Positions 1 to 60,585 of a DNA stretch of 60,585 nucleotides are shown here, piece by piece. Positions within the stretch are counted from its first letter, which is position 1. Every line of letters begins with the position of its first letter. Origin of the DNA: Thermoplasmatota archaeon (GTDB lineage: Archaea > Thermoplasmatota > JAKEGO01); contig JANQNK010000016.1 of assembly GCA_028279595.1 (NCBI GenBank), positions 1 through 60,585 of the forward strand, read 5' to 3'. The position numbers and the translations under genes were made by a program. The notes beneath the pieces were generated by a model. The model was not told the origin of the DNA. It did no database searches and was given only the letters and a program-made list of their open reading frames with translations.

Positions 1-136
1 CCCGTGTCTCAGAAAAACGAACTCCTATGTAAGATCCTTGCATATAATATCACCGTGCTAATCCATGAGATGGTTGGGGAGCGGATTATGATAGAGTTAC
101 GTGATTATTAAAAGTCGTTCAAATTAAAAAAGCAAA

Positions 137-589
137 TTAACGCCATTCTAAAATAAACTTCTTCTTAACATTCCTGACAGAGTTTTGAATCTGAATACCA
201 GTGTTTTCTGTAAACGGAACTTTTGTTGAGTCAGGAAGGTGAAAGCAGATTCGTAAATTAGTAGGAATGTTCTGTTCGACCTTAAGGTGATAACTTCGTT
301 TAGGCACAACCTTCCGATGATTTTTTAAATCGATGATCTCCAGTTTACTGCCATGAATTTTCGAGAAGAACGATCCCGAAATCTTTCCAATCGAGTAAAT
401 GATCACATCTCCCCGTCCCGAAGATAATCGTACATCAAAACGATATTCACGAGTTCCGACGGCAGAATGATTCCGACGGCATTTTGGTTTAAAAGTAACC
501 TTAAAGGTTTTACGTGTAGTATAAATATATAGTAATAGTGAGATTGTTCCCACAATGGCACCATATAATGCTAAAGGGTCGTTTTCCAT
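137..589 (-). CDS. hypothetical protein with N-terminal transmembrane anchor (AT-rich region)
   Basis: 150-aa ORF with hydrophobic N-terminus (LALYGAIVGTISLLLYIY). SD-like GGGTGG lies upstream. The sequence is much more AT-rich than the rest of the window. Confidence 0.6.
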   Translation of the reverse strand: MENDPLALYGAIVGTISLLLYIYTTRKTFKVTFKPKCRRNHSAVGTREYRFDVRLSSGRGDVIIYSIGKISGSFFSKIHGSKLEIIDLKNHRKVVPKRSYHLKVEQNIPTNLRICFHLPDSTKVPFTENTGIQIQNSVRNVKKKFILEWR

Positions 590-601
590 TAATCCACCCG
601 C

Positions 602-829
602 CTAATTCTTATCAAATTTTGGTTTGCACGTATGATCTTCGTAATTGATGGTTAATTCCTCTTTTGAGAATTTAACCCTCTCTTTACCGAGACCATTCCG
701 TTTTTCAAAGACACAGTATGTTTTTCCGTCATAATCTGTGATACAATCTACACTGGAATATTCTTCTCCATGAAGCGTTAGAATAAAGCGTTGTTTCTTG
801 TTGTTATCGCCCATGGAACTCCCTTTCAT
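602..829 (-). CDS. small hypothetical protein
   Basis: 75-aa ORF co-directional with and 12 nt upstream of 137..589. The start may instead be the second Met (MGDNNK), which follows GGGAG. Confidence 0.5.
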   Translation of the reverse strand: MKGSSMGDNNKKQRFILTLHGEEYSSVDCITDYDGKTYCVFEKRNGLGKERVKFSKEELTINYEDHTCKPKFDKN

Positions 830-1032
830 ATTGATTTATGAATATAAGTAGATTAGCATTGAATATGTGAATGATTCTACTTGAAATTAGTACATTCTCC
901 CCTATTGTTTCACCTCAAACCTCATTGTACGATCAATATAAAGCGATATTGACCTTTTTTTTACACGCCGGTGACATCCGGCAATTTGAGGTATAAACCC
1001 AATTAACCTTATATCCTTGAAACCATTGTAAT

Positions 1033-1263
1033 ATGTTGATGCGGGAAACCGGATCAACAAAACGCATTGCGCTCGTGTTGTCTCCTATACTTCTGTTGTT
1101 ATACTTCTTTTCCGGAGTCATTTCATGGTCTTTTGCTGTGTATTTAATATTCAATGAGGCCGATATCCTCCAAATCGTTGCTGCGGTCACGTTTGGAACC
1201 CTTTTTCTTGGAAAATCAGGAAAGATGATTCGGGACGAACTGTCTCCCCAGAATGCAATGTGA
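1033..1263 (+). CDS. small two-TM membrane protein
   Basis: Two hydrophobic stretches in a 76-aa ORF. TATA-like CTTATA lies at about 1008. Confidence 0.4.
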   Translation: MLMRETGSTKRIALVLSPILLLLYFFSGVISWSFAVYLIFNEADILQIVAAVTFGTLFLGKSGKMIRDELSPQNAM

Positions 1264-1461
1264 TTCTGCACTTAAACTCCGAATCCTGCCCCTAAAGTAC
1301 TCATCGAATGTGACTTTAAGGGCAAACCCGCCCACCACGGCCTTGCCCTATTATTAGGTACAATTGGAGGACTCTATTGAAAAAATGCGAATTTTTCTTG
1401 CAAAGTCCCGCAGATTATTTAAAGTTTGAAGTTGTGTGATATTTGTCACGTGGGGATTAAC

Positions 1462-1671
1462 ATGGTGTACGTATCAAGAATTCCGGGGGTGTGTGCCGGT
1501 TGTGGGAGCGGTCCGCTCATATTGTGTCGTTGGTGCATGTATTGTACCGAATGTAAGATCGACGAACTGTCTGGAGCGGGACGGAGATACCAGCCCACCG
1601 TCCACGACCTCATCATTCCGAGATATGATGACTCCATTCCAGATTATGACGACGATACCTCCCAGCTCTGA
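1462..1671 (+). CDS. small Cys-rich (zinc-finger-like) protein
   Basis: Motif CAGC-x7-CRWCMYCTEC. I prefer ATG 1462 to TTG 1426 because a TATA-like TTATTTAAAG at about 1416-1424 and GGGGA precede it. Confidence 0.5.
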   Translation: MVYVSRIPGVCAGCGSGPLILCRWCMYCTECKIDELSGAGRRYQPTVHDLIIPRYDDSIPDYDDDTSQL

Positions 1672-1872
1672 GCACGACCGCCGACCCTGATACGGCGACC
1701 GACCCATATCATCACCGATCCTCCCCGCGGGTCACCCCAACTTAATTCTGCACTCAAGGTCGTCAATAATAACACCTCGGGTGCAAGGCCGCCAACCCCC
1801 TCGATACCGATCCGCGAACCTATTAAGTATCCTTCATCTCTTCGGATAACTGGACACAAGGGGGACACTGCC

Positions 1873-2271
1873 ATGAAGAAGGTAGCCATAATCCTGAGAT
1901 CGTGCGATTACGAGAGCGCCATGTCAGCCTTCATGCTCGCGAATTCCTCCGCCATACTCGGCTCCGAGGTTCACATCTACATGATCTTCAGGGGCGTCAG
2001 GATCGCGAAGAAGGGCTTCAAACCGAAGTTTACACGTCCAATGGGGCCATTGACCAATGCGTTCGAGCGACGCATCAAGAAACAGGGATTCGACACCTTC
2101 CAGGAGCAGCTGGACGTTGCCCGCGAGCTCGGCGTGAAGCTCCACGTATGCGACCTCTGCGTAAGGATAGGGCTTCTCAAGAAGGAACAGCTCATCGACG
2201 GCGTCGACATAATAGGAATGCCCAGGTTCGCAGAACTCGCCGAAGAGAGCGACTCGCAGTTCTCGTTCTGA
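1873..2271 (+). CDS. DsrE/DsrF-like (DsrE2-type) sulfur-relay protein
   Basis: MKKVAII...AFMLANSSAILGSEVHIYMIFRGV...GVKLHVCDLC...LIDGVDIIG matches the DsrE fold pattern. Confidence 0.8.
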   Translation: MKKVAIILRSCDYESAMSAFMLANSSAILGSEVHIYMIFRGVRIAKKGFKPKFTRPMGPLTNAFERRIKKQGFDTFQEQLDVARELGVKLHVCDLCVRIGLLKKEQLIDGVDIIGMPRFAELAEESDSQFSF

Positions 2272-2276
2272 TCCTG

Positions 2277-2513
2277 TCACGCTTTACGTAAAAGGATCCT
2301 AATATGGTCGCCTGCGTCCTCTACCGACAACAATTCGTTCTTCTGGACCTGGACGAAGACCCGCTGGATGGAAGGGGAGATATCTGGCTCACAGAGGACC
2401 TCCACAACTTGACCGCTCTCCATCGGCTTGATGACCTTGCGTACCTCCATCAACGGTTTGGTGCAGACCATCCCGCGGGCGTCGACGGTGCCGTGGACCT
2501 CGATATCGGACAT
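2277..2513 (-). CDS. tusA: TusA/SirA-family sulfurtransferase
   Basis: VDARGMVCTKPL...MESGQVVEVL...ELLSVED...IRILLRK. The start is trimmed to MSDIEV (2513). Confidence 0.8.
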   Translation of the reverse strand: MSDIEVHGTVDARGMVCTKPLMEVRKVIKPMESGQVVEVLCEPDISPSIQRVFVQVQKNELLSVEDAGDHIRILLRKA

Positions 2514-2569
2514 ATCGACAACCGATGTGATAGGGGGTAGAATAGGGTTTTTATCCGGGTCGGTCCGGG

Positions 2570-3163
2570 TCATGGAGAGGCAGGGTCTGTGGTCCTCCAG
2601 ACGTGGCCCTTGTAGTGGCCTGTGACAGGACATCCGATGCACCTTCCGGCCTGCCAGCAGGAGCACTCGCCGCAGTCGATGTCGCAGGGTGCCTGAGAAT
2701 CCTTTTCATATGTCAACTGTATCGGTGCGATGAACTCGCGGGCCACGGATACGACTATGCTGAGGTCCACGTCCGTCACGTCGGGCCGGGGGCGGACGTG
2801 GTGGTTCACGATGGCCTCCAGGGTGGCGTAGTCGTCGCAGGCCAGGAGGATGGTGAAGTTCTTCGAACCCGTGGTGTTGAACCCGTTGATGAAGAACGGG
2901 CACTCCCCCAGCATCTTGAGGATCCCGGCCGGGTCGGAGGTCGCGATGTCCACCTTCGCCAGATGTAGCCCGAGCCTCTTGACGTCGACGCCTGCGACTA
3001 TGTTCAGGGCGCCCATGTCCTTCAACTTGCGGATCCTCTTGCTGACAGTCGGCTGGGATACTCCCAGGGCCTTGGCGATCTCTGCCTGCGAGGTGTCCGG
3101 CGCCTCCTTCATGAAGGTAAGTATATCGGCGTCGATGTCGTCCAGGAGCGGCATGTTGACCAT
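2570..3163 (-). CDS. Lrp/AsnC-family transcriptional regulator with Cys-rich C-terminal tail
   Basis: HTH LDDIDADIL...SQAEIAKALGVSQPTVSKRIRKL, a RAM-like domain, and tail CDIDCGECSCWQAGRCIGCP. SD CAGGTGA. Confidence 0.85.
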   Translation of the reverse strand: MVNMPLLDDIDADILTFMKEAPDTSQAEIAKALGVSQPTVSKRIRKLKDMGALNIVAGVDVKRLGLHLAKVDIATSDPAGILKMLGECPFFINGFNTTGSKNFTILLACDDYATLEAIVNHHVRPRPDVTDVDLSIVVSVAREFIAPIQLTYEKDSQAPCDIDCGECSCWQAGRCIGCPVTGHYKGHVWRTTDPASP

Positions 3164-3190
3164 ATCATCACCTGTATCCCATTACTCGGT

Positions 3191-3205
3191 GGAATATTAT
3201 ATTCC
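3191..3205. promoter_or_regulatory. 15-bp palindrome GGAATA-TTA-TATTCC upstream of the Lrp gene (putative operator)
   Basis: Perfect 6-3-6 inverted repeat with an AT-rich centre, 28 nt upstream of the Lrp start codon. Confidence 0.55.
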
Positions 3206-3275
3206 GATGGAACACCCTCTAAGTATAAATCATTATCAGATGCGTTCGAGGGCCCGTAACTATTCGGTGATCTTC

Positions 3276-3623
3276 CTAGAATATTACCGATCTATCGGAG
3301 CTGGCGATCATTCCTACGAAGTCCGCCATGGTCCCCTTCCTGACCCCGTCGACGACCTCCTCCTCCGGGAGGTTCCGCTCCTTTGCGCAGGTCCCGCAGT
3401 ACTTGATCTCGACGCCCGCCTCGATCACCTTGTCCAGCCACAGGAGCGGGTTGGCGAAATTGCCAGGGTCCTGCCCCTTCTTGGCGACGAAGATCCCGTC
3501 CTCGAAGAGGAAGACCTTCAGTTCATGTCCTTCCATTATGGCCGTGTGCATGAAGTTCAGCGCCGTGAAGGCACGCTCACTGGTATATGCTGGAGAACCA
3601 AGTCCGACTGCTATCGATACCAT
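3276..3623 (-). CDS. DsrE/TusD-family protein
   Basis: SPAYTSERAFTALNF...VFLFEDGI...YCGTCAKER. Start MVSIAV is preceded by SD GAGGTG. Confidence 0.85.
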   Translation of the reverse strand: MVSIAVGLGSPAYTSERAFTALNFMHTAIMEGHELKVFLFEDGIFVAKKGQDPGNFANPLLWLDKVIEAGVEIKYCGTCAKERNLPEEEVVDGVRKGTMADFVGMIASSDRSVIF

Positions 3624-3649
3624 CTCGAACACCTCGTTTACGGTCTGAC

Positions 3650-4777
3650 TCAATGAAGCCTTCGGGTTATCAGTATTGCCCCGAAGAGTGCGAGGGTCAT
3701 GGTAAGGGCCTCGAATCCGGGGAGGCTCTCGGAACCGTCGTCCCCACCACCCTTACCGATGTGAATGACGTACTCGATGGTCTTGGTCTCGGCTCCCTCG
3801 GAGTCCTCGGCAACCACCCACATGTGGATGGAGTAGCCCTCCTTGAACTTCCCGATGTCCGCGGAGTAGGTCCCGCCATCGTTCGTCATCTGGATCACCT
3901 CCTCCCTGAGGCAGGTGTCCCCTGAGCAGGCCGCCACCTCGACGGTCACGTTCGCAACGTCCCCCTCCACCGGTACCGAGACGGTGATCCTCTCCCCGGC
4001 CCCCGGATGCACCGGTTCCCAGGATACGTTCCCCATCAAAAGGTCCGCATACGTCTCCGTGGACGCGGTCTGGAGGCCGTATCCGGTAAGCGAGTCGTAG
4101 ACGGCTCCGATCACGATCAGGTTCGACAGGTCGCAGTCCGAGGCATCCCACGTGGTGCTCTCGCTCTGCTCGGTCTGGCTATAGAGCGTGATGTCCTTGT
4201 CGAAGGCGTAGTCCACGAATCCGTATGGAATAGATTCATTGTGGAGGTTCTTGTATCTCGAGATGGGTTCGACCATCGCGACCTTGAGGTTGACGTCCTG
4301 CCATGGCCACGTGGTCCCGGTGTAGGTGGCGCTGTAGCCGACCCGTACGTTCCCATCCCCTTCGTCCTCGAGCGAAACGGTAAGTGTTATCGGCGCTACG
4401 TTCCTCTCACCGCAGGCCTCGATGTGACCCTCGTATGAGTCAGGGTTCCCTGTCCGGTCCTCCCTGTAGTCGCCGTCGAATATTGCTGATGGATAAGAGT
4501 TGACCGCATAATCGTCGCCTCTGGCCTCGGCCTCGTCGTTGACGTCGGTGACCATTGACATGAAGTGGTAGTTCTGCTTATAGATCAGGTTGAGCCGGGC
4601 GGCCTCGACCTCGCCGTCGGGGCAGTACTGGCACCACGTCGTCACGAAGAGCTCCAGTACGACGGAGTGCGAGAAGTTGTCTCCGGGATCCTCGGGCTCG
4701 GCGGCCTGGGCCGGACTGACAAGGAGCAGACAGACGATCGCCATCATCAACAGAGCAAACCATCTCATGGTACTCAC
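3650..4777 (-). CDS. secreted thioredoxin-fold (CxxC) protein with PGF-CTERM archaeosortase signal
   Basis: Signal peptide, motif LELFVTTWCQYC, and a C-terminal LPGF followed by a TM helix and RR. Confidence 0.75.
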   Translation of the reverse strand: MSTMRWFALLMMAIVCLLLVSPAQAAEPEDPGDNFSHSVVLELFVTTWCQYCPDGEVEAARLNLIYKQNYHFMSMVTDVNDEAEARGDDYAVNSYPSAIFDGDYREDRTGNPDSYEGHIEACGERNVAPITLTVSLEDEGDGNVRVGYSATYTGTTWPWQDVNLKVAMVEPISRYKNLHNESIPYGFVDYAFDKDITLYSQTEQSESTTWDASDCDLSNLIVIGAVYDSLTGYGLQTASTETYADLLMGNVSWEPVHPGAGERITVSVPVEGDVANVTVEVAACSGDTCLREEVIQMTNDGGTYSADIGKFKEGYSIHMWVVAEDSEGAETKTIEYVIHIGKGGGDDGSESLPGFEALTMTLALFGAILITRRLH

Positions 4778-4934
4778 CCTACGAAATCACATTTCTCGGA
4801 CTCTATAAGAATCTATTGATACGCTTTTCCCGAACCTCGGATGGGCCAGTGGTCTGTGCGGAATATGCCACAGTTACGACAATTTACCACAAAATATTAA
4901 TCAGAGGGTCCGGATGGCCCAGGGAGGAATCGTT

Positions 4935-6371
4935 ATGGCGAACGTTGTCGGCGTCAAGAAGAACCTGCTCCTGGTCAAGATGCTCAAGCACAAGGAGGTC
5001 CGCGATCTCCCCAGGGAGTTCCTCTTCTACCTGAGGGAGCAGATGAAGCACGAGAAGTTCGTGAAGATCGCCGTCGACCACCCGAGGTTCGGCAACATCG
5101 ACCACACATACGTTCTAAACAGCCAGGTACCTCCCTATCCCAGTCCCGCTTTCACTCAGTTCCTGAAGGTCGGGAACAACGTCAGGAACGGGACCACGGC
5201 CCCGTCCTCGTGTCACATCGCCATAACCAACAGGTGCCCTTACGACTGCTGGCACTGCAGCAACGGCAACCGCGCCGAGTCGGACGACCTGGACATCGAC
5301 CTCCTGAAGAGATCGATCGCCAAGCTCCAGGACATGGGGAACAGCCTCATCGGGATAACCGGCGGCGAACCCCTGGTCAGGGACGACCTCGAGGAGATCA
5401 TATCAGCGATAGACGAGCGTTCAGTGGTCATGCTGTTCACGACCGGATACGGTCTGACGCCCGAGAGGGTCCAGAAGCTCAAGGAGGCCGGCCTGTTCTA
5501 CGCGGTGGTCTCCGTCGACCACTTCAGACCGGAGGAGCACGACAAGCTGCGCGGATACGAGGGTTCGCACAAGATCGCCATCGACGCCATCAAGATGTTC
5601 AGGGAGGCTGGACTGTACACGGTCGCGTCCTCCGTTCCACCGATCCCGATGATCGACGCGGGCGAGATGTTCGAGTTCGTCGATTACCTGAAGGACCTGG
5701 GCGTCCACGAGATCCGCTTCCTCGCTCCGATCCCGACGGGCAAGATCGTCGGACAGCGCGACCTCCGCTGGAAGAGGGACCAGGCCAAGGTCATGGCAGA
5801 GGTCCACGAGAGATACAACGCAGACAAGGAATATCCACGCGTGACCGTGTTCGGTTACATCGAGAGCGAATCCTTCCTCGGATGCTGTGCAGGGACGTTC
5901 CACATGTTCATCGAGAACGACGGCACTGTCACACCGTGCGACATGATACCGCTCAACTTCGGCAACATCGAGTCATGCGGCGTCGAGAAGGCCTACAACA
6001 GGATGGCGGGCGTGTTCCGCAACCCGCGGTACGACTGCTTCCTCCGGGCCGCCGTAACCCTCGTCGGGAAGGCGTACGAGGAGGAGGGCACACTTCCGCT
6101 CAGCCGCGAGAAGTCGATGGAGATCGCCGACAGGGTCAAGAACACGCGCATGTCCGAGTGCTTCCAGCAGCTCAAGATGCCCTACACCTGGACCGAGCAG
6201 GAGATCAAGGGTGGAAAGGCCTCCTACGGCGATTCAGGCGGATGCATGGGCTCACTCAAGGACGAGGAGCCCGCCGGTACCGGCGGCGGCTGCATGGGCG
6301 CCATAGCCGATGACGACGAGGACGTCGGCGATTCCGGCGGCTGCATGGGTTCCCTCAAGGACGAGGAGTGA
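4935..6371 (+). CDS. radical SAM protein with SPASM/Twitch-like region and C-terminal GGCMG repeats
   Basis: CPYDCWHC (CxxxCxxC), ITGGEP, and CCAGTFHMFIENDGTVTPC. SD GGAGG precedes ATG 4935. Confidence 0.9.
   Translation: MANVVGVKKNLLLVKMLKHKEVRDLPREFLFYLREQMKHEKFVKIAVDHPRFGNIDHTYVLNSQVPPYPSPAFTQFLKVGNNVRNGTTAPSSCHIAITNRCPYDCWHCSNGNRAESDDLDIDLLKRSIAKLQDMGNSLIGITGGEPLVRDDLEEIISAIDERSVVMLFTTGYGLTPERVQKLKEAGLFYAVVSVDHFRPEEHDKLRGYEGSHKIAIDAIKMFREAGLYTVASSVPPIPMIDAGEMFEFVDYLKDLGVHEIRFLAPIPTGKIVGQRDLRWKRDQAKVMAEVHERYNADKEYPRVTVFGYIESESFLGCCAGTFHMFIENDGTVTPCDMIPLNFGNIESCGVEKAYNRMAGVFRNPRYDCFLRAAVTLVGKAYEEEGTLPLSREKSMEIADRVKNTRMSECFQQLKMPYTWTEQEIKGGKASYGDSGGCMGSLKDEEPAGTGGGCMGAIADDDEDVGDSGGCMGSLKDEE
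6228..6368 (+). repeat. intragenic triple repeat GDSGGCMGSLKDEE / GTGGGCMGAIADDDE / GDSGGCMGSLKDEE
   Basis: Copies 1 (6228-6269) and 3 (6327-6368) are identical in protein and differ at 4 synonymous codons. Confidence 0.9.
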
Positions 6372-6492
6372 ATCCACCGAATAACAGTTTCAGACCTTTT
6401 AGCTACGGCGCTCGACCGCGGACCGAAGGGGCGGTCAACGCGTATCGAATCCTATGCGATGGGCCTTCGATGTCCGAAAAAACTGCCGTCAC

Positions 6493-7485
6493 TCAGTATG
6501 CTCTCGTCAGGATCGTCTCGACGGCCAGCTCGAGCCTGTCCCGGTATTCCGTCTCCGGAAGTCTGTGGAGTGCCTCGACGCACTTCTCGGCCAGGTCCTC
6601 GGCGTACTCGTATGCGTAGTCGACGGCCTTCGCCTTCTCGATGAGCTCGATGGCGCGGGCGATGTCCCTCTCGGAATGCTGTCTCGAGGTGAGTATCCTG
6701 ACCAGCTCGTCGTGGTCCTCGCCCTGCAGCACCTCCATGGCCCGTATGGCGAGTATCGTCACCTGCCCCTCGCGGATGTCGGATCCCACCGGCTTTCCCG
6801 TCTTCCCGACGTCTCCCCTGATGTCGAGGATGTCGTCGGTGACCTGGAACACCTGGCCCACGAGGTCGCCGTACTCAACGATGGCGTCCAGCTGGTCCTC
6901 GTCAGCGTCGCCCAGCCATGCGCCCACCCTCAGGCTTCCCCTGATGAGCGCGGCGGTCTTCTTCTGGATGATCTCCTCGTACAGGTCCCTGCCCATGTGG
7001 ACGTGGAACTTGTTCTCGTTCTGGATGACCTCGCCCATCGCCAGGTCTCCGCAGGCATCGGCGATCATCTGGATGACCTCCTGCGGATACCGCCCACCGA
7101 TCTCGAAGGCCTTGACGAAGAGATAGTCGCCGGCTACGAGTGCCTTGATGTGGCCGTACTGACGGTTCGTCGTCAGTATCCCGCGCCGCATGTCGGCGCC
7201 GTCGTTTATGTCGTCGTGGATGAGCGATGCCGTATGGATGAACTCGATGGCAGCGGAGATCGGGACGACCTTGTCGATATTCTCCCCACCCACCGCCTTG
7301 AAGGCGACGATGAGGAGCGCCGGCCTGATCCGTTTTCCCCCGACCCTGATGAGGTAGGACGCTATCTCGTCGAGCTTGGAGTCCGATCCGATGTGCTCGA
7401 AGATCTCCTCCTCGACGACCTCGAGGTAGCCCTTGATCTCGTCATCGATGAACTGATGGAGGTCCTCCTCGACGTTTATCACCAT
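6493..7485 (-). CDS. polyprenyl diphosphate synthase (trans-prenyltransferase)
   Basis: GGKRIRP, FARM HDDIND, RRG, KKT, and SARM FQVTDDILD. Confidence 0.95.
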   Translation of the reverse strand: MVINVEEDLHQFIDDEIKGYLEVVEEEIFEHIGSDSKLDEIASYLIRVGGKRIRPALLIVAFKAVGGENIDKVVPISAAIEFIHTASLIHDDINDGADMRRGILTTNRQYGHIKALVAGDYLFVKAFEIGGRYPQEVIQMIADACGDLAMGEVIQNENKFHVHMGRDLYEEIIQKKTAALIRGSLRVGAWLGDADEDQLDAIVEYGDLVGQVFQVTDDILDIRGDVGKTGKPVGSDIREGQVTILAIRAMEVLQGEDHDELVRILTSRQHSERDIARAIELIEKAKAVDYAYEYAEDLAEKCVEALHRLPETEYRDRLELAVETILTRAY

Positions 7486-7583
7486 TATGTGACCTCGAAA
7501 AGGGCCAGATTATTTAATCATATTGAAAACGGACGTTACGTTCGGTGGGAAAGATTTTATCGTTCCCGGGCGATGCGGTCGAC

Positions 7584-8198
7584 ATGAGGGGTCCCACCGG
7601 CATGATCATCGTGGCCGCGATAGGCCTGGCCATGACCTCTGCTGGATTCGTCCTTGTCAGCGGAGGGATCATCCTCCTAGGCCTCTGCGTCCTTCTGGCG
7701 GTATGCATCAAGGGAATGGACCAAGCGGTCGATCTCGATTCGATGGCCAGGCACCGCAGGATGGCCTATCCGCTGGCGATAGGTGTGCCGGTGATAACTG
7801 GGTATCTGGCCCTTCATCACGACCCGGTCTTCGGAATGGTCCTCGGTACAGCGATCGGACTGCTCATCGCCGGCAAGTGGGACCACCCGGCATTCTTCGT
7901 CGCCGGGATCGGGTTCATCCTGTTCATGCTCGCCTTTGTGTTGGTGGCCCAGGTTCCGATCGCCATCACATCGTACTACCTCATACCCATGGCTGCGGCA
8001 GGGAATTGGCTAGACGAGTTCTCCCACGAGAGGACAGCGGGCAAGGGGCTTCCGGGATCGGTGTTCCAGCACCGCCCGATCCTCAAGGTCGTCGGCCTGA
8101 TGGCCGTCCTCATCGGCTTCGCGGAATGGATACATCTCGGCGGACTGCTCGCGTTCGACATATCGTATGACGCGATCGCGCTCACGTGGAGGGATTGA
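7584..8198 (+). CDS. multi-pass membrane protein of unknown function
   Basis: About 7 hydrophobic segments with polar motifs (GKWDH, LDEFSHE, HRPILK, FDISYD). A TATA-like element at about 7551-7560 supports ATG 7584. Confidence 0.7.
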   Translation: MRGPTGMIIVAAIGLAMTSAGFVLVSGGIILLGLCVLLAVCIKGMDQAVDLDSMARHRRMAYPLAIGVPVITGYLALHHDPVFGMVLGTAIGLLIAGKWDHPAFFVAGIGFILFMLAFVLVAQVPIAITSYYLIPMAAAGNWLDEFSHERTAGKGLPGSVFQHRPILKVVGLMAVLIGFAEWIHLGGLLAFDISYDAIALTWRD

Positions 8199-8942
8199 AT
8201 GCCCATCGAATGGCACGAGGACGATGACCTGTATGCCGCGCTGGCCCCACTTTACTTCAACGAGGACAGGATAAGGCATGCCCGCAGGGAGGCAGGCCAT
8301 GTGATAGACCTCCTCATGCTCGAGGGCGGGGCACGTGTGCTCGACCTGGCCTGCGGTATCGGAAGGCACTCCCTCGAACTGTCCCGCCGGGGATTCGAGG
8401 TCACGGCCCTCGACCGGACATCCCAGTACATCGACACGGCGAGGGAGATGGCCCTCGTCGAGGGCCTGGACTTCGAGTTCATAGTGGGCGACATGAGGAC
8501 CTTCGAGAGGTCCGCGAGCTTCGACGCGATAATCAACATGCGTACATCCTTCGGCATGTTCGATGACCCGTCCGATGATCTTAAGGTGGCTCGGAATGTC
8601 TGCGCGAATCTCGTCGATGGAGGAGCACTGCTGATCGAGATGATAGGACGCGAGATCCTCGAACGCGGTTTCTCGGGCGATGACGAGATCACCATCGACG
8701 ACGTGACCTACCGTGAATCACGGTCCCTGGCGGGCGACGGAGGGTCCATAGTGAACCGCCTGACCATCGAGGGTCCGGAAGGTCCGATCGAGATCGACTA
8801 TTCCTACAGGCTGTACTCGAAGGATTCGATAACCAGACTTCTCAGGCACGTGGGATTCCGAGACGTGTCCGTCTTCGGCGGACTAGATGGAAGACCCTAC
8901 GACGAGGGCGCCGTCAACCTGGTCGCCGTCGGAAGGAAATGA
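8199..8942 (+). CDS. class I SAM-dependent methyltransferase
   Basis: Motif I VLDLACGIGRHS, GDMR, and FDAIINMRTSFG. Confidence 0.9.
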   Translation: MPIEWHEDDDLYAALAPLYFNEDRIRHARREAGHVIDLLMLEGGARVLDLACGIGRHSLELSRRGFEVTALDRTSQYIDTAREMALVEGLDFEFIVGDMRTFERSASFDAIINMRTSFGMFDDPSDDLKVARNVCANLVDGGALLIEMIGREILERGFSGDDEITIDDVTYRESRSLAGDGGSIVNRLTIEGPEGPIEIDYSYRLYSKDSITRLLRHVGFRDVSVFGGLDGRPYDEGAVNLVAVGRK

Positions 8943-8948
8943 TCGGGT

Positions 8949-10337
8949 TCAATCGCCCGTGTTCAGGTTCCAGCAGTACGGATTGGCTGCGAAGAAATCA
9001 CCGGTGAACTTGTAGGCCTCTCCCCTGCAGCCTCCCTCGCAGACCGACCTGAGGTCGCACTCAGCGCATTCTGCTATCGTACCTGTCTTCACCCTGAAGC
9101 ACCGGAACGACTCGGGATCGTTCCAGATCGAATCGAGTGGATCATCGTTGAGGTTCCCGACCCTGTATGCCTCCTCACCGTAGAAGAGGTAGCACGGGTA
9201 GACGTCACCGTCGGCGGTGGCGAAGCACTGCGCCCGCCCCGCGCTGCATCGGTAGTCGATATCGCCTGCAGGCACATCGCCCCTCTCGGTCCCGAGCCCG
9301 AACCTCGGGTTGAGGCGGATCTCGAGTCTGTCCCGGTACCTCGGTTCGACCTCATCCATCATTTCCCTGTAGAACTCACGATACTCGTCGGGGGTCAGCA
9401 TCAGCTTCTCCATGTTCTGCAATCCCCTCCCGACGGGGAACTCGTCGATGACCTTGAGGATGGAAACGTCCAGTTCCACCAGCAGATCGATCAACGGCTC
9501 GAACTCCCGCCAGTTCAGCTTCGTTACCACTGCATTGACTATGATGTTCATCCCGAGGGACCTCGCCATCCTGATGTTCTCGATCACCTGTCGATGGCTC
9601 CCCTCGACGCCTCTCAACCGCTGGTAGGTCTCCGGGTCCGCGCTGTCGAGGCTGATGGTGAGATACTCGACTCCAAGGCCCTTCAACCGCTCCACGGTGG
9701 CCCGGTCGAGGAGCATGCCGTTCGTCGGGAACGAGATATCGATCCCACGGCGGTGGGTCTCCTCGAGGAGTTCCATGAAACGGGACTCTATGGTGGGTTC
9801 CCCTCCGAGGAAGTTGATCTGGACGACCCCCATGGATGATAGCGTATCAAGCACTCCCAAGCTGTATTCCCAGTCGAGCGTGTCGGAAGCGCCGTCCAAC
9901 CTGGCCGAGGCGGTCGCGTAACAGTGAGAGCACCTCATGTTGCACTCTCGGGTGATCTCCCAGTGGAACTGGAGCGGTGCCGAATAATGGTCCATTTCCG
10001 GAAGGTCTGCCCATGCCTCTTCGAGGCGTCCGATGGTCGTCTGTAGGTCGATGTCCGCGACGGATGTGTCTTCCCCTCTCCGGACGAAACCGCGGTCCTC
10101 CATGGACGAGAGGAATTCCATGACGTCCACCCGAACCTCGGACTCTGGGCGGCCGTAGTGTGTCGATAAGACTTCAACGAGGTCCTCTGTTCGGGCTCCT
10201 CCTCCCCTTGCGACCTCGCAGACCAGGGTTCCGAACGGGTCGAGCTCTGCGAAATCGAACAGTTTCCTTCTGAATATGACGCTCCCGAAATGCTCCAGTC
10301 GCAGGTCGACGTCCTTCTCAAGATGGAACTCCTTCAA
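8949..10337 (-). CDS. RRE/PqqD-radical SAM-SPASM fusion (RiPP maturase-like)
   Basis: N-terminal RRE-like region (VDLRLEHFG...EDLVEVLSTHYG...DVMEFLSSMEDRGFV), CNMRCSHC, GGEP, and SPASM CSAG...GDVYPC...CAEC...CEGGC...C. Likely TTG start at 10337 after GAGGGGGG; the ORF extends to ATG 10424. Confidence 0.9.
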   Translation of the reverse strand: MKEFHLEKDVDLRLEHFGSVIFRRKLFDFAELDPFGTLVCEVARGGGARTEDLVEVLSTHYGRPESEVRVDVMEFLSSMEDRGFVRRGEDTSVADIDLQTTIGRLEEAWADLPEMDHYSAPLQFHWEITRECNMRCSHCYATASARLDGASDTLDWEYSLGVLDTLSSMGVVQINFLGGEPTIESRFMELLEETHRRGIDISFPTNGMLLDRATVERLKGLGVEYLTISLDSADPETYQRLRGVEGSHRQVIENIRMARSLGMNIIVNAVVTKLNWREFEPLIDLLVELDVSILKVIDEFPVGRGLQNMEKLMLTPDEYREFYREMMDEVEPRYRDRLEIRLNPRFGLGTERGDVPAGDIDYRCSAGRAQCFATADGDVYPCYLFYGEEAYRVGNLNDDPLDSIWNDPESFRCFRVKTGTIAECAECDLRSVCEGGCRGEAYKFTGDFFAANPYCWNLNTGD

Positions 10338-10471
10338 TTCCGGCCCCCCTCGGATCACATCATCATTGACCGATCGGCTCTCGAACATCGAAGCCCACAA
10401 CATCGGCGGCAATGACCCTAGCATTGGCCCCCTGCATCGTGGACTGCGTATCCGGATCCAGCCGTACGGTA

Positions 10472-10555
10472 TCAGTATATGTTGTAGTAACCGCAGGGTT
10501 TACAGCTGTTCTCGGACTCCCTGAGCTTCGGTCTCTCGTATTCGGAGAGCTTCAA
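10472..10555 (-). CDS. putative RiPP precursor peptide MKLSEYERPKLRESENSCKPCGYYNIY (27 aa)
   Basis: TTG start 4 nt after SD GGGGTGA, with TATAAA at 10595-10590. It carries the YxxPxL RRE-recognition motif and a Cys/Tyr-rich C-terminus, and lies directly upstream of the RRE-rSAM gene. Confidence 0.7.
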   Translation of the reverse strand: MKLSEYERPKLRESENSCKPCGYYNIY

Positions 10556-10702
10556 TGCATCACCCCTTGGGACCGAGAACGGTTTCGCATTTATAGAGGC
10601 TGTCCCTGATTCCCTGAGGGTACATCTGTCCGGCTGGATCGCCGACAGGCTCCTTATTTCGACCATAAACTCTTTTAGAACCCACAGGACATTACGTGTC
10701 AG

Positions 10703-12079
10703 ATGCCCCTTCTGGACGAACTTAGGTCGGCGGCGCCCGACGCGGTGGTCTCTGCGGACAGCGACGACCTGCTGGCTTACCGCGATATCCACGGCGAGTC
10801 GGGCCGGATCTCATGCATCGTCGTCCCGGGCACGAACGAGGACGTTCTCGCGGTGCTCCGTTACTGCAATTCTCACGAGATCCCCGTCGTCCCGTGGGGC
10901 GGAGGCACGAACCTGGCCGGAGCCCTGACACCATCCAGGAGGGCGGTCGCGGTCGACATGAAGCGTCTGAACACCATCACGGTCGAGCCCGACTCTCTGA
11001 TGGTCAAGGCCGGTGCGGGCGCCACCCCTGACGAGGTGGACAGGCGTCTCAGGGTGCACGGGTTGAGGTTCCATCATGATCCCTGGAGCCGGAGGTCGGC
11101 GACCATCGGCGGCGCCCTGGCACTGGACTCCGCCGGAACGCTGTATCACGGATACGGAAGGGTCGGTGCCGAGGTGGTGTCGATGACAGTGGCCCTTCCC
11201 GACGGATCGATCGTGGATGTCGACAACGATCCGGACGGGCGCGGCCTGTCGACCTCAACCTTCATCGGCTCCGAAGGCGTTCTCGGTTTGATCCTCGAGG
11301 CGACCTTCATGGTCCACCCGACCCCTGAGACCTACAGGACGGCGGGATTCGGTTTCCGCAAGCTGGAGAGGATGGTCGACGGGCTACAGGCCCTGGCCGA
11401 TGCGGACCTCCATCCCGACTCGTTCATCGGAGGCAGCATCCCAAGGGCGGTCGCGGCTCTTCAACCGGCTACCGAGAGAGCGATGATGAAGGCGCTCGGG
11501 ATACGCTGCGGTCTCTTCGTCTACTACGAGGGTGAAGAGGGGCCGGTCGGGGAGCGGACATCGGCCGCTGTGAAGGTCCTCTCGAAGTACGGGAAGAAGA
11601 TGCCCCAGAAGTACTCAGACGAGTGGTGGCCGAACAGGCACACCTATTTCGAGGCGAACCAGGGAGCCGTCGAGGCGAACCTGATGACCCACGTATTCGA
11701 CCTCATCATCCCCCAGGACAGTACATTGGAGATGGCCGGCAGGGTCGATGTGCTCGCTGCAGAGACAGGGTTCACCGACGCTCTATCTCACACACTCTTC
11801 ACGGCGCTTGATGCGTACACCGTCGCATTGTATATCGAACCGAACCGGTTCGGATCTCCGGAGTTCAGGGCCTTCGAGCACGGACTCAACGAGGCCGCCC
11901 TCGAGCTCGGCACGGTCATGCGAATACACGGATACGGTTCCCATTTCAGCCCGGACATCGTCCGAAGGTCCCTCGGGGACCGGCTGGCCGAACTGGTCCA
12001 GTCCAAGATCAGGCTCGATCCCAACGGTATCCTGAACCCCGGGATACTCATCCCCGACAGCTCGGAGGTGGACCGTTGA
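10703..12079 (+). CDS. FAD-binding oxidoreductase (GlcD/D-lactate dehydrogenase, VAO/PCMH family)
   Basis: VPWGGGTNLAG, ATIGG, GSEGVLGLI, and C-terminal HG.G...LDPNGILNPG. Confidence 0.9.
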   Translation: MPLLDELRSAAPDAVVSADSDDLLAYRDIHGESGRISCIVVPGTNEDVLAVLRYCNSHEIPVVPWGGGTNLAGALTPSRRAVAVDMKRLNTITVEPDSLMVKAGAGATPDEVDRRLRVHGLRFHHDPWSRRSATIGGALALDSAGTLYHGYGRVGAEVVSMTVALPDGSIVDVDNDPDGRGLSTSTFIGSEGVLGLILEATFMVHPTPETYRTAGFGFRKLERMVDGLQALADADLHPDSFIGGSIPRAVAALQPATERAMMKALGIRCGLFVYYEGEEGPVGERTSAAVKVLSKYGKKMPQKYSDEWWPNRHTYFEANQGAVEANLMTHVFDLIIPQDSTLEMAGRVDVLAAETGFTDALSHTLFTALDAYTVALYIEPNRFGSPEFRAFEHGLNEAALELGTVMRIHGYGSHFSPDIVRRSLGDRLAELVQSKIRLDPNGILNPGILIPDSSEVDR

Positions 12080-13203
12080 CCGACGCAAAGCGCGCGAGGT
12101 TGTCCGTCGAGGAGGTCCTCTCGCATCTCGAACTCTGCGCATCGGCGGAATGTTCGTTCTGCCGCGATGGCTGTCCATCGTACCGTGCCTTCCTCCTCGA
12201 GTCGAAGGCCCCCCGGGGAAAGAACAGGGTCCTCATGAAGCGTCTTCCGGAAGGCGACGACGGGATCCGATCGCTGTCTACCGTCGCCTACGAATGTTCG
12301 GTGTGCGGCCGTTGCTCCGAGGTATGCATCAGCGGCGGGGATACATTCTCCATCATCCCCGAGATCAGGGCCCGCCTAGCGGAGGAGGGCTCGGTCCCCA
12401 ATGTGCTGGAGAAGGGTGCCCGGGACGCAATGAAGACAGGCACACCATACAGTTCCAAGGACCGGTCATGGGCCGACGGACTGCCAGGGAAGGGCAAGGT
12501 CGGCTACTTCCCTGGCTGCAACTTCATGGCGAACGAACCGGACGTCCCCAAGAGGACCGTCCACCTTCTCGGTAGGCTCGGGATAGAACCCGTGCCGATC
12601 AGCGACCACTGCTGCGGCGGTCCTGCGTTCAACGCGGGGCTCACCGACCTGTTCCACGAGAACGCCGAAGCGTTCATCGCTGACCTGAAGGAGAAGGGTG
12701 TTAGAAAGGTCATCCTGTCATGTCCTGGCTGTCTCAACATCCTCAGGAACGAGTTCCCGAAGAGCGGGGTCGAGTTCGTCCATCTGGTCCAGGTCCTTGC
12801 CGAGGCCGACGTCAGCGGAAGGATCGGCATGAGGGTCGCCTATCATGATCCCTGCAACCTGGGTCGGAAGAGCTACGTCGTCGATCCACCGAGAGCGTTG
12901 CTCAAGGCGATCGGCTGCGAGGTCCTCGAGTTCGCCGACAGCGGTCCCGATTCCGCCTGCTGCGGCGGAGGCGGAGGATTCGCAACGCTGCACCCGGACG
13001 GTTCCGCCGTGTCATCCACCGATCGGGTGACCGAGGCGCTTGAGATGGGTGCGGATGCGATCGTGACCGCATGCCGGACGTGCAGGGACCGCCTTGCTGA
13101 AGCGGCCGGGGACAGGATCCCGGTCTACCTGGTGCTCGACCTGGCTGACGGGACCATCGACGGGTTCGAGTCGGCGCTGGAAGGGGGTGCCGTTCACGAC
13201 TGA
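12076..13203 (+). CDS. Fe-S oxidoreductase with two CCG domains (GlcF/HdrD-like)
   Basis: CASAECSFCRDGCP, CSVCGRCSEVC, YFPGC...CCG, and YHDPC...CCGGGGG. The TTG start overlaps the upstream stop. Confidence 0.9.
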   Translation: MTDAKRARLSVEEVLSHLELCASAECSFCRDGCPSYRAFLLESKAPRGKNRVLMKRLPEGDDGIRSLSTVAYECSVCGRCSEVCISGGDTFSIIPEIRARLAEEGSVPNVLEKGARDAMKTGTPYSSKDRSWADGLPGKGKVGYFPGCNFMANEPDVPKRTVHLLGRLGIEPVPISDHCCGGPAFNAGLTDLFHENAEAFIADLKEKGVRKVILSCPGCLNILRNEFPKSGVEFVHLVQVLAEADVSGRIGMRVAYHDPCNLGRKSYVVDPPRALLKAIGCEVLEFADSGPDSACCGGGGGFATLHPDGSAVSSTDRVTEALEMGADAIVTACRTCRDRLAEAAGDRIPVYLVLDLADGTIDGFESALEGGAVHD

Positions 13204-13771
13204 GGTCGAGATCGAATGGGCTCCTGCATCGGACGCCGAGGAGCTCGCAGACGTCCTCGCTCCCGCGTTCGAGGACTACGTCAGCGTCGTCATCGGCGAC
13301 ATGGACAGGGCGAAGCGGGTCATACCCAAGATCATCCGCTCGATGGACGGGATAATGTACAAGGCCGTCGCCGACGGACGGACCGTCGGTGCGATAATCG
13401 TCACCACGGAGAGGCCGCGCTTCCTCGCCAGGAACGCTCTCTCGATGCTCATCTCCCTGGGTCCGGTCAGGGCCGCCAGGGCGAACTCGATCGCGAAGGA
13501 CTACATGAGGAGCGAACCCGAGCGCCGGAAGGATGAAGGCTGGGTCGAGGCGGTCGGTGTGCTCGAGGACGCCCGCCGGAAGGGCGTCGGCTCGATGCTT
13601 GTACGCATGGCAGCGGACGAGGTCGGAAAGCGCGGGAAGCGGGCGCTCAGCCTGGCCGTCAAGAGGGACAGCCCGGCAGTTGAGTTCTACGAGGGTCTCG
13701 GTTTCGTCAAGGCAGGCGAGTTCGACAACAAGCTTGGCGATTGGTATCGTATGCGCCTGGACCTTCTCTAG
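13187..13771 (+). CDS. GNAT acetyltransferase
   Basis: VEAVGVLEDARRKGVGSML...PAVEFYEGLGF. The GTG start overlaps the upstream gene. Confidence 0.85.
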   Translation: MPFTTEVEIEWAPASDAEELADVLAPAFEDYVSVVIGDMDRAKRVIPKIIRSMDGIMYKAVADGRTVGAIIVTTERPRFLARNALSMLISLGPVRAARANSIAKDYMRSEPERRKDEGWVEAVGVLEDARRKGVGSMLVRMAADEVGKRGKRALSLAVKRDSPAVEFYEGLGFVKAGEFDNKLGDWYRMRLDLL

Positions 13772-13847
13772 ACTTGTGTAACGGATTTCCGGAAAAACTT
13801 TTATAGGATGGACGATGGGTTGTAGTCCCACAGCGAGGCACGATAGT

Positions 13848-15689
13848 ATGGATTTCGAAACGATACAGCTTCGGCGGATCACGACGGTCATCCTGATGTC
13901 AATGCTGGTGCTCATGGCGCTCCCAGTGAACGCGATGGCGCCGGCCGAGGTCTCCCCAACGGCAACGGTGGAGACCCCCTGGTGGGACGACACCGTGATG
14001 GACGAGGACGGGGACCACATCCACGATGCACTGGAGATAACAATCGAGATGGGCGCGTTCATCGAGAACGGCAGGATATCCGTCCTCGTGGACTTCGATC
14101 ACACCCCTACAGCGGAGGACGAGCTCGCCCTCATCGAGGCCGTCAGCTTCAAACCCAGGTTCAGGTTCCACGCCATCGATATCATCTCGGGGACGGTCCC
14201 GGTCGAGTTGGTGGACGACCTCCTGGACGTTCCAGGCGTGGTTTTCGTGTCCTTCAACGGACCTGTCGGGCTCATGCTCGATGTCGCCGTACCCCAGCAC
14301 AACATGCCCGAGGTCTGGGACCTCGGCTTCACCGGCGAGGGAATGAACATCGCAGTCATCGACACAGGAATCGACGGTCTCCATGTCGGCGTCGACGACT
14401 TCGATGACAATATAGTCACATACGATCCGAAGATAATTGCGTTCTACGACGCCATCAACAGCCCGGAGCAGACCGACGGCTCCACCACACCCTACGACGA
14501 CCACGGTCACGGGTCGCACTGCGCCGGGATATCCGCCGGCACCGGTGCCCCGGGATACGACTACGTCGGCATCTCTCCAGGCTCGGCCCTCATCGGGGTG
14601 AAGGTACTGGACGGCGGCGGCAGCGGGTCCTTCGACCAGGTCATGGCAGGAATGCAATGGTGCATCGACAAGCGCGAGGAGTTCAACATCCGGGCAGCCA
14701 CGATGAGCCTGGGTGGTGTATGGCTGATCGAGCTAACGCAGTCCCAGGAGGAGCGACTGACGACCCTCGCCAACACGATGGTCCACGAGGGGATCGCCCT
14801 CTGTATAGCAGCCGGGAACGATGGACTCTACGGGACGATAGGGACCCCTGGTGCCGCCAGGGACGTCATCACGGTCGGAGCTACCGATCACAACCGCGAC
14901 CTCGCGGTCTATTCCAGCAAGGGTCCGACCTACGAGGGACTCATCAAACCCAACGTAGCGGGGGTCGGCGGCGGAGCCGGCTTCGGCAGCGGAGGTGTCA
15001 TGTCCGTCGCAGCCAACAGCGGAGACCAGTACACCGCAATGAGCGGCACAAGCATGGCGACACCGATGGTCGCCGGGATCATGACCGTCATTCTCGAGGC
15101 AAATCCCGACCTCGATCCCTTGACGGTCCGGAGCATCCTCGAATACACATCCGAATACAGGTGGCTGACCGATCCGTCAAGGCCGAACAACGACTACGGC
15201 TGGGGCTTCGTCGAGGCCGATGCGGCACTCGAGGCCGCCCTGCTCGTGGATCCCAGCCTCAAGATATCACTGGACCCGGAACCCGAGAGGCAGAACTTCA
15301 CCAATGACAATCAGACACGTTCCATATACGTCGCCCAGCAGTACGACACCCTCACCTTCAGCGTGGAGGGCAACGCCTCGAACCTCGAGTGGAGGAACGT
15401 CGACGGCGGTGGATGGCGTGAGGGCGACGACCTGTCCAAGGACGACGGGTACATGGAGATCGTGCTCGACGGCACCATCTTCCCCGTCGGCAACCACTCC
15501 TTCTGGGTGAGGGCCACCGGACCGGATGGGGTCAGCAATCCCGTGCATGTCGAGATCCACATATCCGAGGGTCAGGAGTCGAAGGGCTCCTCCGGTGACG
15601 ATGACGAGATGGACTACACGTTCCCGCTCATAGGCATCGTGGTGGTCGTCGCAGCAGTGGCCTTCATATTCGGACGTAAGTCGAGCTGA
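13848..15689 (+). CDS. membrane-anchored S8 (subtilisin-like) serine protease
   Basis: Catalytic triad VIDTG / HGSHCAG / GTSMATP, a signal peptide, and a C-terminal TM helix. Confidence 0.95.
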   Translation: MDFETIQLRRITTVILMSMLVLMALPVNAMAPAEVSPTATVETPWWDDTVMDEDGDHIHDALEITIEMGAFIENGRISVLVDFDHTPTAEDELALIEAVSFKPRFRFHAIDIISGTVPVELVDDLLDVPGVVFVSFNGPVGLMLDVAVPQHNMPEVWDLGFTGEGMNIAVIDTGIDGLHVGVDDFDDNIVTYDPKIIAFYDAINSPEQTDGSTTPYDDHGHGSHCAGISAGTGAPGYDYVGISPGSALIGVKVLDGGGSGSFDQVMAGMQWCIDKREEFNIRAATMSLGGVWLIELTQSQEERLTTLANTMVHEGIALCIAAGNDGLYGTIGTPGAARDVITVGATDHNRDLAVYSSKGPTYEGLIKPNVAGVGGGAGFGSGGVMSVAANSGDQYTAMSGTSMATPMVAGIMTVILEANPDLDPLTVRSILEYTSEYRWLTDPSRPNNDYGWGFVEADAALEAALLVDPSLKISLDPEPERQNFTNDNQTRSIYVAQQYDTLTFSVEGNASNLEWRNVDGGGWREGDDLSKDDGYMEIVLDGTIFPVGNHSFWVRATGPDGVSNPVHVEIHISEGQESKGSSGDDDEMDYTFPLIGIVVVVAAVAFIFGRKSS

Positions 15690-15805
15690 ACATGAGGTCA
15701 TGGGCGTCCAGACATGCGCATCACAGGGTATCCGGCAGCAGTTCGCTGACCGATATACTTATAAACGGCGTTGTGTAGTGTAGGGGCACTCAATCAGGTG
15801 AGACC

Positions 15806-16186
15806 ATGAGTATCTGGCAGGGTAAATCGAGACGCAAGTCGACCGGAGGACGCCGGATATACGCCCGGAAGAAGAGGAAGTACGAACTCGGAAGCGATAT
15901 CGTATTCATGACGCTGGGCGAGGCGAGGAAGAAGCGCGTCCGCGGACGCGGCGGCTCCATGAGGTTCCGTCTCCTTAGGGGACAGGTCGCCAACGTGGCC
16001 GACACCAAGAAGGGGACCACCAAGAAGGTCAAGATCCTCACCGTGCTAGAGAACCCTGCGAACCCGAACTACGTCAGGCGCAACATCATCACGAAGGGCG
16101 CCATCGTGGAGACGGAGGCGGGAAAGGCCCGCATCACCTCGAAACCCGGAAAGGACGGTGTCCTGAACGCGGTCCTGCTGAGGTGA
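15806..16186 (+). CDS. rps8e: 30S ribosomal protein S8e
   Basis: [13 protein letters not shown]...RKKRKYELG...[18 protein letters not shown]. Confidence 0.97.
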
Positions 16187-16190
16187 GCTC

Positions 16191-16478
16191 ATGGTGTCCA
16201 AGGACGACGGCCGCCAGGTGATATGGCCCGTCTACCTTGACGCCAGCGTTTCTAGGGGCGACGGAAGGCGAGTTCCATCAGAGTGGGCCATCGAGGAGAT
16301 CGACGTCCACATGATCGCCAAGGTCGCCGAGGCCCTCGAGCTTCATCCCTCCATAGAGGAGGACGCCCGCTATCCGGGCGAGCTGGAGGCCCGCGGCAGG
16401 GTGCTCGTGGACCACGTGCAGCCGAAATCCAAGACAATCAGGATAATAGCCAAGCGCATCAAGTCAGGCAACTACTGA
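16191..16478 (+). CDS. srp19: signal recognition particle protein SRP19
   Basis: VIWPVYLDASVSRGDGRRVP...YP...GRVLV...KSK. Confidence 0.93.
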   Translation: MVSKDDGRQVIWPVYLDASVSRGDGRRVPSEWAIEEIDVHMIAKVAEALELHPSIEEDARYPGELEARGRVLVDHVQPKSKTIRIIAKRIKSGNY

Positions 16479-16487
16479 GGCGACGGC

Positions 16488-17171
16488 ATGGCCAAGAAGA
16501 GGAAGATAAAGGACAAGGAGGCCGAGGAGAAGGGCTTCCAGATCCCGGAGTTCGACCGGGCCGAGTACGAGCGGAAGGAGATCCGGGACGGGAAGCTTAC
16601 GATAGCTACCATCTTCTACGCCGCCGTCTTCGCCATGTTCTCGTTCGTCGTCGCCCTCTACGGGGATGACGCCACATCCGTGGGGATACTCATCGGTTTC
16701 GGCGGTATGTTCACCCTCAGGCACTTCCTGCGCCTTGCCGGATTCCGGCTGGACGAGCTCGAGACCAAGCATATCGTCGGGTACTCCATGCTCTTCCTGT
16801 TCACATGGCTCGCGATCTGGACCGTGATGTCCAATCCTCCCGCGTCCGACATATCCAGTCCCTCCATCGAGACTGTGGAGGTGAGGGAGAACGACAATGG
16901 ATCGTGGGTCAGGTCCAGCTATCCTGTGGAGTCGGATGAATCCCTCAGGGTCTATGCCAGGGTCTACGACTACGGCGACCTGGACGTGGTCAACATCGAG
17001 ATATGGACCAATGCCGGGGACCTCGAAGCGTCGGGCGATATGACCGAGGCCGATGACGGCTGGTATTACTTCGATCACACGTTCTCCAACGGTAACTGGG
17101 ACATCGTCGTAAAGGCGGTGGACACTGCCGAGAACTCGTCCGGAAAGAGGCTCAATGTGAACGCGATATGA
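16488..17171 (+). CDS. membrane protein with C-terminal Ig-like extracellular region
   Basis: F.IPEFD..EY..KE N-terminus, 3 TM helices, then a beta-rich acidic domain. Confidence 0.7.
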   Translation: MAKKRKIKDKEAEEKGFQIPEFDRAEYERKEIRDGKLTIATIFYAAVFAMFSFVVALYGDDATSVGILIGFGGMFTLRHFLRLAGFRLDELETKHIVGYSMLFLFTWLAIWTVMSNPPASDISSPSIETVEVRENDNGSWVRSSYPVESDESLRVYARVYDYGDLDVVNIEIWTNAGDLEASGDMTEADDGWYYFDHTFSNGNWDIVVKAVDTAENSSGKRLNVNAI

Positions 17172-17173
17172 GC

Positions 17174-18145
17174 TCAACGAACCAGGGGTATCGTGCCCAT
17201 CCTCGGGTCCTTCCGATAATCGATTCCTTCAGCGAGGGCTCGGTCCTCGAGGTCGAGCTGAGCCTTCCATAGGTCGATACACCCGCAGGAAATATCGAGT
17301 CGGTGCCTCTGACCGTCGAGCGAGAACCTCCTGATCGCTCCGAGGACGGCGTCGTCGCACTCTCCGCAGTTGTGGGCCCCCCGGGCCTTCCCGCCCCCCG
17401 ACGGGTGCGAGACGACCTTGGCGTCGATCTCCGTACCCAGGGCTTCCACGAGGGACCACAACCACGGCGGCGAGTACCTGCCCTTCTGCCAGAGCCTTTC
17501 GACCTTTGTACGCCTCTGGATGTTCATGGGATTGATCGAGATGACGTCGGACAGTGAAGATGTGGCCTCGATGCTCGCCCTGACGTCCTCGAGAGCCCCT
17601 CGCTCCGTGAGCCCCGGGGGCTTCATGAGGAGGTAGGTCCTGACGGTCGCTCCCCTGTCCCTTGCGGTCGACGCTGCGTGCGTGAAGTCCTCGAACGAGA
17701 AACCCTTGCCTATGCAGTTCTCCCTGAGGTCGTCGTCCGCGGTCTCGAGGCCGATGGCGACCTCGAGTCCGGTCGCGTCCCCGTCGATGTTCTTCACGTA
17801 CTCCGGACGCGACTCGAACACGATCCTTTCCGCGCGGTCCCTGGCCTCGGACAGGATGCGGTCCCTTGCGTCCAATGGAACCTCTGCTGGGTCGAGGAAG
17901 CTCCCCGACGTGTAGACCTTGATGACCCTCTCATCGTCGTAGCCCTCGAGCGCCTTCGTGAACTGGAATATCAGGTCCTCTCCGCTCGTGGTCTCCGACT
18001 CCTCGTTGTACCCGCACATCGAGCAGCCGCCGGTGGAACGGTACCAGGAGCATCCGCTGGTCCTCAGTATAACGACGAAAGCCTTGACACGTTCTCCGTC
18101 GAGCGCGTCGTCCTCGGACCAGGCAGAAACGTATCTCTTGGACAT
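17174..18145 (-). CDS. raSEA: archaeosine biosynthesis radical SAM enzyme RaSEA
   Basis: ILRTSGCSW...GGCSMCGY, YTSGSFLD, ESRPEY, IGLET, PPWLWS, and RGAHNCGECD. Start trimmed to MSKRY. Confidence 0.9.
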   Translation of the reverse strand: MSKRYVSAWSEDDALDGERVKAFVVILRTSGCSWYRSTGGCSMCGYNEESETTSGEDLIFQFTKALEGYDDERVIKVYTSGSFLDPAEVPLDARDRILSEARDRAERIVFESRPEYVKNIDGDATGLEVAIGLETADDDLRENCIGKGFSFEDFTHAASTARDRGATVRTYLLMKPPGLTERGALEDVRASIEATSSLSDVISINPMNIQRRTKVERLWQKGRYSPPWLWSLVEALGTEIDAKVVSHPSGGGKARGAHNCGECDDAVLGAIRRFSLDGQRHRLDISCGCIDLWKAQLDLEDRALAEGIDYRKDPRMGTIPLVR

Positions 18146-18146
18146 C

Positions 18147-18812
18147 TCATTCCTTCTGCTCGAGTATGACGACCTCGGAGGTGTCACCGACGATGTTCCC
18201 GAACATCTCGATGTCGGCCCTTGTCTCCTGAAGCGTACCGTAGTGCATGGGAACGACCTTGGCCGGCTTGATCCGTTTTACAGCTTCGGCAGCCTCGGCC
18301 GAGTCCATGGTGTAGGTCCCCCCCGCCGGGAGCAGCGCCACATCGATGCCCATGTCCCCAAGTGCGTCCATCTCGTCGATGACGTCCGTGTCCCCGGAGT
18401 GATAGATCGTGACATCCCCTATGGCGAGCACGACCCCGATGCCCTCGCCCTTCGGGTGGAAGGGCTGCCCCGGCTCCCTGAACTTGTTGACGTTGTAAGC
18501 GTGAACCGCCCGGACCGAGATGACGCCGAGGTCGACGACGTCGCCGGGTGCCATGGCCTGAACGTTTCCTGTCACGTTTGCCGCGGCCTTCTGCGTCGTG
18601 ACGACTGTCGTGTCAGGCCCCCTGATCCTGTCGATGTTCTCCACATGACAGTGATCGAAATGATCGTGCGTCGCGATGACGAAGTCCGCCCGGGGCGCAC
18701 CATCGTCGAGGACGAAGGGGTCTATGTAGATCGTCGTTCCGCCCGCCACGATGCGGAAGCTCGCATGTCCGAGCCACTCGATCGTGCATCCGTCAATACT
18801 GAGTGATTCCAT
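18147..18812 (-). CDS. MBL-fold metallohydrolase (UlaG-like)
   Basis: WLGHASF, THDHFDH, YHSGDT, and PMHYG. Confidence 0.9.
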   Translation of the reverse strand: MESLSIDGCTIEWLGHASFRIVAGGTTIYIDPFVLDDGAPRADFVIATHDHFDHCHVENIDRIRGPDTTVVTTQKAAANVTGNVQAMAPGDVVDLGVISVRAVHAYNVNKFREPGQPFHPKGEGIGVVLAIGDVTIYHSGDTDVIDEMDALGDMGIDVALLPAGGTYTMDSAEAAEAVKRIKPAKVVPMHYGTLQETRADIEMFGNIVGDTSEVVILEQKE

Positions 18813-18835
18813 GTGACCAACCTTCTCGAGATCGA

Positions 18836-18921
18836 CGCAGAGGGAGGGATTTGAACCCCCGTGGTGCTGGGCACCACCGGCTCTCAAGGCCGGCGCCTTG
18901 GCCGGGCTAGGCTACCTCTGC
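18836..18921 (-). tRNA. tRNA-Ser (anticodon UGA)
   Basis: Acceptor stem GCAGAGG/CCTCTGC, anticodon arm CCGGC-CTTGAGA-GCCGG, long variable arm, GGTTCAAATCC T-arm and discriminator G. No CCA is encoded. BRE/TATA AAAAGATTTTTAT lies upstream. Confidence 0.93.
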
Positions 18922-19222
18922 CCACCGGCTGAACCGTCCCTGGCGATAAAAATCTTTTGGAGTCCATTGGACGGAAAACACGGTCTGATGAGTTGACCAA
19001 TGGTAGAAGAAGCTGCAGATGCCTTCGCAGATGGGTGTCACCCCCATATCCCCCCGGAGGCGACACCGATACGTCAGTGAGGACAAGTCCTCGAGGCATC
19101 GTCCCATGTCTCAGACAACAGTGCCCAAGCCTCATGTGTTGGTCCTTACATAAGTTTTTTGATTGACACTTGCTAGCATGGAGCGGCGACTAACTCCTGG
19201 TCAGAGAGCTGCAATCCCTGTA

Positions 19223-19315
19223 TCAAACTGAGCCGATCATAATGGCGATCCCGAGGGTCATCAGGACCACTGACACTGCGAATGCGGCGACCTGCATCAT
19301 TCTCATGCTACTCAT
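19223..19315 (-). CDS. putative 30-aa single-TM microprotein MSSMRMMQVAAFAVSVVLMTLGIAIMIGSV
   Basis: Entirely hydrophobic ORF below the ORF-track cutoff, with CTTATAAA about 36 nt upstream. Confidence 0.45.
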   Translation of the reverse strand: MSSMRMMQVAAFAVSVVLMTLGIAIMIGSV

Positions 19316-19418
19316 CCCATCTTGGCTAGCATCTCGAATGGAAGTCAGGCTTTATAAGGTTAACTTCCGGTGGAAAATCAGGTCGAATCCTTTATATCCC
19401 ATCCTCCAATCCGGAACC

Positions 19419-20834
19419 ATGACGCGGCTGTACAACACACAGACGAGAGAGAAGGAGACGTTCGAACCCCATGGTGGCGAGGTCAAGTTCTACGTCTGTG
19501 GTCCCACGGTCTACAACTACATCCACATCGGAAACGGTCGGACATTCGTGATATTCGACATCTTTAGGCGCTATTTCGAGTGGCTCGGCCTTACTGTCAA
19601 GTATGTTCAGAACGTCACAGACATAGACGACAGGATCATCAAGCAGTCCATCGAGGAGGGTAAGCCCTTCGCCGAGGTCGCCGAGGTCTACGCCAGGGAA
19701 TACTTCGCCGACATGAAGGCTCTCGGCGTCCACAGGCCCACCGTCGAACCCCGCCCGTCCGAACACATTGAGGAGATAATCGAGTCCGTGCAGGCGTTGA
19801 TCGACAAGGGGCACGCCTACGAGGCAGGCGGAGACGTCTACTTCTCCGTCGCGAGCTCGGACGACTACGGAAAGCTGTCCGGCCATTCCATCGAGGACCT
19901 TCAGGCAGGAGCGAGGATAAAGCCCGGCGAACTGAAGCGCGAGCCGATGGACTTCGCACTCTGGAAGGCGTCCAAGGAGGGCGAGCCATGGTGGGACAGT
20001 CCGTGGGGTCACGGACGGCCCGGATGGCACATCGAATGTTCCGTCATGTCCCTCAAGTACCTCGGCCCGACGATCGACATCCACGCCGGGGGGAACGACC
20101 TCGTCTTCCCCCACCACGAGAACGAGATCCAGCAGGCAGAGAAGGTGACCGGCAACCCCTTCGTCCGCTTCTGGCTCCACAACGGATTCCTGACAATGGA
20201 CAAGGAGAAGATGTCCAAGTCCCTTGGGAACGTGACCACTGTAAAGGACCTTCTCGACCGCTATCACCCGATGGTCCTCAGGTTCTACCTCATGAACACC
20301 CACTACCGGAAACCGCTCGGCTTCAGTGAGGATGCCCTCGACGAGGCCGTCGAGGCGTATCTCAGGATATTCAACACGTATCATCAGGCCGTCAGAGCCG
20401 TCGAGTTGATCGATGCTGGCAAGTGGCCGTTCGATGGTGACACCGACATGAACGAAGCTATCGAGACAATGCGAGCGTCGTTCAAGGAGGCCATGGACGA
20501 CGACTTCAACACCAGGGAGGCGGTCGCCGCCGTCTTCGAGTTCACCCGTGAACTCAACGCTAGCATGGAGTCACTCTCCCGGGAGGCTCTCAAGGCAACG
20601 ATCGCGGCCTACGACGATCTCGACAGCGTCCTTGGGATCGTCGCCGAGATACCGTACGATACGGAGATGGTATCCACCAAGGCCTCGGAGCGCGAGGAAG
20701 CCCGGGCCAACAAGGATTGGGCAATGGCCGATTCGATACGCGACGAGATGGACGCAAAAGGCATCTCCCTGCAGGACGCCCAGGGCTACACCAGGATCGA
20801 ATACACCGAACTCCCGGCGGTGGCGTCGAGATGA
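19419..20834 (+). CDS. cysS: cysteinyl-tRNA synthetase
   Basis: YVCGPTVY, HIGN, GRPGWHIECS, and KMSKS. Start MTRLYNT follows TTTATA at 19391. Confidence 0.97.
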   Translation: MTRLYNTQTREKETFEPHGGEVKFYVCGPTVYNYIHIGNGRTFVIFDIFRRYFEWLGLTVKYVQNVTDIDDRIIKQSIEEGKPFAEVAEVYAREYFADMKALGVHRPTVEPRPSEHIEEIIESVQALIDKGHAYEAGGDVYFSVASSDDYGKLSGHSIEDLQAGARIKPGELKREPMDFALWKASKEGEPWWDSPWGHGRPGWHIECSVMSLKYLGPTIDIHAGGNDLVFPHHENEIQQAEKVTGNPFVRFWLHNGFLTMDKEKMSKSLGNVTTVKDLLDRYHPMVLRFYLMNTHYRKPLGFSEDALDEAVEAYLRIFNTYHQAVRAVELIDAGKWPFDGDTDMNEAIETMRASFKEAMDDDFNTREAVAAVFEFTRELNASMESLSREALKATIAAYDDLDSVLGIVAEIPYDTEMVSTKASEREEARANKDWAMADSIRDEMDAKGISLQDAQGYTRIEYTELPAVASR

Positions 20835-21565
20835 AGGTCAAGGCCATTGCCGTCGACGTCGACGGCACGCTCACCGACAAGAGCCGGCGCATCTGTACCA
20901 GCGCCATCGACGCGATCCGCGATGCCGAAGCGGCAGGTGTACCGGTGATGATAGCGAGCGGGAACGTCCTCCCGATATCATGGTCCCTTGCACGATTCGT
21001 CGGAGCGACCGGTCCCGTCGTCGCGGAGAACGGATGTCTCGTCCACTTCAAGGGCGTAGACCACAACGTCGCCGAGGGTGCTCCCGCGAAACATGCGTTC
21101 GAGGTCCTGAGCGAGCGTTGGAACATCAAACCGATCTTCACCGATCAATGGCGGAAGAACGAGGTGGTCTTCGAGAACACACCGTATCTCGAAGAGATCG
21201 TCGAGGCTCTAGATACCGACCCCGAACTGTCAAAGCTCGGAGTCCGCATCTGGGATTCCAGGTTCGGCGTCCACATAGTCCAGGAAGGCATCGACAAGGG
21301 GACAGGAGTCCGGCTCGGCGTCGAGTTGCTCGGATTGACCATGGACGACCTCATGGCGGTAGGAGACGCAGGCAACGACCTCACGATGATAAGGGACGCC
21401 GGCATCGGAGTCGCCGTCCAGAACGCCCGCCCCGAGATCAAGGAGGTCGCCGACCACGTGACCAAGCTCCAGTTCGGCGACGGTTTCGCGGAGGCGGTCA
21501 GGACATTCATCGCCGACTTCGAGTACGTCGAGGAGAGGGCGCCGTTCGGAAATGCATTGGATTGA
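20831..21565 (+). CDS. HAD-family phosphoglycolate phosphatase (TA0175-type)
   Basis: DVDGTLT, ASGN, AENG, DKG, and GDAGND. ATGA overlap with cysS. Confidence 0.9.
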   Translation: MKVKAIAVDVDGTLTDKSRRICTSAIDAIRDAEAAGVPVMIASGNVLPISWSLARFVGATGPVVAENGCLVHFKGVDHNVAEGAPAKHAFEVLSERWNIKPIFTDQWRKNEVVFENTPYLEEIVEALDTDPELSKLGVRIWDSRFGVHIVQEGIDKGTGVRLGVELLGLTMDDLMAVGDAGNDLTMIRDAGIGVAVQNARPEIKEVADHVTKLQFGDGFAEAVRTFIADFEYVEERAPFGNALD

Positions 21566-21693
21566 TCCCGACAGACCGTACGACTCGCTCGCCGGGGACT
21601 CTGTCTCCCGGCAACGCGCTTCAGGAATAGTGCCTAGAGACCCTGTCAAATCAGGACCAATGATTATATGAATCAAGAATCATCTTCTTTCCC

Positions 21694-22125
21694 ATGGACC
21701 TCGAGGACATCAAGGACAACTGGTTGAAGTACCTGCTCATAACCATAGTCATCATCATCCTCATCGTCGGCTTGATCATAGCGACGCTTCAGGAGCCGAA
21801 GGTGAAGTCTACGGTCATAGAATACAAGGGTGCCGGCCCCGGATACATCGACGTCAAGTTGACCATGAAGGTCGAGAACCCCAACATCATCGGCGGGATA
21901 CTCCGCGACCTCCAGGCCGACGTCTACAAGGGCAACTCCTACGTCGGTCCGGCATCTGCCGACGGCGATTACGACGTAGCGGCCATGGACACCAACACGG
22001 TCATCGTCACACTCCGCGTCTACAACCCGCAGAACACGGTCGCCCCCGGAAATTGGGGCGCCGTCGGGACCGCATCGATCGAGATATGGGGACAGACGTT
22101 CGACATAAACTTCGACACAAGGTGA
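21694..22125 (+). CDS. membrane-anchored LEA type 2/WHy-domain protein
   Basis: N-terminal TM helix followed by a V.NPN motif (KVENPN). Confidence 0.65.
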   Translation: MDLEDIKDNWLKYLLITIVIIILIVGLIIATLQEPKVKSTVIEYKGAGPGYIDVKLTMKVENPNIIGGILRDLQADVYKGNSYVGPASADGDYDVAAMDTNTVIVTLRVYNPQNTVAPGNWGAVGTASIEIWGQTFDINFDTR

Positions 22126-22231
22126 TAACCTGGTCAAGGGACCGTCCAGGAAGAAGAGGGTACACGGCGTATTCAGCCTGCTGACTCCACGTCAGATATG
22201 GATACCATTCTTTTTCATCCTATCAATTACG

Positions 22232-22819
22232 TTGATCGGTATACATCTCGCCCTTTCCGGTCACAGAATGTATGGATGGTTCATGCTGCTCACTCCAATT
22301 GGATTCATCCTCCCCTTCCTCTTCTACCCTATCCATTGTTGGGTCTTCAGCGTGAACAAGAGAAGTAGTACGTTCGACAAAGTGGGTCTATGGATATGGG
22401 AAATCATCGTCATCTCCTCGATTGTTATGTTTATGCTCCTGTTTGGTTTTTCAGATCCGGGTCCGGATGGAGAGATGACGCCTGAGACCCACATCGACGT
22501 GATATGGAACGAGCAAAATCAAAGGTACCATCTGGATGTGCGTCTCTCCCCGAACGTGTCCTACGAAAAGATAACCTTGTACATATTGACCCCCTCATTC
22601 ATTTCTATATACGACGACCCGATGGAGAACGGTCTAGGAAATGAAAATATGACCTACGTGGTCCTCGATAACGACAACAACGGGATGCTTTCGATAGGTG
22701 ATCGCCTTCAGATCTACCAAAATTCGACAATAGGTGATATTGAAGAGGATTTCATGGTTCGCTTGATCTACGAACCGACCGGCGATTACATTGCACATGT
22801 GAGGCTCGTCAAGGGTTGA
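22232..22819 (+). CDS. hypothetical membrane protein with extracellular domain
   Basis: TM segments and a DNDNNGMLSIGD loop. The frame is open back to a CTG at 22130 preceded by AGGTGA. GC is lower than in neighbouring genes. Confidence 0.6.
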   Translation: MIGIHLALSGHRMYGWFMLLTPIGFILPFLFYPIHCWVFSVNKRSSTFDKVGLWIWEIIVISSIVMFMLLFGFSDPGPDGEMTPETHIDVIWNEQNQRYHLDVRLSPNVSYEKITLYILTPSFISIYDDPMENGLGNENMTYVVLDNDNNGMLSIGDRLQIYQNSTIGDIEEDFMVRLIYEPTGDYIAHVRLVKG

Positions 22820-22880
22820 GCATCACTTTCGCCCTCCCAAGGAAAATGGTTAAGAGCCCGAGCCCCATCGGGGTAATCCC

Positions 22881-24992
22881 ATGGGGGTGAAGTACGAGGT
22901 CCTATTGAGGAAGTGGAACGACTTCTTCAGGACGAGGGGGTATACGACTCGTATTGCTGACATCACTGACAGTTACCCCGAGGTCCAGTCGCTGGAGGTC
23001 TCCTATCCCGAGATATCCATCTACGACGAGGAGCTCGCGATGGAACTACTGGAACAGCCGCTCCGTACCATCCCCGCTGGGGAGCAGGCTCTCTTGACCT
23101 TTGCGCCGCAGGACGCCATCGACCACTTCAAGGAGATCGGGGTGAAGCTCGAGATCGGACTGCGGATAAAGGAACTTCCGCCATTGTTGTCTCGGGTCGA
23201 GGTCCGCAATCTGCGGCTTCATCATCTCAACCGTTTCATAGCGATAAAAGGTCTCGTCAAGAACGTGGTCCAGGTCAAGCCGAGGCTCTACATCGGCGCC
23301 TTCAAGTGCCTGCGGTGCGGGCACGAGACCTTCGAGGAACAGGGGCGGATGGAATACCGGGAGCCGAGCCAGTGCGGCTCTTGCGGCAAGACAGCGGGAA
23401 CGACCAAGTTCCGTCTGATCCCGGAGGACTCGACCTTCATCGATACCCAGAGGGTCGAGATACAGGAATCCCCCGAGGAACTTCGAGGTGGAGAGCAGCC
23501 GCAGCGTCTTACCGGATATCTCGAGAAGGAGATAACGGGGCAGATCTTCCCGGGCAACAAGGTGATCCTCAACGGGACGATGATGGCGACACCTCCAAGG
23601 AACCAGCGTGCCCATCCGACGACATTCAACATATACCTCGAGGTCAACAGCGTCGAGCTCGAGGAGAAGGACTTCGAGGACGTCGAGATCACGGAGGAGG
23701 AGGAGGCCCAGATCAGGCAGCTGAGCCAGGACAAGGAACTGGACGAGAAGATGATCCATTCCATCGCTCCGACCATCTACGGACTCGAGGACGAGAAGGA
23801 GGTACTCGTCCTTCAGCTCTTCGGAGGCGTGCCGAAGGTCGCTCCCGACAGCACGCGCATCCGCGGAGACCTTCACGTGCTCCTCGTCGGGGACCCCGGA
23901 ACCGCCAAGTCACAGATCCTTCTCTACCAATCGCGCCTGTCGCCCCGCGGTGTCTACGCATCGGGACAGGCGGCCACGAAAGCCGGACTCACTGCTGCCG
24001 CAGTGCCCGACGAACAGGGCGACGGAAGATGGAAGCTCGAGGCCGGCGCGCTCGTCCTCGCAGACAAGGGGATGGCATGCATCGACGAGATCGACAAGAT
24101 GGGCTCGGAGGACAGGTCCAGCATGCACGAGGCCATGGCCCAGCAGACCATCAGCGTCGCCAAGGCCGGGATAACCGCGAGCCTGCAGGCACGCGCATCA
24201 ATTCTCGCGGCCGCCAATCCGAAACACGGCAGGTTCGACCAGTTCAAGACTATGGTCGAGCAGATCGACCTTCCGGTCCCTCTCATCACACGTTTCGATG
24301 TCATCTTCCCGCTGCAGGACAAGCCCGACCCGGAGAAGGACGCCGCCCTGGCGCGGCACATCCTCAAGGCGACGAGGATAGCCGAGATCATTGCTCAACA
24401 GGAGCATGCGGGGAACGTTGACGAGATCGCCGGATACGGGGACATACAGCCCCCCATCGACAACGAGTTCATGAGGAAGTACGTCTCATACGCGAGGAAG
24501 AACGTCTTCCCGACCCTTACGGACGATGCCCTCGACCGCTTCGAGGCCTTCTTCGTCGAGATGCGGAGCCAGTACTCGGCAGGAGATTCGGTCGCGATCA
24601 CGGCTCGACAGCTCGAATCCCTGGTTCGAATCGCGGAGGCATCGGCACGTGTTCGTCTGGCCAACACTGTCGAGCTCTCGGACGCAGAGCGGGCGATCAG
24701 GATCCTCAAGAATTATCTCAAGCGTGTCGCGACCTCCGAGGACGGCACGATCGACATCGACATCGTCTCGACGGGAATACCGCGGTCGCGTGTCGCCAAG
24801 CAGAGCAAGATATACTCGATAATTCAGGACGCCGGTCCCGACGGGATCACCTGGGATGATCTGGTCATCGCCGCAAGCGATCAGGACATAGACAAGATCG
24901 AGCTCGAGATGCTCCTCAACAACATCAGGGAGGAGGGCAACGTCTACGAGCCCCAGAGGGGCGTCTACAGGACAACGCGGGGAGGCATCTGA
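22881..24992 (+). CDS. mcm: MCM replicative helicase
   Basis: Zn finger CLRC/CGSC, Walker A GDPGTAKS, Walker B IDEIDKM, AAANP, R-finger TRFD, and C-terminal wHTH. Confidence 0.97.
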   Translation: MGVKYEVLLRKWNDFFRTRGYTTRIADITDSYPEVQSLEVSYPEISIYDEELAMELLEQPLRTIPAGEQALLTFAPQDAIDHFKEIGVKLEIGLRIKELPPLLSRVEVRNLRLHHLNRFIAIKGLVKNVVQVKPRLYIGAFKCLRCGHETFEEQGRMEYREPSQCGSCGKTAGTTKFRLIPEDSTFIDTQRVEIQESPEELRGGEQPQRLTGYLEKEITGQIFPGNKVILNGTMMATPPRNQRAHPTTFNIYLEVNSVELEEKDFEDVEITEEEEAQIRQLSQDKELDEKMIHSIAPTIYGLEDEKEVLVLQLFGGVPKVAPDSTRIRGDLHVLLVGDPGTAKSQILLYQSRLSPRGVYASGQAATKAGLTAAAVPDEQGDGRWKLEAGALVLADKGMACIDEIDKMGSEDRSSMHEAMAQQTISVAKAGITASLQARASILAAANPKHGRFDQFKTMVEQIDLPVPLITRFDVIFPLQDKPDPEKDAALARHILKATRIAEIIAQQEHAGNVDEIAGYGDIQPPIDNEFMRKYVSYARKNVFPTLTDDALDRFEAFFVEMRSQYSAGDSVAITARQLESLVRIAEASARVRLANTVELSDAERAIRILKNYLKRVATSEDGTIDIDIVSTGIPRSRVAKQSKIYSIIQDAGPDGITWDDLVIAASDQDIDKIELEMLLNNIREEGNVYEPQRGVYRTTRGGI

Positions 24993-24993
24993 G

Positions 24994-25284
24994 ATGCTAC
25001 GTGTCAAGGTGTACAACGTTCAGATGGAGACGGTGGTTGCGGTCTGTGACGACGAGCTCTACGGAAGGACCCTCAGGGAGGGCAAGATGAAGCTCGACGT
25101 CAACGAGTTCTACGACGGCGACAGGGTCGAGGAGGATAATCTTCCGAAGTTCCTGGAGTGCGCCACCAACCTCAACCTCGTCGGAGAGCGCTGTGTCGAC
25201 ATCGCCGTCGAGTGCGGATGCGTCGACAGGAGCGGGGTCATCTCGATCGACGGCACACCTCACGCTATGGTGTTCTATATCTGA
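24994..25284 (+). CDS. DUF424-family protein
   Basis: VVAVCDDEL.G...FY.G...NLVGERCV...IDGTPHA. Confidence 0.85.
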   Translation: MLRVKVYNVQMETVVAVCDDELYGRTLREGKMKLDVNEFYDGDRVEEDNLPKFLECATNLNLVGERCVDIAVECGCVDRSGVISIDGTPHAMVFYI

Positions 25285-25298
25285 GCCTTGGATCGGAA

Positions 25299-26492
25299 TC
25301 AATCCTTCTTCCCCAGGCTGAGCTTCTTCCTGATGCTCTTCAATGCATCGCCCAGATAGGTCTTCGCCACCTCTCCGACGATGTCAGGGGCCGTCTTCAC
25401 CAACGGTCCGGACAGCCTGGACGGATGGTCGATGTCGCCGTGCTTGGAGATCACCGCGCTGACCTCGTCCCTCGCGAAGATCCTGAACAGCCTGTCGATG
25501 TTGGCGTTGTCCATGCTGATGAAGGCCTCCCGCGCCTTCATGCCGAAGGACAGTTCGCCGTGGAACCGCTTCTTCCAGGCACGGTCGTACTCCCGGAGGA
25601 CGGTGTCGCCCGAAAGGACGCCTTCGATCGATCCCACAGCGATGTCGGCCGCCGTAAGAGCGGGATAGAGCCCGCCTCCGGAGACCGGCTTCACCTGGGC
25701 GGCCGCGTCTCCCACTATCAGTGTGTTCCCTGAGCTTATCCTCGAGAGCGGACCGATGGGTATCGTCCCGCTGACTATGGAGGTCGTAGCCTCAGACCCG
25801 AGGTAGCTGACGTCCCTGAACTTCTTGACTGTGAGTGCTATGCTGTCGCCTGCTGCGATCGAACCTGGGACCACTGCGGAGCCTATCCTCGCACCCTCCC
25901 CATGGGGTATCGCCCACCCGAAGAAACCGGGAGCGATGTCCTGGTCGACGATGATCGAGACCCTGTCCAGCGGACCCTTCCAATCGGGCATGTCGTACTG
26001 AACGCTCGGAAAGAGGTACTTCGGTCCGGGGACATCCATGGAACGCCTCACCATTGATGAGGCGCCGTCCGCGCCCACGATGATCGATGCCGAAACTGTC
26101 CTATCCCCAACGGTGACCGAGCCCTTGTCAATGGACATAACAGAGGAATGGAGTTCGAGCTCGGCACCCGCCTTGAGCGCCCGCTCGCCCATGTGTCGAT
26201 CGAAGGCCCGCCTGTCTATGACCATGCCCCTTGCGTCGTCGGCCTGGAACGTGAAACTGATGTCGGGACCAAAGACGTCCGCACCGACCATCTCTGCAAG
26301 GACGACCCGCCCGGGCGGATTGACCATACGGACGGTCCTGGGGCTGACGAGGCCTGCGCACTGGACGGGAGAACCGATAGAGGGGTGCTCCTCGATGATG
26401 AGCGTACTGAAGCCCTTCCTGGCGGTGCCCTCGGCCAGTCGGCATCCCGCGGGCCCGCCGCCCACGATAACGACGTCATAGCTGTCGGTCAT
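25299..26492 (-). CDS. geranylgeranyl reductase-family flavoprotein
   Basis: GGGPAG, PVQCAG, IDRRAFD, GADG, PGFFGWAIP, and GDAAAQVKP.SGGG. Confidence 0.9.
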   Translation of the reverse strand: MTDSYDVVIVGGGPAGCRLAEGTARKGFSTLIIEEHPSIGSPVQCAGLVSPRTVRMVNPPGRVVLAEMVGADVFGPDISFTFQADDARGMVIDRRAFDRHMGERALKAGAELELHSSVMSIDKGSVTVGDRTVSASIIVGADGASSMVRRSMDVPGPKYLFPSVQYDMPDWKGPLDRVSIIVDQDIAPGFFGWAIPHGEGARIGSAVVPGSIAAGDSIALTVKKFRDVSYLGSEATTSIVSGTIPIGPLSRISSGNTLIVGDAAAQVKPVSGGGLYPALTAADIAVGSIEGVLSGDTVLREYDRAWKKRFHGELSFGMKAREAFISMDNANIDRLFRIFARDEVSAVISKHGDIDHPSRLSGPLVKTAPDIVGEVAKTYLGDALKSIRKKLSLGKKD

Positions 26493-26530
26493 CGGCCATC
26501 AATCGAACTGGGAGATAATATCATTTCCGG

Positions 26531-27199
26531 TCAGGTGAACCTGCATTCGCCCTCTGTGACCGGTTCCACACCCGACTCGGTCTCGACGAGGAGAGCGCCG
26601 TCGTCCCGTATCCCGACGGCAGTGCCGCTGATTACACCGGTCAATGTGGTCACGGACACCCGCTTGCCCTCAGTGATCGACGCGGACCGCCATTTCTCCA
26701 TGACGTCGCCTGCAGGCGGGACATCCTGAACGATCTCGATCATCCGCCTTGCGATCCCCTCGACGTCCGAGACCTTGCCTGTCCGTTCTATCAGGGACGT
26801 CGCCGGGAACGGCCTGTCCTCGACGTGGTTGTTGACGTTGATCCCGATCCCGACGATGACCCGGTCGCCCTTGTGCTCGGACAGGATGCCGGCTATCTTC
26901 ATGTCATCGACGAGGATGTCGTTCGGCCACCTGACCGAGACCTCGACTCCGAGATCGGACAGGGCCCTCTTGACTACGACCGCGGCCCAGAACTGATACA
27001 GCGTCGGCGGGTCCGTCGGGGGGAGGACGCACGACAGGTACAGGCCGCCTGGTTGCGAGTCCCACAGATGGTCGAGCCTTCCCCGGCCCTCGAGCTGTTC
27101 CCTGGCAAGCAATGCCGACCAGACGTCCATGTCGGCCGCCTCGGAATTGGTCGAACCTACCGATCCTACAACCCTTAGATCCATCCTTCCGATCCTCAT
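26531..27199 (-). CDS. birA: biotin-protein ligase (no HTH)
   Basis: STN, Q..GRGR, WPND, KIAGIL, and GIGINV. Confidence 0.92.
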   Translation of the reverse strand: MRIGRMDLRVVGSVGSTNSEAADMDVWSALLAREQLEGRGRLDHLWDSQPGGLYLSCVLPPTDPPTLYQFWAAVVVKRALSDLGVEVSVRWPNDILVDDMKIAGILSEHKGDRVIVGIGINVNNHVEDRPFPATSLIERTGKVSDVEGIARRMIEIVQDVPPAGDVMEKWRSASITEGKRVSVTTLTGVISGTAVGIRDDGALLVETESGVEPVTEGECRFT

Positions 27200-27205
27200 T
27201 GTCGA

Positions 27206-29920
27206 TCACTCCAATTCGAGAGCCGCCCTTGCCGCGGCGAGCCTTGCGATCGGTATCCTGAAGGGCGAGCATGAGACGTAATCCAGGCCTATCCCGTGGA
27301 CGATCCTGATGCTGTCGGGGTCGCCACCGTGCTCCCCGCAGATCCCGACCTTGAGTTCGGGGGATGTGCTCCGCCCCCTCTCCACTGCGATCCTCATGAG
27401 GTCCGCGACGCCCTCTCCGTCGAGGGTGGAGAACGGATTCCCCTTCACCAGTTCGAGGACCTCGTAGGCCGGGAGGAACTTGCCCTCCGCATCCTCCCTG
27501 CTGAAGCTGAAGGTCGCCTGCGTCAGGTCGTTGGTCCCGAAGGAGAAGAATTCGACCTTGCTGGCTATCTGGTCCGCGATGAGGCACGCTCTCACGACCT
27601 CGATCATCGTTCCGTACCGTATGGGGAGCGCAAAGCCGTACTCGTCGCTGACCTCGAGGAGGACCTTTGCGACTATGTCGCGGATTATCCTCAGCTCCTC
27701 GACGATGGCGACCTGAGGGACCATGATCTCGACGTTCGGCTTCTTACCCGCCTTGATGAGTTCGGCGACGGCATAGGCTATCGCCCTGATCTGCATCTCG
27801 TAGATGTCCGGATGGGTGATCCCGAGCCTGACACCCCTGTGCCCGAGCATCGGGTTGACCTCGAAGAGGTCCTTCATCTTCTCGAGCATGTTCGCCCTCT
27901 GCTCGATCATGATGTCCACCCGCTCGAGACCCTCGCCGGCGATCTCCTCGATCAGTTCGTCCGTGAGCATCTCGGTGGAGATGTCGCCGTTGACCTTCGC
28001 CATCGTCTTGGCCGTCCTGAGCAGTTCGAGCTCGCGGGCAAGCCCCGATCTGGACGGCATGAACTCGTGCAACGGTGGATCGAGGAGCCTGACCGTGACC
28101 GGCCGGGTCCCCATTATCGTGAATATCTCGAAGAAGTCCGAGCGCTGCATCTCGAAGAGCTTCTCGAGGATCGGCTTCCTTGCCGTCTGATCGTCCGCCA
28201 GGATCATCGCCACGACGAACGGGAGTCTATCGGGTGCGTTGAACATCCTCTCGGTCCTGCAGAGGCCGATACCCTCCGCACCGAACCTGAGCGCCTGTCT
28301 CGCGCCCTCGGGCGTGTCGGCGTTGGCCCGGACACCGAGCCGTCTCACCGCATCCGCCCATGAGAGGAACCTTTCGAGGTCTCCGGAGATCTCCGCCTCG
28401 ACCATAGGGAGCTCTCCGAGCATGACCTCTCCCTTCGTCCCGTCGATGGTAATGAGGTCGCCCTCCTCGATGACCTGGTCGCCGATGGTCATTCGGCGTT
28501 CCGCATAGTCGATCCTGACGGCTTCCGCGCCTGCGACGCACGGCTTGCCCATGGACCTGGCCACGACGGCTGCATGGCTCGTCATCCCGCCGGTGGCAGT
28601 CAGTATACCTTCCGAAGCGTCGAATCCATGGATGTCGTCGGGTCTTGTCTCAATACGGACGAGGAGGGTCTTCTTGCCGTCATCCCTCCACTTCACGGAG
28701 TCGTCGGCATTGAAGACGACCGCACCGCTGGCGGCACCCGGGGATGCCGACAGTCCGGTCGCTATGGGTTCGACGTCGATGTCCGGATCGATCTGCCTGT
28801 GAAGGAGTGTCTCGAGCTGTTCCGGAATGACACGGGCGATCGCCGTGTTCCTGTCGATCAAGCCTTCGTCGGCCATGTCGACCGCGATCTTCACAGCGGC
28901 CTGGGGTGTCCTCTTACCGTTCCTCGTCTGAAGTATGAACAGTGTCCCGTTCTCCACCGTGAACTCGAAGTCCTGCATGTCGGTGAAGTGCTTCTCCAAC
29001 CGTTCGAAGACCTTCTTCAGGTCGAGGAAGACCTTCTTCATGTCCTTGTCCAGGTTCTCCAGCGGTATCGGAGTCCTGATGCCGGCCACCACGTCCTCGC
29101 CCTGGGCGTTGATGAGGTATTCCCCGTAGTACTCCTTCTCTCCGGTCGCCGGGTTCCTTGTGAAGGCCACGCCGGTGGCGCTCGCCATCCCCATGTTCCC
29201 GAACACCATCATCTGGACGTTCACGGCCGTTCCGAGATCGTCCGGTATCTTGTTCAGTCTCCTGTAGGTGATCGCCCTAGGATTGTCCCATGAGCCGAAG
29301 ACCGCCTCCACCGACATCCTCAGCTGGACCCATGGGTCCTGCGGGAACTCGCGTCCGAGCCCCTTCAGAAGGGCCTGGTATTCGGAGATCACGCGTTTGA
29401 GGCCCTCGATGCTGATCTCGTGGTCGAGCTTTACGCCCTCGGACTCGCGGACCTCGAGCAGTATGGCCTCGAACTTCTCGTGCTCGACCTCCATGACGAC
29501 GTCTCCGAACATCTGGATGAAACGTCTGTAGGAATCGTAGGCGAACCTTGGGTCGGACGTCGCCTTCGCCAGGTCCTCGACCGTCCGGTCGTTGAGGCCG
29601 AGGTTGAGGATGGTGTCCATCATTCCCGGCATGGAGAACTTCGCCCCGGACCTGACCGATAGGAGTAGCATGTCCTTCTCCCCGCCGAAGACCTTGCCGG
29701 TCTGTTCCTCGAGGTCGGCCACGGACTCCCTCACCTGGTCCATGAGCCCCTTGGGCATGGTCCGATGTCTCACGTAGCGGAGGCATGCCTCCGTCGTGAT
29801 CGTGAACCCCTGCGGGACCGGAAGTCCCATTCGGGTCATCTCGGCGAGGTTGGCGCCCTTTCCTCCGAGGAGGTCCTTCATCGTGGCGTCTCCCTCGTTG
29901 AACCCGTACACGTACTTCAT
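27206..29920 (-). CDS. ppdK: pyruvate,phosphate dikinase
   Basis: LLGGKGANLAEM, SVRSGA, GGMTSHAAVVAR (phospho-His), GTNDLTQ, and CGEHGG. Confidence 0.97.
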   Translation of the reverse strand: MKYVYGFNEGDATMKDLLGGKGANLAEMTRMGLPVPQGFTITTEACLRYVRHRTMPKGLMDQVRESVADLEEQTGKVFGGEKDMLLLSVRSGAKFSMPGMMDTILNLGLNDRTVEDLAKATSDPRFAYDSYRRFIQMFGDVVMEVEHEKFEAILLEVRESEGVKLDHEISIEGLKRVISEYQALLKGLGREFPQDPWVQLRMSVEAVFGSWDNPRAITYRRLNKIPDDLGTAVNVQMMVFGNMGMASATGVAFTRNPATGEKEYYGEYLINAQGEDVVAGIRTPIPLENLDKDMKKVFLDLKKVFERLEKHFTDMQDFEFTVENGTLFILQTRNGKRTPQAAVKIAVDMADEGLIDRNTAIARVIPEQLETLLHRQIDPDIDVEPIATGLSASPGAASGAVVFNADDSVKWRDDGKKTLLVRIETRPDDIHGFDASEGILTATGGMTSHAAVVARSMGKPCVAGAEAVRIDYAERRMTIGDQVIEEGDLITIDGTKGEVMLGELPMVEAEISGDLERFLSWADAVRRLGVRANADTPEGARQALRFGAEGIGLCRTERMFNAPDRLPFVVAMILADDQTARKPILEKLFEMQRSDFFEIFTIMGTRPVTVRLLDPPLHEFMPSRSGLARELELLRTAKTMAKVNGDISTEMLTDELIEEIAGEGLERVDIMIEQRANMLEKMKDLFEVNPMLGHRGVRLGITHPDIYEMQIRAIAYAVAELIKAGKKPNVEIMVPQVAIVEELRIIRDIVAKVLLEVSDEYGFALPIRYGTMIEVVRACLIADQIASKVEFFSFGTNDLTQATFSFSREDAEGKFLPAYEVLELVKGNPFSTLDGEGVADLMRIAVERGRSTSPELKVGICGEHGGDPDSIRIVHGIGLDYVSCSPFRIPIARLAAARAALELE

Positions 29921-29991
29921 CGAACCAATCCAGTGATGGGTCTGATATCGTATTTAAAGATGATGTCGAAACCTGCGTCTTTGAGCCAGTA

Positions 29992-30180
29992 TCAGGTCCT
30001 GGCCTTCTTCGGACCCACCTTGATGGCGAACTGGGGGCAGATCTCGCTGCACAGTCCGCAGCTCGCGCATTTCCTGGAATTAACGATCGCAACGACCTCG
30101 ACGTGGACCGCGGCCACCGGGCAGATGTCCATGCAGGCGCCGCATCCGGCGCACTTGGCCTTGTTTATCCTGGCAGTCAA
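29992..30180 (-). CDS. 2x[4Fe-4S] ferredoxin
   Basis: CAGCGACMDICP and CASCGLCSEICP. TTG start after GGAGGT. Confidence 0.9.
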   Translation of the reverse strand: MTARINKAKCAGCGACMDICPVAAVHVEVVAIVNSRKCASCGLCSEICPQFAIKVGPKKART

Positions 30181-30186
30181 TGTCGC

Positions 30187-31200
30187 CTACCTCCAGATCC
30201 CCATGGTCCTGTCGGTCATGTCGATGCTTGTCTGCGGGTCGTTCTGGATCTGCAGCATGGCCCTGATGCAGTCCACGTTCTCGGGAATGACATCGGACTC
30301 CTGGTGCACCGCCTGGAAGAAGTAGAGGACACCATGGTCCACGTGGACTCCGTCGCGCCAGATGGCGATCTCGTAGAGGTCGGAGAAAGGCCTGTTCAGG
30401 TCCCGGGCCATCTCCATGACCTGGGCGGTGGAACCCATCCCCTTGAACCCGTCTATCAGCATGAGACGCCTGTACGGCTCCCAGAGCGAGATGACCTCCT
30501 CGGGGGTCACATCCCTCGTGAGGTAGACCGCGTTGGCATGCATGTGCATGATGGTCGTCGGCACCTTCACGGCAACGGTATTGATGTGTATGTCCGGTAT
30601 CACCGTCAACACGTCGGGTCCGTGGTGGGACGGCACCTTGAGGGACGGCTCTATTGCGTTTATCGGACCCCTCTTCGAGTCCCCGGGGTCCGCGGACCTC
30701 CGGATCATGGTCGCGAGGACGTTCCGGACGAGCCCCTCCTTGTGGAGCGGGTAGAGCGAGCGTGCCAGACCGGTTGTGTTGCACGATACGACGCGAACGT
30801 GGTCCTGTCCTATCGCCTGCTCGTAGCAGGTATATGCGTTGAAGCTGACTCCAGCGGTCCCATGCTTCTCACCGCCCTGGTAGATCGCCTTGGTCCCTTT
30901 CGATCTGTACAGTTCGGCCATCTGGGCCCCGAACTTGCCGGGAGTGCAGTCGACCACTAGGTCGGCCTCCTCGATCAGTTCCTCCTGTGTTCCCGAGACC
31001 TCGAGACCGGCCTCCTCGAGCACGGGGACGCGCTCGGCCGGTGTGAACAGCTTGAAACCGTTCCGGAGTGCCTCCCACGCCTCGTAGGTCGGCCTCGTCT
31101 TGGTCACACCGATGATCTCCATGTCCTTCTGGAGCGTCACCGCGTTGGCTACCCTCTTTCCGATGGTCCCGTATCCGTTGATGGCGATCTTCGCGCTCAT
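30187..31200 (-). CDS. gap: archaeal type II glyceraldehyde-3-phosphate dehydrogenase
   Basis: INGYGTIGKRVA, VVSCNTTGL, SHHGPDV, and HQESDVIPENVDCIRAM. Confidence 0.96.
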   Translation of the reverse strand: MSAKIAINGYGTIGKRVANAVTLQKDMEIIGVTKTRPTYEAWEALRNGFKLFTPAERVPVLEEAGLEVSGTQEELIEEADLVVDCTPGKFGAQMAELYRSKGTKAIYQGGEKHGTAGVSFNAYTCYEQAIGQDHVRVVSCNTTGLARSLYPLHKEGLVRNVLATMIRRSADPGDSKRGPINAIEPSLKVPSHHGPDVLTVIPDIHINTVAVKVPTTIMHMHANAVYLTRDVTPEEVISLWEPYRRLMLIDGFKGMGSTAQVMEMARDLNRPFSDLYEIAIWRDGVHVDHGVLYFFQAVHQESDVIPENVDCIRAMLQIQNDPQTSIDMTDRTMGIWR

Positions 31201-31267
31201 GCACAAGCCTCCGGTCGAGTATCCGTGGGTGATATAAAAAGTTAGCCGAAGTCCGCTCCCTTCGCGG

Positions 31268-31957
31268 TCACTCTAGTTCGACGTATATCCGCTTGTTCCT
31301 CGCTCCCTTGCTCTTGTACTCCGCGAGCACCATGGTCCCGATCTCCGAGGTGTTCGCGACGTGGGTCCCGCCGTCCGCCTGGACGTCGAAGCCCTCGATC
31401 TCGACGGTCCTGATCTCGTCGTACTTCTCGTAGAGGTGGTGGGCCACCCTCATGAGCTCCGGGTTCTTCGCGAACTCCTCCTTCGAAATGATCCTCGTCG
31501 TGACTGTAAGACCCCGGGCAGCGGCCTCGTTGCTCTTGTCGATGATCTCCTGGGCTAGCTCCCTCGTCATGTTGTCGAAGGAGAGGTCCAGCCTCCCTCT
31601 TGCGGGATAGAGCTGGTTGCCGGTAATGTCGACGTTGTACTGCTTGTACGCGATCCCATCGATCACATGCAGGCATGTGTGTGCCCTCATTATCTGATGG
31701 CGGCGCTCCCAGTCGATGGTCCCCCTGACGGCCGTTCCGACCGACGGCCTGTCACCCTCGATGGTCAGTGCCTCTCCGGCCCCGCCCGTGACCTCGCACT
31801 CACCACCGTCCCAAACGAGCTTGCCGGTGTCCGCGGGCTGCCCTCCTCCTCCGGGGTAGAAGGCCGAACGGTCGAGAGTGACCCTGCCCTCTTCGACAGA
31901 GACGACTGTCGCGTCGAACTCCCTCATGTACTGGTCCTCGAGATAGAGTCGGTCCAT
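31268..31957 (-). CDS. alaX: AlaX-M alanyl-tRNA editing protein
   Basis: LYLEDQY, FYPGGGGQP.DTG, MRAHTCLH, and GGTHV.NT.EIG. The usual CGGTH reads DGGTH here. Confidence 0.88.
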   Translation of the reverse strand: MDRLYLEDQYMREFDATVVSVEEGRVTLDRSAFYPGGGGQPADTGKLVWDGGECEVTGGAGEALTIEGDRPSVGTAVRGTIDWERRHQIMRAHTCLHVIDGIAYKQYNVDITGNQLYPARGRLDLSFDNMTRELAQEIIDKSNEAAARGLTVTTRIISKEEFAKNPELMRVAHHLYEKYDEIRTVEIEGFDVQADGGTHVANTSEIGTMVLAEYKSKGARNKRIYVELE

Positions 31958-32159
31958 GTCCTCGAATCCCGGCATCCGTAAATCAACCTTTCGGAAACCG
32001 CGCTCGATCCCGTCCCATTGGGGGATCGACGCGCTTCGGATATCCTGAAATTGATGCGAGCGGGGAAGGCTTCGAGGACGATAGCGGCGCATCCAATGCT
32101 CTCGCTGGCAGGATACAATAAGTGAGTTTCGATTTTCGTCAGTCGTTATCGAGTCCAGT

Positions 32160-33125
32160 TCACTCGAGTTCCTCATCGTCGATGAGGTCCTTCAGTGCGA
32201 TCTTGACCTGGGTCTCGAGCTTGGTCTGCTGCTGCTTCAGCTGCTTGACGTCCCTCTTGATGTCCAGCAGGCCGTCGTACGTCTTCGAGATGACCTCCTC
32301 GAGGCCGAGGCCGGCCATGGTCGTCTCCTTGTACTCGAGCATGATGGGATGCCCCTTCTCCACGGTCTCCGCGAGGTCCTTGAAGGCCTCGACCATGTCC
32401 GCAAAGCCGCCTTCCATGCGGATATTCTCGAGCTCCAGGTAGTCCGCGGCTTCCATCTTCCTCGGGTTCACGAGCTTGAAGAGCTTCATGTAGTGGTCGA
32501 GCTGATCGATCTTCTTCGGCCTGACCTTGGAGGGATCGAAGACGAGGGCGACCGCGTTGGGATTCAATATCTGGTAGCCCGCATGGTTCACCCTGTCGAT
32601 GGTGGATAGGAATAGGTCGTGGCCAGGGTGCGTATGGTACCAACCGACGACCCAAAGGTCATCGGAGAGGGTAGCGTTGATCTCGTCCGAGGTCCTGTAG
32701 TGCTCGGAGGTAAAGCGGACCTCGACCTTGCTCCCGTTGGTGACCGGAACCGCGTCCTTGATGATGATCATGTTGTCGTCATCGACGTCGCCGAGGAGGA
32801 ATCCCATGCACTCGACCCATTTGCTCTGCTCGATGGCCGCATTGCAGAAACGGAATCCGTGCCTGAGTATCTTCCCCAGGGCCCTGTGGTGGATGACCGC
32901 GTCCGCTGGTTCGGTCTCCTTGCACTCGAAGTCTCCCTTGTCGTCGCCCTTGCCCTTTCCAGCGGACTTCTTCGGGACCGCCTTCTTGGGGGGCGTCTTC
33001 TTCGCCGTCGTCTTCTTTTCCGTCGTCTTCTTCTCCGTCTTCGGCGGAGTGCCCTTCTTGCCTACTGTCGACGTCGACGGCTTGGCTACCTTCTTTGAGG
33101 TTCCCTTCTTCTCGTCATCTGGCAT
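32160..33125 (-). CDS. Rpn11/Csn5-like JAMM/MPN+ isopeptidase with Lys-rich N-tail and C-terminal coiled coil
   Basis: ALGKILRHG...VECMGFLLG and VVGWYHTHPGHDLFLSTID (E...HxH-x7-S-x2-D), followed by AVALVFDP. Confidence 0.92.
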   Translation of the reverse strand: MPDDEKKGTSKKVAKPSTSTVGKKGTPPKTEKKTTEKKTTAKKTPPKKAVPKKSAGKGKGDDKGDFECKETEPADAVIHHRALGKILRHGFRFCNAAIEQSKWVECMGFLLGDVDDDNMIIIKDAVPVTNGSKVEVRFTSEHYRTSDEINATLSDDLWVVGWYHTHPGHDLFLSTIDRVNHAGYQILNPNAVALVFDPSKVRPKKIDQLDHYMKLFKLVNPRKMEAADYLELENIRMEGGFADMVEAFKDLAETVEKGHPIMLEYKETTMAGLGLEEVISKTYDGLLDIKRDVKQLKQQQTKLETQVKIALKDLIDDEELE

Positions 33126-33651
33126 ATCGATCAGTCATCTCCTTGGCCTTGGTAATGAATCCGTTCTGATCCTCCAGGTACTGCTTCGCCGAGTCCTCGT
33201 TCAACGGGTCGGCCGGATTGAAGAACGGAGGGAACATGTGGATCATGAGTTTCATCGCCTCGAGCAGCATGACTATGTCACGGGTCGGGGTCCAACCGGC
33301 CGTCTGGGTGGTCGGGTCGACCTTTCCCACGCGTCTCGGATCGATGATGTCGAAGCAGACGTTGTCACGCCATGAGTTCTTGGTCGGAGGGGTCCTGCCG
33401 AGCGCAATGTTCGGGTGCCATATTGGCGTGTGGCAGAACACCCCGGGCGGGCTGAAGGGATAGTCGGAGAACATCTTGATCTCGAAGACGAACTGGCCGC
33501 CAGCGTACGGGGTCCCTGCCGCGCCCTTGATCACGACCTGCATGTGACCGACGAAGTTGTCGCCGGGCCAGATGTCGATCTCGACGTAGGGGTCCTCGTC
33601 GTAGGCGCTGAGCGCCTCGAAGTAGTCCGCTTCTATCCTCTCGTAGTTCAT
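33115..33651 (-). CDS. E2 ubiquitin-conjugating enzyme (UBC fold)
   Basis: IKG..GTPYAGG.F.F.I.....YPFSPP...TPIWHPNI...VCFDII...WTP...NP.DPLN..SA..Y. True start MNYER overlaps the E1 stop (ATGA). Confidence 0.93.
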   Translation of the reverse strand: MNYERIEADYFEALSAYDEDPYVEIDIWPGDNFVGHMQVVIKGAAGTPYAGGQFVFEIKMFSDYPFSPPGVFCHTPIWHPNIALGRTPPTKNSWRDNVCFDIIDPRRVGKVDPTTQTAGWTPTRDIVMLLEAMKLMIHMFPPFFNPADPLNEDSAKQYLEDQNGFITKAKEMTDRYAR

Positions 33652-34880
33652 CCCTCTCCCTCCTTGACCGTTACCTCTATGCTCGTCCGCTCGCCGTCGA
33701 CCTTGTAGCTGATCCTCAGGCCGTCGCCGCTCCTCACTCCGACGCCGGCAAGGTCGGCCTCGACATCGCCCTTCCCGAAGTTGGAGACGACGGCTCCGTC
33801 CGATGTCCTCGTGATGAGGGCCTTCTCGGCCGGAACTCCCATTCCGTCTATCGCATCCAGGAGGCCTCCGAGGGTCCATGATGCGAGCGGCAGCTCGTCG
33901 CCCGCCGTCCTGGAGCACGACTGGCATGCGGGATCGATCTCGATCTCAACAGGAGTGAGTATCCCGTACTGCGAGCTGTACTCGATGTACGTCGGATCCA
34001 TCGGAGGACCGATGTCCCTACCCTTAATCCTGTGAAGGACCTTAAGGGCTTCGTGCGATTGCAGCGATGCCACCACTGCATTGACCGTGATCACTGACGG
34101 GAGTTTGTTCATCAACAGGTTCTCCACCTCGGGGGCGGTGAACGTCCATTCGTCAGTGTGTGGGGAATCCACGGAGGCGTCGTGGGCAAGCCCGGCTATG
34201 ATCTCGAGGTCCTCGACCGAGTACTCCTCCCGTTTCCCGTGGGCCTTGATGAAGGCCTCCTCGCCCTTGATGATGCAGTGGTCCCGGGTCCGTGCATGGC
34301 CGGGAACCGTGCACGCGGCTGCCGCAGCTCCGTCTGCCGGCGGGATCGGATAGAAGCATTTGAGGCAGGCGGTCCTCTCGGCCACATTCTCCACCCCGGG
34401 AGGAACGATCACCTGGACGTTGCCCTTGAATCCTGTTGCCGCAGAATCGATGTATACCTTACCGAGCCGCCACGCCAGCTCGTTCAGCTGGAACCTTGCC
34501 TCGAACGAGTCCAATCCGCCGAGGATGAGGTCGAGGTCCTCGTAGACCTCGATGGGCAGGTCCTGGAACTTGCCCTCGTGCGGTATCACCTCGACGTCTG
34601 GATTCGCGTTGGCTATCCACTCCGCGGCCACCGCCGCCTTGTATCTGCCCGTATCGGACTCCCTGAAAAGCAATTGCCGTGAAAGGTTGGACATCTCGAT
34701 GATGTCCATGTCCACGAGATGCATCGTTCCGACCCCGGCCAGGGCTAGGTTCTTGGCGATCTCGCAGCCCAACGCTCCAACGCCGACTACCATCACCGAT
34801 GAATTACGAAGCGCCTCCTGGTCCCATCCCTCCAGAAGGAGGTGTCTCGCGTAACGGAAGGCCTCGGTCTCCTCGGCCAT
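33648..34880 (-). CDS. E1 ubiquitin-activating enzyme (UBA3/UBA2-like)
   Basis: GVGALG, DMDIIEMSNLSRQLLF, LDSFEAR, Zn pairs CLKC/CQSC, catalytic CT-x9-HC (CTVPGHARTRDHC), and C-terminal UFD-like LAGVGVRSGDGLRI. Confidence 0.92.
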   Translation of the reverse strand: MAEETEAFRYARHLLLEGWDQEALRNSSVMVVGVGALGCEIAKNLALAGVGTMHLVDMDIIEMSNLSRQLLFRESDTGRYKAAVAAEWIANANPDVEVIPHEGKFQDLPIEVYEDLDLILGGLDSFEARFQLNELAWRLGKVYIDSAATGFKGNVQVIVPPGVENVAERTACLKCFYPIPPADGAAAAACTVPGHARTRDHCIIKGEEAFIKAHGKREEYSVEDLEIIAGLAHDASVDSPHTDEWTFTAPEVENLLMNKLPSVITVNAVVASLQSHEALKVLHRIKGRDIGPPMDPTYIEYSSQYGILTPVEIEIDPACQSCSRTAGDELPLASWTLGGLLDAIDGMGVPAEKALITRTSDGAVVSNFGKGDVEADLAGVGVRSGDGLRISYKVDGERTSIEVTVKEGEG

Positions 34881-34895
34881 GTCACGCACACCCTA

Positions 34896-35162
34896 TCATC
34901 GTCCGCCGGCCTGCTGACTGATGACCGTGATGGTGTCCTTCTTGGCGTTGTACTTCATCTTGTCTAGGAATTTGGAGAACACCTCTCTGTCCCGGATCGG
35001 ATGCCCCTTGAAGACGAGCTGGATGACGAGACGGTCGCTGATCTTGTACTGGCGCCGGACGAGCTTCTTGGCGTCGCCGCAAGTCGCCTTGGCCGGGATC
35101 GCGATCTTCTTCGTTCCCTGTTTCGGGGGCAGACCCATCATTCTGAAGGTATATTCTGGCAT
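34896..35162 (-). CDS. ubiquitin-like protein, pro-form ending ...QQAGG-R
   Basis: 88 aa. ATCGDAKKLV and QLVFKGHPI align with Ub DTIENVKAKI and RLIFAGKQL. The di-Gly is followed by one Arg and tandem stops. It has its own BRE/TATA. Confidence 0.85.
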   Translation of the reverse strand: MPEYTFRMMGLPPKQGTKKIAIPAKATCGDAKKLVRRQYKISDRLVIQLVFKGHPIRDREVFSKFLDKMKYNAKKDTITVISQQAGGR

Positions 35163-35193
35163 GTTCTCACTCGTGGATAATTCGGGAACCCAA

Positions 35194-35213
35194 TATTTAA
35201 ATTGATTGGTTTT
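35194..35213 (-). promoter_or_regulatory. BRE/TATA promoter of the ubiquitin operon
   Basis: On the minus strand AAAACCAATCAA-TTTAAATA ends 32 nt upstream of the Ubl ATG. Confidence 0.65.
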
Positions 35214-35281
35214 GACGTAAACGACCGGGGTCTGGACAGCCGAGGTAGGCCTCCGAATTCGTGGGGAACATGTCCCTCGGT

Positions 35282-36643
35282 CTAAGCCCTGAAGACGACC
35301 TCCCCGTCGATTATCGTCATGACGACCTGGCCATCTGGCACGTCCCCTGTCAGGACCACGAGGTCGCTGGCCTTCCCTGTATCTATCGATCCGACCTTTC
35401 CCTCCATCATCCCGGCAAAGGCACCGCCACCCGTGTATGCCGTTACGGCCTGTTCGACGGTCAACCGTGCGTTCGCATCGGGATGTTCGAGAGCCCCCTT
35501 CAACCCGAAGAGCGGTCCGATAGGCATGCAGTCCGACCCGAAGGCCAGGCTGCAGTCCAGTCCCTTCCTGTAATTGTTCGCTGTGACGTATCTCGCGCCG
35601 AGGGCTGATTCGTACATCCCTCCGGGCATCCCCCAGTTGACGGTGAAGTTGGGCTGCATCGACGCCACGACGCCGAGCTCTCGCATGGCACTCCAGGCAG
35701 GGCCCGGCACCAGCTCCAGATGCTCGATCCTGGGCCTCGTCATCTCGTGGCTCCCGGCGACCTCGGTGTACGCCTCGACGACGTTCTGAACGGCGGCATC
35801 CCCGAGGGCATGGGTCATCACCTGGAGGCCGAGCTCGGTCGCCCTCATGGCGTGCTCGACGATCGAATCCCTCTCCATGTATGGGCCTCCCCGACTGCCG
35901 TCCGTATAGTCCTCGAGCATCCAGGCAGTCCTGGATCCTATCGATCCGTCGGAGAACAGCTTGATCCCCTCGAAGTCCTCGTGACGCCCGACCGGCTCGT
36001 CCTCCGTGACCCTGTACCCCCTCCACTTCAGAGGGGTCCCGGAGCGCTTCAGGGGCGTGAGGTCGTGCGTGATCTCGTGAACCGTCGTTATCCCCAGGGA
36101 CAACGCAGTATCCGCTCCATGGGTGGCCGCCTCTATCCTTCCCTCGGGACCGGGATCGAATATGTGGAACAGCTCGAGGGCTCCCTTCTCCGACACCCCG
36201 TCGTCCTCTACCGCTCGAGGATGATCCTCCTCGATCAACCTCAACGCCGCCTCGTTGGCGACAGCCTTGTGGCCGCAAACCCGTCTGAGCGCGACCGGGA
36301 AGTCGAACTCCTCGAGGTCATTGGTCCTGATATCATCGGGCCATCCCGATTCATCGTAGTCGATGCCGATGAAAGGTCCCTCGCTTCCCGATATGCGTGA
36401 GATCACATCCGACCATGAGTCCGCATTCCCGAGGTCCGTCGTGAACAGCCTGAGCCCCCAGGCCTGGATGTGCGTATGTGCGTCGATGAACCCCGGAAGC
36501 AGGAGGCCTCCGTCGAGGTCTATGACCTCGTGTCCTGTTGGCTTCGTCACCCCCATTCCGATGTCCTCGATGACCCCCTCGGTCGAAACGAGCGAGTCCC
36601 CGAGACGGGACCTGAAGTTCGTGAGGTATAGGTCGCCTCCCAT
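35282..36643 (-). CDS. amidohydrolase 3 (YtcJ-like)
   Basis: IDLDG.LLLPGFIDAHTH, KLFSDGSIG, HALGD, RIEH, and FGSD. Confidence 0.9.
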   Translation of the reverse strand: MGGDLYLTNFRSRLGDSLVSTEGVIEDIGMGVTKPTGHEVIDLDGGLLLPGFIDAHTHIQAWGLRLFTTDLGNADSWSDVISRISGSEGPFIGIDYDESGWPDDIRTNDLEEFDFPVALRRVCGHKAVANEAALRLIEEDHPRAVEDDGVSEKGALELFHIFDPGPEGRIEAATHGADTALSLGITTVHEITHDLTPLKRSGTPLKWRGYRVTEDEPVGRHEDFEGIKLFSDGSIGSRTAWMLEDYTDGSRGGPYMERDSIVEHAMRATELGLQVMTHALGDAAVQNVVEAYTEVAGSHEMTRPRIEHLELVPGPAWSAMRELGVVASMQPNFTVNWGMPGGMYESALGARYVTANNYRKGLDCSLAFGSDCMPIGPLFGLKGALEHPDANARLTVEQAVTAYTGGGAFAGMMEGKVGSIDTGKASDLVVLTGDVPDGQVVMTIIDGEVVFRA

Positions 36644-36741
36644 GGGAGCGAAGCCGTCTACCCGGATAAAACCCCATCGATTCCCCCTGACATCCACAAT
36701 CCTAAATAGTGAGTCAGCATATTCCCGACGGGGGTAGTTCG

Positions 36742-37470
36742 ATGGATGTCGAGATCTCGGAACTCTCATTCGCCTACGCACTTATGGAGGAGATAATGGG
36801 CTCCATCGAGTCCGAGGCAGACGTGACGTCACTCGGCTCCGGTCTGTTCGACTGGGTATCCCTCGACAGCGACGAGATGAGACGGGGCATCTCGGTGTTC
36901 CTCCACTTCAAGCGACCGGAACTGATGGTCATGGCCACCGCGGCCGAGTGGGAGGACTACGGAAAACCCTACTTCAGGATAACCATCCCGAGGCGCGTCA
37001 AGTCCAACATCCACCGGATGCTCAGGTCCGTGGCGAAGCTCGAACCCGCCACATTCTACGTCGTGCCACTCTTCCAGAGCCAGCAGGAGCTCGACCGACT
37101 GCATCTCATGCGCGGGATCATGGGAGCCACTGCCTTCATTCCCGCCTCGCTCCTCGCCAACATAGATGACAAGGAGCATCACATCACGGGAACGAACCCC
37201 GCCGACCTGAAACTCGATGGCGAACCCCTTGAGGGGGTCCTCACGGGGGATATGTTCACGGCCGAGGTCCTGAGCCAACTCGCCGACGATCAGCGCCTTG
37301 CCCTGATCAACCGGGGGTACCTTCAGAGACAGTACAGGACCCTGCACACCGCCATATTCCCGGGTTCGGCCGCCGATCCCGCCTCCGATTCCGCGTCCAT
37401 CGCCGATGCCATCTCCCGGCTCATGCGGATCTACCTCGGCGGGGAGACCCTCGTCGTGATGAGGAAGTGA
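36742..37470 (+). CDS. hypothetical protein, possible divergent restriction-endonuclease-like fold
   Basis: ISELSFAYAL...FD...VFLHFKRPE...YFRI...FYVVPLF pattern with native codon usage. Confidence 0.55.
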   Translation: MDVEISELSFAYALMEEIMGSIESEADVTSLGSGLFDWVSLDSDEMRRGISVFLHFKRPELMVMATAAEWEDYGKPYFRITIPRRVKSNIHRMLRSVAKLEPATFYVVPLFQSQQELDRLHLMRGIMGATAFIPASLLANIDDKEHHITGTNPADLKLDGEPLEGVLTGDMFTAEVLSQLADDQRLALINRGYLQRQYRTLHTAIFPGSAADPASDSASIADAISRLMRIYLGGETLVVMRK

Positions 37471-37560
37471 GTCCTCGTTGATGGGTCGTCAATTCTCAAG
37501 CCAGTACTGCCATTACACTGGGGAAAAGGATAATATGGTCATACCCTCTCTCACTCTCCG

Positions 37561-37965
37561 ATGACCAAGACGAGATACAAGACGGCTGCGATACTCGCGA
37601 TCGTTGCAGGAGTGCTCCTGCTGATATCCGGGATCGCCGGCGCAGGGACATGGCAATCGCTCAAGGAAGGGTTCGAGGAGAACGTGATGGAGCTCGACTC
37701 CACCATGGAGCTCGTGTTCAACATCATCATCGCACTCGGCGCCCTGGGCGGTCTGTTGGTCATATTCGCAGGACTCCTCCTGATGAAGGGATTGAAGCGC
37801 ACCGCAAGGATACTGATCACCATCGGTGTCGGCATCGGTCTGATAGGTTTCATCATCGCCCTCCTGGTCGCGATGCACAACGACGATATGGTCTCCTTCC
37901 TCTCGCCGACCACCGGACTGATCGGCATAGTCCTGTCGATCGTCGCACGGATGATGGCGAAGTGA
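37561..37965 (+). CDS. four-TM membrane protein
   Basis: Four hydrophobic helices. Confidence 0.75.
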   Translation: MTKTRYKTAAILAIVAGVLLLISGIAGAGTWQSLKEGFEENVMELDSTMELVFNIIIALGALGGLLVIFAGLLLMKGLKRTARILITIGVGIGLIGFIIALLVAMHNDDMVSFLSPTTGLIGIVLSIVARMMAK

Positions 37966-37974
37966 GATGATACC

Positions 37975-39027
37975 ATGCTGGGTGTTGTGCTCGCCGGCGG
38001 AAAGGGCATGCGGCTACGGCCGCTGACCGAGATGAGGCCGAAACCGTTCGTCCCCATCCTCGGAAGACCCTGCATCGATTATGCACTCGACCTCTACGAC
38101 AGCATAGGCATACGGGAGGTCATGATGACGACCTTCTACAAGCCCGAGATGCTGATCGCCCACCTCGGCGGCGGGCTGTCCCGCAACATGTGCATGGTCT
38201 ACTCCATCGAGGACGAGGCCATGGGAACGGCCGGGGGCATCGCCAAGGTCAAGAAGTTCATCAACGAAAGGTTCGTCGTGGTCAGCGGTGACCTCTTCGT
38301 GGACGCCGACCTCAGCGACCTGGTGGCGTTCCACGACAAGAGCGGGGCCGCGGTCACGATGGCCCTCACCGAGGTCGTGAACCCCGTCGAGTACGGCATC
38401 GTCGGCCTCGACGACGACGGGAGGATCGACAGGTTCAAGGAGAAGCCGAAGGAGTCCGAGGTCTTCTCCAATCTAATCAACGCCGGGATATACGTGATCG
38501 AACCCGAGGTCCTCGACCTAGTCCCCGAGGGGAAGAAGTTCGACTTCTCGCGGGACCTGTTCCCACTACTGCGCGAGGAGGGCTCCCTCTTCGGCCGTAA
38601 CCTCGAGGGCATATGGATGGACATCGGGCGCCCGGAGGACCTCCTGCGGGCCAACCGCGAGGAGGCGCGCAAGAAGTTGAGGGAGGCGGACGGCGATCTG
38701 GACAAGAGCGGCCTCATCCACCCGGATGCGGTGATAAAGGGAACGCTCAAGGGCACCCCGTTCATCGCGAAGGGTGTCACAGTGGCCCGGGATGCCGTCG
38801 TGGAGGACTCCTACGTCCTGCCCGGCTCCCGGATCGGAAAGGCTTCCACCGTCACAAACAGCCTCCTACTCGAGAACTCCATGCTTGAGGACCGCTCCAC
38901 CGTTCGTGACACCATACTCGGAGCTGGTACCAAGGTCGAGAACGATTCGAAGCTCGAGGAATGCGTCCTGGGCGACGGGTCCCACGTCCCTGGCGGCTCG
39001 TGGCTCGTCTGCCAGAAGAAGGTGTGA
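37975..39027 (+). CDS. NDP-sugar pyrophosphorylase (mannose-1-P guanylyltransferase-like)
   Basis: LAGGKGMRLRPLT..RPKP, GTAGG, EKP, INAGIY, W.DIG, and a C-terminal beta-helix. Confidence 0.92.
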   Translation: MLGVVLAGGKGMRLRPLTEMRPKPFVPILGRPCIDYALDLYDSIGIREVMMTTFYKPEMLIAHLGGGLSRNMCMVYSIEDEAMGTAGGIAKVKKFINERFVVVSGDLFVDADLSDLVAFHDKSGAAVTMALTEVVNPVEYGIVGLDDDGRIDRFKEKPKESEVFSNLINAGIYVIEPEVLDLVPEGKKFDFSRDLFPLLREEGSLFGRNLEGIWMDIGRPEDLLRANREEARKKLREADGDLDKSGLIHPDAVIKGTLKGTPFIAKGVTVARDAVVEDSYVLPGSRIGKASTVTNSLLLENSMLEDRSTVRDTILGAGTKVENDSKLEECVLGDGSHVPGGSWLVCQKKV

Positions 39028-39033
39028 TCCAGG

Positions 39034-40683
39034 ATGCTGGCTCGCAAGGCCACCCTTGTCATCGTCAACGACATAATAGGGTCGGTCCTCGGGCTGGTAG
39101 CCCTGTTCTTCATCGCCCGGGAACTCAACTCCCACGTACTCGGAATGATCGGGTTCGGCCTCGCGTTCGTCCAGCTCTACGGCATCATCACCAATCTGGG
39201 CTACACGAAGGCACACATCAAACGTGTCTCGGAGGGACAGGACTTCGCCAGGTGCAACGGCACTTTCATCGCCATCAAGGTCACGCTCCTCGTGATATTC
39301 AACGCTGTCATCCTCACCTCCCTCTTCATCTGGACCGACATCATGGGGAACGGGTTCGAGTCGCGCTACCATCTCACGGTCATCTACATCATGATACTGT
39401 GGTTCAACCTCGAGACGTCCTCGAGGATCTTCATCACGACCTTCACGGCGCGGCTGGAGATCGCCAAGGCCCAGGTCCCCCGGATCCTCGGCAACATCGT
39501 CCGGCTGGTCGGTACCATATACTTCGCCATTACCATATCGTCCGACCATTCACGGCTCTACGACGCCGCCATACCACTCGCATGGATGTACGTCCTCGGC
39601 GGCGCTGTCCAGCTCGGGACCGCCATCTACTTCTACCGCGGATATCCGGTGGCGCGTCCTTCCAAGGAGCTGTTCAAGTCCTACACGAAGTACGCCATCC
39701 CGGCGATCATCATGACATCCATGGTCGTCATCACGATCAACACCGACAAGGTGATGGTGCAGGCCTTCTGGTCTTCGCGCCACGTCGGGCTCTACACGGC
39801 GGCCCAGCGCATTGCGTTCGTCATAGTGTTCCTTACGAACGCCATCGCTAGCGTGCTCCTCCCGTCGATATCGAAGCACCATGCGAGGGGTGAGAGAGCC
39901 GAGATCAGGAAGCTCATCAACAGGGCCGAGCGCTACATCATACTGGTCGCCCTTCCCCCCATAGTCATGTTCTTCGTCCTCCCGAACAGGGTCATCCAGA
40001 TCCTCTCAGGAAAGTTCGAGGATGCCGCTCCGATGCTTCAGATCCTGTCCCTCTGGGCGCTCATCACCGTCATCAATACCCCCTACCGGAACCTGATCCA
40101 GGGTTTCGACAGGCCGGGTATCATGGCGAAGGTGAGCATCCTCCAGGCCTCCCTTAACGTCATTCTGAACTTCGTGTTCATACCCGCTGCGCTGTTCGGG
40201 ATCCCACTCCTCGGATGGAGCGCCGTCGGCGCAGCCCTCGCCACGCTGATCACTCAGGTCATCCTCTTCTCCATCGTCAGGCTTTACGCATACAGGCTAT
40301 CGGGCGCCGTAAGCTCACCGAGGAACCTCCTGCTGGTGGGCGGTGGCGTCGCGATGGGCGCTACCCTTCTCTTACTCGACAATCTGCATCCTGCGAACCG
40401 CTGGTTCATCCTCGCGGCCTACGGGATCATCGGGTTGGGCGCTTACGTGGGGACCCTGTCCGCCATGCGGCAGTTCACGAGGAAGGACCTGACGTTCTTC
40501 CTGTCAGCCGTCAACCCCAGGGAGATGGCATCCTACGTGAAGGGCGAGATCACGACCCGCGGCGTCGATGGGGACGAGGATGACGATGAGGGACCCGTGG
40601 ACCATGGAACGGAGGATGGGGACCCGAAAAATACTCCCAGGAAACCGTCTGCACGGAAGTCTCCCAGGCGGAAGGCGAAGTGA
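39034..40683 (+). CDS. Wzx/MurJ-like polysaccharide flippase
   Basis: About 13-14 TM segments, NTDKVM...VGLYTAAQRI, and LP.ISK. Confidence 0.88.
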   Translation: MLARKATLVIVNDIIGSVLGLVALFFIARELNSHVLGMIGFGLAFVQLYGIITNLGYTKAHIKRVSEGQDFARCNGTFIAIKVTLLVIFNAVILTSLFIWTDIMGNGFESRYHLTVIYIMILWFNLETSSRIFITTFTARLEIAKAQVPRILGNIVRLVGTIYFAITISSDHSRLYDAAIPLAWMYVLGGAVQLGTAIYFYRGYPVARPSKELFKSYTKYAIPAIIMTSMVVITINTDKVMVQAFWSSRHVGLYTAAQRIAFVIVFLTNAIASVLLPSISKHHARGERAEIRKLINRAERYIILVALPPIVMFFVLPNRVIQILSGKFEDAAPMLQILSLWALITVINTPYRNLIQGFDRPGIMAKVSILQASLNVILNFVFIPAALFGIPLLGWSAVGAALATLITQVILFSIVRLYAYRLSGAVSSPRNLLLVGGGVAMGATLLLLDNLHPANRWFILAAYGIIGLGAYVGTLSAMRQFTRKDLTFFLSAVNPREMASYVKGEITTRGVDGDEDDDEGPVDHGTEDGDPKNTPRKPSARKSPRRKAK

Positions 40684-40728
40684 TCCATGTTCGCAACGAT
40701 TAAGTACGTTCTCGGCCTTCGAAGGCCC

Positions 40729-41352
40729 ATGGGAGATTTCAGGATAGCCGTGCTTGCCTCCGGGTCTGGCTCGGACCTCCAGTCCATCATCGACGGTGTC
40801 GAGGACGGTTCAATCGACGGACGGATCGTCGTCGTGATCTCCGACAACGAGGACGCCTACGCGCTGACCAGGGCCGAGGACCACGGCATCGAACCCCGTT
40901 ACGTGAGCCGGAAAGGCCTCAAGAGGGCGGAGCACGAGGACGCCGTCTCCGATGTCATCGATTCATTCGACACGGACCTCATCGTGCTCGCCGGATACAT
41001 CCGGATCCTCACACCAGCGTTCATAGCCAGGCACCGCGGGAAGATGATCAACATCCATCCGGCGCTCCTACCCCTGTACGGCGGTCCGGGGATGTACGGG
41101 ATGCATGTCCACGAGGCTGTCCTGGCCAGCGGCGACCGGACATCGGGCTGCTCTGTCCATTTCGTCGACGAGAAGGTGGACGGAGGGCCGATCATCGCCC
41201 AGCGGACTGTCCCGATCGAGGACGGCGACACACCGGAGACCCTCCAGGCCAGGGTCCTCGAGGAGGAGCATCGCCTCCTCCCCGAGGTCGTCGGTCTCAT
41301 CGCGGCCGGAAGGGTCACCCTAGACGGCGATCGCGTCATCATCTCGGATTGA
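40729..41352 (+). CDS. purN: phosphoribosylglycinamide formyltransferase
   Basis: VLASGSGSDLQSII, LAGY, NIHPALLP, and SVHFV...DGGPII. Confidence 0.95.
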   Translation: MGDFRIAVLASGSGSDLQSIIDGVEDGSIDGRIVVVISDNEDAYALTRAEDHGIEPRYVSRKGLKRAEHEDAVSDVIDSFDTDLIVLAGYIRILTPAFIARHRGKMINIHPALLPLYGGPGMYGMHVHEAVLASGDRTSGCSVHFVDEKVDGGPIIAQRTVPIEDGDTPETLQARVLEEEHRLLPEVVGLIAAGRVTLDGDRVIISD

Positions 41353-41450
41353 ACTGGTTATAACCGGGGTCTACCAGGTATCCACCCCGCAAGTCATTAT
41401 ATACCTCCTAGGGAATCCTGCCACGGCACTGAACGAGGTGGAGGCAGAGG

Positions 41451-41786
41451 ATGTTCGAGACAGGGATCAGGCTGGCCAACGGCCAGACGCTCAAATCGTC
41501 CCAGGTCCTGGAGGACCCCGTCCGGGTCCGGATCATGAAGATAATCGCGGACGACCTCGACTCGGTGCATTCCGTCAACGACCTCCAGAGCGTCATCGGC
41601 GCTCCGGTGGATCAGGTCATCGATTCTGTTGCCCACCTCGAGGAGGCGGGTCTGATAGTGCAGAACGAGGGCGGATCGGACGGCTCCGAGTACACCCTGA
41701 CAGAGAACGGCCGAATACTCGTGATAGACATACGCGCCGAGCAGCTTTGGATGAAGCGCCTCGGAGACCTTCTGAACGGTCGTTGA
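41451..41786 (+). CDS. winged-helix (ArsR-like) transcriptional regulator
   Basis: LEDPVRVRIM...HLEEAGLI...YTLTENG. SD GAGGTG. Confidence 0.75.
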   Translation: MFETGIRLANGQTLKSSQVLEDPVRVRIMKIIADDLDSVHSVNDLQSVIGAPVDQVIDSVAHLEEAGLIVQNEGGSDGSEYTLTENGRILVIDIRAEQLWMKRLGDLLNGR

Positions 41787-42038
41787 TTCGTCATTTTCGT
41801 ACGTAATACTATCATTCTGTAGTACGCGCTCCCTGCGGACTCGGTCTCGCAGCAACGCGTGTCACCGATGGAGCCGATGTGGTCACCGTAGGAATAAGCT
41901 CCTCTTGGACTTGGTCTCGCAGGAACGCATGTCAAGAACACCCTCTTTGGTGCTCGGACGACCGTGACAATCCTAATTTACCAACAAATACGCACCGAGG
42001 AGCAAAAGTGCAGAAAACGAAGGCAAATCACCCTTTTT

Positions 42039-42090
42039 TCGTTGGTAATTCGCTTCGGTTTCCTGGTAATTACCAACGACGGTATATAAG
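42039..42090 (+). promoter_or_regulatory. inverted-repeat operator abutting a TATA box
   Basis: TCGTTGGTAATT (42039-50) and AATTACCAACGA (42068-79), an internal palindrome TGGTAATTACCA (42064-75), and TATATAAG at 42083. Confidence 0.6.
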
Positions 42091-42150
42091 CGATGACGTC
42101 GAGTTAGGATTAGCCTCGGGTGAGGCTCGCGGACATGGGGGGTTTGGAGA

Positions 42151-42474
42151 ATGGAACGCACGGAGGTCAATGGGCCGGGTCGGCTGGCGGACGCACATCG
42201 CCACTCTGATCCGCTCCAGGCGGAGATCCTGACCAACATCGAGCGCATCGGTGTTGAGTACCAGGACGCCTTCCTGGAGCGCATCGGTCGGTCGCTCGGC
42301 ATGTCTAACGAGATACTACACCGGCACCTCAGAGCCCTGTCCAGGACAGGGCTTGTCGATGCAGAATGCCGGGCCGATCCCGAGGCGTATCCTGGTTTCA
42401 GGGTGACCTACAGGATAACGGACACCGCCAGGGAGATGCTGGAGAACATCTCCCTCGCCGAGACCATAGGATAG
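42151..42474 (+). CDS. winged-helix DNA-binding protein
   Basis: DPLQAEIL...IGRSLGMS...LHRHLRALSRTGLV...YRITDTAREML. Confidence 0.7.
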   Translation: MERTEVNGPGRLADAHRHSDPLQAEILTNIERIGVEYQDAFLERIGRSLGMSNEILHRHLRALSRTGLVDAECRADPEAYPGFRVTYRITDTAREMLENISLAETIG

Positions 42475-42501
42475 CTCAGGATCATTTCACCTCCACAATA
42501 T

Positions 42502-42572
42502 GGGAACGGGCCCCGCTCCCTTGACGCCCGGACCGGCGGTTCATGGGGCCCATTCCCTTTTCTTGTTTTTTT
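42502..42572 (+). terminator. GC hairpin plus oligo-T terminator-like element
   Basis: GGGAACGGGCCCC...GGGGCCCATTCCC followed by TTTTCTTGTTTTTTT, between convergent genes. Confidence 0.55.
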
Positions 42573-42643
42573 CGAAATTGTAATGACGTTCCCCTACCCC
42601 AGGGTAGTTGTTAGTGGAAATATTAGGGGGGGACCGTTCCAGG

Positions 42644-43054
42644 TCACTTGGTAACGGTCATCTCGTTGAGACCGGATGCCGGATTGAGCTCCCGTCCGAG
42701 GACCACCTCGTCGAACGCCTGGATCGTTATCTCGTTCAGGACGCAGACCGTCGCTTTCTGCAGGTGACCTCCTATGGCGGAATGGTCGGGCATTCCGAGG
42801 ATGCAGTGGATGTGAATGCTCCCTGCGATGCTCCCCAGGAGCGAGAGCAGCTCCACCGGACCCTCGACGAGCTGGTTCTGGTACTCGTTCCCGTCGAAGA
42901 ACCCTATCTCTGCATTCCTCAGCATCCCTATTCCCGCGACGATGGTGCCGGAAGTGAATCCCTCCTTGGCCGCCACCGTCTCGAGGCTGGAGAAGAGGTC
43001 CTCGCCGTCGTCGAGCTTGACGACGACGGTGTTCCCCTCGCGGGCCGACTGCAT
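42644..43054 (-). CDS. PPC/DUF296 domain protein
   Basis: KLDDGEDL...GIG.L...ELLSLLGSI..HIHCILG...IGGHL. Confidence 0.88.
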   Translation of the reverse strand: MQSAREGNTVVVKLDDGEDLFSSLETVAAKEGFTSGTIVAGIGMLRNAEIGFFDGNEYQNQLVEGPVELLSLLGSIAGSIHIHCILGMPDHSAIGGHLQKATVCVLNEITIQAFDEVVLGRELNPASGLNEMTVTK

Positions 43055-43064
43055 GGATATCGCC

Positions 43065-43961
43065 TCAGTCGCCGCCGAGAGCGGTGAGCATCTTCTCGTC
43101 CTTGTCCCACTTGTCCTTGACCCATTGCTCGATGATGCCGTACTGCTCGTCGTCGAAATGCCTGAACCGGCCCTGCTGGTCGAGGTACTCCTTGACAGGA
43201 GTGAACTTCGGCTTCTTGTTGATGGTGACCTTGCCGTTCTCGGCCTCCCAGAGGGTCCACATCCCGGTCTCGACCGCGAGCTTCGAGAGGTCGACTGCGG
43301 AGTTGGGGTCCGCACGCCATCCGGTCGGGCATGGCGCGTAGATCTGCAGGAAGCGGAACCCGGACATCTCCTTCGCCTTCTCGAGCTTCCTGAGGAAGTC
43401 CGCGGGGTAGGCGATGTTCAGGGTCGCGACGTACGGGACGTTGTGGGCAAGCATGATCGTCGCCATGTCCTTCTTGAAGCGCTCCTTTCCCTTGATCTTC
43501 GAGCCGGCGGGGGTCGTGGTGGTCCATGCGCCGTAGGGCGTCGAACCGCTCCTCTGGATCCCCGTGTTCATGTAGGCCTCGTTGTCGTACATGATGTAGA
43601 CGACGTCCTCGTTCCTCTCCGCAGCCCCTGAGAGTGCCTGGAAACCGATGTCCGCAGTTCCGCCGTCGCCGGCGATCCCGAGGACGGTGACATCGTCCCT
43701 GCCGATGTTCTTCAGGGCCCTGGAGATGCCGGTGATGCATGCTCCGGTGTTCTCGAAGGCGACGTGGTTGTACGGCACCTCCCATGCGATCCATGGGTAG
43801 GTCCCGCCGAACACCAGAAGGCAGCAGGCGGGGTTGTACACGACAGACTTCTCGCCGAATATCTTCATCACGTGCCTCATGACGATCGGTGCAGCGCATC
43901 CCGGGCACGCAGTGTGTCCGGGCGTGAAGAGTTCCTTGTCCGGTAGTTCCTTGATGTTCAC
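43065..43961 (-). CDS. porB: pyruvate/2-oxoacid:ferredoxin oxidoreductase beta subunit
   Basis: PGHTACPGC, TPP motif GDGGT.DIG...YDNEAYMNTG.Q, and APCPTGW. The GTG start overlaps the porA stop. Confidence 0.93.
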   Translation of the reverse strand: MNIKELPDKELFTPGHTACPGCAAPIVMRHVMKIFGEKSVVYNPACCLLVFGGTYPWIAWEVPYNHVAFENTGACITGISRALKNIGRDDVTVLGIAGDGGTADIGFQALSGAAERNEDVVYIMYDNEAYMNTGIQRSGSTPYGAWTTTTPAGSKIKGKERFKKDMATIMLAHNVPYVATLNIAYPADFLRKLEKAKEMSGFRFLQIYAPCPTGWRADPNSAVDLSKLAVETGMWTLWEAENGKVTINKKPKFTPVKEYLDQQGRFRHFDDEQYGIIEQWVKDKWDKDEKMLTALGGD

Positions 43962-45133
43962 GGGTTCACCCCCCTTGTTCCTATCCAAACGATGTCCTTC
44001 TCGGCCTTGCCCTCCTTGGCTGCCTTGAGAAGCATGTCGAACATGAGCTCGACGTCCTCGGACATGACGTCCCTTCCGCCTATCCCGGCGAGGAAGTTCA
44101 TGACCGGTATGGTGTAGCCGTAGAGCGCGTGGCGGCCCTCGATGTAGCTGGGTCCGCCGACGCCGTAGGAGACCGAACGATCGTAGAATCCGATCGCATC
44201 CACCCTCGAGGCGATCTCGCGGATCTGTTCGAGGGGATATGGCCTGAAGAAGCGGAGCTTGACTATGCCCACCTTCTTCCCGGCCTCGCGCATCCTGTCC
44301 ACTACAGCGCGGGCCGTCGAGGTGACCGTTCCGAGGGTCACGAGGATGACATCGGCGTCGTCTGTCCTGTACTCCTCGAGCATCCCGTGGTAGTCCCTGC
44401 CGAACTGCTCGGCGAACTCCCTGTTGACACGCTCGATGACCGCCTCCGCCTTCCTCATGGCGACATCGGTCTGGTACCTGACCTCCTGGATGTACTCCGG
44501 CGGCGAGAACGTTCCCACAGCCATCGGCGTCTCGGGGAGCAGGTTCGCGATCGGGTCGTAGGGTGGCAGGAACCTGTCCACCTCCTCCTGCTCTATCAGA
44601 TCCACCGGCTCGACTGTGTGCGACAGGATGAAGGCGTCGAGGTTGACCATCATCGGGAGGAGCACATCGTGGTCCTCCGCGATCTTGAAGGCCTGTATCG
44701 TCATGTCCAGGACCTCCTGGTTGTCCTCCACGTACACCTGGAGCCACCCGGTGTCCCTCTGGGGCATGGTATCGTTGTACTCGACCCATATTCCGATGGG
44801 TCCTGCGACCGTCCTGTTGACGACCGGCATGACCACCGGCAGCCGCTGTGCGGATGCGATGAACAGGATCTCGTGCATGAGCGCCAGGCCCTGCGAGGCG
44901 GTCGCGGTGAACGTCCTGACACCGGTCGCCGAGGCGGACACGCATGCGCTCATTGCCGAGTGCTCGCTGTCCATCCTGACGAACTGGGTGTCCATCTCCC
45001 CGTCGTTCACGAACTCCGAGATGTGCTCGACGATGAACGTCTGGGGCGTGATCGGATAAGCGGCCACGACATCGGGCTTGCATACCTTCGCTCCGTAGGC
45101 CGCCGCGTAATTCCCTGTTACTACCCTTTTCAT
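43958..45133 (-). CDS. porA: 2-oxoacid:ferredoxin oxidoreductase alpha subunit
   Basis: AAYPITPQT, SEHSAMSAC, TATASQGL, and LRFFRPYP. Confidence 0.93.
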   Translation of the reverse strand: MKRVVTGNYAAAYGAKVCKPDVVAAYPITPQTFIVEHISEFVNDGEMDTQFVRMDSEHSAMSACVSASATGVRTFTATASQGLALMHEILFIASAQRLPVVMPVVNRTVAGPIGIWVEYNDTMPQRDTGWLQVYVEDNQEVLDMTIQAFKIAEDHDVLLPMMVNLDAFILSHTVEPVDLIEQEEVDRFLPPYDPIANLLPETPMAVGTFSPPEYIQEVRYQTDVAMRKAEAVIERVNREFAEQFGRDYHGMLEEYRTDDADVILVTLGTVTSTARAVVDRMREAGKKVGIVKLRFFRPYPLEQIREIASRVDAIGFYDRSVSYGVGGPSYIEGRHALYGYTIPVMNFLAGIGGRDVMSEDVELMFDMLLKAAKEGKAEKDIVWIGTRGVNP

Positions 45134-45138
45134 CCTTT

Positions 45139-46023
45139 TCACCTCCTCATCTCGATGGCATCGACCGGGCACACGTTGGCGCATATTCCGCAACCCTTGC
45201 AGTAGTCCAGATTGAAGCCGATGACCTCCTCGCCGCGGTCGACCGCGGCATCGGGGCAGTAGAACCAGCACATCTGGCAGTTGATGCACTTCTCGGGATC
45301 GACGTTGGGGACGAACGTCCTCCAGGACCCCGTGTGGTTCTCGACGAAGCTGCCGATACCGACGAGGCCGGCGTCCGTCTGCGTCTTCGGGGTCGACATC
45401 CCGATCGGGAGTTCGTCGATGTCCGGGAGCCACATCTTGGAGGCCTCGTAGGAACGGCCGCCCGTGCAGGTGCCGGTCGTCGTCCTCTCGTACGCGGCCG
45501 CAGCTGCCTTTGCGTTCCTCTCGGCCTTGTCCATGCCGATCCTGGGTCCGAAGATGTCGATGATGCCCTGCTCGACGGATTCGATCTTGAGCAGCCCGGT
45601 CGCCTTCGCGAAGGCTCCTAGGATGGCGCTGTTGGTGATCGGGGACCCGAGGGTCTCCAGTGCGACGGTCGTTGCGTCGACGGTCGCCGTATCCGTGCTC
45701 CTCTCCAGCTGGACCTCGTCCGGTTGGAGTGGAGAGTTCAGGATGGCCATCCCGCCCTCCACAAGTCCGTCCTGGACGTTGACGAGCTCGGGTAGGACCG
45801 GATCGAGCACCACGACGTAGTTCGGGTGGTAGACCCTGGTCTTCTCGTAGATCTTGCCCTCGGCGATCCGGGCGAAGGCAAGGACAGGCGCGCCACGTCT
45901 CTCCGCACCGAAGTGCGGGAAGGCAAGGGCATAGTAACCCTCCCTGAACGCAGCGGCGGCAAGGGATTGGGCCGCCATGACGGCTCCCTGTCCGCCTCTT
46001 CCATGAAATCTGATCTCATACAT
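45139..46023 (-). CDS. porCD: fused 2-oxoacid:ferredoxin oxidoreductase gamma-delta subunit
   Basis: [11 protein letters not shown] and [10 protein letters not shown] (gamma), followed in frame by [17 protein letters not shown]...[12 protein letters not shown] (delta). Confidence 0.9.
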
Positions 46024-46221
46024 TCTAAAGCCTCCGTGGTGGGCAATCACGCTCCCCGTTTTAAAGGTTGTGCTGGCGGTCGGTCGGGACGACCGCGATC
46101 ACCGGTCCCAATGACCCACTGGCGGGATCGAACGATGCGCCGGACATGCGAGTAGAGGTGGTGGTATCCACGGTAACGTAATATATATGACAAGTTGTAT
46201 TACGGGGTAGGAGTGTAAACG

Positions 46222-47316
46222 ATGGCCCGGTTCCGCAAGAGCTTTTCCGACGATGTCGATGCCGTGACACCCATCATCAGCACCCTCCTTCTCATCACGA
46301 TAATGCTGACGATCATCTCGGCGATCCTGTACTGGAGCATCCCGACGATGAACAGGATCAGCTGGGACACCGAGTACAGGACGACCATGTCGGGGTTCGA
46401 GGCCTTCGACGCCGCCCTGGAGGACACCGTCCAGGGCGGAGTGGCCGGCTCCACGAGGACCATCAGGATCTCGGTTCCCAACGGCGACCTGCTGGCCTAC
46501 GAACGGTCCACTAGATGGTACTACTCATTCTCATACTTCAGCAACACTGACTTCGAGATCTACGGTCTCGACGAGGAACTCGACGGCGAGGACGATGACC
46601 TTACCACCGTGAGGATATTTCCGCGGCAGGACGTCACCTTCGACCTGGAGGTCACCTGGTATGGCGACAACAACGTGAACCAGTCACTTCACGCCGGGTA
46701 CGACTTCGGCGACGAGATCGACATCGTCTATCCACTTCTCCCCAGGAATGCCGTGTTCCTCGGGAACGAGGACGTCAACCTCGTAAGGTTCCGACTGTTG
46801 TTCAACTCGAACAGCACTGCCTTCGGAGAGGCCTACCTGATCCCCATGGACCGGATCGAGGTCAAGATACCCTCCGAGTTCGGGACGGCTCACATCGTAT
46901 CCGAGAACGCCGGGATCGTGACCAAGTTCCCGTCGAGGACCGTCGTGAACCCCCCCCTCCTGACATATGACGAGGACTCGGACGACCTATACTTCAACAT
47001 AGTCAAGCTCAACTCGACCTTCGGTTCGGTCGGCAGGGGTAACTGGCAGATCAGCATGCGTCTCCAGACCTTCAACTACACGAGGACCGACGACGTGTTC
47101 CACGTCAGGATCAGGATGATCGGGGAGTACGAGGAGGCATGGGTCATCTACATGCTCGGCGAGTACACGGGCATGGAGAACACCGACGGCCACTCCCTCA
47201 GCGACGTGGCCAACGAGGAGCTCGAAGGCATCAAACTGATAAGGGAGCCCGGCAACGGCAGGGTCACGCTGAAGATGCTCATGACCACCGTGCTCATGGA
47301 CCTAGAGAGTGTATGA
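46222..47316 (+). CDS. protein with class III (pilin/archaellin-like) signal peptide
   Basis: DA/VTPIISTLLLITIMLTII N-terminus followed by a beta-rich domain. Confidence 0.7.
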   Translation: MARFRKSFSDDVDAVTPIISTLLLITIMLTIISAILYWSIPTMNRISWDTEYRTTMSGFEAFDAALEDTVQGGVAGSTRTIRISVPNGDLLAYERSTRWYYSFSYFSNTDFEIYGLDEELDGEDDDLTTVRIFPRQDVTFDLEVTWYGDNNVNQSLHAGYDFGDEIDIVYPLLPRNAVFLGNEDVNLVRFRLLFNSNSTAFGEAYLIPMDRIEVKIPSEFGTAHIVSENAGIVTKFPSRTVVNPPLLTYDEDSDDLYFNIVKLNSTFGSVGRGNWQISMRLQTFNYTRTDDVFHVRIRMIGEYEEAWVIYMLGEYTGMENTDGHSLSDVANEELEGIKLIREPGNGRVTLKMLMTTVLMDLESV

Positions 47317-47317
47317 T

Positions 47318-47764
47318 ATGATGATGCGTGACGAGGGCGTTGCGGAGATAGGTTACGTCTACACCTTCATAATCAGCTCCATACTTCTTACCGCGATCAC
47401 CATGATGTCCACCGATATGGTCAACGACTCCGGACGCGCCTCGCTCCGGATCATGCTCAGCGACGTCGCTGAGCACCTCGAGGAGGAGCTCGGATCGGTG
47501 GTGACAATGGCGATAAGGTCCCCGAACTCGACGTTCCAGAAGGTGGTCCAGCTCCAGCCGATCGCCTTCACTTTCGGATACAGGATTAGTGCCACCGATC
47601 ACAGGATCTACGTCAATGCGACCTACGAGCGGATCAGGATCCACAGGCCGATAATGAATCCGACGAACATCGAGATCACGGGCAGTGTCTCCAGCAGCGC
47701 CGAGGAGCTCATAATCACCTATATGAACGTGAACGGGACCCAGCGGATCACACTCGGCTTTTGA
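47318..47764 (+). CDS. small pilin-like protein
   Basis: RDEG/VAEIGYVYTFIISSILL N-terminus. Starts 1 nt after the preceding stop. Confidence 0.65.
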   Translation: MMMRDEGVAEIGYVYTFIISSILLTAITMMSTDMVNDSGRASLRIMLSDVAEHLEEELGSVVTMAIRSPNSTFQKVVQLQPIAFTFGYRISATDHRIYVNATYERIRIHRPIMNPTNIEITGSVSSSAEELIITYMNVNGTQRITLGF

Positions 47765-47914
47765 CGTCAGAGTCCCCTCCGGGATCGAGAATGTCCTTCA
47801 CCTTTCCCTGTCCCATCAGACACGTCCGTCACTTGACAAAGGAACCTTCCCTGTCTGGCCACCAAATACCTTTATAAATCGTCTGACCCATGTTCCGGGG
47901 TCGAGGAAGTGGCG

Positions 47915-49117
47915 ATGAACCGCGATGTCATAGGTGCAGTTCTGGTCGGGGCTTCGGTGGTGCTTCTCTATCTCGTCTACCCTTCCGTACTTGCTGACGT
48001 TTCCGAACGGGACAGGTCCCTTTCTGCCTACTCGGACGATTGGAACGACATATCCGAGTTCAGGAAGGCCCTCGAGAACGAGGGGTACACCACGCATGGT
48101 ATCGTGGCGACTCCCGGGATCCTGAGGGAGGTCAGGGAGCCGGAAAGGACCCTCCTCGTCATCGTCGGCGTCGAGACGCCATACTCCTACGACGACATCG
48201 GTTCCATCGTCGACTTCGTCGAGAAGGGCGGGTCCCTGATCCTCGCCGACGACTACGGCTACGGCGACGACCTTGCCAACGAGTTCGGTATAACATTCCA
48301 CAGGTACAGGATGTGGGACCCCAGTTACGTCACCAACACATCGATCCTCAACATCGAGCTTACGCTTCCCGACATCAACGGCACATCCAGGGATTACGAG
48401 GTGCTCTTCAACGACCCGACCGCCATCGAGTCGAACCAGCAGGGGACCACGCTGGGATTCACGTCCAACGAGAGCTTCCTCGACGTGAACGGCAACGGCG
48501 CCATCGACGTCCAGGACCAGCCCGGACCCTTCGAGGTCGTCACCCTCAAGGGCAGGATGGTCTTCATCGGCGATCCCTCCATATTCATCAATGAGATGTG
48601 GGACCTGAGCGACAACAGCGAGTTCCTGCTCGGGCTCGTCGACTTCCTGCTCCCCAACGGCGGCATCGTGCTCTTCGACGAGAGCGTGCACGCGGCCGTC
48701 GACTTCTCCGAGGGCTTCTACAGGACCATCACCTCGACCTTCGTCTTCGTCTTCGGGGACCTGACGAAGGGGCTGTTCGTCACGGCCATGATCGGATTGA
48801 TGATGATCGTCATGTCCCAGGTGGTGACCGACCCGAAGCTCTGGTACCACCGTCTCGCCATCAGCGAGATCGTCGTCGGGAACCTTCAGTTCCTCGAGAC
48901 GAACTTCAAGGGGAAGAGAAAGGAGCTGTCGGACAGGCTCAGGACCGACGCTCTGGACCTGATCTGCGTGAGGTCGGGAATGACTGCTAACGAGTTCGCA
49001 AGCCTTTCCGACAAGAGGCTGAGGACTCTGTTGAACGACGAGAAACTGTACCGTTTCATCAAAGGAAATGATATGGACCCGAACGAGGTTTTCGATAGGT
49101 TGGATAGGTGGTTGTGA
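47915..49117 (+). CDS. DUF4350-like membrane-anchored protein
   Basis: SAY..DWN..S.F, FVEKGGSLILADD.G, IGDPSIFINEM, and FDESVH. This is the typical MoxR neighbour. Confidence 0.75.
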   Translation: MNRDVIGAVLVGASVVLLYLVYPSVLADVSERDRSLSAYSDDWNDISEFRKALENEGYTTHGIVATPGILREVREPERTLLVIVGVETPYSYDDIGSIVDFVEKGGSLILADDYGYGDDLANEFGITFHRYRMWDPSYVTNTSILNIELTLPDINGTSRDYEVLFNDPTAIESNQQGTTLGFTSNESFLDVNGNGAIDVQDQPGPFEVVTLKGRMVFIGDPSIFINEMWDLSDNSEFLLGLVDFLLPNGGIVLFDESVHAAVDFSEGFYRTITSTFVFVFGDLTKGLFVTAMIGLMMIVMSQVVTDPKLWYHRLAISEIVVGNLQFLETNFKGKRKELSDRLRTDALDLICVRSGMTANEFASLSDKRLRTLLNDEKLYRFIKGNDMDPNEVFDRLDRWL

Positions 49118-50556
49118 TGGCTGAAGAAGAGGAATACGAGGAGATCCCGGAACAGATCACGGAGCTCAACGCTCTCATGAAGAAACTCGACAATCTCTCC
49201 GGCGAGGACGAGGAAGGCGAGAAGGATACGATCACCGCCGAGAGGATCGAACAGGAGGCTCCTCCCGGGGAACCGGCCTATGGTGATGAGCCCTTCGCGG
49301 AGGTCCCCTCGGAGGAATTCACTGACGATGACGGCATCTACGTACCATCGGGCGACACCAAACCGATATGGGAGCACGTCGCCGAGGAGGAGGAGCCAGA
49401 CGGCATCCCGCCTCCACCTCCCCCGAGGACCGGGGTCAGACGTAGACCGGTCGCCAAGGGAGGTCAGCCTCCCCGAAAGGTCAAGAAAAGGAAGAAACCG
49501 TCTGTCGCCATGCCGGCCTCGAGGCCGCCTGGCGGCTCGGCCAAGCCGGCTGCGCCCAGGCTGCCCAAGGACGAGGCCCGGGATCTCACACCGGAGCAGA
49601 TCGGCCGGTACGTCGAGATGGTCGAGAAGATCTCGGGGCACATCCTCGAGGAGGTCGGAAAGACGGTCCTCGGCAAGGAGTACGTCCTGAAGATGGTCAT
49701 GACCGGCATCCTCTCCGACGGGCACATCCTGTTCGAGGACAACCCCGGACTTGCGAAGACCCTGCTGGCCAACACCTACGCCAAGGCGCTGGGATGCAAG
49801 TTCAGGAGGTCCCAGTTCACACCGGACCTTCTACCTTCCGATATAACCGGTACGTTCATCTTCGACGAGAAGGAGGCCGACTTCAGGTTCCGCAAGGGAC
49901 CGATCTTCACGAACATCCTGCTCGCGGACGAGATCAACCGCTCGCCGCCGAAGACCCAGGCCGCCCTCCTGGAGGCCATGCAGGAGAAGCAGGTGACCCT
50001 GGAGGGCGAGACCATGAAGATGGCGAGGCCGTTCATCGTCATGGCGACCCAGAACCCGATCGAGTACGAGGGTACCTACTCGCTGCCCGAGGCCCAGCTC
50101 GACAGGTTCCTCATCCGGATGCCCGTGGGATATCCCAGCGAGGACATCGAGAGGCGCATCCTCAAGGACCGGATGGAGCGGCGTCAGGACGACACCGAGG
50201 TAAGGAGGATCGCCAGCCCGGAGACCATCATGCGGATGCAGAGGGTCGTGGAGCGCGTCTACGTCAGCGATGCAGTCATCGAGTACATCGTCTCCCTGGT
50301 CAGGTCCACCCGCGACGACCCGAGGGTCATGGTGGGTTCGAGCCCGCGCGGTTCGCTCGCGATCTTCAAGCTCACCCGGTCCCTCGCTGCGATCGAGGGC
50401 AGGGACTACGTGATCCCGGACGACGTCAAGGAGGTCGCGATCCACGCCCTCAACCACAGGCTCATCCTGAACCCGGAGCCGAGGATCATGGGCGTGAAAC
50501 CGGAGGATGTCATCCAGGACATCATCGCAGAGATCCCGGTGCCCGTGGTGGAATAG
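49117..50556 (+). CDS. moxR: MoxR-family AAA+ ATPase with long acidic/Pro-rich N-extension
   Basis: [40 protein letters not shown], and QLDRF. Confidence 0.93.
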
Positions 50557-50557
50557 G

Positions 50558-51808
50558 ATGTGGACGTTCAAGAGCGCGCTGTTGGCCGACGCCGGCGTGA
50601 TCCTGCTCCTGCTGGGTCTCGTCTACCATAACTACCAGGCCATAGTCTTCGCGCTCACCATACTGTCATTCGTCATAATCGTCGGATACCGGACCGTCAA
50701 CATCAAGATGGACGCGGTGAGGACGGTCTCGGTGGAGAAGTCGTTCGAGGGTTCGACAGTCGAGGTCAAGTTGAGATTGAAGAACCTCGGCCGCAAGATC
50801 GAGTTCCTCGAGGTCCTCGACGGCGTGCCGTCGACCATGGAGATGATCGCCGGAAGCAACTATCTCCTGATGACGTTGAACAAGGGCGAGCAGTTCGTAA
50901 TGACTTACAAGTTCAAGTGCCATCTCCGCGGCCATTACACCATAGGCCCCGTCAAGCTGAGGAGCAGGCCGCTCTTCGGCATGTTCTATTCCGAGACGGC
51001 CATAGACATACTTTCCCCGATCACCGTTCTCCCGAGGATCGACGACCTCTCCGGTATCACAATAAAGTCGAAGTATCCTAAGATCTTCCCCGGGGCCCTC
51101 GCGACCAGGCAGGTCGGGTCCGGCACCGAGTTCTATTCGATCCGCGAGTACGTCCGTGGGGACGAACTGAGGAAGATCAACTGGAAGGCCTACGCCCGGA
51201 CCGGAAAGAAGATGGTCAACGAGTACGACCGCGAGAACGTCTCGGACATCATGATCCTTCTCGACAGCAGGGAGTCCGAAGGCGTCGGAACCGTGCTCGA
51301 GAATCCCTTGACGCACGGGGCCAGGGCAGCTGCGACCCTCGCGAACTATTACCTGAACCGCAGGGACAGCGTGGGAATGGCCATCTATTCCGACACGCTC
51401 CGCATCGTGCCGATCGACGCGGGAGGCGGCCGGCTCTACCGGCTCCTCGACGAGATCGCCGCCGCCGAACCGACGGGGAACGCCCCGTTGAACGGCGTCG
51501 TCGACCTGCTGATACCCTACATAAGTCCCAACGCCACTGTCATCGTCATCTCCACCCTCAACAACGACCTCACCGTCCGGGAGGCCCTCAGGAAGATGGC
51601 GTCGCATCACTTCGACCTAATCCTGCTCTCGCCGTCCCAGGTCGAGTTCGAGCTCCTGAGCATGGGTATCGAGGAGGACGAGCTCTACCGCACACTGCGG
51701 CTGGAGCGCAGCGTCCTGCTCAGCGAGGTAAGGAGCTACGGAGCCCGCGTTGTCGACTGGACCCCTGATACGCCGATCAGGCGAGCCCTCACGGGGTTGA
51801 TGTCATGA
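50558..51808 (+). CDS. DUF58 (vWA-like) protein
   Basis: [30 protein letters not shown], and ILLDS. Confidence 0.9.
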
Positions 51809-52626
51809 GGATCAAGGAGTGGTACCTCGAGGAGCGGAAGCACGTCTCCACCAGGATCGGCGATGACTTCCGGGGGGTCACCGCACTCCAGATCATCTCC
51901 ACCGTGGCCCTCGCCGCGGCCGTCTTCGTCGGATCGACCATCAACATCACCGCCTACTACGACGGGTTCGGTCCCGACGGCGTCACCTTCTTCCTGATAG
52001 CGTCGGCGATGGCGGTCTTCATGGGCTTCATCGCATTCCTGCTCGTCCGCCTGCACCGGGGTCTGATCGCCCTCGTGCCGGTGATGGTGATCGTCATGCT
52101 CTACATGGCCGAGGACCAGAAGGCCCTGTTCGGCATCTACCTGGCAGTGACTGTCCTTCCGGGTGTCACCGGCGCATATGGGATATGGCGGCGGGCCGTG
52201 ATCCCAGTGTACATCGCCTTCGCCCAGCTCATGGCGAGCGTCTTCATCTACTCAAATCCCATCGACACGCCGATCATCGAGGTCATGGCGTTCTCAGTCC
52301 TGTCACTGATCTACCTCGAGACCGGCCATATCGCGATAACGTTCAGCAGGGTAAAGGCCCGCGTGCTCGAGAACCAGAAGAAGTCCGCGGTCTTCACGAG
52401 GTTGTACAAACGCGTCATCCGGCGGTACGCCGTATCAGCCTCCGAGGTCCTGGTCCTGACAGGGTTCTTGACCGTCCTCCTTCTGAGGATGAACGATATC
52501 CTGAGGAACTTCGCATCCGGCGTCGTCGTCCACAGCTTCGAGATGCACTCGTTCACGGGAGCCTTCATCTCCGCGACGATAGGTCTGATGGCGCTCGCGC
52601 TGATACGGACTGCACTGCCCAGATGA
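51805..52626 (+). CDS. multi-pass membrane protein
   Basis: About 8 TM segments. ATGA overlap with the DUF58 gene. Confidence 0.75.
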   Translation: MRIKEWYLEERKHVSTRIGDDFRGVTALQIISTVALAAAVFVGSTINITAYYDGFGPDGVTFFLIASAMAVFMGFIAFLLVRLHRGLIALVPVMVIVMLYMAEDQKALFGIYLAVTVLPGVTGAYGIWRRAVIPVYIAFAQLMASVFIYSNPIDTPIIEVMAFSVLSLIYLETGHIAITFSRVKARVLENQKKSAVFTRLYKRVIRRYAVSASEVLVLTGFLTVLLLRMNDILRNFASGVVVHSFEMHSFTGAFISATIGLMALALIRTALPR

Positions 52627-52818
52627 GGATCGATACGCTTTCCGAGCGGACTTACGTACATACTGTTTTCAATAACGTATAGAGAACGCGCTCGTCCGCG
52701 GACGCGGTCCAGCGGACAACGCGTCTCGACCGTGCTGTCTGTGATATCGGGAAGAAGGTGGGTGCTTCCCGCTAACCTTATACCGAACCGGGGAGGTACG
52801 GCTTCCGGTGAGCGATAC

Positions 52819-54378
52819 TTGATAGAGGTCAAGAGGAGGGACGGAATGGGCCGTATCTGCAGCACCGACGCAGGTACAACGCCCGCCATCACCGTCCACG
52901 ACGATGGCTCCGACACCATCGCCCGGGTCCTCGAGCATATGAAAGGCTCGGTGTTCAGGCTTGACCCTGAGACCATCGACCTTCCGGCCGGTCCGTCGAA
53001 CGGTCCGACCCATATCGAGGTATCCGAGGGCATCCACGCCGTGGCCTTACTTCCCAGACCCGAGAGGGATCCTGCCGGATTCGTCTCCTCGATCGTCGAT
53101 GCCAGGACTGCCGTCGGACCTGACGCCCTTCTCTATGCTCCTCATTCAGCCACCCCTCACCTCGTACCGCTCATGGTGTACATGGGCGTCGACCTCGTCG
53201 ACCCCTACGAGGTCGTCCGGGCCTCGATCAGGGGCTGGCGATACACTCCGTATTCGTTCGTACGTTCGGAGGAGGACCCGTTCCCCGGGAACATCGCCCT
53301 TCTTGAGGATATCATCGAGGAGACCGCCGAGGCAGTACGCGGCGACTACCTGAGGGAGCTCGTCGAGGCTACCTCGTCGCTCTCGAACGTCGGCGTATCG
53401 ATACTGAGATGTCTCGACAACGATCATCCTGGGACCTTCGAGCCACGTGCGCCCGTCCACAGGCGGGCGGGCATGCTCGCTAGGGATTCGTCCCTCCTCC
53501 GTCCCGAGGTCGTCAGGTTCAGGAAGAGGGTCCTGGAACGGTTCGAGCCGCTTCCGTACCGCTATCTCCTACTCCTTCCCTGCTCCGCTTCCAAACCGTA
53601 TTCAAGGTCCAAGAGCCACCGCCGGTTCATCGAGACGCTCCAGTCGAGCGGGCGTGGCCGCTCCTTCCAGGAGTTGATACTGACATCACCGCTCGGCGTC
53701 GTCCCCCGCGAGCTAGAGCGTTTCTATCCCGCCTCCGGCTACGACATCCCCGTAACCGGATACTGGTCGGCCGACGAGCGTGGTATGATGACAGACATGC
53801 TACGGCGTTTCATCGCAGACAGACGGTACGATGCCGTGATCTCCCACCTTCCGGACGACCTCTCCTTCGTCTCTGACGTCATTCCTGACGCCGTATGGAC
53901 GGTGGATGGAGGTCCCGCGTCTGCTGCATCCCTGGGTTCGCTCGGATCCGCCCTCTCGGACCTCGATCCCGCACCTGTCAGGGACATCAGGAGAGCGACG
54001 ACGAGGTCGATGATCGGGTTCCAGTTCGGCTCGTCGGATTGGGCCGGCGAGTTCGAGGTGAAGGGCCGCGAGGTCGTCTCGGGTGACACCATACTGAGGT
54101 GGTCGTACAGGTACGTCCTGACCCTCGAGGGCGGACGCCTCCTGGCCGAGGCCGGCATTCATACGGTCGGTATCGACGATTTCCTGCCGAAGGGAAGCGT
54201 GCTCGCCCCTGGCGTTCTCGACTGCCATCCGGACGTACGGCCCGGCGACGAGGTCGTGGCCGTTCACGACGGCGAGGTCAGGGCTGTCGGTACGGCGGCG
54301 ATGTGCGCCGAGGACATGATCGCGTCGAACCGAGGTGTGGCCGTGAAGGTCAGGGACCACATCAGAGGGTCTGAATGA
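52819..54378 (+). CDS. arcS: archaeosine synthase ArcS (TgtA2) with PUA domain
   Basis: RRDGMGR, YMGVDLVD, LLPCSASKPYSRSKSH, TSPLGVVPRELE..YP...YD.PVTG.W, and a C-terminal PUA domain. TTG start after GGTGA. Confidence 0.9.
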   Translation: MIEVKRRDGMGRICSTDAGTTPAITVHDDGSDTIARVLEHMKGSVFRLDPETIDLPAGPSNGPTHIEVSEGIHAVALLPRPERDPAGFVSSIVDARTAVGPDALLYAPHSATPHLVPLMVYMGVDLVDPYEVVRASIRGWRYTPYSFVRSEEDPFPGNIALLEDIIEETAEAVRGDYLRELVEATSSLSNVGVSILRCLDNDHPGTFEPRAPVHRRAGMLARDSSLLRPEVVRFRKRVLERFEPLPYRYLLLLPCSASKPYSRSKSHRRFIETLQSSGRGRSFQELILTSPLGVVPRELERFYPASGYDIPVTGYWSADERGMMTDMLRRFIADRRYDAVISHLPDDLSFVSDVIPDAVWTVDGGPASAASLGSLGSALSDLDPAPVRDIRRATTRSMIGFQFGSSDWAGEFEVKGREVVSGDTILRWSYRYVLTLEGGRLLAEAGIHTVGIDDFLPKGSVLAPGVLDCHPDVRPGDEVVAVHDGEVRAVGTAAMCAEDMIASNRGVAVKVRDHIRGSE

Positions 54379-55202
54379 AGAGCCCCTTCGAGGAGATCGT
54401 GGACGAGCTCGCTGGGTCAGGCATCCCGGTTGCCGTCATTGAACGGCTCCCCCGACGATGGGAGAAGCTCGGGGATGTCCTTCTGATGAAGATCGATGAT
54501 GCTCTCATCCCGCATGCGGACGATGTGCTGCCCGTATACGCCCGCATCCTCAGGGTCAAGGCGGTCCTCAGGGACCTCGGGATCGAGGGGCGGTTCAGGG
54601 AGCCCAGGGTCGACCTCCTTTATGGCGATTCCACCGAGACCTTGCATCGGGAGAACGGCGTGCTGTTCCACATGGACCCCGCGCTCGTCATGTTCTCCAG
54701 CGGGAACATCGATGAGAGGAAGAGGATGGCAGGGGCCGGCTCGCCGGAGGAGACCGTGGTCGACATGTTCGCCGGGATAGGATACTTCATCATGCCCATG
54801 GCAGTGCACTCCAACGTCCGGGGGATAGCGTTCGAGCTCAATCCAGCGTCCTACGCCTTCCTCGAGCGGAATGTCGAGGCCAACGGCGTGGCCGGGAATA
54901 TCGAACCGGTCCTCGGCGACTGCATGGACGCTCCGGAGGGCATCGCGGACCGAGTCATCATGGGCTACTTCGATGACACCGATAAGTTCCTGGAGAAGGC
55001 GATGAGGATCGTATCGCCCGATGGTGGAATGATCCATGCCCACTCCGTCTGTCCGGAGGAGCTCCTGTCCTCCAGGCCGGAAAGGGAGGCGGTCGTTGCT
55101 GCCGCGTCCACGGGCCGGTCCATATCATCCATCGAGATACACAGGGTGAAGTCATACGCACCCGGCGTGGAACACATCGTACTCGATATCGTAGTAGAAT
55201 GA
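54375..55202 (+). CDS. Trm5/Taw2-family tRNA modification enzyme
   Basis: HRENGV.F..D...VMFSSGNIDER, VDMFAGIGYF, ELNP, DRVIMGY, and VKSYAPG. Confidence 0.88.
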   Translation: MKSPFEEIVDELAGSGIPVAVIERLPRRWEKLGDVLLMKIDDALIPHADDVLPVYARILRVKAVLRDLGIEGRFREPRVDLLYGDSTETLHRENGVLFHMDPALVMFSSGNIDERKRMAGAGSPEETVVDMFAGIGYFIMPMAVHSNVRGIAFELNPASYAFLERNVEANGVAGNIEPVLGDCMDAPEGIADRVIMGYFDDTDKFLEKAMRIVSPDGGMIHAHSVCPEELLSSRPEREAVVAAASTGRSISSIEIHRVKSYAPGVEHIVLDIVVE

Positions 55203-55250
55203 TCACTTCCCGCTATCGGGACGTTTTTGATGGGGCTCGGGCGGACCTCA

Positions 55251-55676
55251 TCAGGCCTTCTCGACCGATACCCTCTTCAGTTCGAGGTCCTTCGGACAGA
55301 CGAGCTGGTCGCCGACGGTCAGGACCCTGTATTTCCCCGGGACGAAGAAGCGGGGGCGGCAGATCGGATGGTTGTCACAGTCGATCCTCTCGCACGCATT
55401 CTCCTCCCTGGTGACGATGGTGTCCGCCTCGGCGTTCCGGACGTCGACGCTCAGGTCGAACGGTATCCGTTCCACCTCGACCACGACGACGTCGTCGTGG
55501 AGCTTGCACTTGTGCTCGACGTCCCTGATGGCGGTGACCCTGTACATCTGTCCCTCGTCGAGGTTCATGCAGGCGTTCTTGATCTTGCAGTTCTTGCAGT
55601 CGGGCGTGGGCCCGGAATAGACGAACTCGTACCCTTCGGTCGCGTTCAGCCTGCCTATCAGAGTAACCAGTGTCAT
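55251..55676 (-). CDS. UPF0179-family protein
   Basis: VTLIG.L.A.EG.EF.Y.G...C..C....AC.NL..G..Y.V...R...H.C..H. Confidence 0.85.
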   Translation of the reverse strand: MTLVTLIGRLNATEGYEFVYSGPTPDCKNCKIKNACMNLDEGQMYRVTAIRDVEHKCKLHDDVVVVEVERIPFDLSVDVRNAEADTIVTREENACERIDCDNHPICRPRFFVPGKYRVLTVGDQLVCPKDLELKRVSVEKA

Positions 55677-55738
55677 GGGTTCACCGGGAAGCCAATAGAA
55701 CGGCCCTGTATATAAGACTACGACTCCGGGACGGTCGG

Positions 55739-56740
55739 TCAGACGACCTCTGCGACCTCCCTCAGGATCGCATCATGCCTCCTGTCCATGGAGAAGTTGT
55801 CGAGGACGTGCTGCCTGGCCTTCGGGCCCTTGTCTGAACCCAATGCCCTCTCGATGGCCTTCGCGGTCGCCTTCGGGTCCTCGGCCGGGACGTAGAAGCC
55901 GGTGTCCCCGACCACCTCTGGCAGGGCTCCGTTCCTGGTGACGACGGGGACGCAGTTGCACAGCATCGCCTCGGCCACCGATACCCCGAAGCCCTCGTAG
56001 ATCGAGGGTTGGACGTAGACCTGCGAGGTCTCGAAGTGGTGGTGCAGCTCCTCCTCCGAGATGAATCCCGTTAGCGTGACATTGTCCGTCGCGATCTCCC
56101 TGAGCGGAACGTCCGCTCCGCGTGAGGCCTTCCCTACAAGGTAGAACGGAACGTCCGGGAGATGGGCGGCGGCCCTGACGAAGGTCTCGTTGCCCTTCCG
56201 CCAGTTGGACACCGGTGAGACGTCGCCGACCGTGAGGACCTTCCTCTCCTTCTCCCCTGGCTTGAAGTTGTCGGTCACGACCCCGTTGTAGACGACGACC
56301 TCCTTCCTGGGTTTGGCAAAACGGTTCAGGTCCCTGTGGATCCCCTTGGACACGGAGAGGACGAGGTCGGCGTTCTCGAAGGCGTACTTGGCATACCTCC
56401 TCCGGAACCACCTCTGCTGGAGCCCGTACTTCGTCCCGGGAATGTATGCGGCTCCGTAACCGCCCGCGACGACGATGCTCCTCTTCCCCTGCTGACGGGC
56501 GTACCTCGTGGCGTAGGCCGCCGGCATGTCCCCGAACCACGAGAAGACCGCGTCCACATCCTGCATCGCCGCCTTCAGGGCCTTCCTCCTGCTCAGGATC
56601 CAGGGCACTGATAGCTTGTCCGTCTCCGGCTTGCGGAGCGGGAAGTGGAAGTCCACGACCTCGTATCCGTCCTCCAGGATCTCCCTGTCGAACCTGACGA
56701 ACGAGGAGTTCCTCATGAAGACGAAAAGGACCTTCTTCAT
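55739..56740 (-). CDS. GT4 glycosyltransferase
   Basis: VYNGV, RKG, and PSIYEGFGVSVAEAMLC...GALPEVVGD. Confidence 0.92.
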   Translation of the reverse strand: MKKVLFVFMRNSSFVRFDREILEDGYEVVDFHFPLRKPETDKLSVPWILSRRKALKAAMQDVDAVFSWFGDMPAAYATRYARQQGKRSIVVAGGYGAAYIPGTKYGLQQRWFRRRYAKYAFENADLVLSVSKGIHRDLNRFAKPRKEVVVYNGVVTDNFKPGEKERKVLTVGDVSPVSNWRKGNETFVRAAAHLPDVPFYLVGKASRGADVPLREIATDNVTLTGFISEEELHHHFETSQVYVQPSIYEGFGVSVAEAMLCNCVPVVTRNGALPEVVGDTGFYVPAEDPKATAKAIERALGSDKGPKARQHVLDNFSMDRRHDAILREVAEVV

Positions 56741-56965
56741 GCCAATTCAGAAGGCTGGATGATATTTAAGGGATATGGTGTTCGATCCATCTCGACATTG
56801 ATCGGCGGACGCGCTCGATCCCACGCCGATCGGGGATCCACGCGATTCGGGAGCCTAGTACGGGGAACACGATTGCACCTTCATCGGGATATGGAAGAAT
56901 CCTTCAAAGTGCGGTCTCCAGCAAATCTGGAAAGGTTTAAAACGTCGCGAGGGCATGGGACCGGG

Positions 56966-58024
56966 ATGAGGGTCCTCGTGGACATGTCCCATCCGGCCGA
57001 CGTTCACCTTTTCAAGCATACAATGTGGGAGCTGGAGAAGCGCGGACACACCACGCACGTCCTCTTTCGCGAGAGGGAGGACATGATCGGAGCTCTCCTC
57101 GACGAGTACGGATTCTCATATACTGCGATGCTGAAGAACCAGAAGGGCCTGATGCGGAAGGCGATGGCGATGCCCATCAACGACGTCCTAGCCCTGAAGT
57201 ATGCGGTCAGGTTCAAGCCGGACGTCATCCTCGGGCACGCGGCGCCCTACGTCGCCCACGCCAAGATACTGACGAGGACACCGTACCTCGTCTACGAGGA
57301 TACCGAGGTGGCCACGATCAACCTGATGATAAGCATCCCGTTCGCGACCCGGATCCTGGTCCACACCGGGTTCCAGCTCGAGTTCGGTCCGCTCATCCAG
57401 AGGCGGGTGGAGCGCGTTCCGGCCTGCAAGGAGCTGGCCTATCTCCACCCTGAAAGGTTCACACCCGACCCGTCCATCCGCGAGGAGGTCGGTATCGAGG
57501 AGGGGCAGCGGTCCGTCCTGATCCGCTATTCGGCGCGGGATTCGCACCACGACATAGGCGTGGAGGGCCTCGACCATTCGGAGAAGGGTATTCTCAGACT
57601 CGTGAAGGCCCTCGAGCCCCATGCCAAGGTCATGGTCCAGGCGGAGTTCGAACTCCCCGATTCACTCAAGGACCACGAGCTCAGGATCGACCCGCACAGG
57701 ATCCACGACCTGCTCTCCCAGATATCCCTCTACATCGGCGAGGGCTCGACCATGGCGGCGGAGGCGGGCGTCCTCGGGGTACCATGGATATTCATCTCGA
57801 ACCAGGTCAGGGGACAACTCCAGGAGATGGAAGACGACTATGGCCTCGGCTACATCGTTCCCGACCAGAGGACGGCGGTCAGGAGGGCCCTCGAGGTCCT
57901 GAAGGATCCCGACCTCGAGGCGAAATGGGCCGAGAAGCGAAGGCGAATGCTGTCTGAGAAGATCGATCTCACCAATAGACTGGTCGAGCTAGTGGAGGAG
58001 TACGATGGAGGTCGAAAGGCTTAG
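56966..58024 (+). CDS. DUF354 glycosyltransferase-like protein
   Basis: MRVLVD..HPADVHLFK, KELAYLHP..F.PD, and GEGSTMAAEAGVLGVP. Confidence 0.85.
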   Translation: MRVLVDMSHPADVHLFKHTMWELEKRGHTTHVLFREREDMIGALLDEYGFSYTAMLKNQKGLMRKAMAMPINDVLALKYAVRFKPDVILGHAAPYVAHAKILTRTPYLVYEDTEVATINLMISIPFATRILVHTGFQLEFGPLIQRRVERVPACKELAYLHPERFTPDPSIREEVGIEEGQRSVLIRYSARDSHHDIGVEGLDHSEKGILRLVKALEPHAKVMVQAEFELPDSLKDHELRIDPHRIHDLLSQISLYIGEGSTMAAEAGVLGVPWIFISNQVRGQLQEMEDDYGLGYIVPDQRTAVRRALEVLKDPDLEAKWAEKRRRMLSEKIDLTNRLVELVEEYDGGRKA

Positions 58025-58664
58025 CCCTCCGAGGGACGAGCCATGGCTCGGCGGCGTCGACGAGGCTGGCCGCGGTCCTGTAATGGGCCCTATGGTCATC
58101 GCGGGAGTTGCCATCCGTGATGTCACGCCCCTCGTCGATATGGGGGTGAGGGACTCGAAGGCACTCGCGCCCTCGACCCGTGAACGGTTGTACGACATGA
58201 TCCTCGATACCGCGGAGGCGGTCGTTGTGGAGATATCCGCCTCCGAGATCGACTCCCTGATGTCCAGGATGACATTGAACGTGATCGAGACCGACGCTTT
58301 CGCATTGGCGATATCGGCACTCGCCGCGGATACCTTCTACGTCGACGCGATAGGCCCCGTCGAGACCCTGTCCAAGGAACTCGTATCTCGTACTGGGAAG
58401 GAGGTCACCGCCCGCTCGAAGGCAGATGCCGTGTATCCCGTAGTCAGTGCAGCTTCCATAGTCGCAAAGGTCCGCAGGGACCGGGCGGTCAGGGTGATAG
58501 CCGACGACCTCGGCACCGACATCGGGAGCGGTTACCCCTCCGACCCGATCACCATGGGATTCCTGAAGGGCTATGTCGCGGAACACCGTGAACTGCCCCC
58601 GCACACGCGTTCATCATGGAAGACAAGCTCAAAACTCCTCGATCACAGGTTGGACGACTTCTGA
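58005..58664 (+). CDS. rnhB: ribonuclease HII
   Basis: GVDEAGRGPV.GP, GVRDSK, KAD..YP.VSAASIVAKV.RD, GSGYPSDP.T, and R.SW. Confidence 0.95.
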   Translation: MEVERLSPPRDEPWLGGVDEAGRGPVMGPMVIAGVAIRDVTPLVDMGVRDSKALAPSTRERLYDMILDTAEAVVVEISASEIDSLMSRMTLNVIETDAFALAISALAADTFYVDAIGPVETLSKELVSRTGKEVTARSKADAVYPVVSAASIVAKVRRDRAVRVIADDLGTDIGSGYPSDPITMGFLKGYVAEHRELPPHTRSSWKTSSKLLDHRLDDF

Positions 58665-59033
58665 GGATCAGGAAATTCTCCCACCATTTGTTCAAAATCG
58701 CGATGTCTGGCTCTCGAAGGAATTTTCCAGCTATGACGCCTTTTTCAGGGTCGATTTGGGGTAAATTTCCCTCATTCTGCTCCCCTTAGTACAGTTATGT
58801 CGAATTCCCCCGAAGGAATGACGCGAAATCGACAGGATCCGCACCCGATATCCTTACACGGAAAATTTCGAGCCAGTCAACGGGAAAAGTGCATATTTCC
58901 GGGTGTGTTCGGAGCATGTTCACGGTGTGGGCCAGAGGGGGTTAGGTTTAAATATCCAGATACCGTTATTTGAGGTTGCAGTGATGTTGCGTGGTGGTTG
59001 AAGGTATCACGGCCTTCTTGGAGGGTGTGTAGG

Positions 59034-60585
59034 ATGAAAGTCGTTGCTCTGTTCATGGTCTGCTTGATGTTATCGGGATTGTTCTCTCCATTCATTACAG
59101 AAACCGGTAGCGCCGATATTGGATCCGATAGCGAAGGCTATGCCCCTCTCAAGGCCGGTCACATCGAGGGCACGATCCTCGACGTCGACGGTGATCCGAT
59201 CGAGGGTGCGACCGTGACCTTCGACGGTGGTTCATCCACCACAACGGATGAGAAGGGGGAGTTCTCCCGGGCCCTAGCCCCGGGCGATTACGACGTCGCT
59301 GTCTCGATGGCAGGATACTCTACCGCGACGGTCCACAACGTCACCGACGGCGATACCATCGAGATGACCATCGTCCCCCGTGCCTGGTACGAAAACGGCG
59401 ACGCCTTCGAGGACGGATGGTTCTTGGATACCGGGACCAATCACGGCTCGGTACGGCTCGGCGTGGACGTCGATCCACTCCTGCCCGTTGACGAATGGTT
59501 CTTCATGTCATCCAACGACTACAAGACAGGTTCCAACTGGAACCAGCGGAACTCCAACAAGGGTTTCGTATGGTACGTCGACATCGACGGCGACGGAACC
59601 TTCTCGAACAAGGGAACGGATCCGAACTACCAGGACTGGGAGATCGCCCTTGATCAGTACACACTCAACAACCGCGGCGTGCCGATCGCTGACTTCGACA
59701 ACGACGGCGACTACGACTTCGTCGCACCGCAGATATGGTACGACGGCTCGTGGCACAACGACCAGATGCAGTTCGTCGAGAACCTAGGCCTCGACGCCGA
59801 GGGCCATAGGGTGTTCGCTGCTCCAGTGAACTGTGGCGTCACGTTCGGGATGAGCAACTACCACTTCAGCGGAGCGGTGGCCGACTACGACAAGGACGGT
59901 AACTGGGACTTCATTGGCGCTGGCAGCAACGACAACCTGTTCTGGTGCGAGGGGCACGGCGACGGGACGTTCACCCGCAATACCATCACATGGGACGCAC
60001 CCGACTCCCGGAACAGGGGCAAATCGGCCGGCGACGTCAACAACGACGGCAACGTCGACCTCGTGGTCGTGACGAACAACGACGGCTGGGTCTACGCCTA
60101 CCTCGGCGACGGCGCGGGGAACTTCGATACGAACCCGACATACCTCTTCACTGCCTATTCAGAGGCCTACGGACCGATATCATACAGGGACCCTTACGGC
60201 CTGACAATAGCCGATTTCAACAATGATGGAACGGCGGACATCATAACGAACGACGGCTCCCCTGCTCTCTACTCCCTGTGGATAGGGGACGGTGCGGGAG
60301 GATTCGTCCGACAGGACCCGCCGCTGTTCGACTTCAGCAGCCACGGCGCGCTCGACGCCTTCGACATCGATCAGGACGGGGACATGGACCTCGTCATCAT
60401 CGAGCACTACAACGGCGGCCGCATATACGCCGCCACGAACCTCGACGACGGGCTCTCATGGAGCACCAAGGAGGTCATCAGGTACAATTCCGGCTCATCG
60501 GGACAGAGGCGGACATTCGGGATAGCCACCCCGCCGACGGTCACCGGGTTCGAGACATCGGGAACGTTCATATCGAACGTCCACG
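59034..60585 (+). CDS. large secreted FG-GAP/VCBS-repeat protein with carboxypeptidase-regulatory-like domain (3'-truncated)
   Basis: Manual translation gives signal MKVVALFMVCLML, then G.I.GT..D.DGDPIEGATV...TTTDEKGEF, and repeats ADFDNDGDYD, ADYDKDGNWD, GDVNNDGNVD, ADFNNDGTAD, DIDQDGDMD. The frame runs off the window, so it is absent from the ORF track. Confidence 0.85.
   Translation, partial: MKVVALFMVCLMLSGLFSPFITETGSADIGSDSEGYAPLKAGHIEGTILDVDGDPIEGATVTFDGGSSTTTDEKGEFSRALAPGDYDVAVSMAGYSTATVHNVTDGDTIEMTIVPRAWYENGDAFEDGWFLDTGTNHGSVRLGVDVDPLLPVDEWFFMSSNDYKTGSNWNQRNSNKGFVWYVDIDGDGTFSNKGTDPNYQDWEIALDQYTLNNRGVPIADFDNDGDYDFVAPQIWYDGSWHNDQMQFVENLGLDAEGHRVFAAPVNCGVTFGMSNYHFSGAVADYDKDGNWDFIGAGSNDNLFWCEGHGDGTFTRNTITWDAPDSRNRGKSAGDVNNDGNVDLVVVTNNDGWVYAYLGDGAGNFDTNPTYLFTAYSEAYGPISYRDPYGLTIADFNNDGTADIITNDGSPALYSLWIGDGAGGFVRQDPPLFDFSSHGALDAFDIDQDGDMDLVIIEHYNGGRIYAATNLDDGLSWSTKEVIRYNSGSSGQRRTFGIATPPTVTGFETSGTFISNVH

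Follow-up and report, generated by a model that had tools for sequence, protein, structure and literature searches.

The locus analysed here raises the question of whether a very short open reading frame, lying directly upstream of a gene for an enzyme with RRE, radical-SAM and SPASM parts, encodes the substrate of that enzyme and, if so, what the enzyme makes of it. The window, by which we mean the whole stretch of DNA that was analysed (60,585 nucleotides), carries all features of this peptide-maturase locus on its minus strand, as read from the sequence. The elements described in an earlier note, a TATAAA, a GGGGTGA and a TTG-started peptide of 27 aa directly 5' of the RRE-rSAM-SPASM gene, are all present on that strand, and the archaeal origin it had assumed is borne out by two archaeal markers in the window, the genes for an MCM helicase and for the archaeosine enzyme RaSEA. 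The features of the pair are the following:

10595-10590, minus strand: candidate archaeal TATA box, TATAAA, 40 nt 5' of the TTG; read from the sequence, its function putative
10566-10560, minus strand: Shine-Dalgarno-like GGGGTGA, 4 nt ahead of the TTG start; read from the sequence
10555-10472, minus strand: putative precursor peptide gene P0001, 27 sense codons and TGA; by translation, TTG start at 10555-10553 and TGA stop at 10474-10472
10555-10505, minus strand: presumed leader or recognition half, residues 1-17, with invariant L3, Y6, P9 and R12-E-S-E15 (alignment A2)
10504-10475, minus strand: presumed core, residues 18-27, C-x-x-C-G-x-Y-x-I-Y, with the stop always directly after it (alignment A2)
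10424-8949, minus strand: RRE(PqqD)-radical SAM-SPASM maturase P0002, 491 aa from ATG (Pfam)
about 10247-10083, minus strand: PqqD domain of the maturase, residues 60-114 (Pfam, 26.4 bits against a cut-off of 23.4)
about 9959-9480, minus strand: Radical_SAM domain, residues 156-315 (Pfam, 105.6 bits)
about 9248-9054, minus strand: SPASM domain, residues 393-457 (Pfam, 49.8 bits)

The peptide gene ends 47 nt before the start of the maturase gene on the same strand, and the boundary between leader and core is provisionally placed between residues 17 and 18. Taken alone, an ORF of 27 codons is no more than chance would provide, since 117 ORFs of at least 20 aa occur within 9 kb of the window. A scan of the window for sigma-70 promoters and terminators, which was not designed for archaea, found nothing.

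The peptide had been described as uncalled, which holds for the homologues, where it is uncalled in every fetched locus, but not for the window, where a longer ORF is on record:

10666-10475, minus strand: 64-aa ORF call P0274, ATG at 10666, the same C-terminal peptide with 37 extra N-terminal residues

This call is very probably over-extended, to judge from its sequence context, because nothing in any homologue matches its 37 extra residues, three of the homologous loci (L005, L033 and L009) have in-frame stops 3-9 codons 5' of the aligned Met, the window TTG aligns with the ATG starts of the homologous peptides (alignment A2), and the extension passes through the TATA-like box. A search of the protein collection with a 40-codon in-frame reference returned the window's own 64-aa call as its sole match, and no other protein of 22-70 residues sharing words with the peptide was found in the 5.8-billion collection.

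The earlier note had named its test beforehand: a comparable small ORF should be conserved ahead of the genes for close rSAM homologues, and homologous loci without a comparable ORF were to count against its reading. Upstream DNA was readable in seven distinct loci: the window, L009 (from genome G002, of the same order as the window genome), L005, L033, L002, L031 and L003, after grouping of L003/L004, L005-L007, L031/L032 and L033/L034 and of L028, which is identical to L009. In all seven this small ORF recurs just 5' of the maturase and on its strand, roughly 80-220 nt ahead of the enzyme gene in the six other lineages. An A/T-rich TATA-like box stands about 30-45 nt 5' of the peptide start in every homologous locus, and purine stretches resembling a Shine-Dalgarno sequence (GGAGG/GAGGT/AGGTG-like) precede the start in five of the six other loci, L031 being the one without.

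The seven peptides, 27-31 aa long among the family, align without internal gaps (alignment A2) and share 13 invariant positions: L3, Y6, P9, R12, E13, S14, E15, C18, C21, G22, Y24, I26 and Y27, followed in every variant by a stop codon directly after the final Tyr. The constrained positions thus form two blocks, with L3, YxxP and RESE on the N-terminal side and CxxCGxYxIY on the C-terminal side. The YxxPxL leader motif proposed earlier stands in its Y-x-x-P part, which is invariant, and fails in the remainder: the fifth and sixth positions vary among the seven peptides, the supposed final Leu being L, M, A, A, V, S and L. Of the two Cys and three Tyr put forward as candidate crosslink sites, C18, C21, Y24 and Y27 are invariant, while Y23 is a His in one lineage. 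In all 21 pairs of peptide genes, synonymous differences are saturated (pS 0.59-1.21) against pN values of 0.02-0.30. Among the homologous enzymes identity is 47-61%, and the GC content of the loci ranges over 41-59%; mean identity is 72% for the peptide (last 24 residues) against 52% for the enzyme. The back-translated motif occurs in 2 of 401 sampled genomes of the phylum, exactly the two with an enzyme orthologue, and the reversed-pattern control gave 0 hits. Because the amino-acid conservation persists where synonymous sites are saturated, we take the 27-codon ORF to be a real gene, tied to the adjacent enzyme and under strong purifying selection.

The database call for the window maturase (P0003) begins 29 codons later than P0002. 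The C161-x3-C165-x2-C168 motif is invariant in nine members of the maturase family, eight Cys are conserved in the SPASM region (C393, C400, C411, C453, C456, C462, C466 and C484), and a PqqD-like RRE is flagged in the homologues as well. Relatives of the enzyme form a small set at 47-56% identity, after which scores drop steeply. A nine-member profile run against 1.84 billion cluster representatives recovered one full-length protein at 841 bits and two fragments, the next score being 270 bits. By these scores the maturase clade is tight and isolated. None of the NCBIfam equivalogs reaches its cut-off, the best being GeoRSP (174/400 bits), AhbD (167/500), PqqE (148/381) and MftC (141/265), and the closest solved structures, PqqE (6c8v, E 1.2e-29), SkfB, SuiB and CteB, are all distant. 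The nearest outgroup proteins are unnamed RRE-rSAM-SPASM enzymes that score 217-238 bits on the MftC model. One of them, P0128 in L035, adjoins an unrelated called peptide of 37 aa with two Cys, and for this reason the wider clade around the maturase is taken to consist of peptide maturases with different substrates. L035 (37-aa peptide at 2364-2477, plus strand; also 2501-3868 and 4779-6104), where P0128 also has near it a B12-binding radical-SAM enzyme and a 288-aa protein of unknown function, looks like another unnamed rSAM peptide cluster.

To examine the relationship of peptide and enzyme in structural terms, we turn to a co-fold in which enzyme and peptide, each with its alignment, were modelled together with SAM and three 4Fe-4S clusters. 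Its score was 0.82 (0.80-0.84 among runs) against 0.00 for the best control; of the solved complexes 58 of 80 came up to this mark, of the mismatched pairs 2 of 110. The setting lies outside the tool's calibration (a partner of fewer than 30 residues, user-made alignments), and the model could owe the score to having memorised solved complexes of RRE and leader or of rSAM enzyme and peptide, for example those of SuiB, CteB and the lasso RREs. Between runs at least 68% of the contacts agree, and the partner pLDDT is 66 or higher. The contacts with the lowest expected error join residues 3 and 7-11 of the peptide to residues 60-68 and 100-104 of the RRE, and P9-L11 lie in the cleft between its strand beta3 and helix alpha3. 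Peptide residues 18-23 and 25-27 contact the radical-SAM and SPASM parts, so that the Cys/Tyr tail lies in the catalytic and SPASM cavity. Further contacts of the peptide (Q152, H154, N204, K324, R374, D390, R392-A395, C411-Y412 and 461-466) involve residues that are mostly invariant in the family. The predicted complex supports binding of the peptide by the enzyme. The RREs of lasso and LPP systems bind the leader motif [Y/W]xxPx[L/V/I/F/A] (PMC13381572); the present locus would be a case where a lasso-type Y-x-x-P motif is employed by a radical-SAM enzyme, which bears on how RREs discriminate between leaders.

That the ORF is no substrate at all, and instead a chance ORF, a regulatory uORF or part of an unrelated 64-aa protein, now seems highly improbable to us. 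Short ORFs do arise by chance in large numbers in the GC-rich DNA of the window, the gene finder called the 64-aa ORF here and the window peptide has a TTG start; against this stand the amino-acid conservation over saturated synonymous sites across seven lineages, the 37 extra residues without counterpart together with the in-frame stops upstream in L005, L033 and L009, the ORF's own TATA-like box, the peptide-binding RRE of the enzyme, and the co-fold with its distance from the best control.

The only neighbour co-conserved with the peptide-maturase pair is a methyltransferase:

8199-8942, plus strand: class I SAM-dependent methyltransferase, 247 residues, convergent with the maturase, 6 nt between the stops (Pfam, NCBIfam)

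Its orthologues, 36-55% identical, lie convergently beside the maturase in L005, L033, L031 and the P0010 contig, and in G002 the gene is found within 1 kb, on a small contig that holds the last 28 maturase codons, so that it is co-located with the maturase in six of eight lineages. In G001, a 73%-complete genome of the same family, neither a methyltransferase nor a maturase orthologue was found. The nearest characterised relatives of the enzyme, all weak matches, are mostly N-methyltransferases, among them the glycine/sarcosine enzymes, the cypemycin N-terminal enzyme and the daptide enzyme. The methyltransferase is likely to be a tailoring enzyme for the peptide. It is absent at the corresponding position in L002 and L003, where a Cys-containing protein of 130-157 aa (L002 2885-3277 and L003 7574-8047, both plus strand; 42% mutual identity) is encoded 3' of the maturase on the same strand. 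This protein belongs to no Pfam family, and a search for it in the genome of the window gave no match; it could act in tailoring in place of the methyltransferase, or as a partner protein.

Next to the pair, the window and the fetched loci have no conserved gene for a protease, a transporter or immunity, so that removal of the leader and export have no gene assigned to them; this counts against the precursor-maturase reading. Peptidases that are unrelated to one another lie about 2-5 kb from the pair, an S8 enzyme in the window (13815-15689), an M48 enzyme in L005 and a C25 enzyme in the P0010 contig; the loci have no protease near the pair in common, and the S8 protease of the window is not conserved beside it.

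Two other groups of genes in the window were considered as parts of the system and rejected. The genes for a GlcD-like FAD oxidase, a GlcF/HdrD-like CCG iron-sulfur protein and a GNAT acetyltransferase (10703-13771, plus strand), divergent from the peptide gene, are probably unrelated to the peptide system, judging from gene content, because they are absent from all other homologous loci. A second radical-SAM gene (4914-6371, plus strand) is not conserved beside the pair either. It encodes a radical-SAM/SPASM-like protein of 485 aa with no RRE match and an acidic tail (6228-6371) containing three G-G-C-M-G repeats, and together with ORFs of unknown function at 6454-7587 and 7545-8198 and the methyltransferase gene it forms a same-strand run converging on the maturase. 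A weak maturase-like match in G002 that resembles this second radical-SAM gene lies on another contig, unlinked, and the P0010 contig has a divergent rSAM neighbour beside its maturase. Elsewhere, large NosD/beta-helix proteins, 36% identical, are encoded in L005 (5655-7790, minus strand) and L033 (364-2472, minus strand), on different sides of the pair. A cysteinyl-tRNA synthetase gene (19242-20834, plus strand, in the window) lies 5-9 kb from the maturase in both the window and the P0010 contig, a partial synteny that suggests vertical inheritance of the region.

The best explanation of the locus as a whole, which we regard as very probable, is a precursor gene with an adjacent maturase, docking on an RRE, crosslinking of the core and methylation. 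The 27-codon ORF would encode a ribosomally made precursor and the adjacent RRE-radical SAM-SPASM enzyme would be its maturase. Conservation and the co-fold together suggest that the fused PqqD-type RRE receives the N-terminal half (L3, Y6-x-x-P9, R-E-S-E) much as lasso-type Y-x-x-P leaders are received, and that the ten C-terminal residues are thereby fed into a cavity with the radical-SAM cluster on one side and the two SPASM clusters on the other. There, 5'-deoxyadenosyl radical chemistry may crosslink the core, and the co-conserved SAM methyltransferase would then probably methylate the product.

As to the nature of the crosslink, the single guess that we rank first, and put forward as a tentative one, is a pair of nested thioether bridges of the sactionine/ranthionine type from C18 and C21 to the Y24...Y27 segment. 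Invariant Cys residues in the substrates of RRE/SPASM enzymes are most often thioether donors, and the invariant C18, C21, Y24 and Y27 are each three residues apart, a periodicity that is the donor/acceptor spacing of hairpin sactipeptides; these two points are the grounds for the guess. The HMM scores of the window maturase do not favour the sacti- or ranthi-synthases (StsB 123 and PapB 97 bits, against PqqE 148, MftC 141 and AhbD 167). The guess is further weakened, if slightly, by the eight Cys of the SPASM region, which would allow two fully ligated auxiliary clusters, unlike CteB, which binds its substrate Cys through an open auxiliary-cluster site. Behind it we rank, level with each other, MftC-like chemistry and an aromatic crosslink, and the probability that is left falls on some other chemistry.

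An enzyme acting as MftC does on Val-Tyr would oxidatively decarboxylate the C-terminal Tyr and couple it to the beta-carbon of Ile26, yielding a redox-active cofactor head group that is not secreted. We consider this unlikely, despite the invariant I26-Y27-stop of all seven variants and the C-G pair just before it, as in the MftA tail with its Cys-Gly shortly before the end, and despite a tiny precursor (27-31 aa) that is more conserved than its enzyme, the want of a conserved transporter, protease or immunity gene nearby, the housekeeping neighbours and 41-59% GC span, which suggest vertical inheritance, and the 217-238 bits of the nearest outgroup maturases on the MftC model. The window maturase itself reaches 141 bits against the MftC cut-off of 265, below its GeoRSP, AhbD, TIGR04053, NirJ2 and PqqE scores; no MftE or MftD scores above cut-off in the 86%-complete genome; the divergent GlcD/GlcF/GNAT operon, seemingly a partner oxidoreductase, is missing from every other locus; occurrence in only 2 of 401 sampled genomes of the phylum would be odd for a cofactor; and the two invariant Cys and Y24 would be left without a role. 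Nor do we expect an aromatic C-C or C-O crosslink that joins the rings of Y24 and Y27 to a side chain nearby, of the sort made in cyclophane-type triceptides, by PqqE or by the darobactin class of enzymes, with the CxxC serving in binding or as a disulfide. Such a crosslink would agree with the invariance of Y24 and Y27, with the fit of Y24-x-I26 to the three-residue aromatic-x-x motif, with PqqE being the closest solved relative (6c8v, E 1.2e-29) and with the possible full Cys ligation of both auxiliary clusters, but the streptide, WgkB, dynobactin and PqqE models all score far under their cut-offs, the peptide has no Glu-x3-Tyr spacing of the PqqA type, and the tendency of invariant Cys in rSAM/SPASM substrates to be thioether donors speaks for the bridges from C18 and C21.

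A broader proposal on the use of the product cuts across these alternatives: the peptide may give rise to an archaeal small-molecule cofactor, or to a metal- or redox-active head group, for which radical chemistry and methylation would act on the invariant C-terminal C-G-x-Y-x-I-Y. Such a product would serve within the cell instead of being exported, and would be a third peptide-derived system alongside PQQ and mycofactocin. We think this decidedly doubtful, more so than either of the two crosslinks just discussed. It is suggested by the tiny precursor, by a peptide more conserved than its enzyme, by the lack of conserved export, immunity or protease genes, by the housekeeping gene neighbourhoods and by the persistence of the family across lineages of 41-59% GC.

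Whatever its chemistry, the thioether guess included, the peptide belongs to no family that we could find described. No Pfam or NCBIfam model matches it, a match to the NCBIfam HVO_0649 zinc finger (E 0.055, 13/70 bits) being at chance level and discarded, and a literature search with its motif strings returned no match. The statement that the core is not recognisable from any described class is upheld to this extent. A search of genome contigs with the single enzyme gave only an unrelated bacterial match of 21% identity, and scans of metagenome contigs with the enzyme alignment and with the DNA pattern of the peptide gave none. Since JGI contigs carrying the peptide-maturase pair exist, these blank scans of contig collections say nothing about distribution. 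The window DNA is present in one public run only, a coral metagenome that may be its source sample, and the family is confined to a narrow, uncultured lineage of the Thermoplasmatota.

We know of no archaeal radical-SAM-modified peptide of known structure. The archaeal rSAM RiPP clusters described so far are predictions only (PMC12144867). Among characterised SPASM peptide/protein maturases, one from archaea was found, and its substrate is a Cys-rich protein (PMC13692751). The system offers a compact target, with a substrate of 27 residues, one enzyme, one methyltransferase and seven natural variants that mark 13 key residues. New chemistry, or a cofactor as product, would make it the founding case of a new RiPP class; with a thioether hairpin as product, the chemistry would be ordinary and the example the first from Archaea.

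How the system compares with those already known can be seen most clearly from its likenesses and departures. With the sacti- and ranthipeptide systems (CteB, PapB, StsB, AlbA) it shares an enzyme in which an N-terminal RRE is fused to a radical-SAM core and a SPASM domain, and a short precursor directly upstream with invariant Cys; CteB is also among the closest solved structures to the window maturase. It differs from them in its scores (StsB 123/625, PapB 97/340, with SkfB-type models below the top matches listed), in a precursor of only 27 aa with a leader of about 17 residues that is unrelated to SCIFF and other named precursors, and in being archaeal. With mycofactocin it has in common a tiny precursor that ends in a beta-branched residue and Tyr with a Cys-Gly shortly before, an RRE and an rSAM/SPASM enzyme, and an associated methyltransferase, as MftM is in mycofactocin (PMC9679996). 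Where mycofactocin has a separate RRE, that of the window is part of the maturase, which reaches 141/265 bits on the MftC model (TIGR03962); the tail reads [N/K]-I-Y in place of G-V-Y, and the peptide has an invariant CxxC and a further Tyr besides. MftD, MftE and MftF were not found in the 86%-complete genome, where the models for the MftE peptidase (TIGR03964) and the MftD flavoenzyme (TIGR03966) reached at best 94.5/172 bits, on another contig, and 23.5/471 bits.

The likeness to PQQ lies in PqqE being the best solved-structure match (6c8v), in the PqqD-type RRE and in a very short, highly conserved precursor containing Tyr; unlike in PQQ, the maturase scores 148 bits against a cut-off of 381 on the PqqE model (TIGR02109), no Glu stands four residues before any Tyr, and no PqqB, PqqC or PqqF gene occurs in any locus. 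Lasso and LPP systems resemble it in the invariant Y-x-x-P of the N-terminal half and, in the co-fold, in the placement of the Pro and the next two residues in the RRE cleft. Their RREs are discrete, whereas that of the window is fused to a radical-SAM enzyme, and two residues after the Pro one variant has Ser, an amino acid that the published [L/V/I/F/A] set does not contain (PMC13381572); near the pair, in the window and the fetched loci, there is no Pfam family of the lasso cyclase (Asn-synthetase-like) or the B2 transglutaminase-like protease. On these comparisons of sequence the system would not belong to mycofactocin, PQQ, the named sacti- and ranthipeptide maturases or the lasso peptides. 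It does carry the generic features of an RRE-dependent radical SAM/SPASM RiPP pathway, namely the CxxxCxxC motif with its radical-SAM domain, a SPASM domain with a two-cluster set of Cys, a PqqD-like RRE and a co-conserved precursor, and is thus best described as a putative RRE-guided pathway of this known kind, with a precursor and maturase that appear to form a new family within it.

What the first reader, a model, noticed from the sequence alone, without database searches (positions are those of the whole stretch)
32160..35213. Complete eukaryote-like ubiquitylation operon (Ub-E1-E2-JAMM) in an archaeon that does not look Asgard
SEEN: four tightly linked minus-strand genes under one BRE/TATA promoter. 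They are Ubl (35162-34896), E1 (34880-33648), E2 (33651-33115, ATGA-coupled) and JAMM (33125-32160, overlapping). The Ubl and E2 are buried in longer spurious ORF calls. KNOWN: ordinary archaeal SAMP/Urm1 systems use a MoeB-like E1 and no E2. E2-containing, eukaryote-type sets are described from Caldiarchaeum subterraneum and Asgard archaea. Every component here has eukaryote-type signatures (UBA3-like CT-x9-HC, UBC HPN...C...W, Rpn11-like VVGWYHxHPG). INFERENCE: the surrounding genes look Thermoplasmatota-like, and the operon has the same high-GC3 usage as its housekeeping neighbours. This suggests a long-resident true conjugation cascade in an unexpected lineage. It could serve proteostasis or antiviral defence, by analogy with bacterial E1-E2-JAB systems.
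Basis: partly seen in the sequence, partly recalled or inferred. Interest (0 to 1): 0.95.

Follow-up and report, generated by a model that had tools for sequence, protein, structure and literature searches.

The report
Asgard-type ubiquitin operon in Thermoplasmatota
A coral-associated archaeon of the phylum Thermoplasmatota carries a complete, native-looking ubiquitin-tagging kit (ubiquitin-like protein, E1, E2, Rpn11-like protease, plus a likely RING-type E3 elsewhere in its genome) of the kind known from Asgard archaea and Caldiarchaeum. This extends a known system to a new lineage; it is not a new kind of system.

Summary
Four tightly coupled minus-strand genes encode a ubiquitin-fold protein ending GG-R, a UBA3-like E1 (catalytic Cys190, C-terminal ubiquitin-fold domain), a UBC E2 (HPN, Cys99) and an Rpn11-like JAMM protease.

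The host is Thermoplasmatota, in a GTDB class of only three species genomes. All three carry the operon. GC3, synteny and divergence match the housekeeping neighbours.

The nearest relatives outside this class and a metagenomic sister clade are Asgard proteins. They share E2 insertions and the Ub-E1-E2-JAB gene order. AU tests cannot settle transfer against old inheritance.

- E2-bearing Ubl operons are not rare here: 94 of 401 sampled Thermoplasmatota genomes have a UQ_con E2. That is a different, short-E1 type.
- Nothing supports a defence role.

One addition: an unlinked 437-aa RING / 3xRWD / RBX1-like RING-H2 protein is the likely E3. Its homologue sits directly after the JAMM gene in the sister-clade operons.

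Verdict: a new member of a known kind, of moderate interest.

The parts
35194..35201 (-). TATA-like box TTTAAATA, 32 nt upstream of the Ubl start. A GAGTGAG Shine-Dalgarno-like stretch lies just before the ATG.
   Evidence: Sequence read directly. Relatives carry a GGTGAG-type SD at the same place. Promoter function is inferred, not tested.
34896..35162 (-). Pro-ubiquitin-like protein, 88 aa: beta-grasp fold, 13 Lys, C-terminus QQAGG followed by one Arg.
   Evidence: Translation. No Pfam or PDB sequence hit. It is 31% identical (E 2e-9) to a Hodarchaeota protein that hits Pfam ubiquitin. AF2 model has pLDDT 90. Foldseek top hits are ubiquitin, NEDD8, SUMO2 and Caldiarchaeum Ub, with TM 0.75-0.79. 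The five Thermoplasmata-type relatives aligned all end QQAGG plus 1-4 extra residues; the Hodarchaeota row in that alignment ends IGA.
33648..34880 (-). Single-chain UBA3-like E1, 410 aa: adenylation domain, Zn site C172/C175/C319/C322, catalytic Cys190 in a flexible loop before a helical Cys domain, and a C-terminal domain (about 325-410) that lies where the ubiquitin-fold domain of UBA3 does.
   Evidence: Pfam ThiF 1.2e-55. PDB sequence hits: yeast Uba1 5e-35, UBA3 1.6e-32 over residues 25-324, MoeB only 4.6e-22. The five Cys are invariant in 39 Thermoplasmata and Asgard homologues. AF2 model has pLDDT 85. Foldseek's ten best hits are all UBA3 over about 360-456 alignment columns, then SAE2; ThiF first appears at rank 29.
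33115..33651 (-). UBC-type E2, 178 aa: HPN 79-81, catalytic Cys99, Trp120. It has loop insertions between HPN and Cys and between Cys and Trp.
   Evidence: Pfam UQ_con 2.4e-21. PDB hits UBE2S, UBC13 and UBE2T at about 1e-13 to 1e-14. H79, P80, N81 and C99 are invariant in relatives. The insertions are shared with Asgard E2s and are absent from eukaryotic and short-type Thermoplasmatota E2s.
32160..33125 (-). Rpn11-like JAMM/MPN+ metalloprotease, 321 aa: Lys/Pro/Thr-rich N-terminal tail (about 1-75), MPN+ core with E105, H164, H166, S174 and D177, and a helical C-terminal region.
   Evidence: Pfam JAB (PF01398) 3.3e-14. Best PDB hit is yeast Rpn11, 2.8e-13, aligned over residues 80-310 including the C-terminal helices. 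The Caldiarchaeum Rpn11 homologue scores 5.7e-10. Motif positions.

Best explanation
This is a working ubiquitin-like protein conjugation cascade of the Asgard/Aigarchaeota (eukaryote-like) type, carried natively by a small, deep class of Thermoplasmatota.

Proposed mechanism (every enzymatic step is inferred, none is shown):
1. The 88-aa pro-Ubl is trimmed by the Rpn11-like JAMM protease. This removes the terminal Arg and exposes Gly-Gly.
2. The UBA3-like E1 adenylates that Gly with ATP and takes it as a thioester on Cys190.
3. The E1's C-terminal ubiquitin-fold domain recruits the E2, and the Ubl passes to E2 Cys99.
4. A RING-type E3 then promotes transfer to substrate lysines. The most likely E3 is the unlinked 437-aa RING / 3xRWD / RBX1-like RING-H2 protein at G000:C18:30056-31366.
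5. The same JAMM enzyme can reverse the mark.

The most likely role is housekeeping protein regulation or quality control, possibly feeding the 20S proteasome that the genome also encodes.

Origin: the set shares ancestry with the Asgard clusters. I put transfer between Asgard and this lineage at about 0.55-0.6, against older vertical inheritance.
For: Domain identities and catalytic residues.

Folds: Ubl matches ubiquitin, NEDD8 and SUMO. E1 matches UBA3 over its full length.

Translational coupling: a 15-nt gap, an ATGA overlap and an 11-nt overlap.

Conservation:
- The operon is in all three genomes of the class.
- Identities G000 vs G001 / G002: E2 76 / 72%, JAMM 52 / 42%, E1 53% (G002), Ubl 75% (G002). 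MCM is 76 / 59%.
- The GG end plus a short cap is kept in all five Thermoplasmata-type relatives aligned.

Native status:
- GC3 equals that of the neighbours.
- E2-JAMM-AlaX-GAPDH-PPDK-MCM are syntenic on an independently assembled contig of G001.
- Depth is an even 20-22x across the operon in the coral metagenome, which may be the source sample and so is not independent.

Asgard kinship:
- Next-best E2 hits are Hodarchaeota, Sigynarchaeota and Lokiarchaeota.
- E1 is 41-48% identical to Loki/Promethearchaeota.
- A Hodarchaeota locus has the order Ub-E1-x-E2-x-JAB-x-RING.
- E2 tree: a 98/99 starred clade joins the window with Asgard sequences. The E2 insertions are shared.

E3 candidate:
- Pfam RWD is over its cut-off and RING_2 is weak.
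- There are eight invariant Zn ligands at the N-terminus and an invariant Cys/His cluster at the C-terminus.
- The C-terminal finger matches APC11/RBX1 and the RWD region matches GCN2/RNF25 in a profile search of PDB, at about 1e-3.
- It was found in G000, G001 and G002 only, out of 41 genomes.
- Its homologue (BLASTP 1e-39) is the gene directly after JAB in the sister-clade contigs L055, L056 and L057.

Separate housekeeping parts exist: a second short ThiF, a second small JAB, and 20S alpha and beta subunits.

The biochemistry of the homologous Caldiarchaeum system, including Rpn11 trimming of a pro-Ub, is published (PMC5654768, PMC6043591).
Against: - There is no expression or biochemical data for this organism, which is an uncultured MAG 86% complete.
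- The Ubl is not recognised by Pfam ubiquitin.
- No E3 lies in the operon. The E3 assignment rests on synteny in a sister clade and on weak RING scores.
- The second half of E1 alone (150-410) has no significant PDB sequence hit, so the Cys-domain and UFD assignment rests on the AF2 model and on invariant Cys residues.
- Origin is unresolved. AU tests do not reject Asgard E2s forming their own clade apart from the window's (p 0.083). They also do not reject all Thermoplasmatota E2s or E1s being on one side (p 0.109 and 0.122).
Confidence: 0.8

Rival explanations
1. It is an anti-virus or conflict system, like bacterial Bil or type II CBASS Cap2/Cap3. There, E1/E2/JAB enzymes tag viral proteins or prime a signalling enzyme.
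For: - PADLOC 'E1-E2' (Cap2) models hit the E1 Rossmann part at up to 3.6e-18, BilD at 1.2e-10 and JAB models at 4e-7.
- Some metagenomic relatives of this E2 are fused to TIR or to weakly HEPN-like regions (P0020 and P0010).
Against: - The PADLOC hits cover only the shared adenylation fold. The E2 and the Ubl have no PADLOC hit.
- There is no CD-NTase, effector or other defence gene nearby. The neighbours are AlaX, GAPDH, PPDK, MCM, CysRS and an amidohydrolase.
- The position is conserved between genera, and the operon is present in every genome of the class. Defence islands are usually patchy.
- E1 and E2 are separate proteins, and both are closest to Asgard and eukaryotic enzymes.
Confidence: 0.08
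2. It is a sulfur-carrier or SAMP-type system: a MoeB/UbaA-like E1 with a ThiS/MoaD-like carrier. In that case the E2-like and JAB genes would be accessory or inactive.
For: - NCBIfam ThiF/MoeB/UbaA models hit E1 residues 1-190 at 1e-30 to 1e-40, all far below their cut-offs.
- Archaeal SAMPs also end in GG.
Against: - E1 scores better against Uba1 and UBA3 than against MoeB.
- Its fold matches UBA3 over the full length, with an invariant extra Cys and a C-terminal domain that MoeB lacks.
- An intact E2 with HPN and Cys is translationally coupled to it.
- The genome has a separate short ThiF and a separate small JAB for that job.
Confidence: 0.03
3. It is an artefact: an Asgard contig or fragment wrongly binned or chimerically joined into a Thermoplasmatota MAG.
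For: - The closest outside relatives of E1 and E2 are Asgard.
- Logan unitigs of the source run break inside the operon at 33157-33186.
Against: - The operon sits mid-contig among archaeal housekeeping genes whose best matches are in the same class. MCM is 76% identical to G001, 59% to G002 and 41-45% to other Thermoplasmatota.
- An independently assembled MAG that NCBI names Thermoplasmata archaeon has E2-JAMM followed by the same genes, through to MCM, on one contig.
- G002 has the full operon.
- GC3 is the same as the flanks.
- The two unitigs overlap by 30 nt with zero mismatches and similar depth, 22.4 and 19.8.
Confidence: 0.02
4. Same function, different history: the set was inherited vertically from an early archaeal ancestor and lost in most Thermoplasmatota, rather than being exchanged with Asgard.
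For: - AU tests do not reject Asgard sequences forming their own clade apart from the Thermoplasmata clade.
- In the E1 tree the Thermoplasmata-type clade (15 rows, support 99) stands beside two Asgard clades, not inside them.
- Another Ubl-E2-JAB operon type is widespread in the phylum.
- The E3 gene lies next to pheT in G002, and the whole operon lies near pheT in the sister clade. This hints at an old shared arrangement.
Against: - The long-E1 type was found in only 2 of 401 sampled genomes of the phylum. Vertical descent would need very many losses.
- The E2 groups inside an Asgard-containing clade in the free tree, and it shares derived insertions with Asgard E2s.
Confidence: 0.3

Closest known systems
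Caldiarchaeum subterraneum ubiquitylation operon (Nunoura 2011, PMC3082918; Hennell James 2017, PMC5654768; Fuchs 2018, PMC6043591)
   Same: - A GG-ended ubiquitin-fold modifier made as a pro-form.
- An E1 with a catalytic Cys, a UBC E2 and an Rpn11-like JAMM, all clustered.
- The Caldiarchaeum Rpn11 homologue and Ub appear among the sequence and fold hits.
   Different: - That operon carries a small RING-finger E3. Here no E3 lies in the operon, and the candidate is a 437-aa RING / 3xRWD / RING-H2 protein on another contig.
- The JAMM here has a long Lys-rich N-terminal tail and Rpn11-like C-terminal helices.
- The host phylum differs.
Asgard ubiquitin clusters, e.g. the Hodarchaeota MAG GCA_016840025.1 locus (L048)
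   Same: - Same gene order: Ub, E1 (418 aa), E2, JAB, then RING proteins.
- Ubl 31% identical, E1 32%, E2 34%, JAB 32%.
- Shared E2 loop insertions.
   Different: - The Asgard locus has extra genes interleaved (LRR, HDAC) and classic RING_2 proteins.
- The Asgard Ub is recognised by Pfam ubiquitin; the window's is not.
- The Thermoplasmata sequences form their own clade.
Eukaryotic NEDD8 pathway (UBA3-APPBP1, UBC12/UBE2F, RBX1, CSN5/Rpn11)
   Same: - E1 fold and length match UBA3.
- UBE2F is among the E2 hits.
- The candidate E3's C-terminal finger resembles RBX1/APC11.
- The JAMM is nearest Rpn11 and CSN5.
   Different: - There is a single E1 gene and no APPBP1-like partner, so the E1 is presumably a homodimer.
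- No cullin was identified near the operon (not specifically searched).
- Identities are only about 25%.
Widespread Thermoplasmatota short-type operon (short E1 of about 235-300 aa, Ubl ending ...PDPEGG, E2 of about 165 aa, JAB of about 200 aa)
   Same: Same four functions, the same phylum and the same Pfam families.
   Different: - Its E1 is short, at ThiF/MoeB length with no room for the window E1's catalytic-Cys insert and C-terminal domain.
- Its E2 lacks the insertions and forms a distant clade.
- Its Ubl tail motif is different.
- G000 does not carry this type; it has a single UQ_con hit.
Bacterial Bil (BilABCD) and type II CBASS Cap2/Cap3
   Same: The E1, E2 and JAB chemistry.
   Different: Those are defence-island systems. 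Cap2 is a fused E1-E2. They show only fold-level similarity here, and the window's E2 has no PADLOC hit.
Haloferax SAMP/UbaA/HvJAMM1 system
   Same: A GG-ended beta-grasp modifier, a ThiF-family E1 and a JAMM protease.
   Different: That system has no E2 and no catalytic-Cys or UFD domains. The genome has a separate candidate set for it.

Membership tests
Eukaryote-like archaeal ubiquitylation cluster (Asgard/Aigarchaeota type) | Beta-grasp modifier with a C-terminal Gly-Gly | tested here: met
   Ends QQAGG-R. AF2 model has pLDDT 90 and matches ubiquitin, NEDD8 and SUMO with TM 0.75-0.79. The GG is kept in all five Thermoplasmata-type relatives aligned.
Eukaryote-like archaeal ubiquitylation cluster (Asgard/Aigarchaeota type) | Canonical-type E1: adenylation domain plus catalytic-Cys domain plus C-terminal ubiquitin-fold domain | tested here: met
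   Foldseek's ten best hits are all UBA3 over about 360-456 alignment columns. Cys190 is invariant in 39 homologues. Residues 328-407 are modelled as strands and helices. This rests on a predicted structure, not a solved one.
Eukaryote-like archaeal ubiquitylation cluster (Asgard/Aigarchaeota type) | UBC-fold E2 with HPN and a catalytic Cys | tested here: met
   Pfam UQ_con 76 bits against a cut-off of 27. H79, P80, N81 and C99 are invariant.
Eukaryote-like archaeal ubiquitylation cluster (Asgard/Aigarchaeota type) | Rpn11-like JAMM/MPN+ protease with an E...HxH...S..D motif | tested here: met
   Pfam JAB 53 bits. Best PDB hit is yeast Rpn11. E105, H164, H166, S174 and D177 are present.
Eukaryote-like archaeal ubiquitylation cluster (Asgard/Aigarchaeota type) | RING-type E3 associated with the cluster | tested here: inconclusive
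   There is none in the operon. A RING-RWD-RING-H2 protein lies on contig C18. Its homologue is adjacent to JAB in the sister clade. RING_2 scores are below the Pfam cut-off.
Eukaryote-like archaeal ubiquitylation cluster (Asgard/Aigarchaeota type) | ATP-dependent E1~Ubl and E2~Ubl thioesters and isopeptide conjugates | not testable with these tools
   This needs biochemistry.
SAMP/UbaA (E2-independent archaeal sampylation) | MoeB-sized E1 without a Cys domain or UFD, and no E2 | tested here: not met
   The E1 is 410 aa and UBA3-like. An E2 is translationally coupled to it.
Bil / type II CBASS E1-E2-JAB defence systems | Fused Cap2-type E1-E2 or BilB-type E2, together with a CD-NTase or a defence-island context | tested here: not met
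   The E2 has no PADLOC hit, and the E1 hits cover only the Rossmann part. The neighbours are housekeeping genes.
Short-type Thermoplasmatota Ubl-E2-JAB-E1 operon | Short E1 (about 235-300 aa), Ubl ending PDPEGG, compact E2 without loop insertions | tested here: not met
   The E2s fall in separate clades in the free tree, although an AU test does not reject joining them.

The most novel reading that the evidence does not exclude
The cascade, including a RING / RWDx3 / RBX1-APC11-like RING-H2 ligase, is an old archaeal inheritance kept by this deep Thermoplasmatota class and its sister clade. On this reading a full E1-E2-E3-DUB system, with a forerunner of FANCL/RBX1-style RWD-RING ligases, predates Asgard archaea rather than originating in them.
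Probability: 0.12. Interest if true: 0.8.

Novelty: new member of a known kind. Interest (0 to 1): 0.55.

Why it matters
It shows that a complete eukaryote-like ubiquitin cascade is stably kept outside Asgard and TACK archaea, in a euryarchaeal-grade lineage. That set comprises a UBA3-like E1 with a ubiquitin-fold domain, a UBC E2, an Rpn11-like protease and probably a RING-RWD E3.

It separates two different Ubl-E2 systems within Thermoplasmatota. One of them is common (about a quarter of sampled genomes) and is barely mentioned in the papers I could search.

It also points to an unannotated family of large RING-RWD-RING-H2 proteins as archaeal E3 candidates. These proteins are small and soluble-looking, so they could be reconstituted in vitro to study how minimal E1-E2-E3 systems work.

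Tried and rejected
- **Complex prediction.** Complex prediction of the E2 (A4) with the RING-RWD protein (A3) gave no verdict: median 0.31 against a mark of 0.32. I do not use it either way.
- **RNA runs.** No RNA holder was listed for the stretch, so nothing can be said on expression.
- **Second run.** Run X2 (marine sediment) holds only a small share. One 312-nt contig is about 91% identical to part of the E2 gene. That is too little to name a habitat.
- **Sequence searches that found nothing useful.**
  - PDB with the Ubl.
  - PDB with E1 residues 150-410.
  - Pfam ubiquitin in the whole genome.
- **Genome-collection scan.** The search for related loci in genome contigs with the E2 alignment returned a single locus. 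That was enough to get an NCBI organism name but not a distribution.
- **Asgard handle.** The Hodarchaeota genome behind L048 is not held as a handle, so housekeeping identities to an Asgard genome could not be compared.
- **Word-indexed search with P0157** found only close relatives. Atlas feature hits (Promethearchaeota RWD/UQ_con proteins, FANCL, listerin) score below 0.9 and are leads only.
- **AU tests** on the E2 and E1 trees do not settle whether the Thermoplasmata clade is nested in Asgard.
- **Rejected after testing:** Thermoproteota as host. I first guessed it from genome sizes. AmoA was absent and McrA present in family f4.
- **Literature.** I searched the held library with six term sets and read five papers. 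Only one preprint mentions a Thermoplasmatota E2 clade.

Full report
**What is in the sequence**

- The Ubl (35162-34896) is 88 aa and ends QQAGG-R.
- Fifteen bases later the E1 begins (34880-33648, 410 aa).
- The E2 start overlaps the E1 stop as ATGA (33651-33115, 178 aa).
- The JAMM gene (33125-32160, 321 aa) overlaps the E2 by 11 nt.

Pfam gives ThiF 1.2e-55, UQ_con 2.4e-21 and JAB (the eukaryote-type PF01398) 3.3e-14. The Ubl has no significant family hit. A TTTAAATA box lies 32 nt before the Ubl ATG, with a Shine-Dalgarno-like GAGTGAG in between. That it is the operon's single promoter is an inference.

**Each protein, tested**

*E1.*
- Its best solved relatives by sequence are yeast Uba1 (5e-35) and UBA3 (1.6e-32, one collinear stretch over residues 25-324). 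MoeB and ThiF score 4.6e-22 or worse.
- In an alignment of 39 Thermoplasmata and Asgard homologues the invariant cysteines are C172, C175, C319 and C322 (the Zn site) and C190. C202 is nearly invariant.
- An AlphaFold model built from that alignment has pLDDT 85. Its ten best Foldseek hits are all UBA3, over about 360-456 alignment columns at 24-27% identity. SAE2 follows, and ThiF first appears at rank 29.
- The loop carrying C190 has low confidence, as expected for a mobile catalytic loop. Residues 328-407 are modelled as strands and helices, where UBA3 has its ubiquitin-fold domain.
- The second half alone gives no PDB sequence hit, so this part rests on the model.

*E2.* Its best PDB hits are UBE2S, UBC13 and UBE2T at about 1e-13 to 1e-14. 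H79-P-N81, C99 and W120 are conserved.

*JAMM.* Its best hit is yeast Rpn11 (2.8e-13), aligned from residue 80 to 310, so it includes the C-terminal helices. Next come the Caldiarchaeum Rpn11 homologue, CSN5 and AMSH. The E...HxH...S..D motif is complete.

*Ubl.* There is no sequence hit in PDB.
- It is 31% identical (E 2e-9) to the Pfam-positive ubiquitin of a Hodarchaeota cluster.
- Its model (pLDDT 90) matches ubiquitin, NEDD8, SUMO2 and Caldiarchaeum Ub at TM 0.75-0.79.
- All five Thermoplasmata-type relatives aligned keep QQAGG followed by one to four extra residues; the Hodarchaeota ubiquitin in that alignment ends IGA. The protein is therefore made as a pro-form.

**Whose genome is it**

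The window is a whole 60.6-kb contig of a 2.29-Mb, 86%-complete MAG.
- Its phylum includes a family of 1.2-2.2-Mb genomes that carry McrA and lack AmoA. That fits Methanomassiliicoccales within Thermoplasmatota.
- NCBI names the same-family MAG 'Thermoplasmata archaeon PMV_4.75'.
- The GTDB class holds only three species genomes.
- The contig carries MCM, CysRS, PPDK, PorB and ArcS.
- MCM is 76% identical to G001, 59% to G002 and 41-45% to other Thermoplasmatota.
- The only run that holds the whole stretch, and probably its source, is a coral metagenome. A study of coral-skeleton MAGs reports four Thermoplasmatota MAGs, recovered from Porites lutea, and does not mention this system.

**Native or foreign**

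GC3 of the four genes (0.78-0.86) equals that of most tested neighbours (0.75-0.87; PorB is lower at 0.60).

G001 was assembled independently. It has E2-JAMM-AlaX-GAPDH-ferredoxin-PPDK and, further along the same contig, MCM, in the same order. Its contig ends 44 nt before the E2, so its E1 and Ubl are simply cut off. G002 has the full Ubl-E1-E2-JAMM set.

Identities track the housekeeping genes:

| Protein | G000 vs G001 | G000 vs G002 |
|---|---|---|
| E2 | 76% | 72% |
| JAMM | 52% | 42% |
| E1 | (cut off) | 53% |
| Ubl | (cut off) | 75% |
| MCM | 76% | 59% |

In the coral run two unitigs cover 30000-38000 with no mismatch and depths of 22.4 and 19.8. They meet in a 30-nt overlap at 33157-33186. 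This may be the source data, so it is not independent evidence.

I see no sign of chimerism. Within the class the operon behaves as a vertically inherited, selected gene set.

**How it relates to other systems**

First, E2 genes are common in this phylum. PF00179 is found over its cut-off in 94 of 401 sampled genomes (95 at E <= 0.001), across many families. In the loci I inspected it usually sits beside a JAB gene of about 200 aa, and often beside a short E1 (about 235-300 aa) and a roughly 80-aa Ubl ending ...PDPEGG. That type is distinct from the window's:
- the short E1 is of ThiF/MoeB length, with no room for the catalytic-Cys insert and C-terminal domain;
- the E2s form a separate clade;
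- the E2s lack the two loop insertions of the window's E2.

Second, the window's type is rare in the phylum and looks Asgard-like. The long E1 was found in only 2 of 401 sampled genomes. Outside the class there is a metagenomic sister clade with about 50% identical E1s. Some of these NCBI labels Thermoplasmata or Methanomassiliicoccales. Their operon reads KaiC-like ATPase, Ubl, E1, E2, JAB. Beyond that come Asgard proteins:
- E1 of Loki/Promethearchaeota at 41-48% identity, and of Hod- and Helarchaeota at 37-39%.
- E2 of Hod-, Sigyn- and Lokiarchaeota.
- A Hodarchaeota locus reads Ub, E1 (418 aa), LRR, E2, HDAC, JAB, x, RING.

In the E2 tree the window falls in a starred clade (98/99) with Asgard sequences. 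Eukaryotic E2s lie outside it and the short-type clade is far away. The loop insertions are shared only with the Asgard E2s. In the E1 tree the Thermoplasmata clade (support 99) stands beside two Asgard clades.

AU tests do not reject Asgard monophyly apart from the window's clade (p 0.083). They also do not reject a single Thermoplasmatota side (p 0.109 for E2, 0.122 for E1). The kinship with Asgard clusters is therefore well supported by similarity, architecture, gene order and indels. The direction and age of the relationship are not resolved. On parsimony of distribution I favour transfer between Asgard and the ancestor of these lineages, at about 0.55-0.6.

**The missing E3**

No RING gene lies in the operon. 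A Pfam RING_2 scan of the genome gave one weak hit. It lies in a 437-aa protein at G000:C18:30056-31366 (P0157).
- It has an N-terminal cross-brace finger with eight invariant ligands.
- It has three modules with the YP..P loop of the UBC/RWD fold. Pfam RWD scores 27.6 bits, over its cut-off.
- It has a C-terminal cluster, C-x2-C-x4-C-x2-C...C-x2-C-x4-H-x-H-C...C-x2-C.
- A profile of the family hits APC11 and RBX1 with the C-terminal finger, and GCN2 and RNF25 RWD domains with the last module, at about 1e-3.
- The protein is present in G000, G001 and G002, and in none of 38 other relatives searched.
- The gene immediately after JAB in the sister-clade contigs L055, L056 and L057 is a 671-674-aa homologue with one more module (BLASTP 1e-39).

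That gene neighbourhood is the main reason I propose P0157 as the cognate E3. A complex prediction with the E2 gave no verdict. I reached it independently through the RING scan and added the synteny link.

**Function**

The genome separately encodes a short ThiF, a small JAB, and 20S proteasome alpha and beta subunits. The operon is therefore an addition to the usual archaeal kit, not a replacement for it.

Context is housekeeping and stable, and there is no defence gene nearby. PADLOC hits are limited to the generic E1 and JAB folds. I therefore favour a protein regulation or quality-control role, and I put defence at under 0.1.

**Known or new**

- The Caldiarchaeum system is reconstituted and the Asgard clusters are described.
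- NCBI's pipeline already labels the G001 E2 as a ubiquitin-conjugating enzyme.
- One preprint notes a deep 'Thermoplasmatota E2' clade from InterPro data.
- I found no paper in the held library that describes a complete cluster in Thermoplasmatota, the two operon types, or the RING-RWD ligase family.

This is a new member of a known kind, with a possibly new E3 variant attached.

Noticed in passing
L035:5529-7533 (G244), also L029-L034, L041 and others: A second, common Ubl system in Thermoplasmatota: short E1 (about 260 aa), Ubl of about 80 aa ending ...PDPEGG(x), UQ_con E2 of about 165 aa and PF01398 JAB of about 200 aa, in a tight operon. PF00179 is over its cut-off in 94 of 401 sampled genomes, including McrA-bearing ones. 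I found almost nothing on it in the papers searched.
   Followed up: partly
G000:C18:30056-31366 (L059:1501-2814): A 437-aa RING-like / 3xRWD / RBX1-APC11-like RING-H2 protein that is specific to the class. Its homologue follows JAB in the sister-clade operons L055, L056 and L057. It is the likely E3 and is annotated 'hypothetical' at NCBI.
   Followed up: yes
G000:C18, L059:2866-4254: The gene directly after the RING-RWD gene encodes a 462-aa membrane protein. It has an N-terminal zinc ribbon, a Pro/Lys-rich linker, a CarboxypepD_reg beta-sandwich, several TM helices and a C-terminal RING-like finger (Prok-RING_1 weak, 1.3e-4). It may be a membrane-anchored second ligase.
   Followed up: partly
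P0020 (534 aa) and P0010 (399 aa; L049:6001-7200): Metagenomic relatives of this E2 are fused to other domains. P0020 is TIR-RWD-UQ_con. P0010 is UQ_con followed by a region with weak HEPN/PaREP1 matches. These hint that some members of the E2 clade sit in conflict systems.
   Followed up: no
L055:5910-6629 and L057:5905-6624: In the sister clade a KaiC-family ATPase (Pfam 6.6e-44) lies directly upstream of the Ubl gene, on the same strand. There is no counterpart next to the window's operon.
   Followed up: no
G002:C101:1013-5162; L055:2114-12090: pheT lies next to the E3 homologue in G002, and about 3 kb upstream of the whole Ubl-E1-E2-JAB-E3 cluster in the sister clade. This suggests an older joint arrangement that was later split.
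   Followed up: no
window 1-2000: The first 2 kb of the contig has 42.5% GC against about 60% elsewhere, and holds only short ORFs. There is no Rfam hit there. The only RNA gene in the window is a tRNA at 18836-18921.
   Followed up: partly
window 31268-32176: The AlaX-like ORF is listed as overlapping the JAMM gene, but the overlap is probably over-called. The homologue in G001 aligns only from residue 70, so the real start is likely near 31969. That leaves about 190 nt after the JAMM stop.
   Followed up: partly

Follow-up and report, generated by a model that had tools for sequence, protein, structure and literature searches.

A putative ubiquitin-like precursor with a variable one-residue cap in a four-gene operon of a Thermoplasmatota archaeon

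The window (the whole 60,585-nucleotide stretch of DNA analysed, contig JANQNK010000016.1 of the Thermoplasmatota archaeon assembly GCA_028279595.1) carries a short gene that probably encodes the precursor of a ubiquitin-family modifier, set in a eukaryote-like operon of ubiquitin-like protein (Ubl), E1, E2 and JAMM metalloprotease, trimmed by that JAMM and bearing a variable cap after its Gly-Gly. The Gly-Gly-Arg cap is real but ordinary and variable, of a kind already known, and not a special device. Short variable caps, one-residue ones included, are already common in archaeal ubiquitins, which supports the view that Rpn11-like precursor processing predates eukaryotes; the cap itself teaches little new because neither its identity nor its presence is conserved. 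More interesting than the cap or the lysine-richness of the protein is the occurrence of the whole operon in a non-Asgard lineage, which adds a compact and experimentally tractable four-gene ubiquitin–E1–E2–Rpn11 module outside Asgard and Aigarchaeota. The features are listed in the table.

Table. Coordinates of the operon genes and of the sequence elements of the Ubl gene (positions in the window)
Feature	Position	Strand	Basis or remark
Pro-Ubl gene	34896..35162	-	88 codons + TGA; predicted product a ubiquitin-family beta-grasp protein ending QQAGG-R
Gly86-Gly87 codons GGC GGA	34902..34907	-	Predicted reactive C-terminus once processed; aligned with the TQAGG end of the family
Cap codon CGA (Arg88)	34899..34901	-	Same codon in L005, L015 and the X2 contig
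In-frame tandem stops TGA TAG	34893..34898	-	Sequence
TATA-like A/T-rich element TTTAAATATT	35192..35201	-	About 30 nt upstream of the Ubl ATG
E1-like activating enzyme, ThiF fold, 410 aa	33648..34880	-	PF00899, E 1.2e-55
E2-like conjugating enzyme, UBC fold, 178 aa	33115..33651	-	PF00179, E 1e-20
Rpn11-like JAMM/MPN+ metalloprotease, 321 aa, Lys-rich N-tail	32160..33125	-	PF01398, E 3.3e-14

The Ubl gene and its family

Translation of 35162..34896 gives the protein that the preliminary description had read there, an 88-residue Ubl ending QQAGG-R before TGA TAG (N-terminus MPEYTFRMMGLPP, C-terminus VISQQAGGR, final codons GGC GGA CGA TGA TAG), and a residue count returns the 13 lysines it had reported (positions 14, 18, 19, 25, 32, 33, 40, 52, 64, 68, 70, 74 and 75). 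A 460-residue open reading frame listed in the same frame is a spurious upstream extension, as the relatives all begin at the same Met-Pro. Recoding of the TGA is rejected: the relatives end there with TGA or TAA and their codons beyond it differ. The second stop is not kept, TAG being replaced by CAG in the two closest relatives (L005 and L015). The TATA-like element upstream of the gene is a possible archaeal promoter, and two further relatives (L001 and L002) have A/T-rich stretches upstream of their Ubl at comparable distances. The precursor has a computed mass of 10,084 Da and a computed pI of 10.3, and its 13 Lys and 7 Arg outnumber its 5 Asp and 2 Glu; loss of Arg88 would lower the mass by 156.19 Da. 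Since K75 is the final Lys or Arg before the end of the Ubl, the tryptic remnant on targets would be of 12 residues (DTITVISQQAGG) and not GG.

Taken alone, the Ubl had no Pfam match at E<=0.1, and a phmmer search of the PDB with it returned nothing meaningful. Its relatives are more informative. An exhaustive search over representatives found 29 of them, and a profile search 45 further clusters; 25 of the 29 aligned relatives match PF00240 (ubiquitin; best E 3.8e-10), the Ubl itself falling below the threshold. Searched against the PDB, the family profile matches mono- and poly-ubiquitin chains, placing the family sequence 'lifkgkvlpd' opposite ubiquitin 'LIFAGKQLED', so that F51-K52-G53-H54 of the Ubl are the counterpart of ubiquitin F45-A46-G47-K48, and the F-K-G-H that had been read at this place is borne out; G86-G87 align with the conserved QAGG end of the family. 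An AF2 model built on the alignment (mean pLDDT 92, pTM 0.80) has the beta-grasp fold that the preliminary description expected, with the order E-E-H-E-(E)-H-E. Almost all of its top 50 Foldseek matches in the PDB are ubiquitin, NEDD8 or SUMO (probability 1.00, TM 0.6-0.79, up to 0.68/0.79), the best being ubiquitin, NEDD8 and SUMO2; the Caldiarchaeum ubiquitin complexed with an Rpn11 homologue (6fnn_C) is also among them. By its relatives and its predicted fold, the Ubl is a ubiquitin-family protein. It has no Pfam match to PF02597 or to PF02991, its relatives match PF00240 and not ThiS/MoaD, and its model opens directly with a beta-hairpin, without the two N-terminal helices of the Atg8 family.

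Promethearchaeota (Asgard) MAGs account for many of the relatives, and the cultured Lokiarchaeum ossiferum for one; outside Thermoplasmata and Methanomassiliicoccales MAGs the family, as delimited by these searches, is mostly Asgard. Among 401 sampled Thermoplasmatota genomes it was found in 4, 2 of them strong matches from the window's own order and 2 weak; profile scans of contigs with the E1 and with the close-clade Ubl alignment yielded no confirmed loci. Two kinds of family member have an unusual architecture. In two Promethearchaeota MAG proteins of 201 and 313 residues (P0020 and P0039) the Ubl Gly-Gly is fused to a Hint (intein-like) domain that starts Cys-Phe-Ser-Gly-Asp. One might speculate that an N-S acyl shift at the Hint Cys would give a Ubl-Gly thioester, and with it a protease- or E1-free release or activation. 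A set of Asgard-type Ubls of 93-95 residues (P0056-P0068) has an insertion of about 11 residues (e.g. IFENFLLNCE) between 'KKDVI' and 'TVMATQAGG', inside the last beta-strand motif, and most of these end GG-F or GG-Y.

The lysine content, presented at first as unusual, is so against the genome of the Ubl (14.8% of residues versus 3.6% in the crude proteome, in the top 0.3% of crude open reading frames), and is not against the Ubl family, where the medians are 11.8% Lys and pI 9.7. That proteome is acidic, with 7.7% Asp, 7.0% Glu, 3.6% Lys and 5.8% Arg (Asp plus Glu 14.8%, Lys plus Arg 9.3%), at a genomic GC of 57.4%, and from it both the Ubl and the Lys-rich N-tail of the JAMM stand out. Across the family K32 is conserved in 100% of sequences, K18 in 94%, K33 in 85% and K52 in 81%. 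Lysine-richness and a basic computed pI are traits of the whole Asgard/Thermoplasmatota Ubl family, while the His at the K48-equivalent position is specific to the clade: 90% of the wider family have Lys at position 54, and 6 of the 7 sequences of the window clade have His or Gln there. The earlier suggestion that any chains would use linkages other than K48 is trivially correct for a protein with His54, but the position is Lys in 90% of the wider family, and the chains themselves are hypothetical.

The operon and related genes elsewhere

The Ubl gene heads the operon, and the genes for E1, E2 and JAMM lie directly downstream on the same strand, the start of the E2 gene overlapping the stop of the E1 gene. 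The best PDB matches of the E1 are Uba1, UBA7 and UBA3 (1e-35 to 1e-32), ahead of MoeB and ThiF; those of the E2 are eukaryotic E2s (about 1e-14), and those of the JAMM are yeast Rpn11 (2.8e-13) and CsRpn11 (5.7e-10). Residues E105, H164, H166, S174 and D177 of the JAMM are aligned with the catalytic residues of Rpn11 (E…HxHx7Sx2D) and are invariant in 32 homologues. Many homologues of the JAMM have, in the alignment consensus, a C-terminal zinc-ribbon-like tail (Cys-x2-Cys…Cys-x2-Cys). The JAMM of the window ends in a charged helix-like tail without the Cys-x2-Cys motif, and the length of the Lys-rich N-tail varies among the homologues.

The order Ubl–E1–E2–JAMM recurs in L001 (GCA_028279645.1, from the same order as the window's genome), in L015, where the whole neighbourhood is syntenic, and in a 3.2-Mb MAG labelled Methanomassiliicoccales (G401), with other genes between E1 and E2. 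The nearest named homologues of the JAMM are labelled by their sources as Thermoplasmata or Methanomassiliicoccales archaea, and by these names the host is probably a member of the Thermoplasmatota. Another Thermoplasmata archaeon (L018, CP070672.1, 2957-4469) has an E1–E2–JAMM cluster in which the E1 was called as two open reading frames, a ThiF core of 324 aa and a C-terminal part of 146 aa, and no Ubl was found within 5 kb of this cluster. The 146-aa frame was considered as a Ubl and rejected, being the split C-terminal part of the E1; an 88-aa frame of the same locus and small frames of L019 were likewise rejected, having no likeness to Ubl. A limited set of papers was searched for Thermoplasmatota with JAMM and ubiquitin and none was found; a survey of ESCRT systems (mBio 2024) mentions Thermoplasmata, with no ubiquitin system there.

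Neither the operon nor its flanks contain a RING gene, and a genome-wide search with PF13639 gave only one match, below threshold (20-21 bits versus a cut-off of 27.3). It falls in the N-terminal, RING-like zinc finger of a 437-aa protein (contig C18:30107-30229; locus L014:1450-2763, plus strand) which also has an RWD domain scoring 27.6 bits, above its cut-off. This protein is a candidate E3 or E2-variant partner of the operon, encoded elsewhere in the genome. Contig C4 carries a second JAMM, of the Prok-JAB type (22989-23291, 39.9 bits), and a SAMP/MoaD-type protein of 92 aa (PF02597; 218663-218908, L011 ORF 1498-1776, minus strand) that ends uncapped in ...PISGG; a second ThiF-type E1 is on contig C11 (128463-129029). 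By these assignments the genome holds a SAMP-type and a ubiquitin-type system together.

The residue after Gly-Gly and its predicted removal

That the CGA might be a sequencing or assembly error for TGA, the protein really ending at GG, had to be considered, given that one base separates the two codons and that a stop comes directly after. Two relatives from separate JGI samples, L005 (Ga0255055, 98% amino acid identity) and L015 (3300033143, 99%), end their Ubl gene with the identical GGC GGA CGA TGA, while differing from ours at 11-12 nucleotides each, mostly synonymously (synonymous to non-synonymous differences of 9:1 for L015 and 8:2 for L005). CGA-TGA is also present in a marine-sediment contig from an unrelated run (X2); this contig spans 34810-35054 with a single difference, synonymous and in the E1. 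Because the same CGA-TGA occurs in two independent JGI assemblies and in the marine-sediment contig, the codon is genuine, and no error confined to the present assembly. This comparison was made on assembled contigs, so that minor variants could be missed; it leaves out X3 and most X2 pieces, short and unlike, and gives no independent weight to the best match (X1, a coral metagenome), which is probably the source sample. More distant relatives too have one sense codon before the stop, and close relatives have ATC, CTT or ATT at the cap codon. At contig level, the misread stop envisaged in the preliminary description is contradicted by L005, L015 and X2, and its probability is virtually negligible. 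Synonymous change is also seen in a contig from a wetland metatranscriptome (X5), which spans 34940-35152, short of the cap codon, with 3 differences, all synonymous at third positions. It hints that the Ubl gene is transcribed in a close relative, carry-over of DNA in the library being possible.

Real as it is, the residue is not conserved. Conservation of the residue after GG was the check proposed in the preliminary description, and the answer is negative: within the close clade GG is followed by R (in the window, L005 and L015), by L (L002), by I (L001 and L006) or by MHV (P0007), the Ubl of the Methanomassiliicoccales-labelled MAG ends in WIFK, and about a third of the family is uncapped. 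Among 69 family sequences counted for tail length, 19 have nothing after GG, 20 have one residue (I in 6, F in 5, R in 4, Y in 2, and L, S and K in 1 each), 4 have 2-4 residues, 4 have 5-20 and 7 have more than 20, the remaining 15 having no GG or being truncated. Three of the 4 single-Arg caps come from the near-identical Ubls of the window, L005 and L015. Capping by a single residue is common in the Ubl family, but the family maintains neither the cap nor the kind of residue. A Caldiarchaeum-like second type of Ubl in Thermoplasmatota varies in the same way: one (L021; G149:C1, ORF 1450-1704, minus strand) ends ...PLDIVGG-C, and another (L022; G137:C165, ORF 1408-1701, plus strand), directly upstream of a gene for an HPN-motif E2-like protein, ends ...PLDIIGG uncapped.

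How is this pattern to be read? The cap could be a maintained checkpoint, a single residue kept so that conjugation requires an active JAMM, the eraser, as Atg8 requires Atg4. In 6 of the 7 close sequences GG has exactly one residue after it though the codon changes (CGA, ATC, CTT, ATT), a single residue is the commonest kind of cap in the family (20 of the 35 capped members), and the precursor of Caldiarchaeum resists E1 until it has been cut (PMC5654768). Yet the kind of residue varies freely (R, K, S, I, L, F or Y), the length of the cap is 1, 3 or 4 even among Thermoplasmatota-type relatives, some 19-20 family members end uncapped at GG, and the whole fits weakly constrained drift of the stop codon better than it fits a conserved device. 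We therefore regard a maintained checkpoint as unlikely. What is seen resembles drift of a weakly constrained stop codon, which the constant presence of a GG-specific protease would make tolerable, a JAMM being always co-encoded. With a residue that varies and about a third of the family without a cap, the cap has the look of a variable tail that is tolerated, not of a licensing device that is maintained, and its removal would not be the main reason why the JAMM is kept.

It is likely that the operon JAMM is the enzyme that removes Arg88. This is suggested by the Caldiarchaeum precedent, by the intact catalytic residues and by a model of the complex of JAMM residues 70-265, Ubl and Zn. The model passed with an ipSAE of 0.78 (best control 0.47), a level that 58 of 80 solved complexes and 2 of 110 mismatched pairs attain; at least 83% of contacts are common to its runs, with a partner pLDDT of 86 or more. 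The predicted interface comprises Ubl residues 7-14, 39-55 and 77-88, and the tail 81-88 contacts E105, H164, H166, S174 and D177. This pass may reflect likeness to the solved Rpn11– and AMSH–ubiquitin complexes (6FNN, 2ZNV). In Caldiarchaeum the precursor has a 9-aa propeptide and is refractory to E1 at full length, CsRpn11 cuts exactly after GG, and the trimmed CsUb is activated and conjugated (PMC5654768, PMC6043591).

Two other accounts bear on this assignment. The Arg might be removed by the second JAMM (Prok-JAB, on contig C4) or by a general carboxypeptidase, leaving the operon JAMM as a deconjugase only; the genome does encode that second JAMM, along with a SAMP/MoaD-type protein and a second ThiF, and a lone C-terminal basic residue is easily taken off by carboxypeptidase-B-like activities. 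The operon JAMM, however, is co-encoded in every relative examined, the complex model puts Ubl residues 81-88 on its catalytic residues, the SAMP of the genome is uncapped, ending at GG, and in Caldiarchaeum it is CsRpn11, and not the SAMP-type CsJAMM, that cuts the CsUb precursor (PMC6043591), all of which makes removal by another enzyme distinctly improbable. The Ubl might also be a sulfur-carrier or SAMP-like beta-grasp protein, or a non-conjugated Ubl domain, whose C-terminal residue is irrelevant to conjugation, since GG-ended prokaryotic beta-grasp proteins often serve sulfur transfer and the Ubl has no Pfam match of its own. We consider this very improbable, as the operon includes a true UBC-fold E2 and a Uba1/UBA3-like E1, the relatives match PF00240 and not ThiS/MoaD, and a separate ThiS/MoaD-type protein and second ThiF are encoded elsewhere in the genome.

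In the preferred reading, that of a modifier precursor trimmed by the JAMM of its own operon, the Rpn11-like zinc metalloprotease would hydrolyse the Gly87–Arg88 bond; the exposed Gly87 carboxylate would be adenylated by the E1 and then passed as a thioester from E1 to E2; and the Ubl would be joined to lysines of target proteins, a conjugation that the same JAMM could reverse. The one-residue cap would be a variable, weakly constrained and tolerated tail, and not a conserved regulatory element. Of the earlier proposal that the JAMM must remove the Arg to license conjugation, the JAMM as likely remover of the cap thus stands, while the requirement sits badly with a cap that is not conserved. 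A bolder picture, tentative and on balance rather unlikely, is that this lineage, neither Asgard nor Aigarchaeota, has a working eukaryote-type ubiquitylation cascade built on a strongly basic Asgard-related ubiquitin and an operon without RING, in which the cap makes the JAMM both obligatory activator and eraser, and in which K18, K32, K33 and K52, and not the K48 equivalent, are the sites of chain formation or auto-modification.

Comparison with known systems

The closest precedent is the system of Candidatus Caldiarchaeum subterraneum, which comprises the CsUb precursor, an E1-like and an E2-like protein, the srfp RING E3 and CsRpn11 (PMC5654768, PMC6043591). The two share a ubiquitin-fold precursor with residues after Gly-Gly, clustered with a Uba-like E1, a UBC-fold E2 and an Rpn11-like JAMM, and in both a separate SAMP/JAMM/ThiF set is found in the same genome (PMC6043591). 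They differ in the cap, a single Arg here against nine residues in CsUb (CGEPIRRAA), in the RING gene, which the present operon lacks, and in the placement of the JAMM gene, here co-directional and last, and divergently transcribed in Caldiarchaeum. The Ubl itself is only about 19% identical to CsUb, is strongly basic (pI 10.3) and appears to belong to another, Asgard-related subfamily, and the host is probably a member of the Thermoplasmatota and not of the Aigarchaeota.

Short tails are found in Asgard ubiquitins as well, as in the pro-ubiquitin of Helarchaeia with its four residues SPKN (bioRxiv 10.1101/2023.07.25.550441). Outside the window clade, the nearest relatives of the Ubl are Asgard PF00240 Ubls, such as NEF87_002374 of L. 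ossiferum (P0054), at 35-45% identity. With them it shares the motifs F-R-[LM]-x-G-[VL]-P-P, I-Q-x-[IV]-F-K-G and D-x-I-T-V-x-x-x-Q-x-G-G, the conserved K18, K32, K33 and K52, the basic pI, and short variable caps that include single residues (Y, K, R, S, I or F). Unlike them, the window clade has a four-residue insertion before the last strand and His or Gln instead of Lys at the K48 equivalent, and it lies below the PF00240 threshold. In L. ossiferum the Ubl gene stands alone, whereas here, outside Asgard, it belongs to a compact Ubl–E1–E2–JAMM operon.

One-residue caps are also familiar from eukaryotes, in yeast Atg8 (Gly116-Arg117, cut by Atg4), in yeast Rub1/NEDD8 (GG-Asn) and in the last repeat of polyubiquitin. 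In each of these the single residue after the reactive Gly is removed by a dedicated protease before activation by E1. The Arg of the cap is the only resemblance of the Ubl to Atg8, which ends G-R where the Ubl ends GG-R, and the Ubl has no match to PF02991. Cysteine proteases (Atg4, UCH/Yuh1 and USPs) trim the caps from Atg8, Rub1 and polyubiquitin, whereas the predicted remover of the cap described here is a JAMM metalloprotease.
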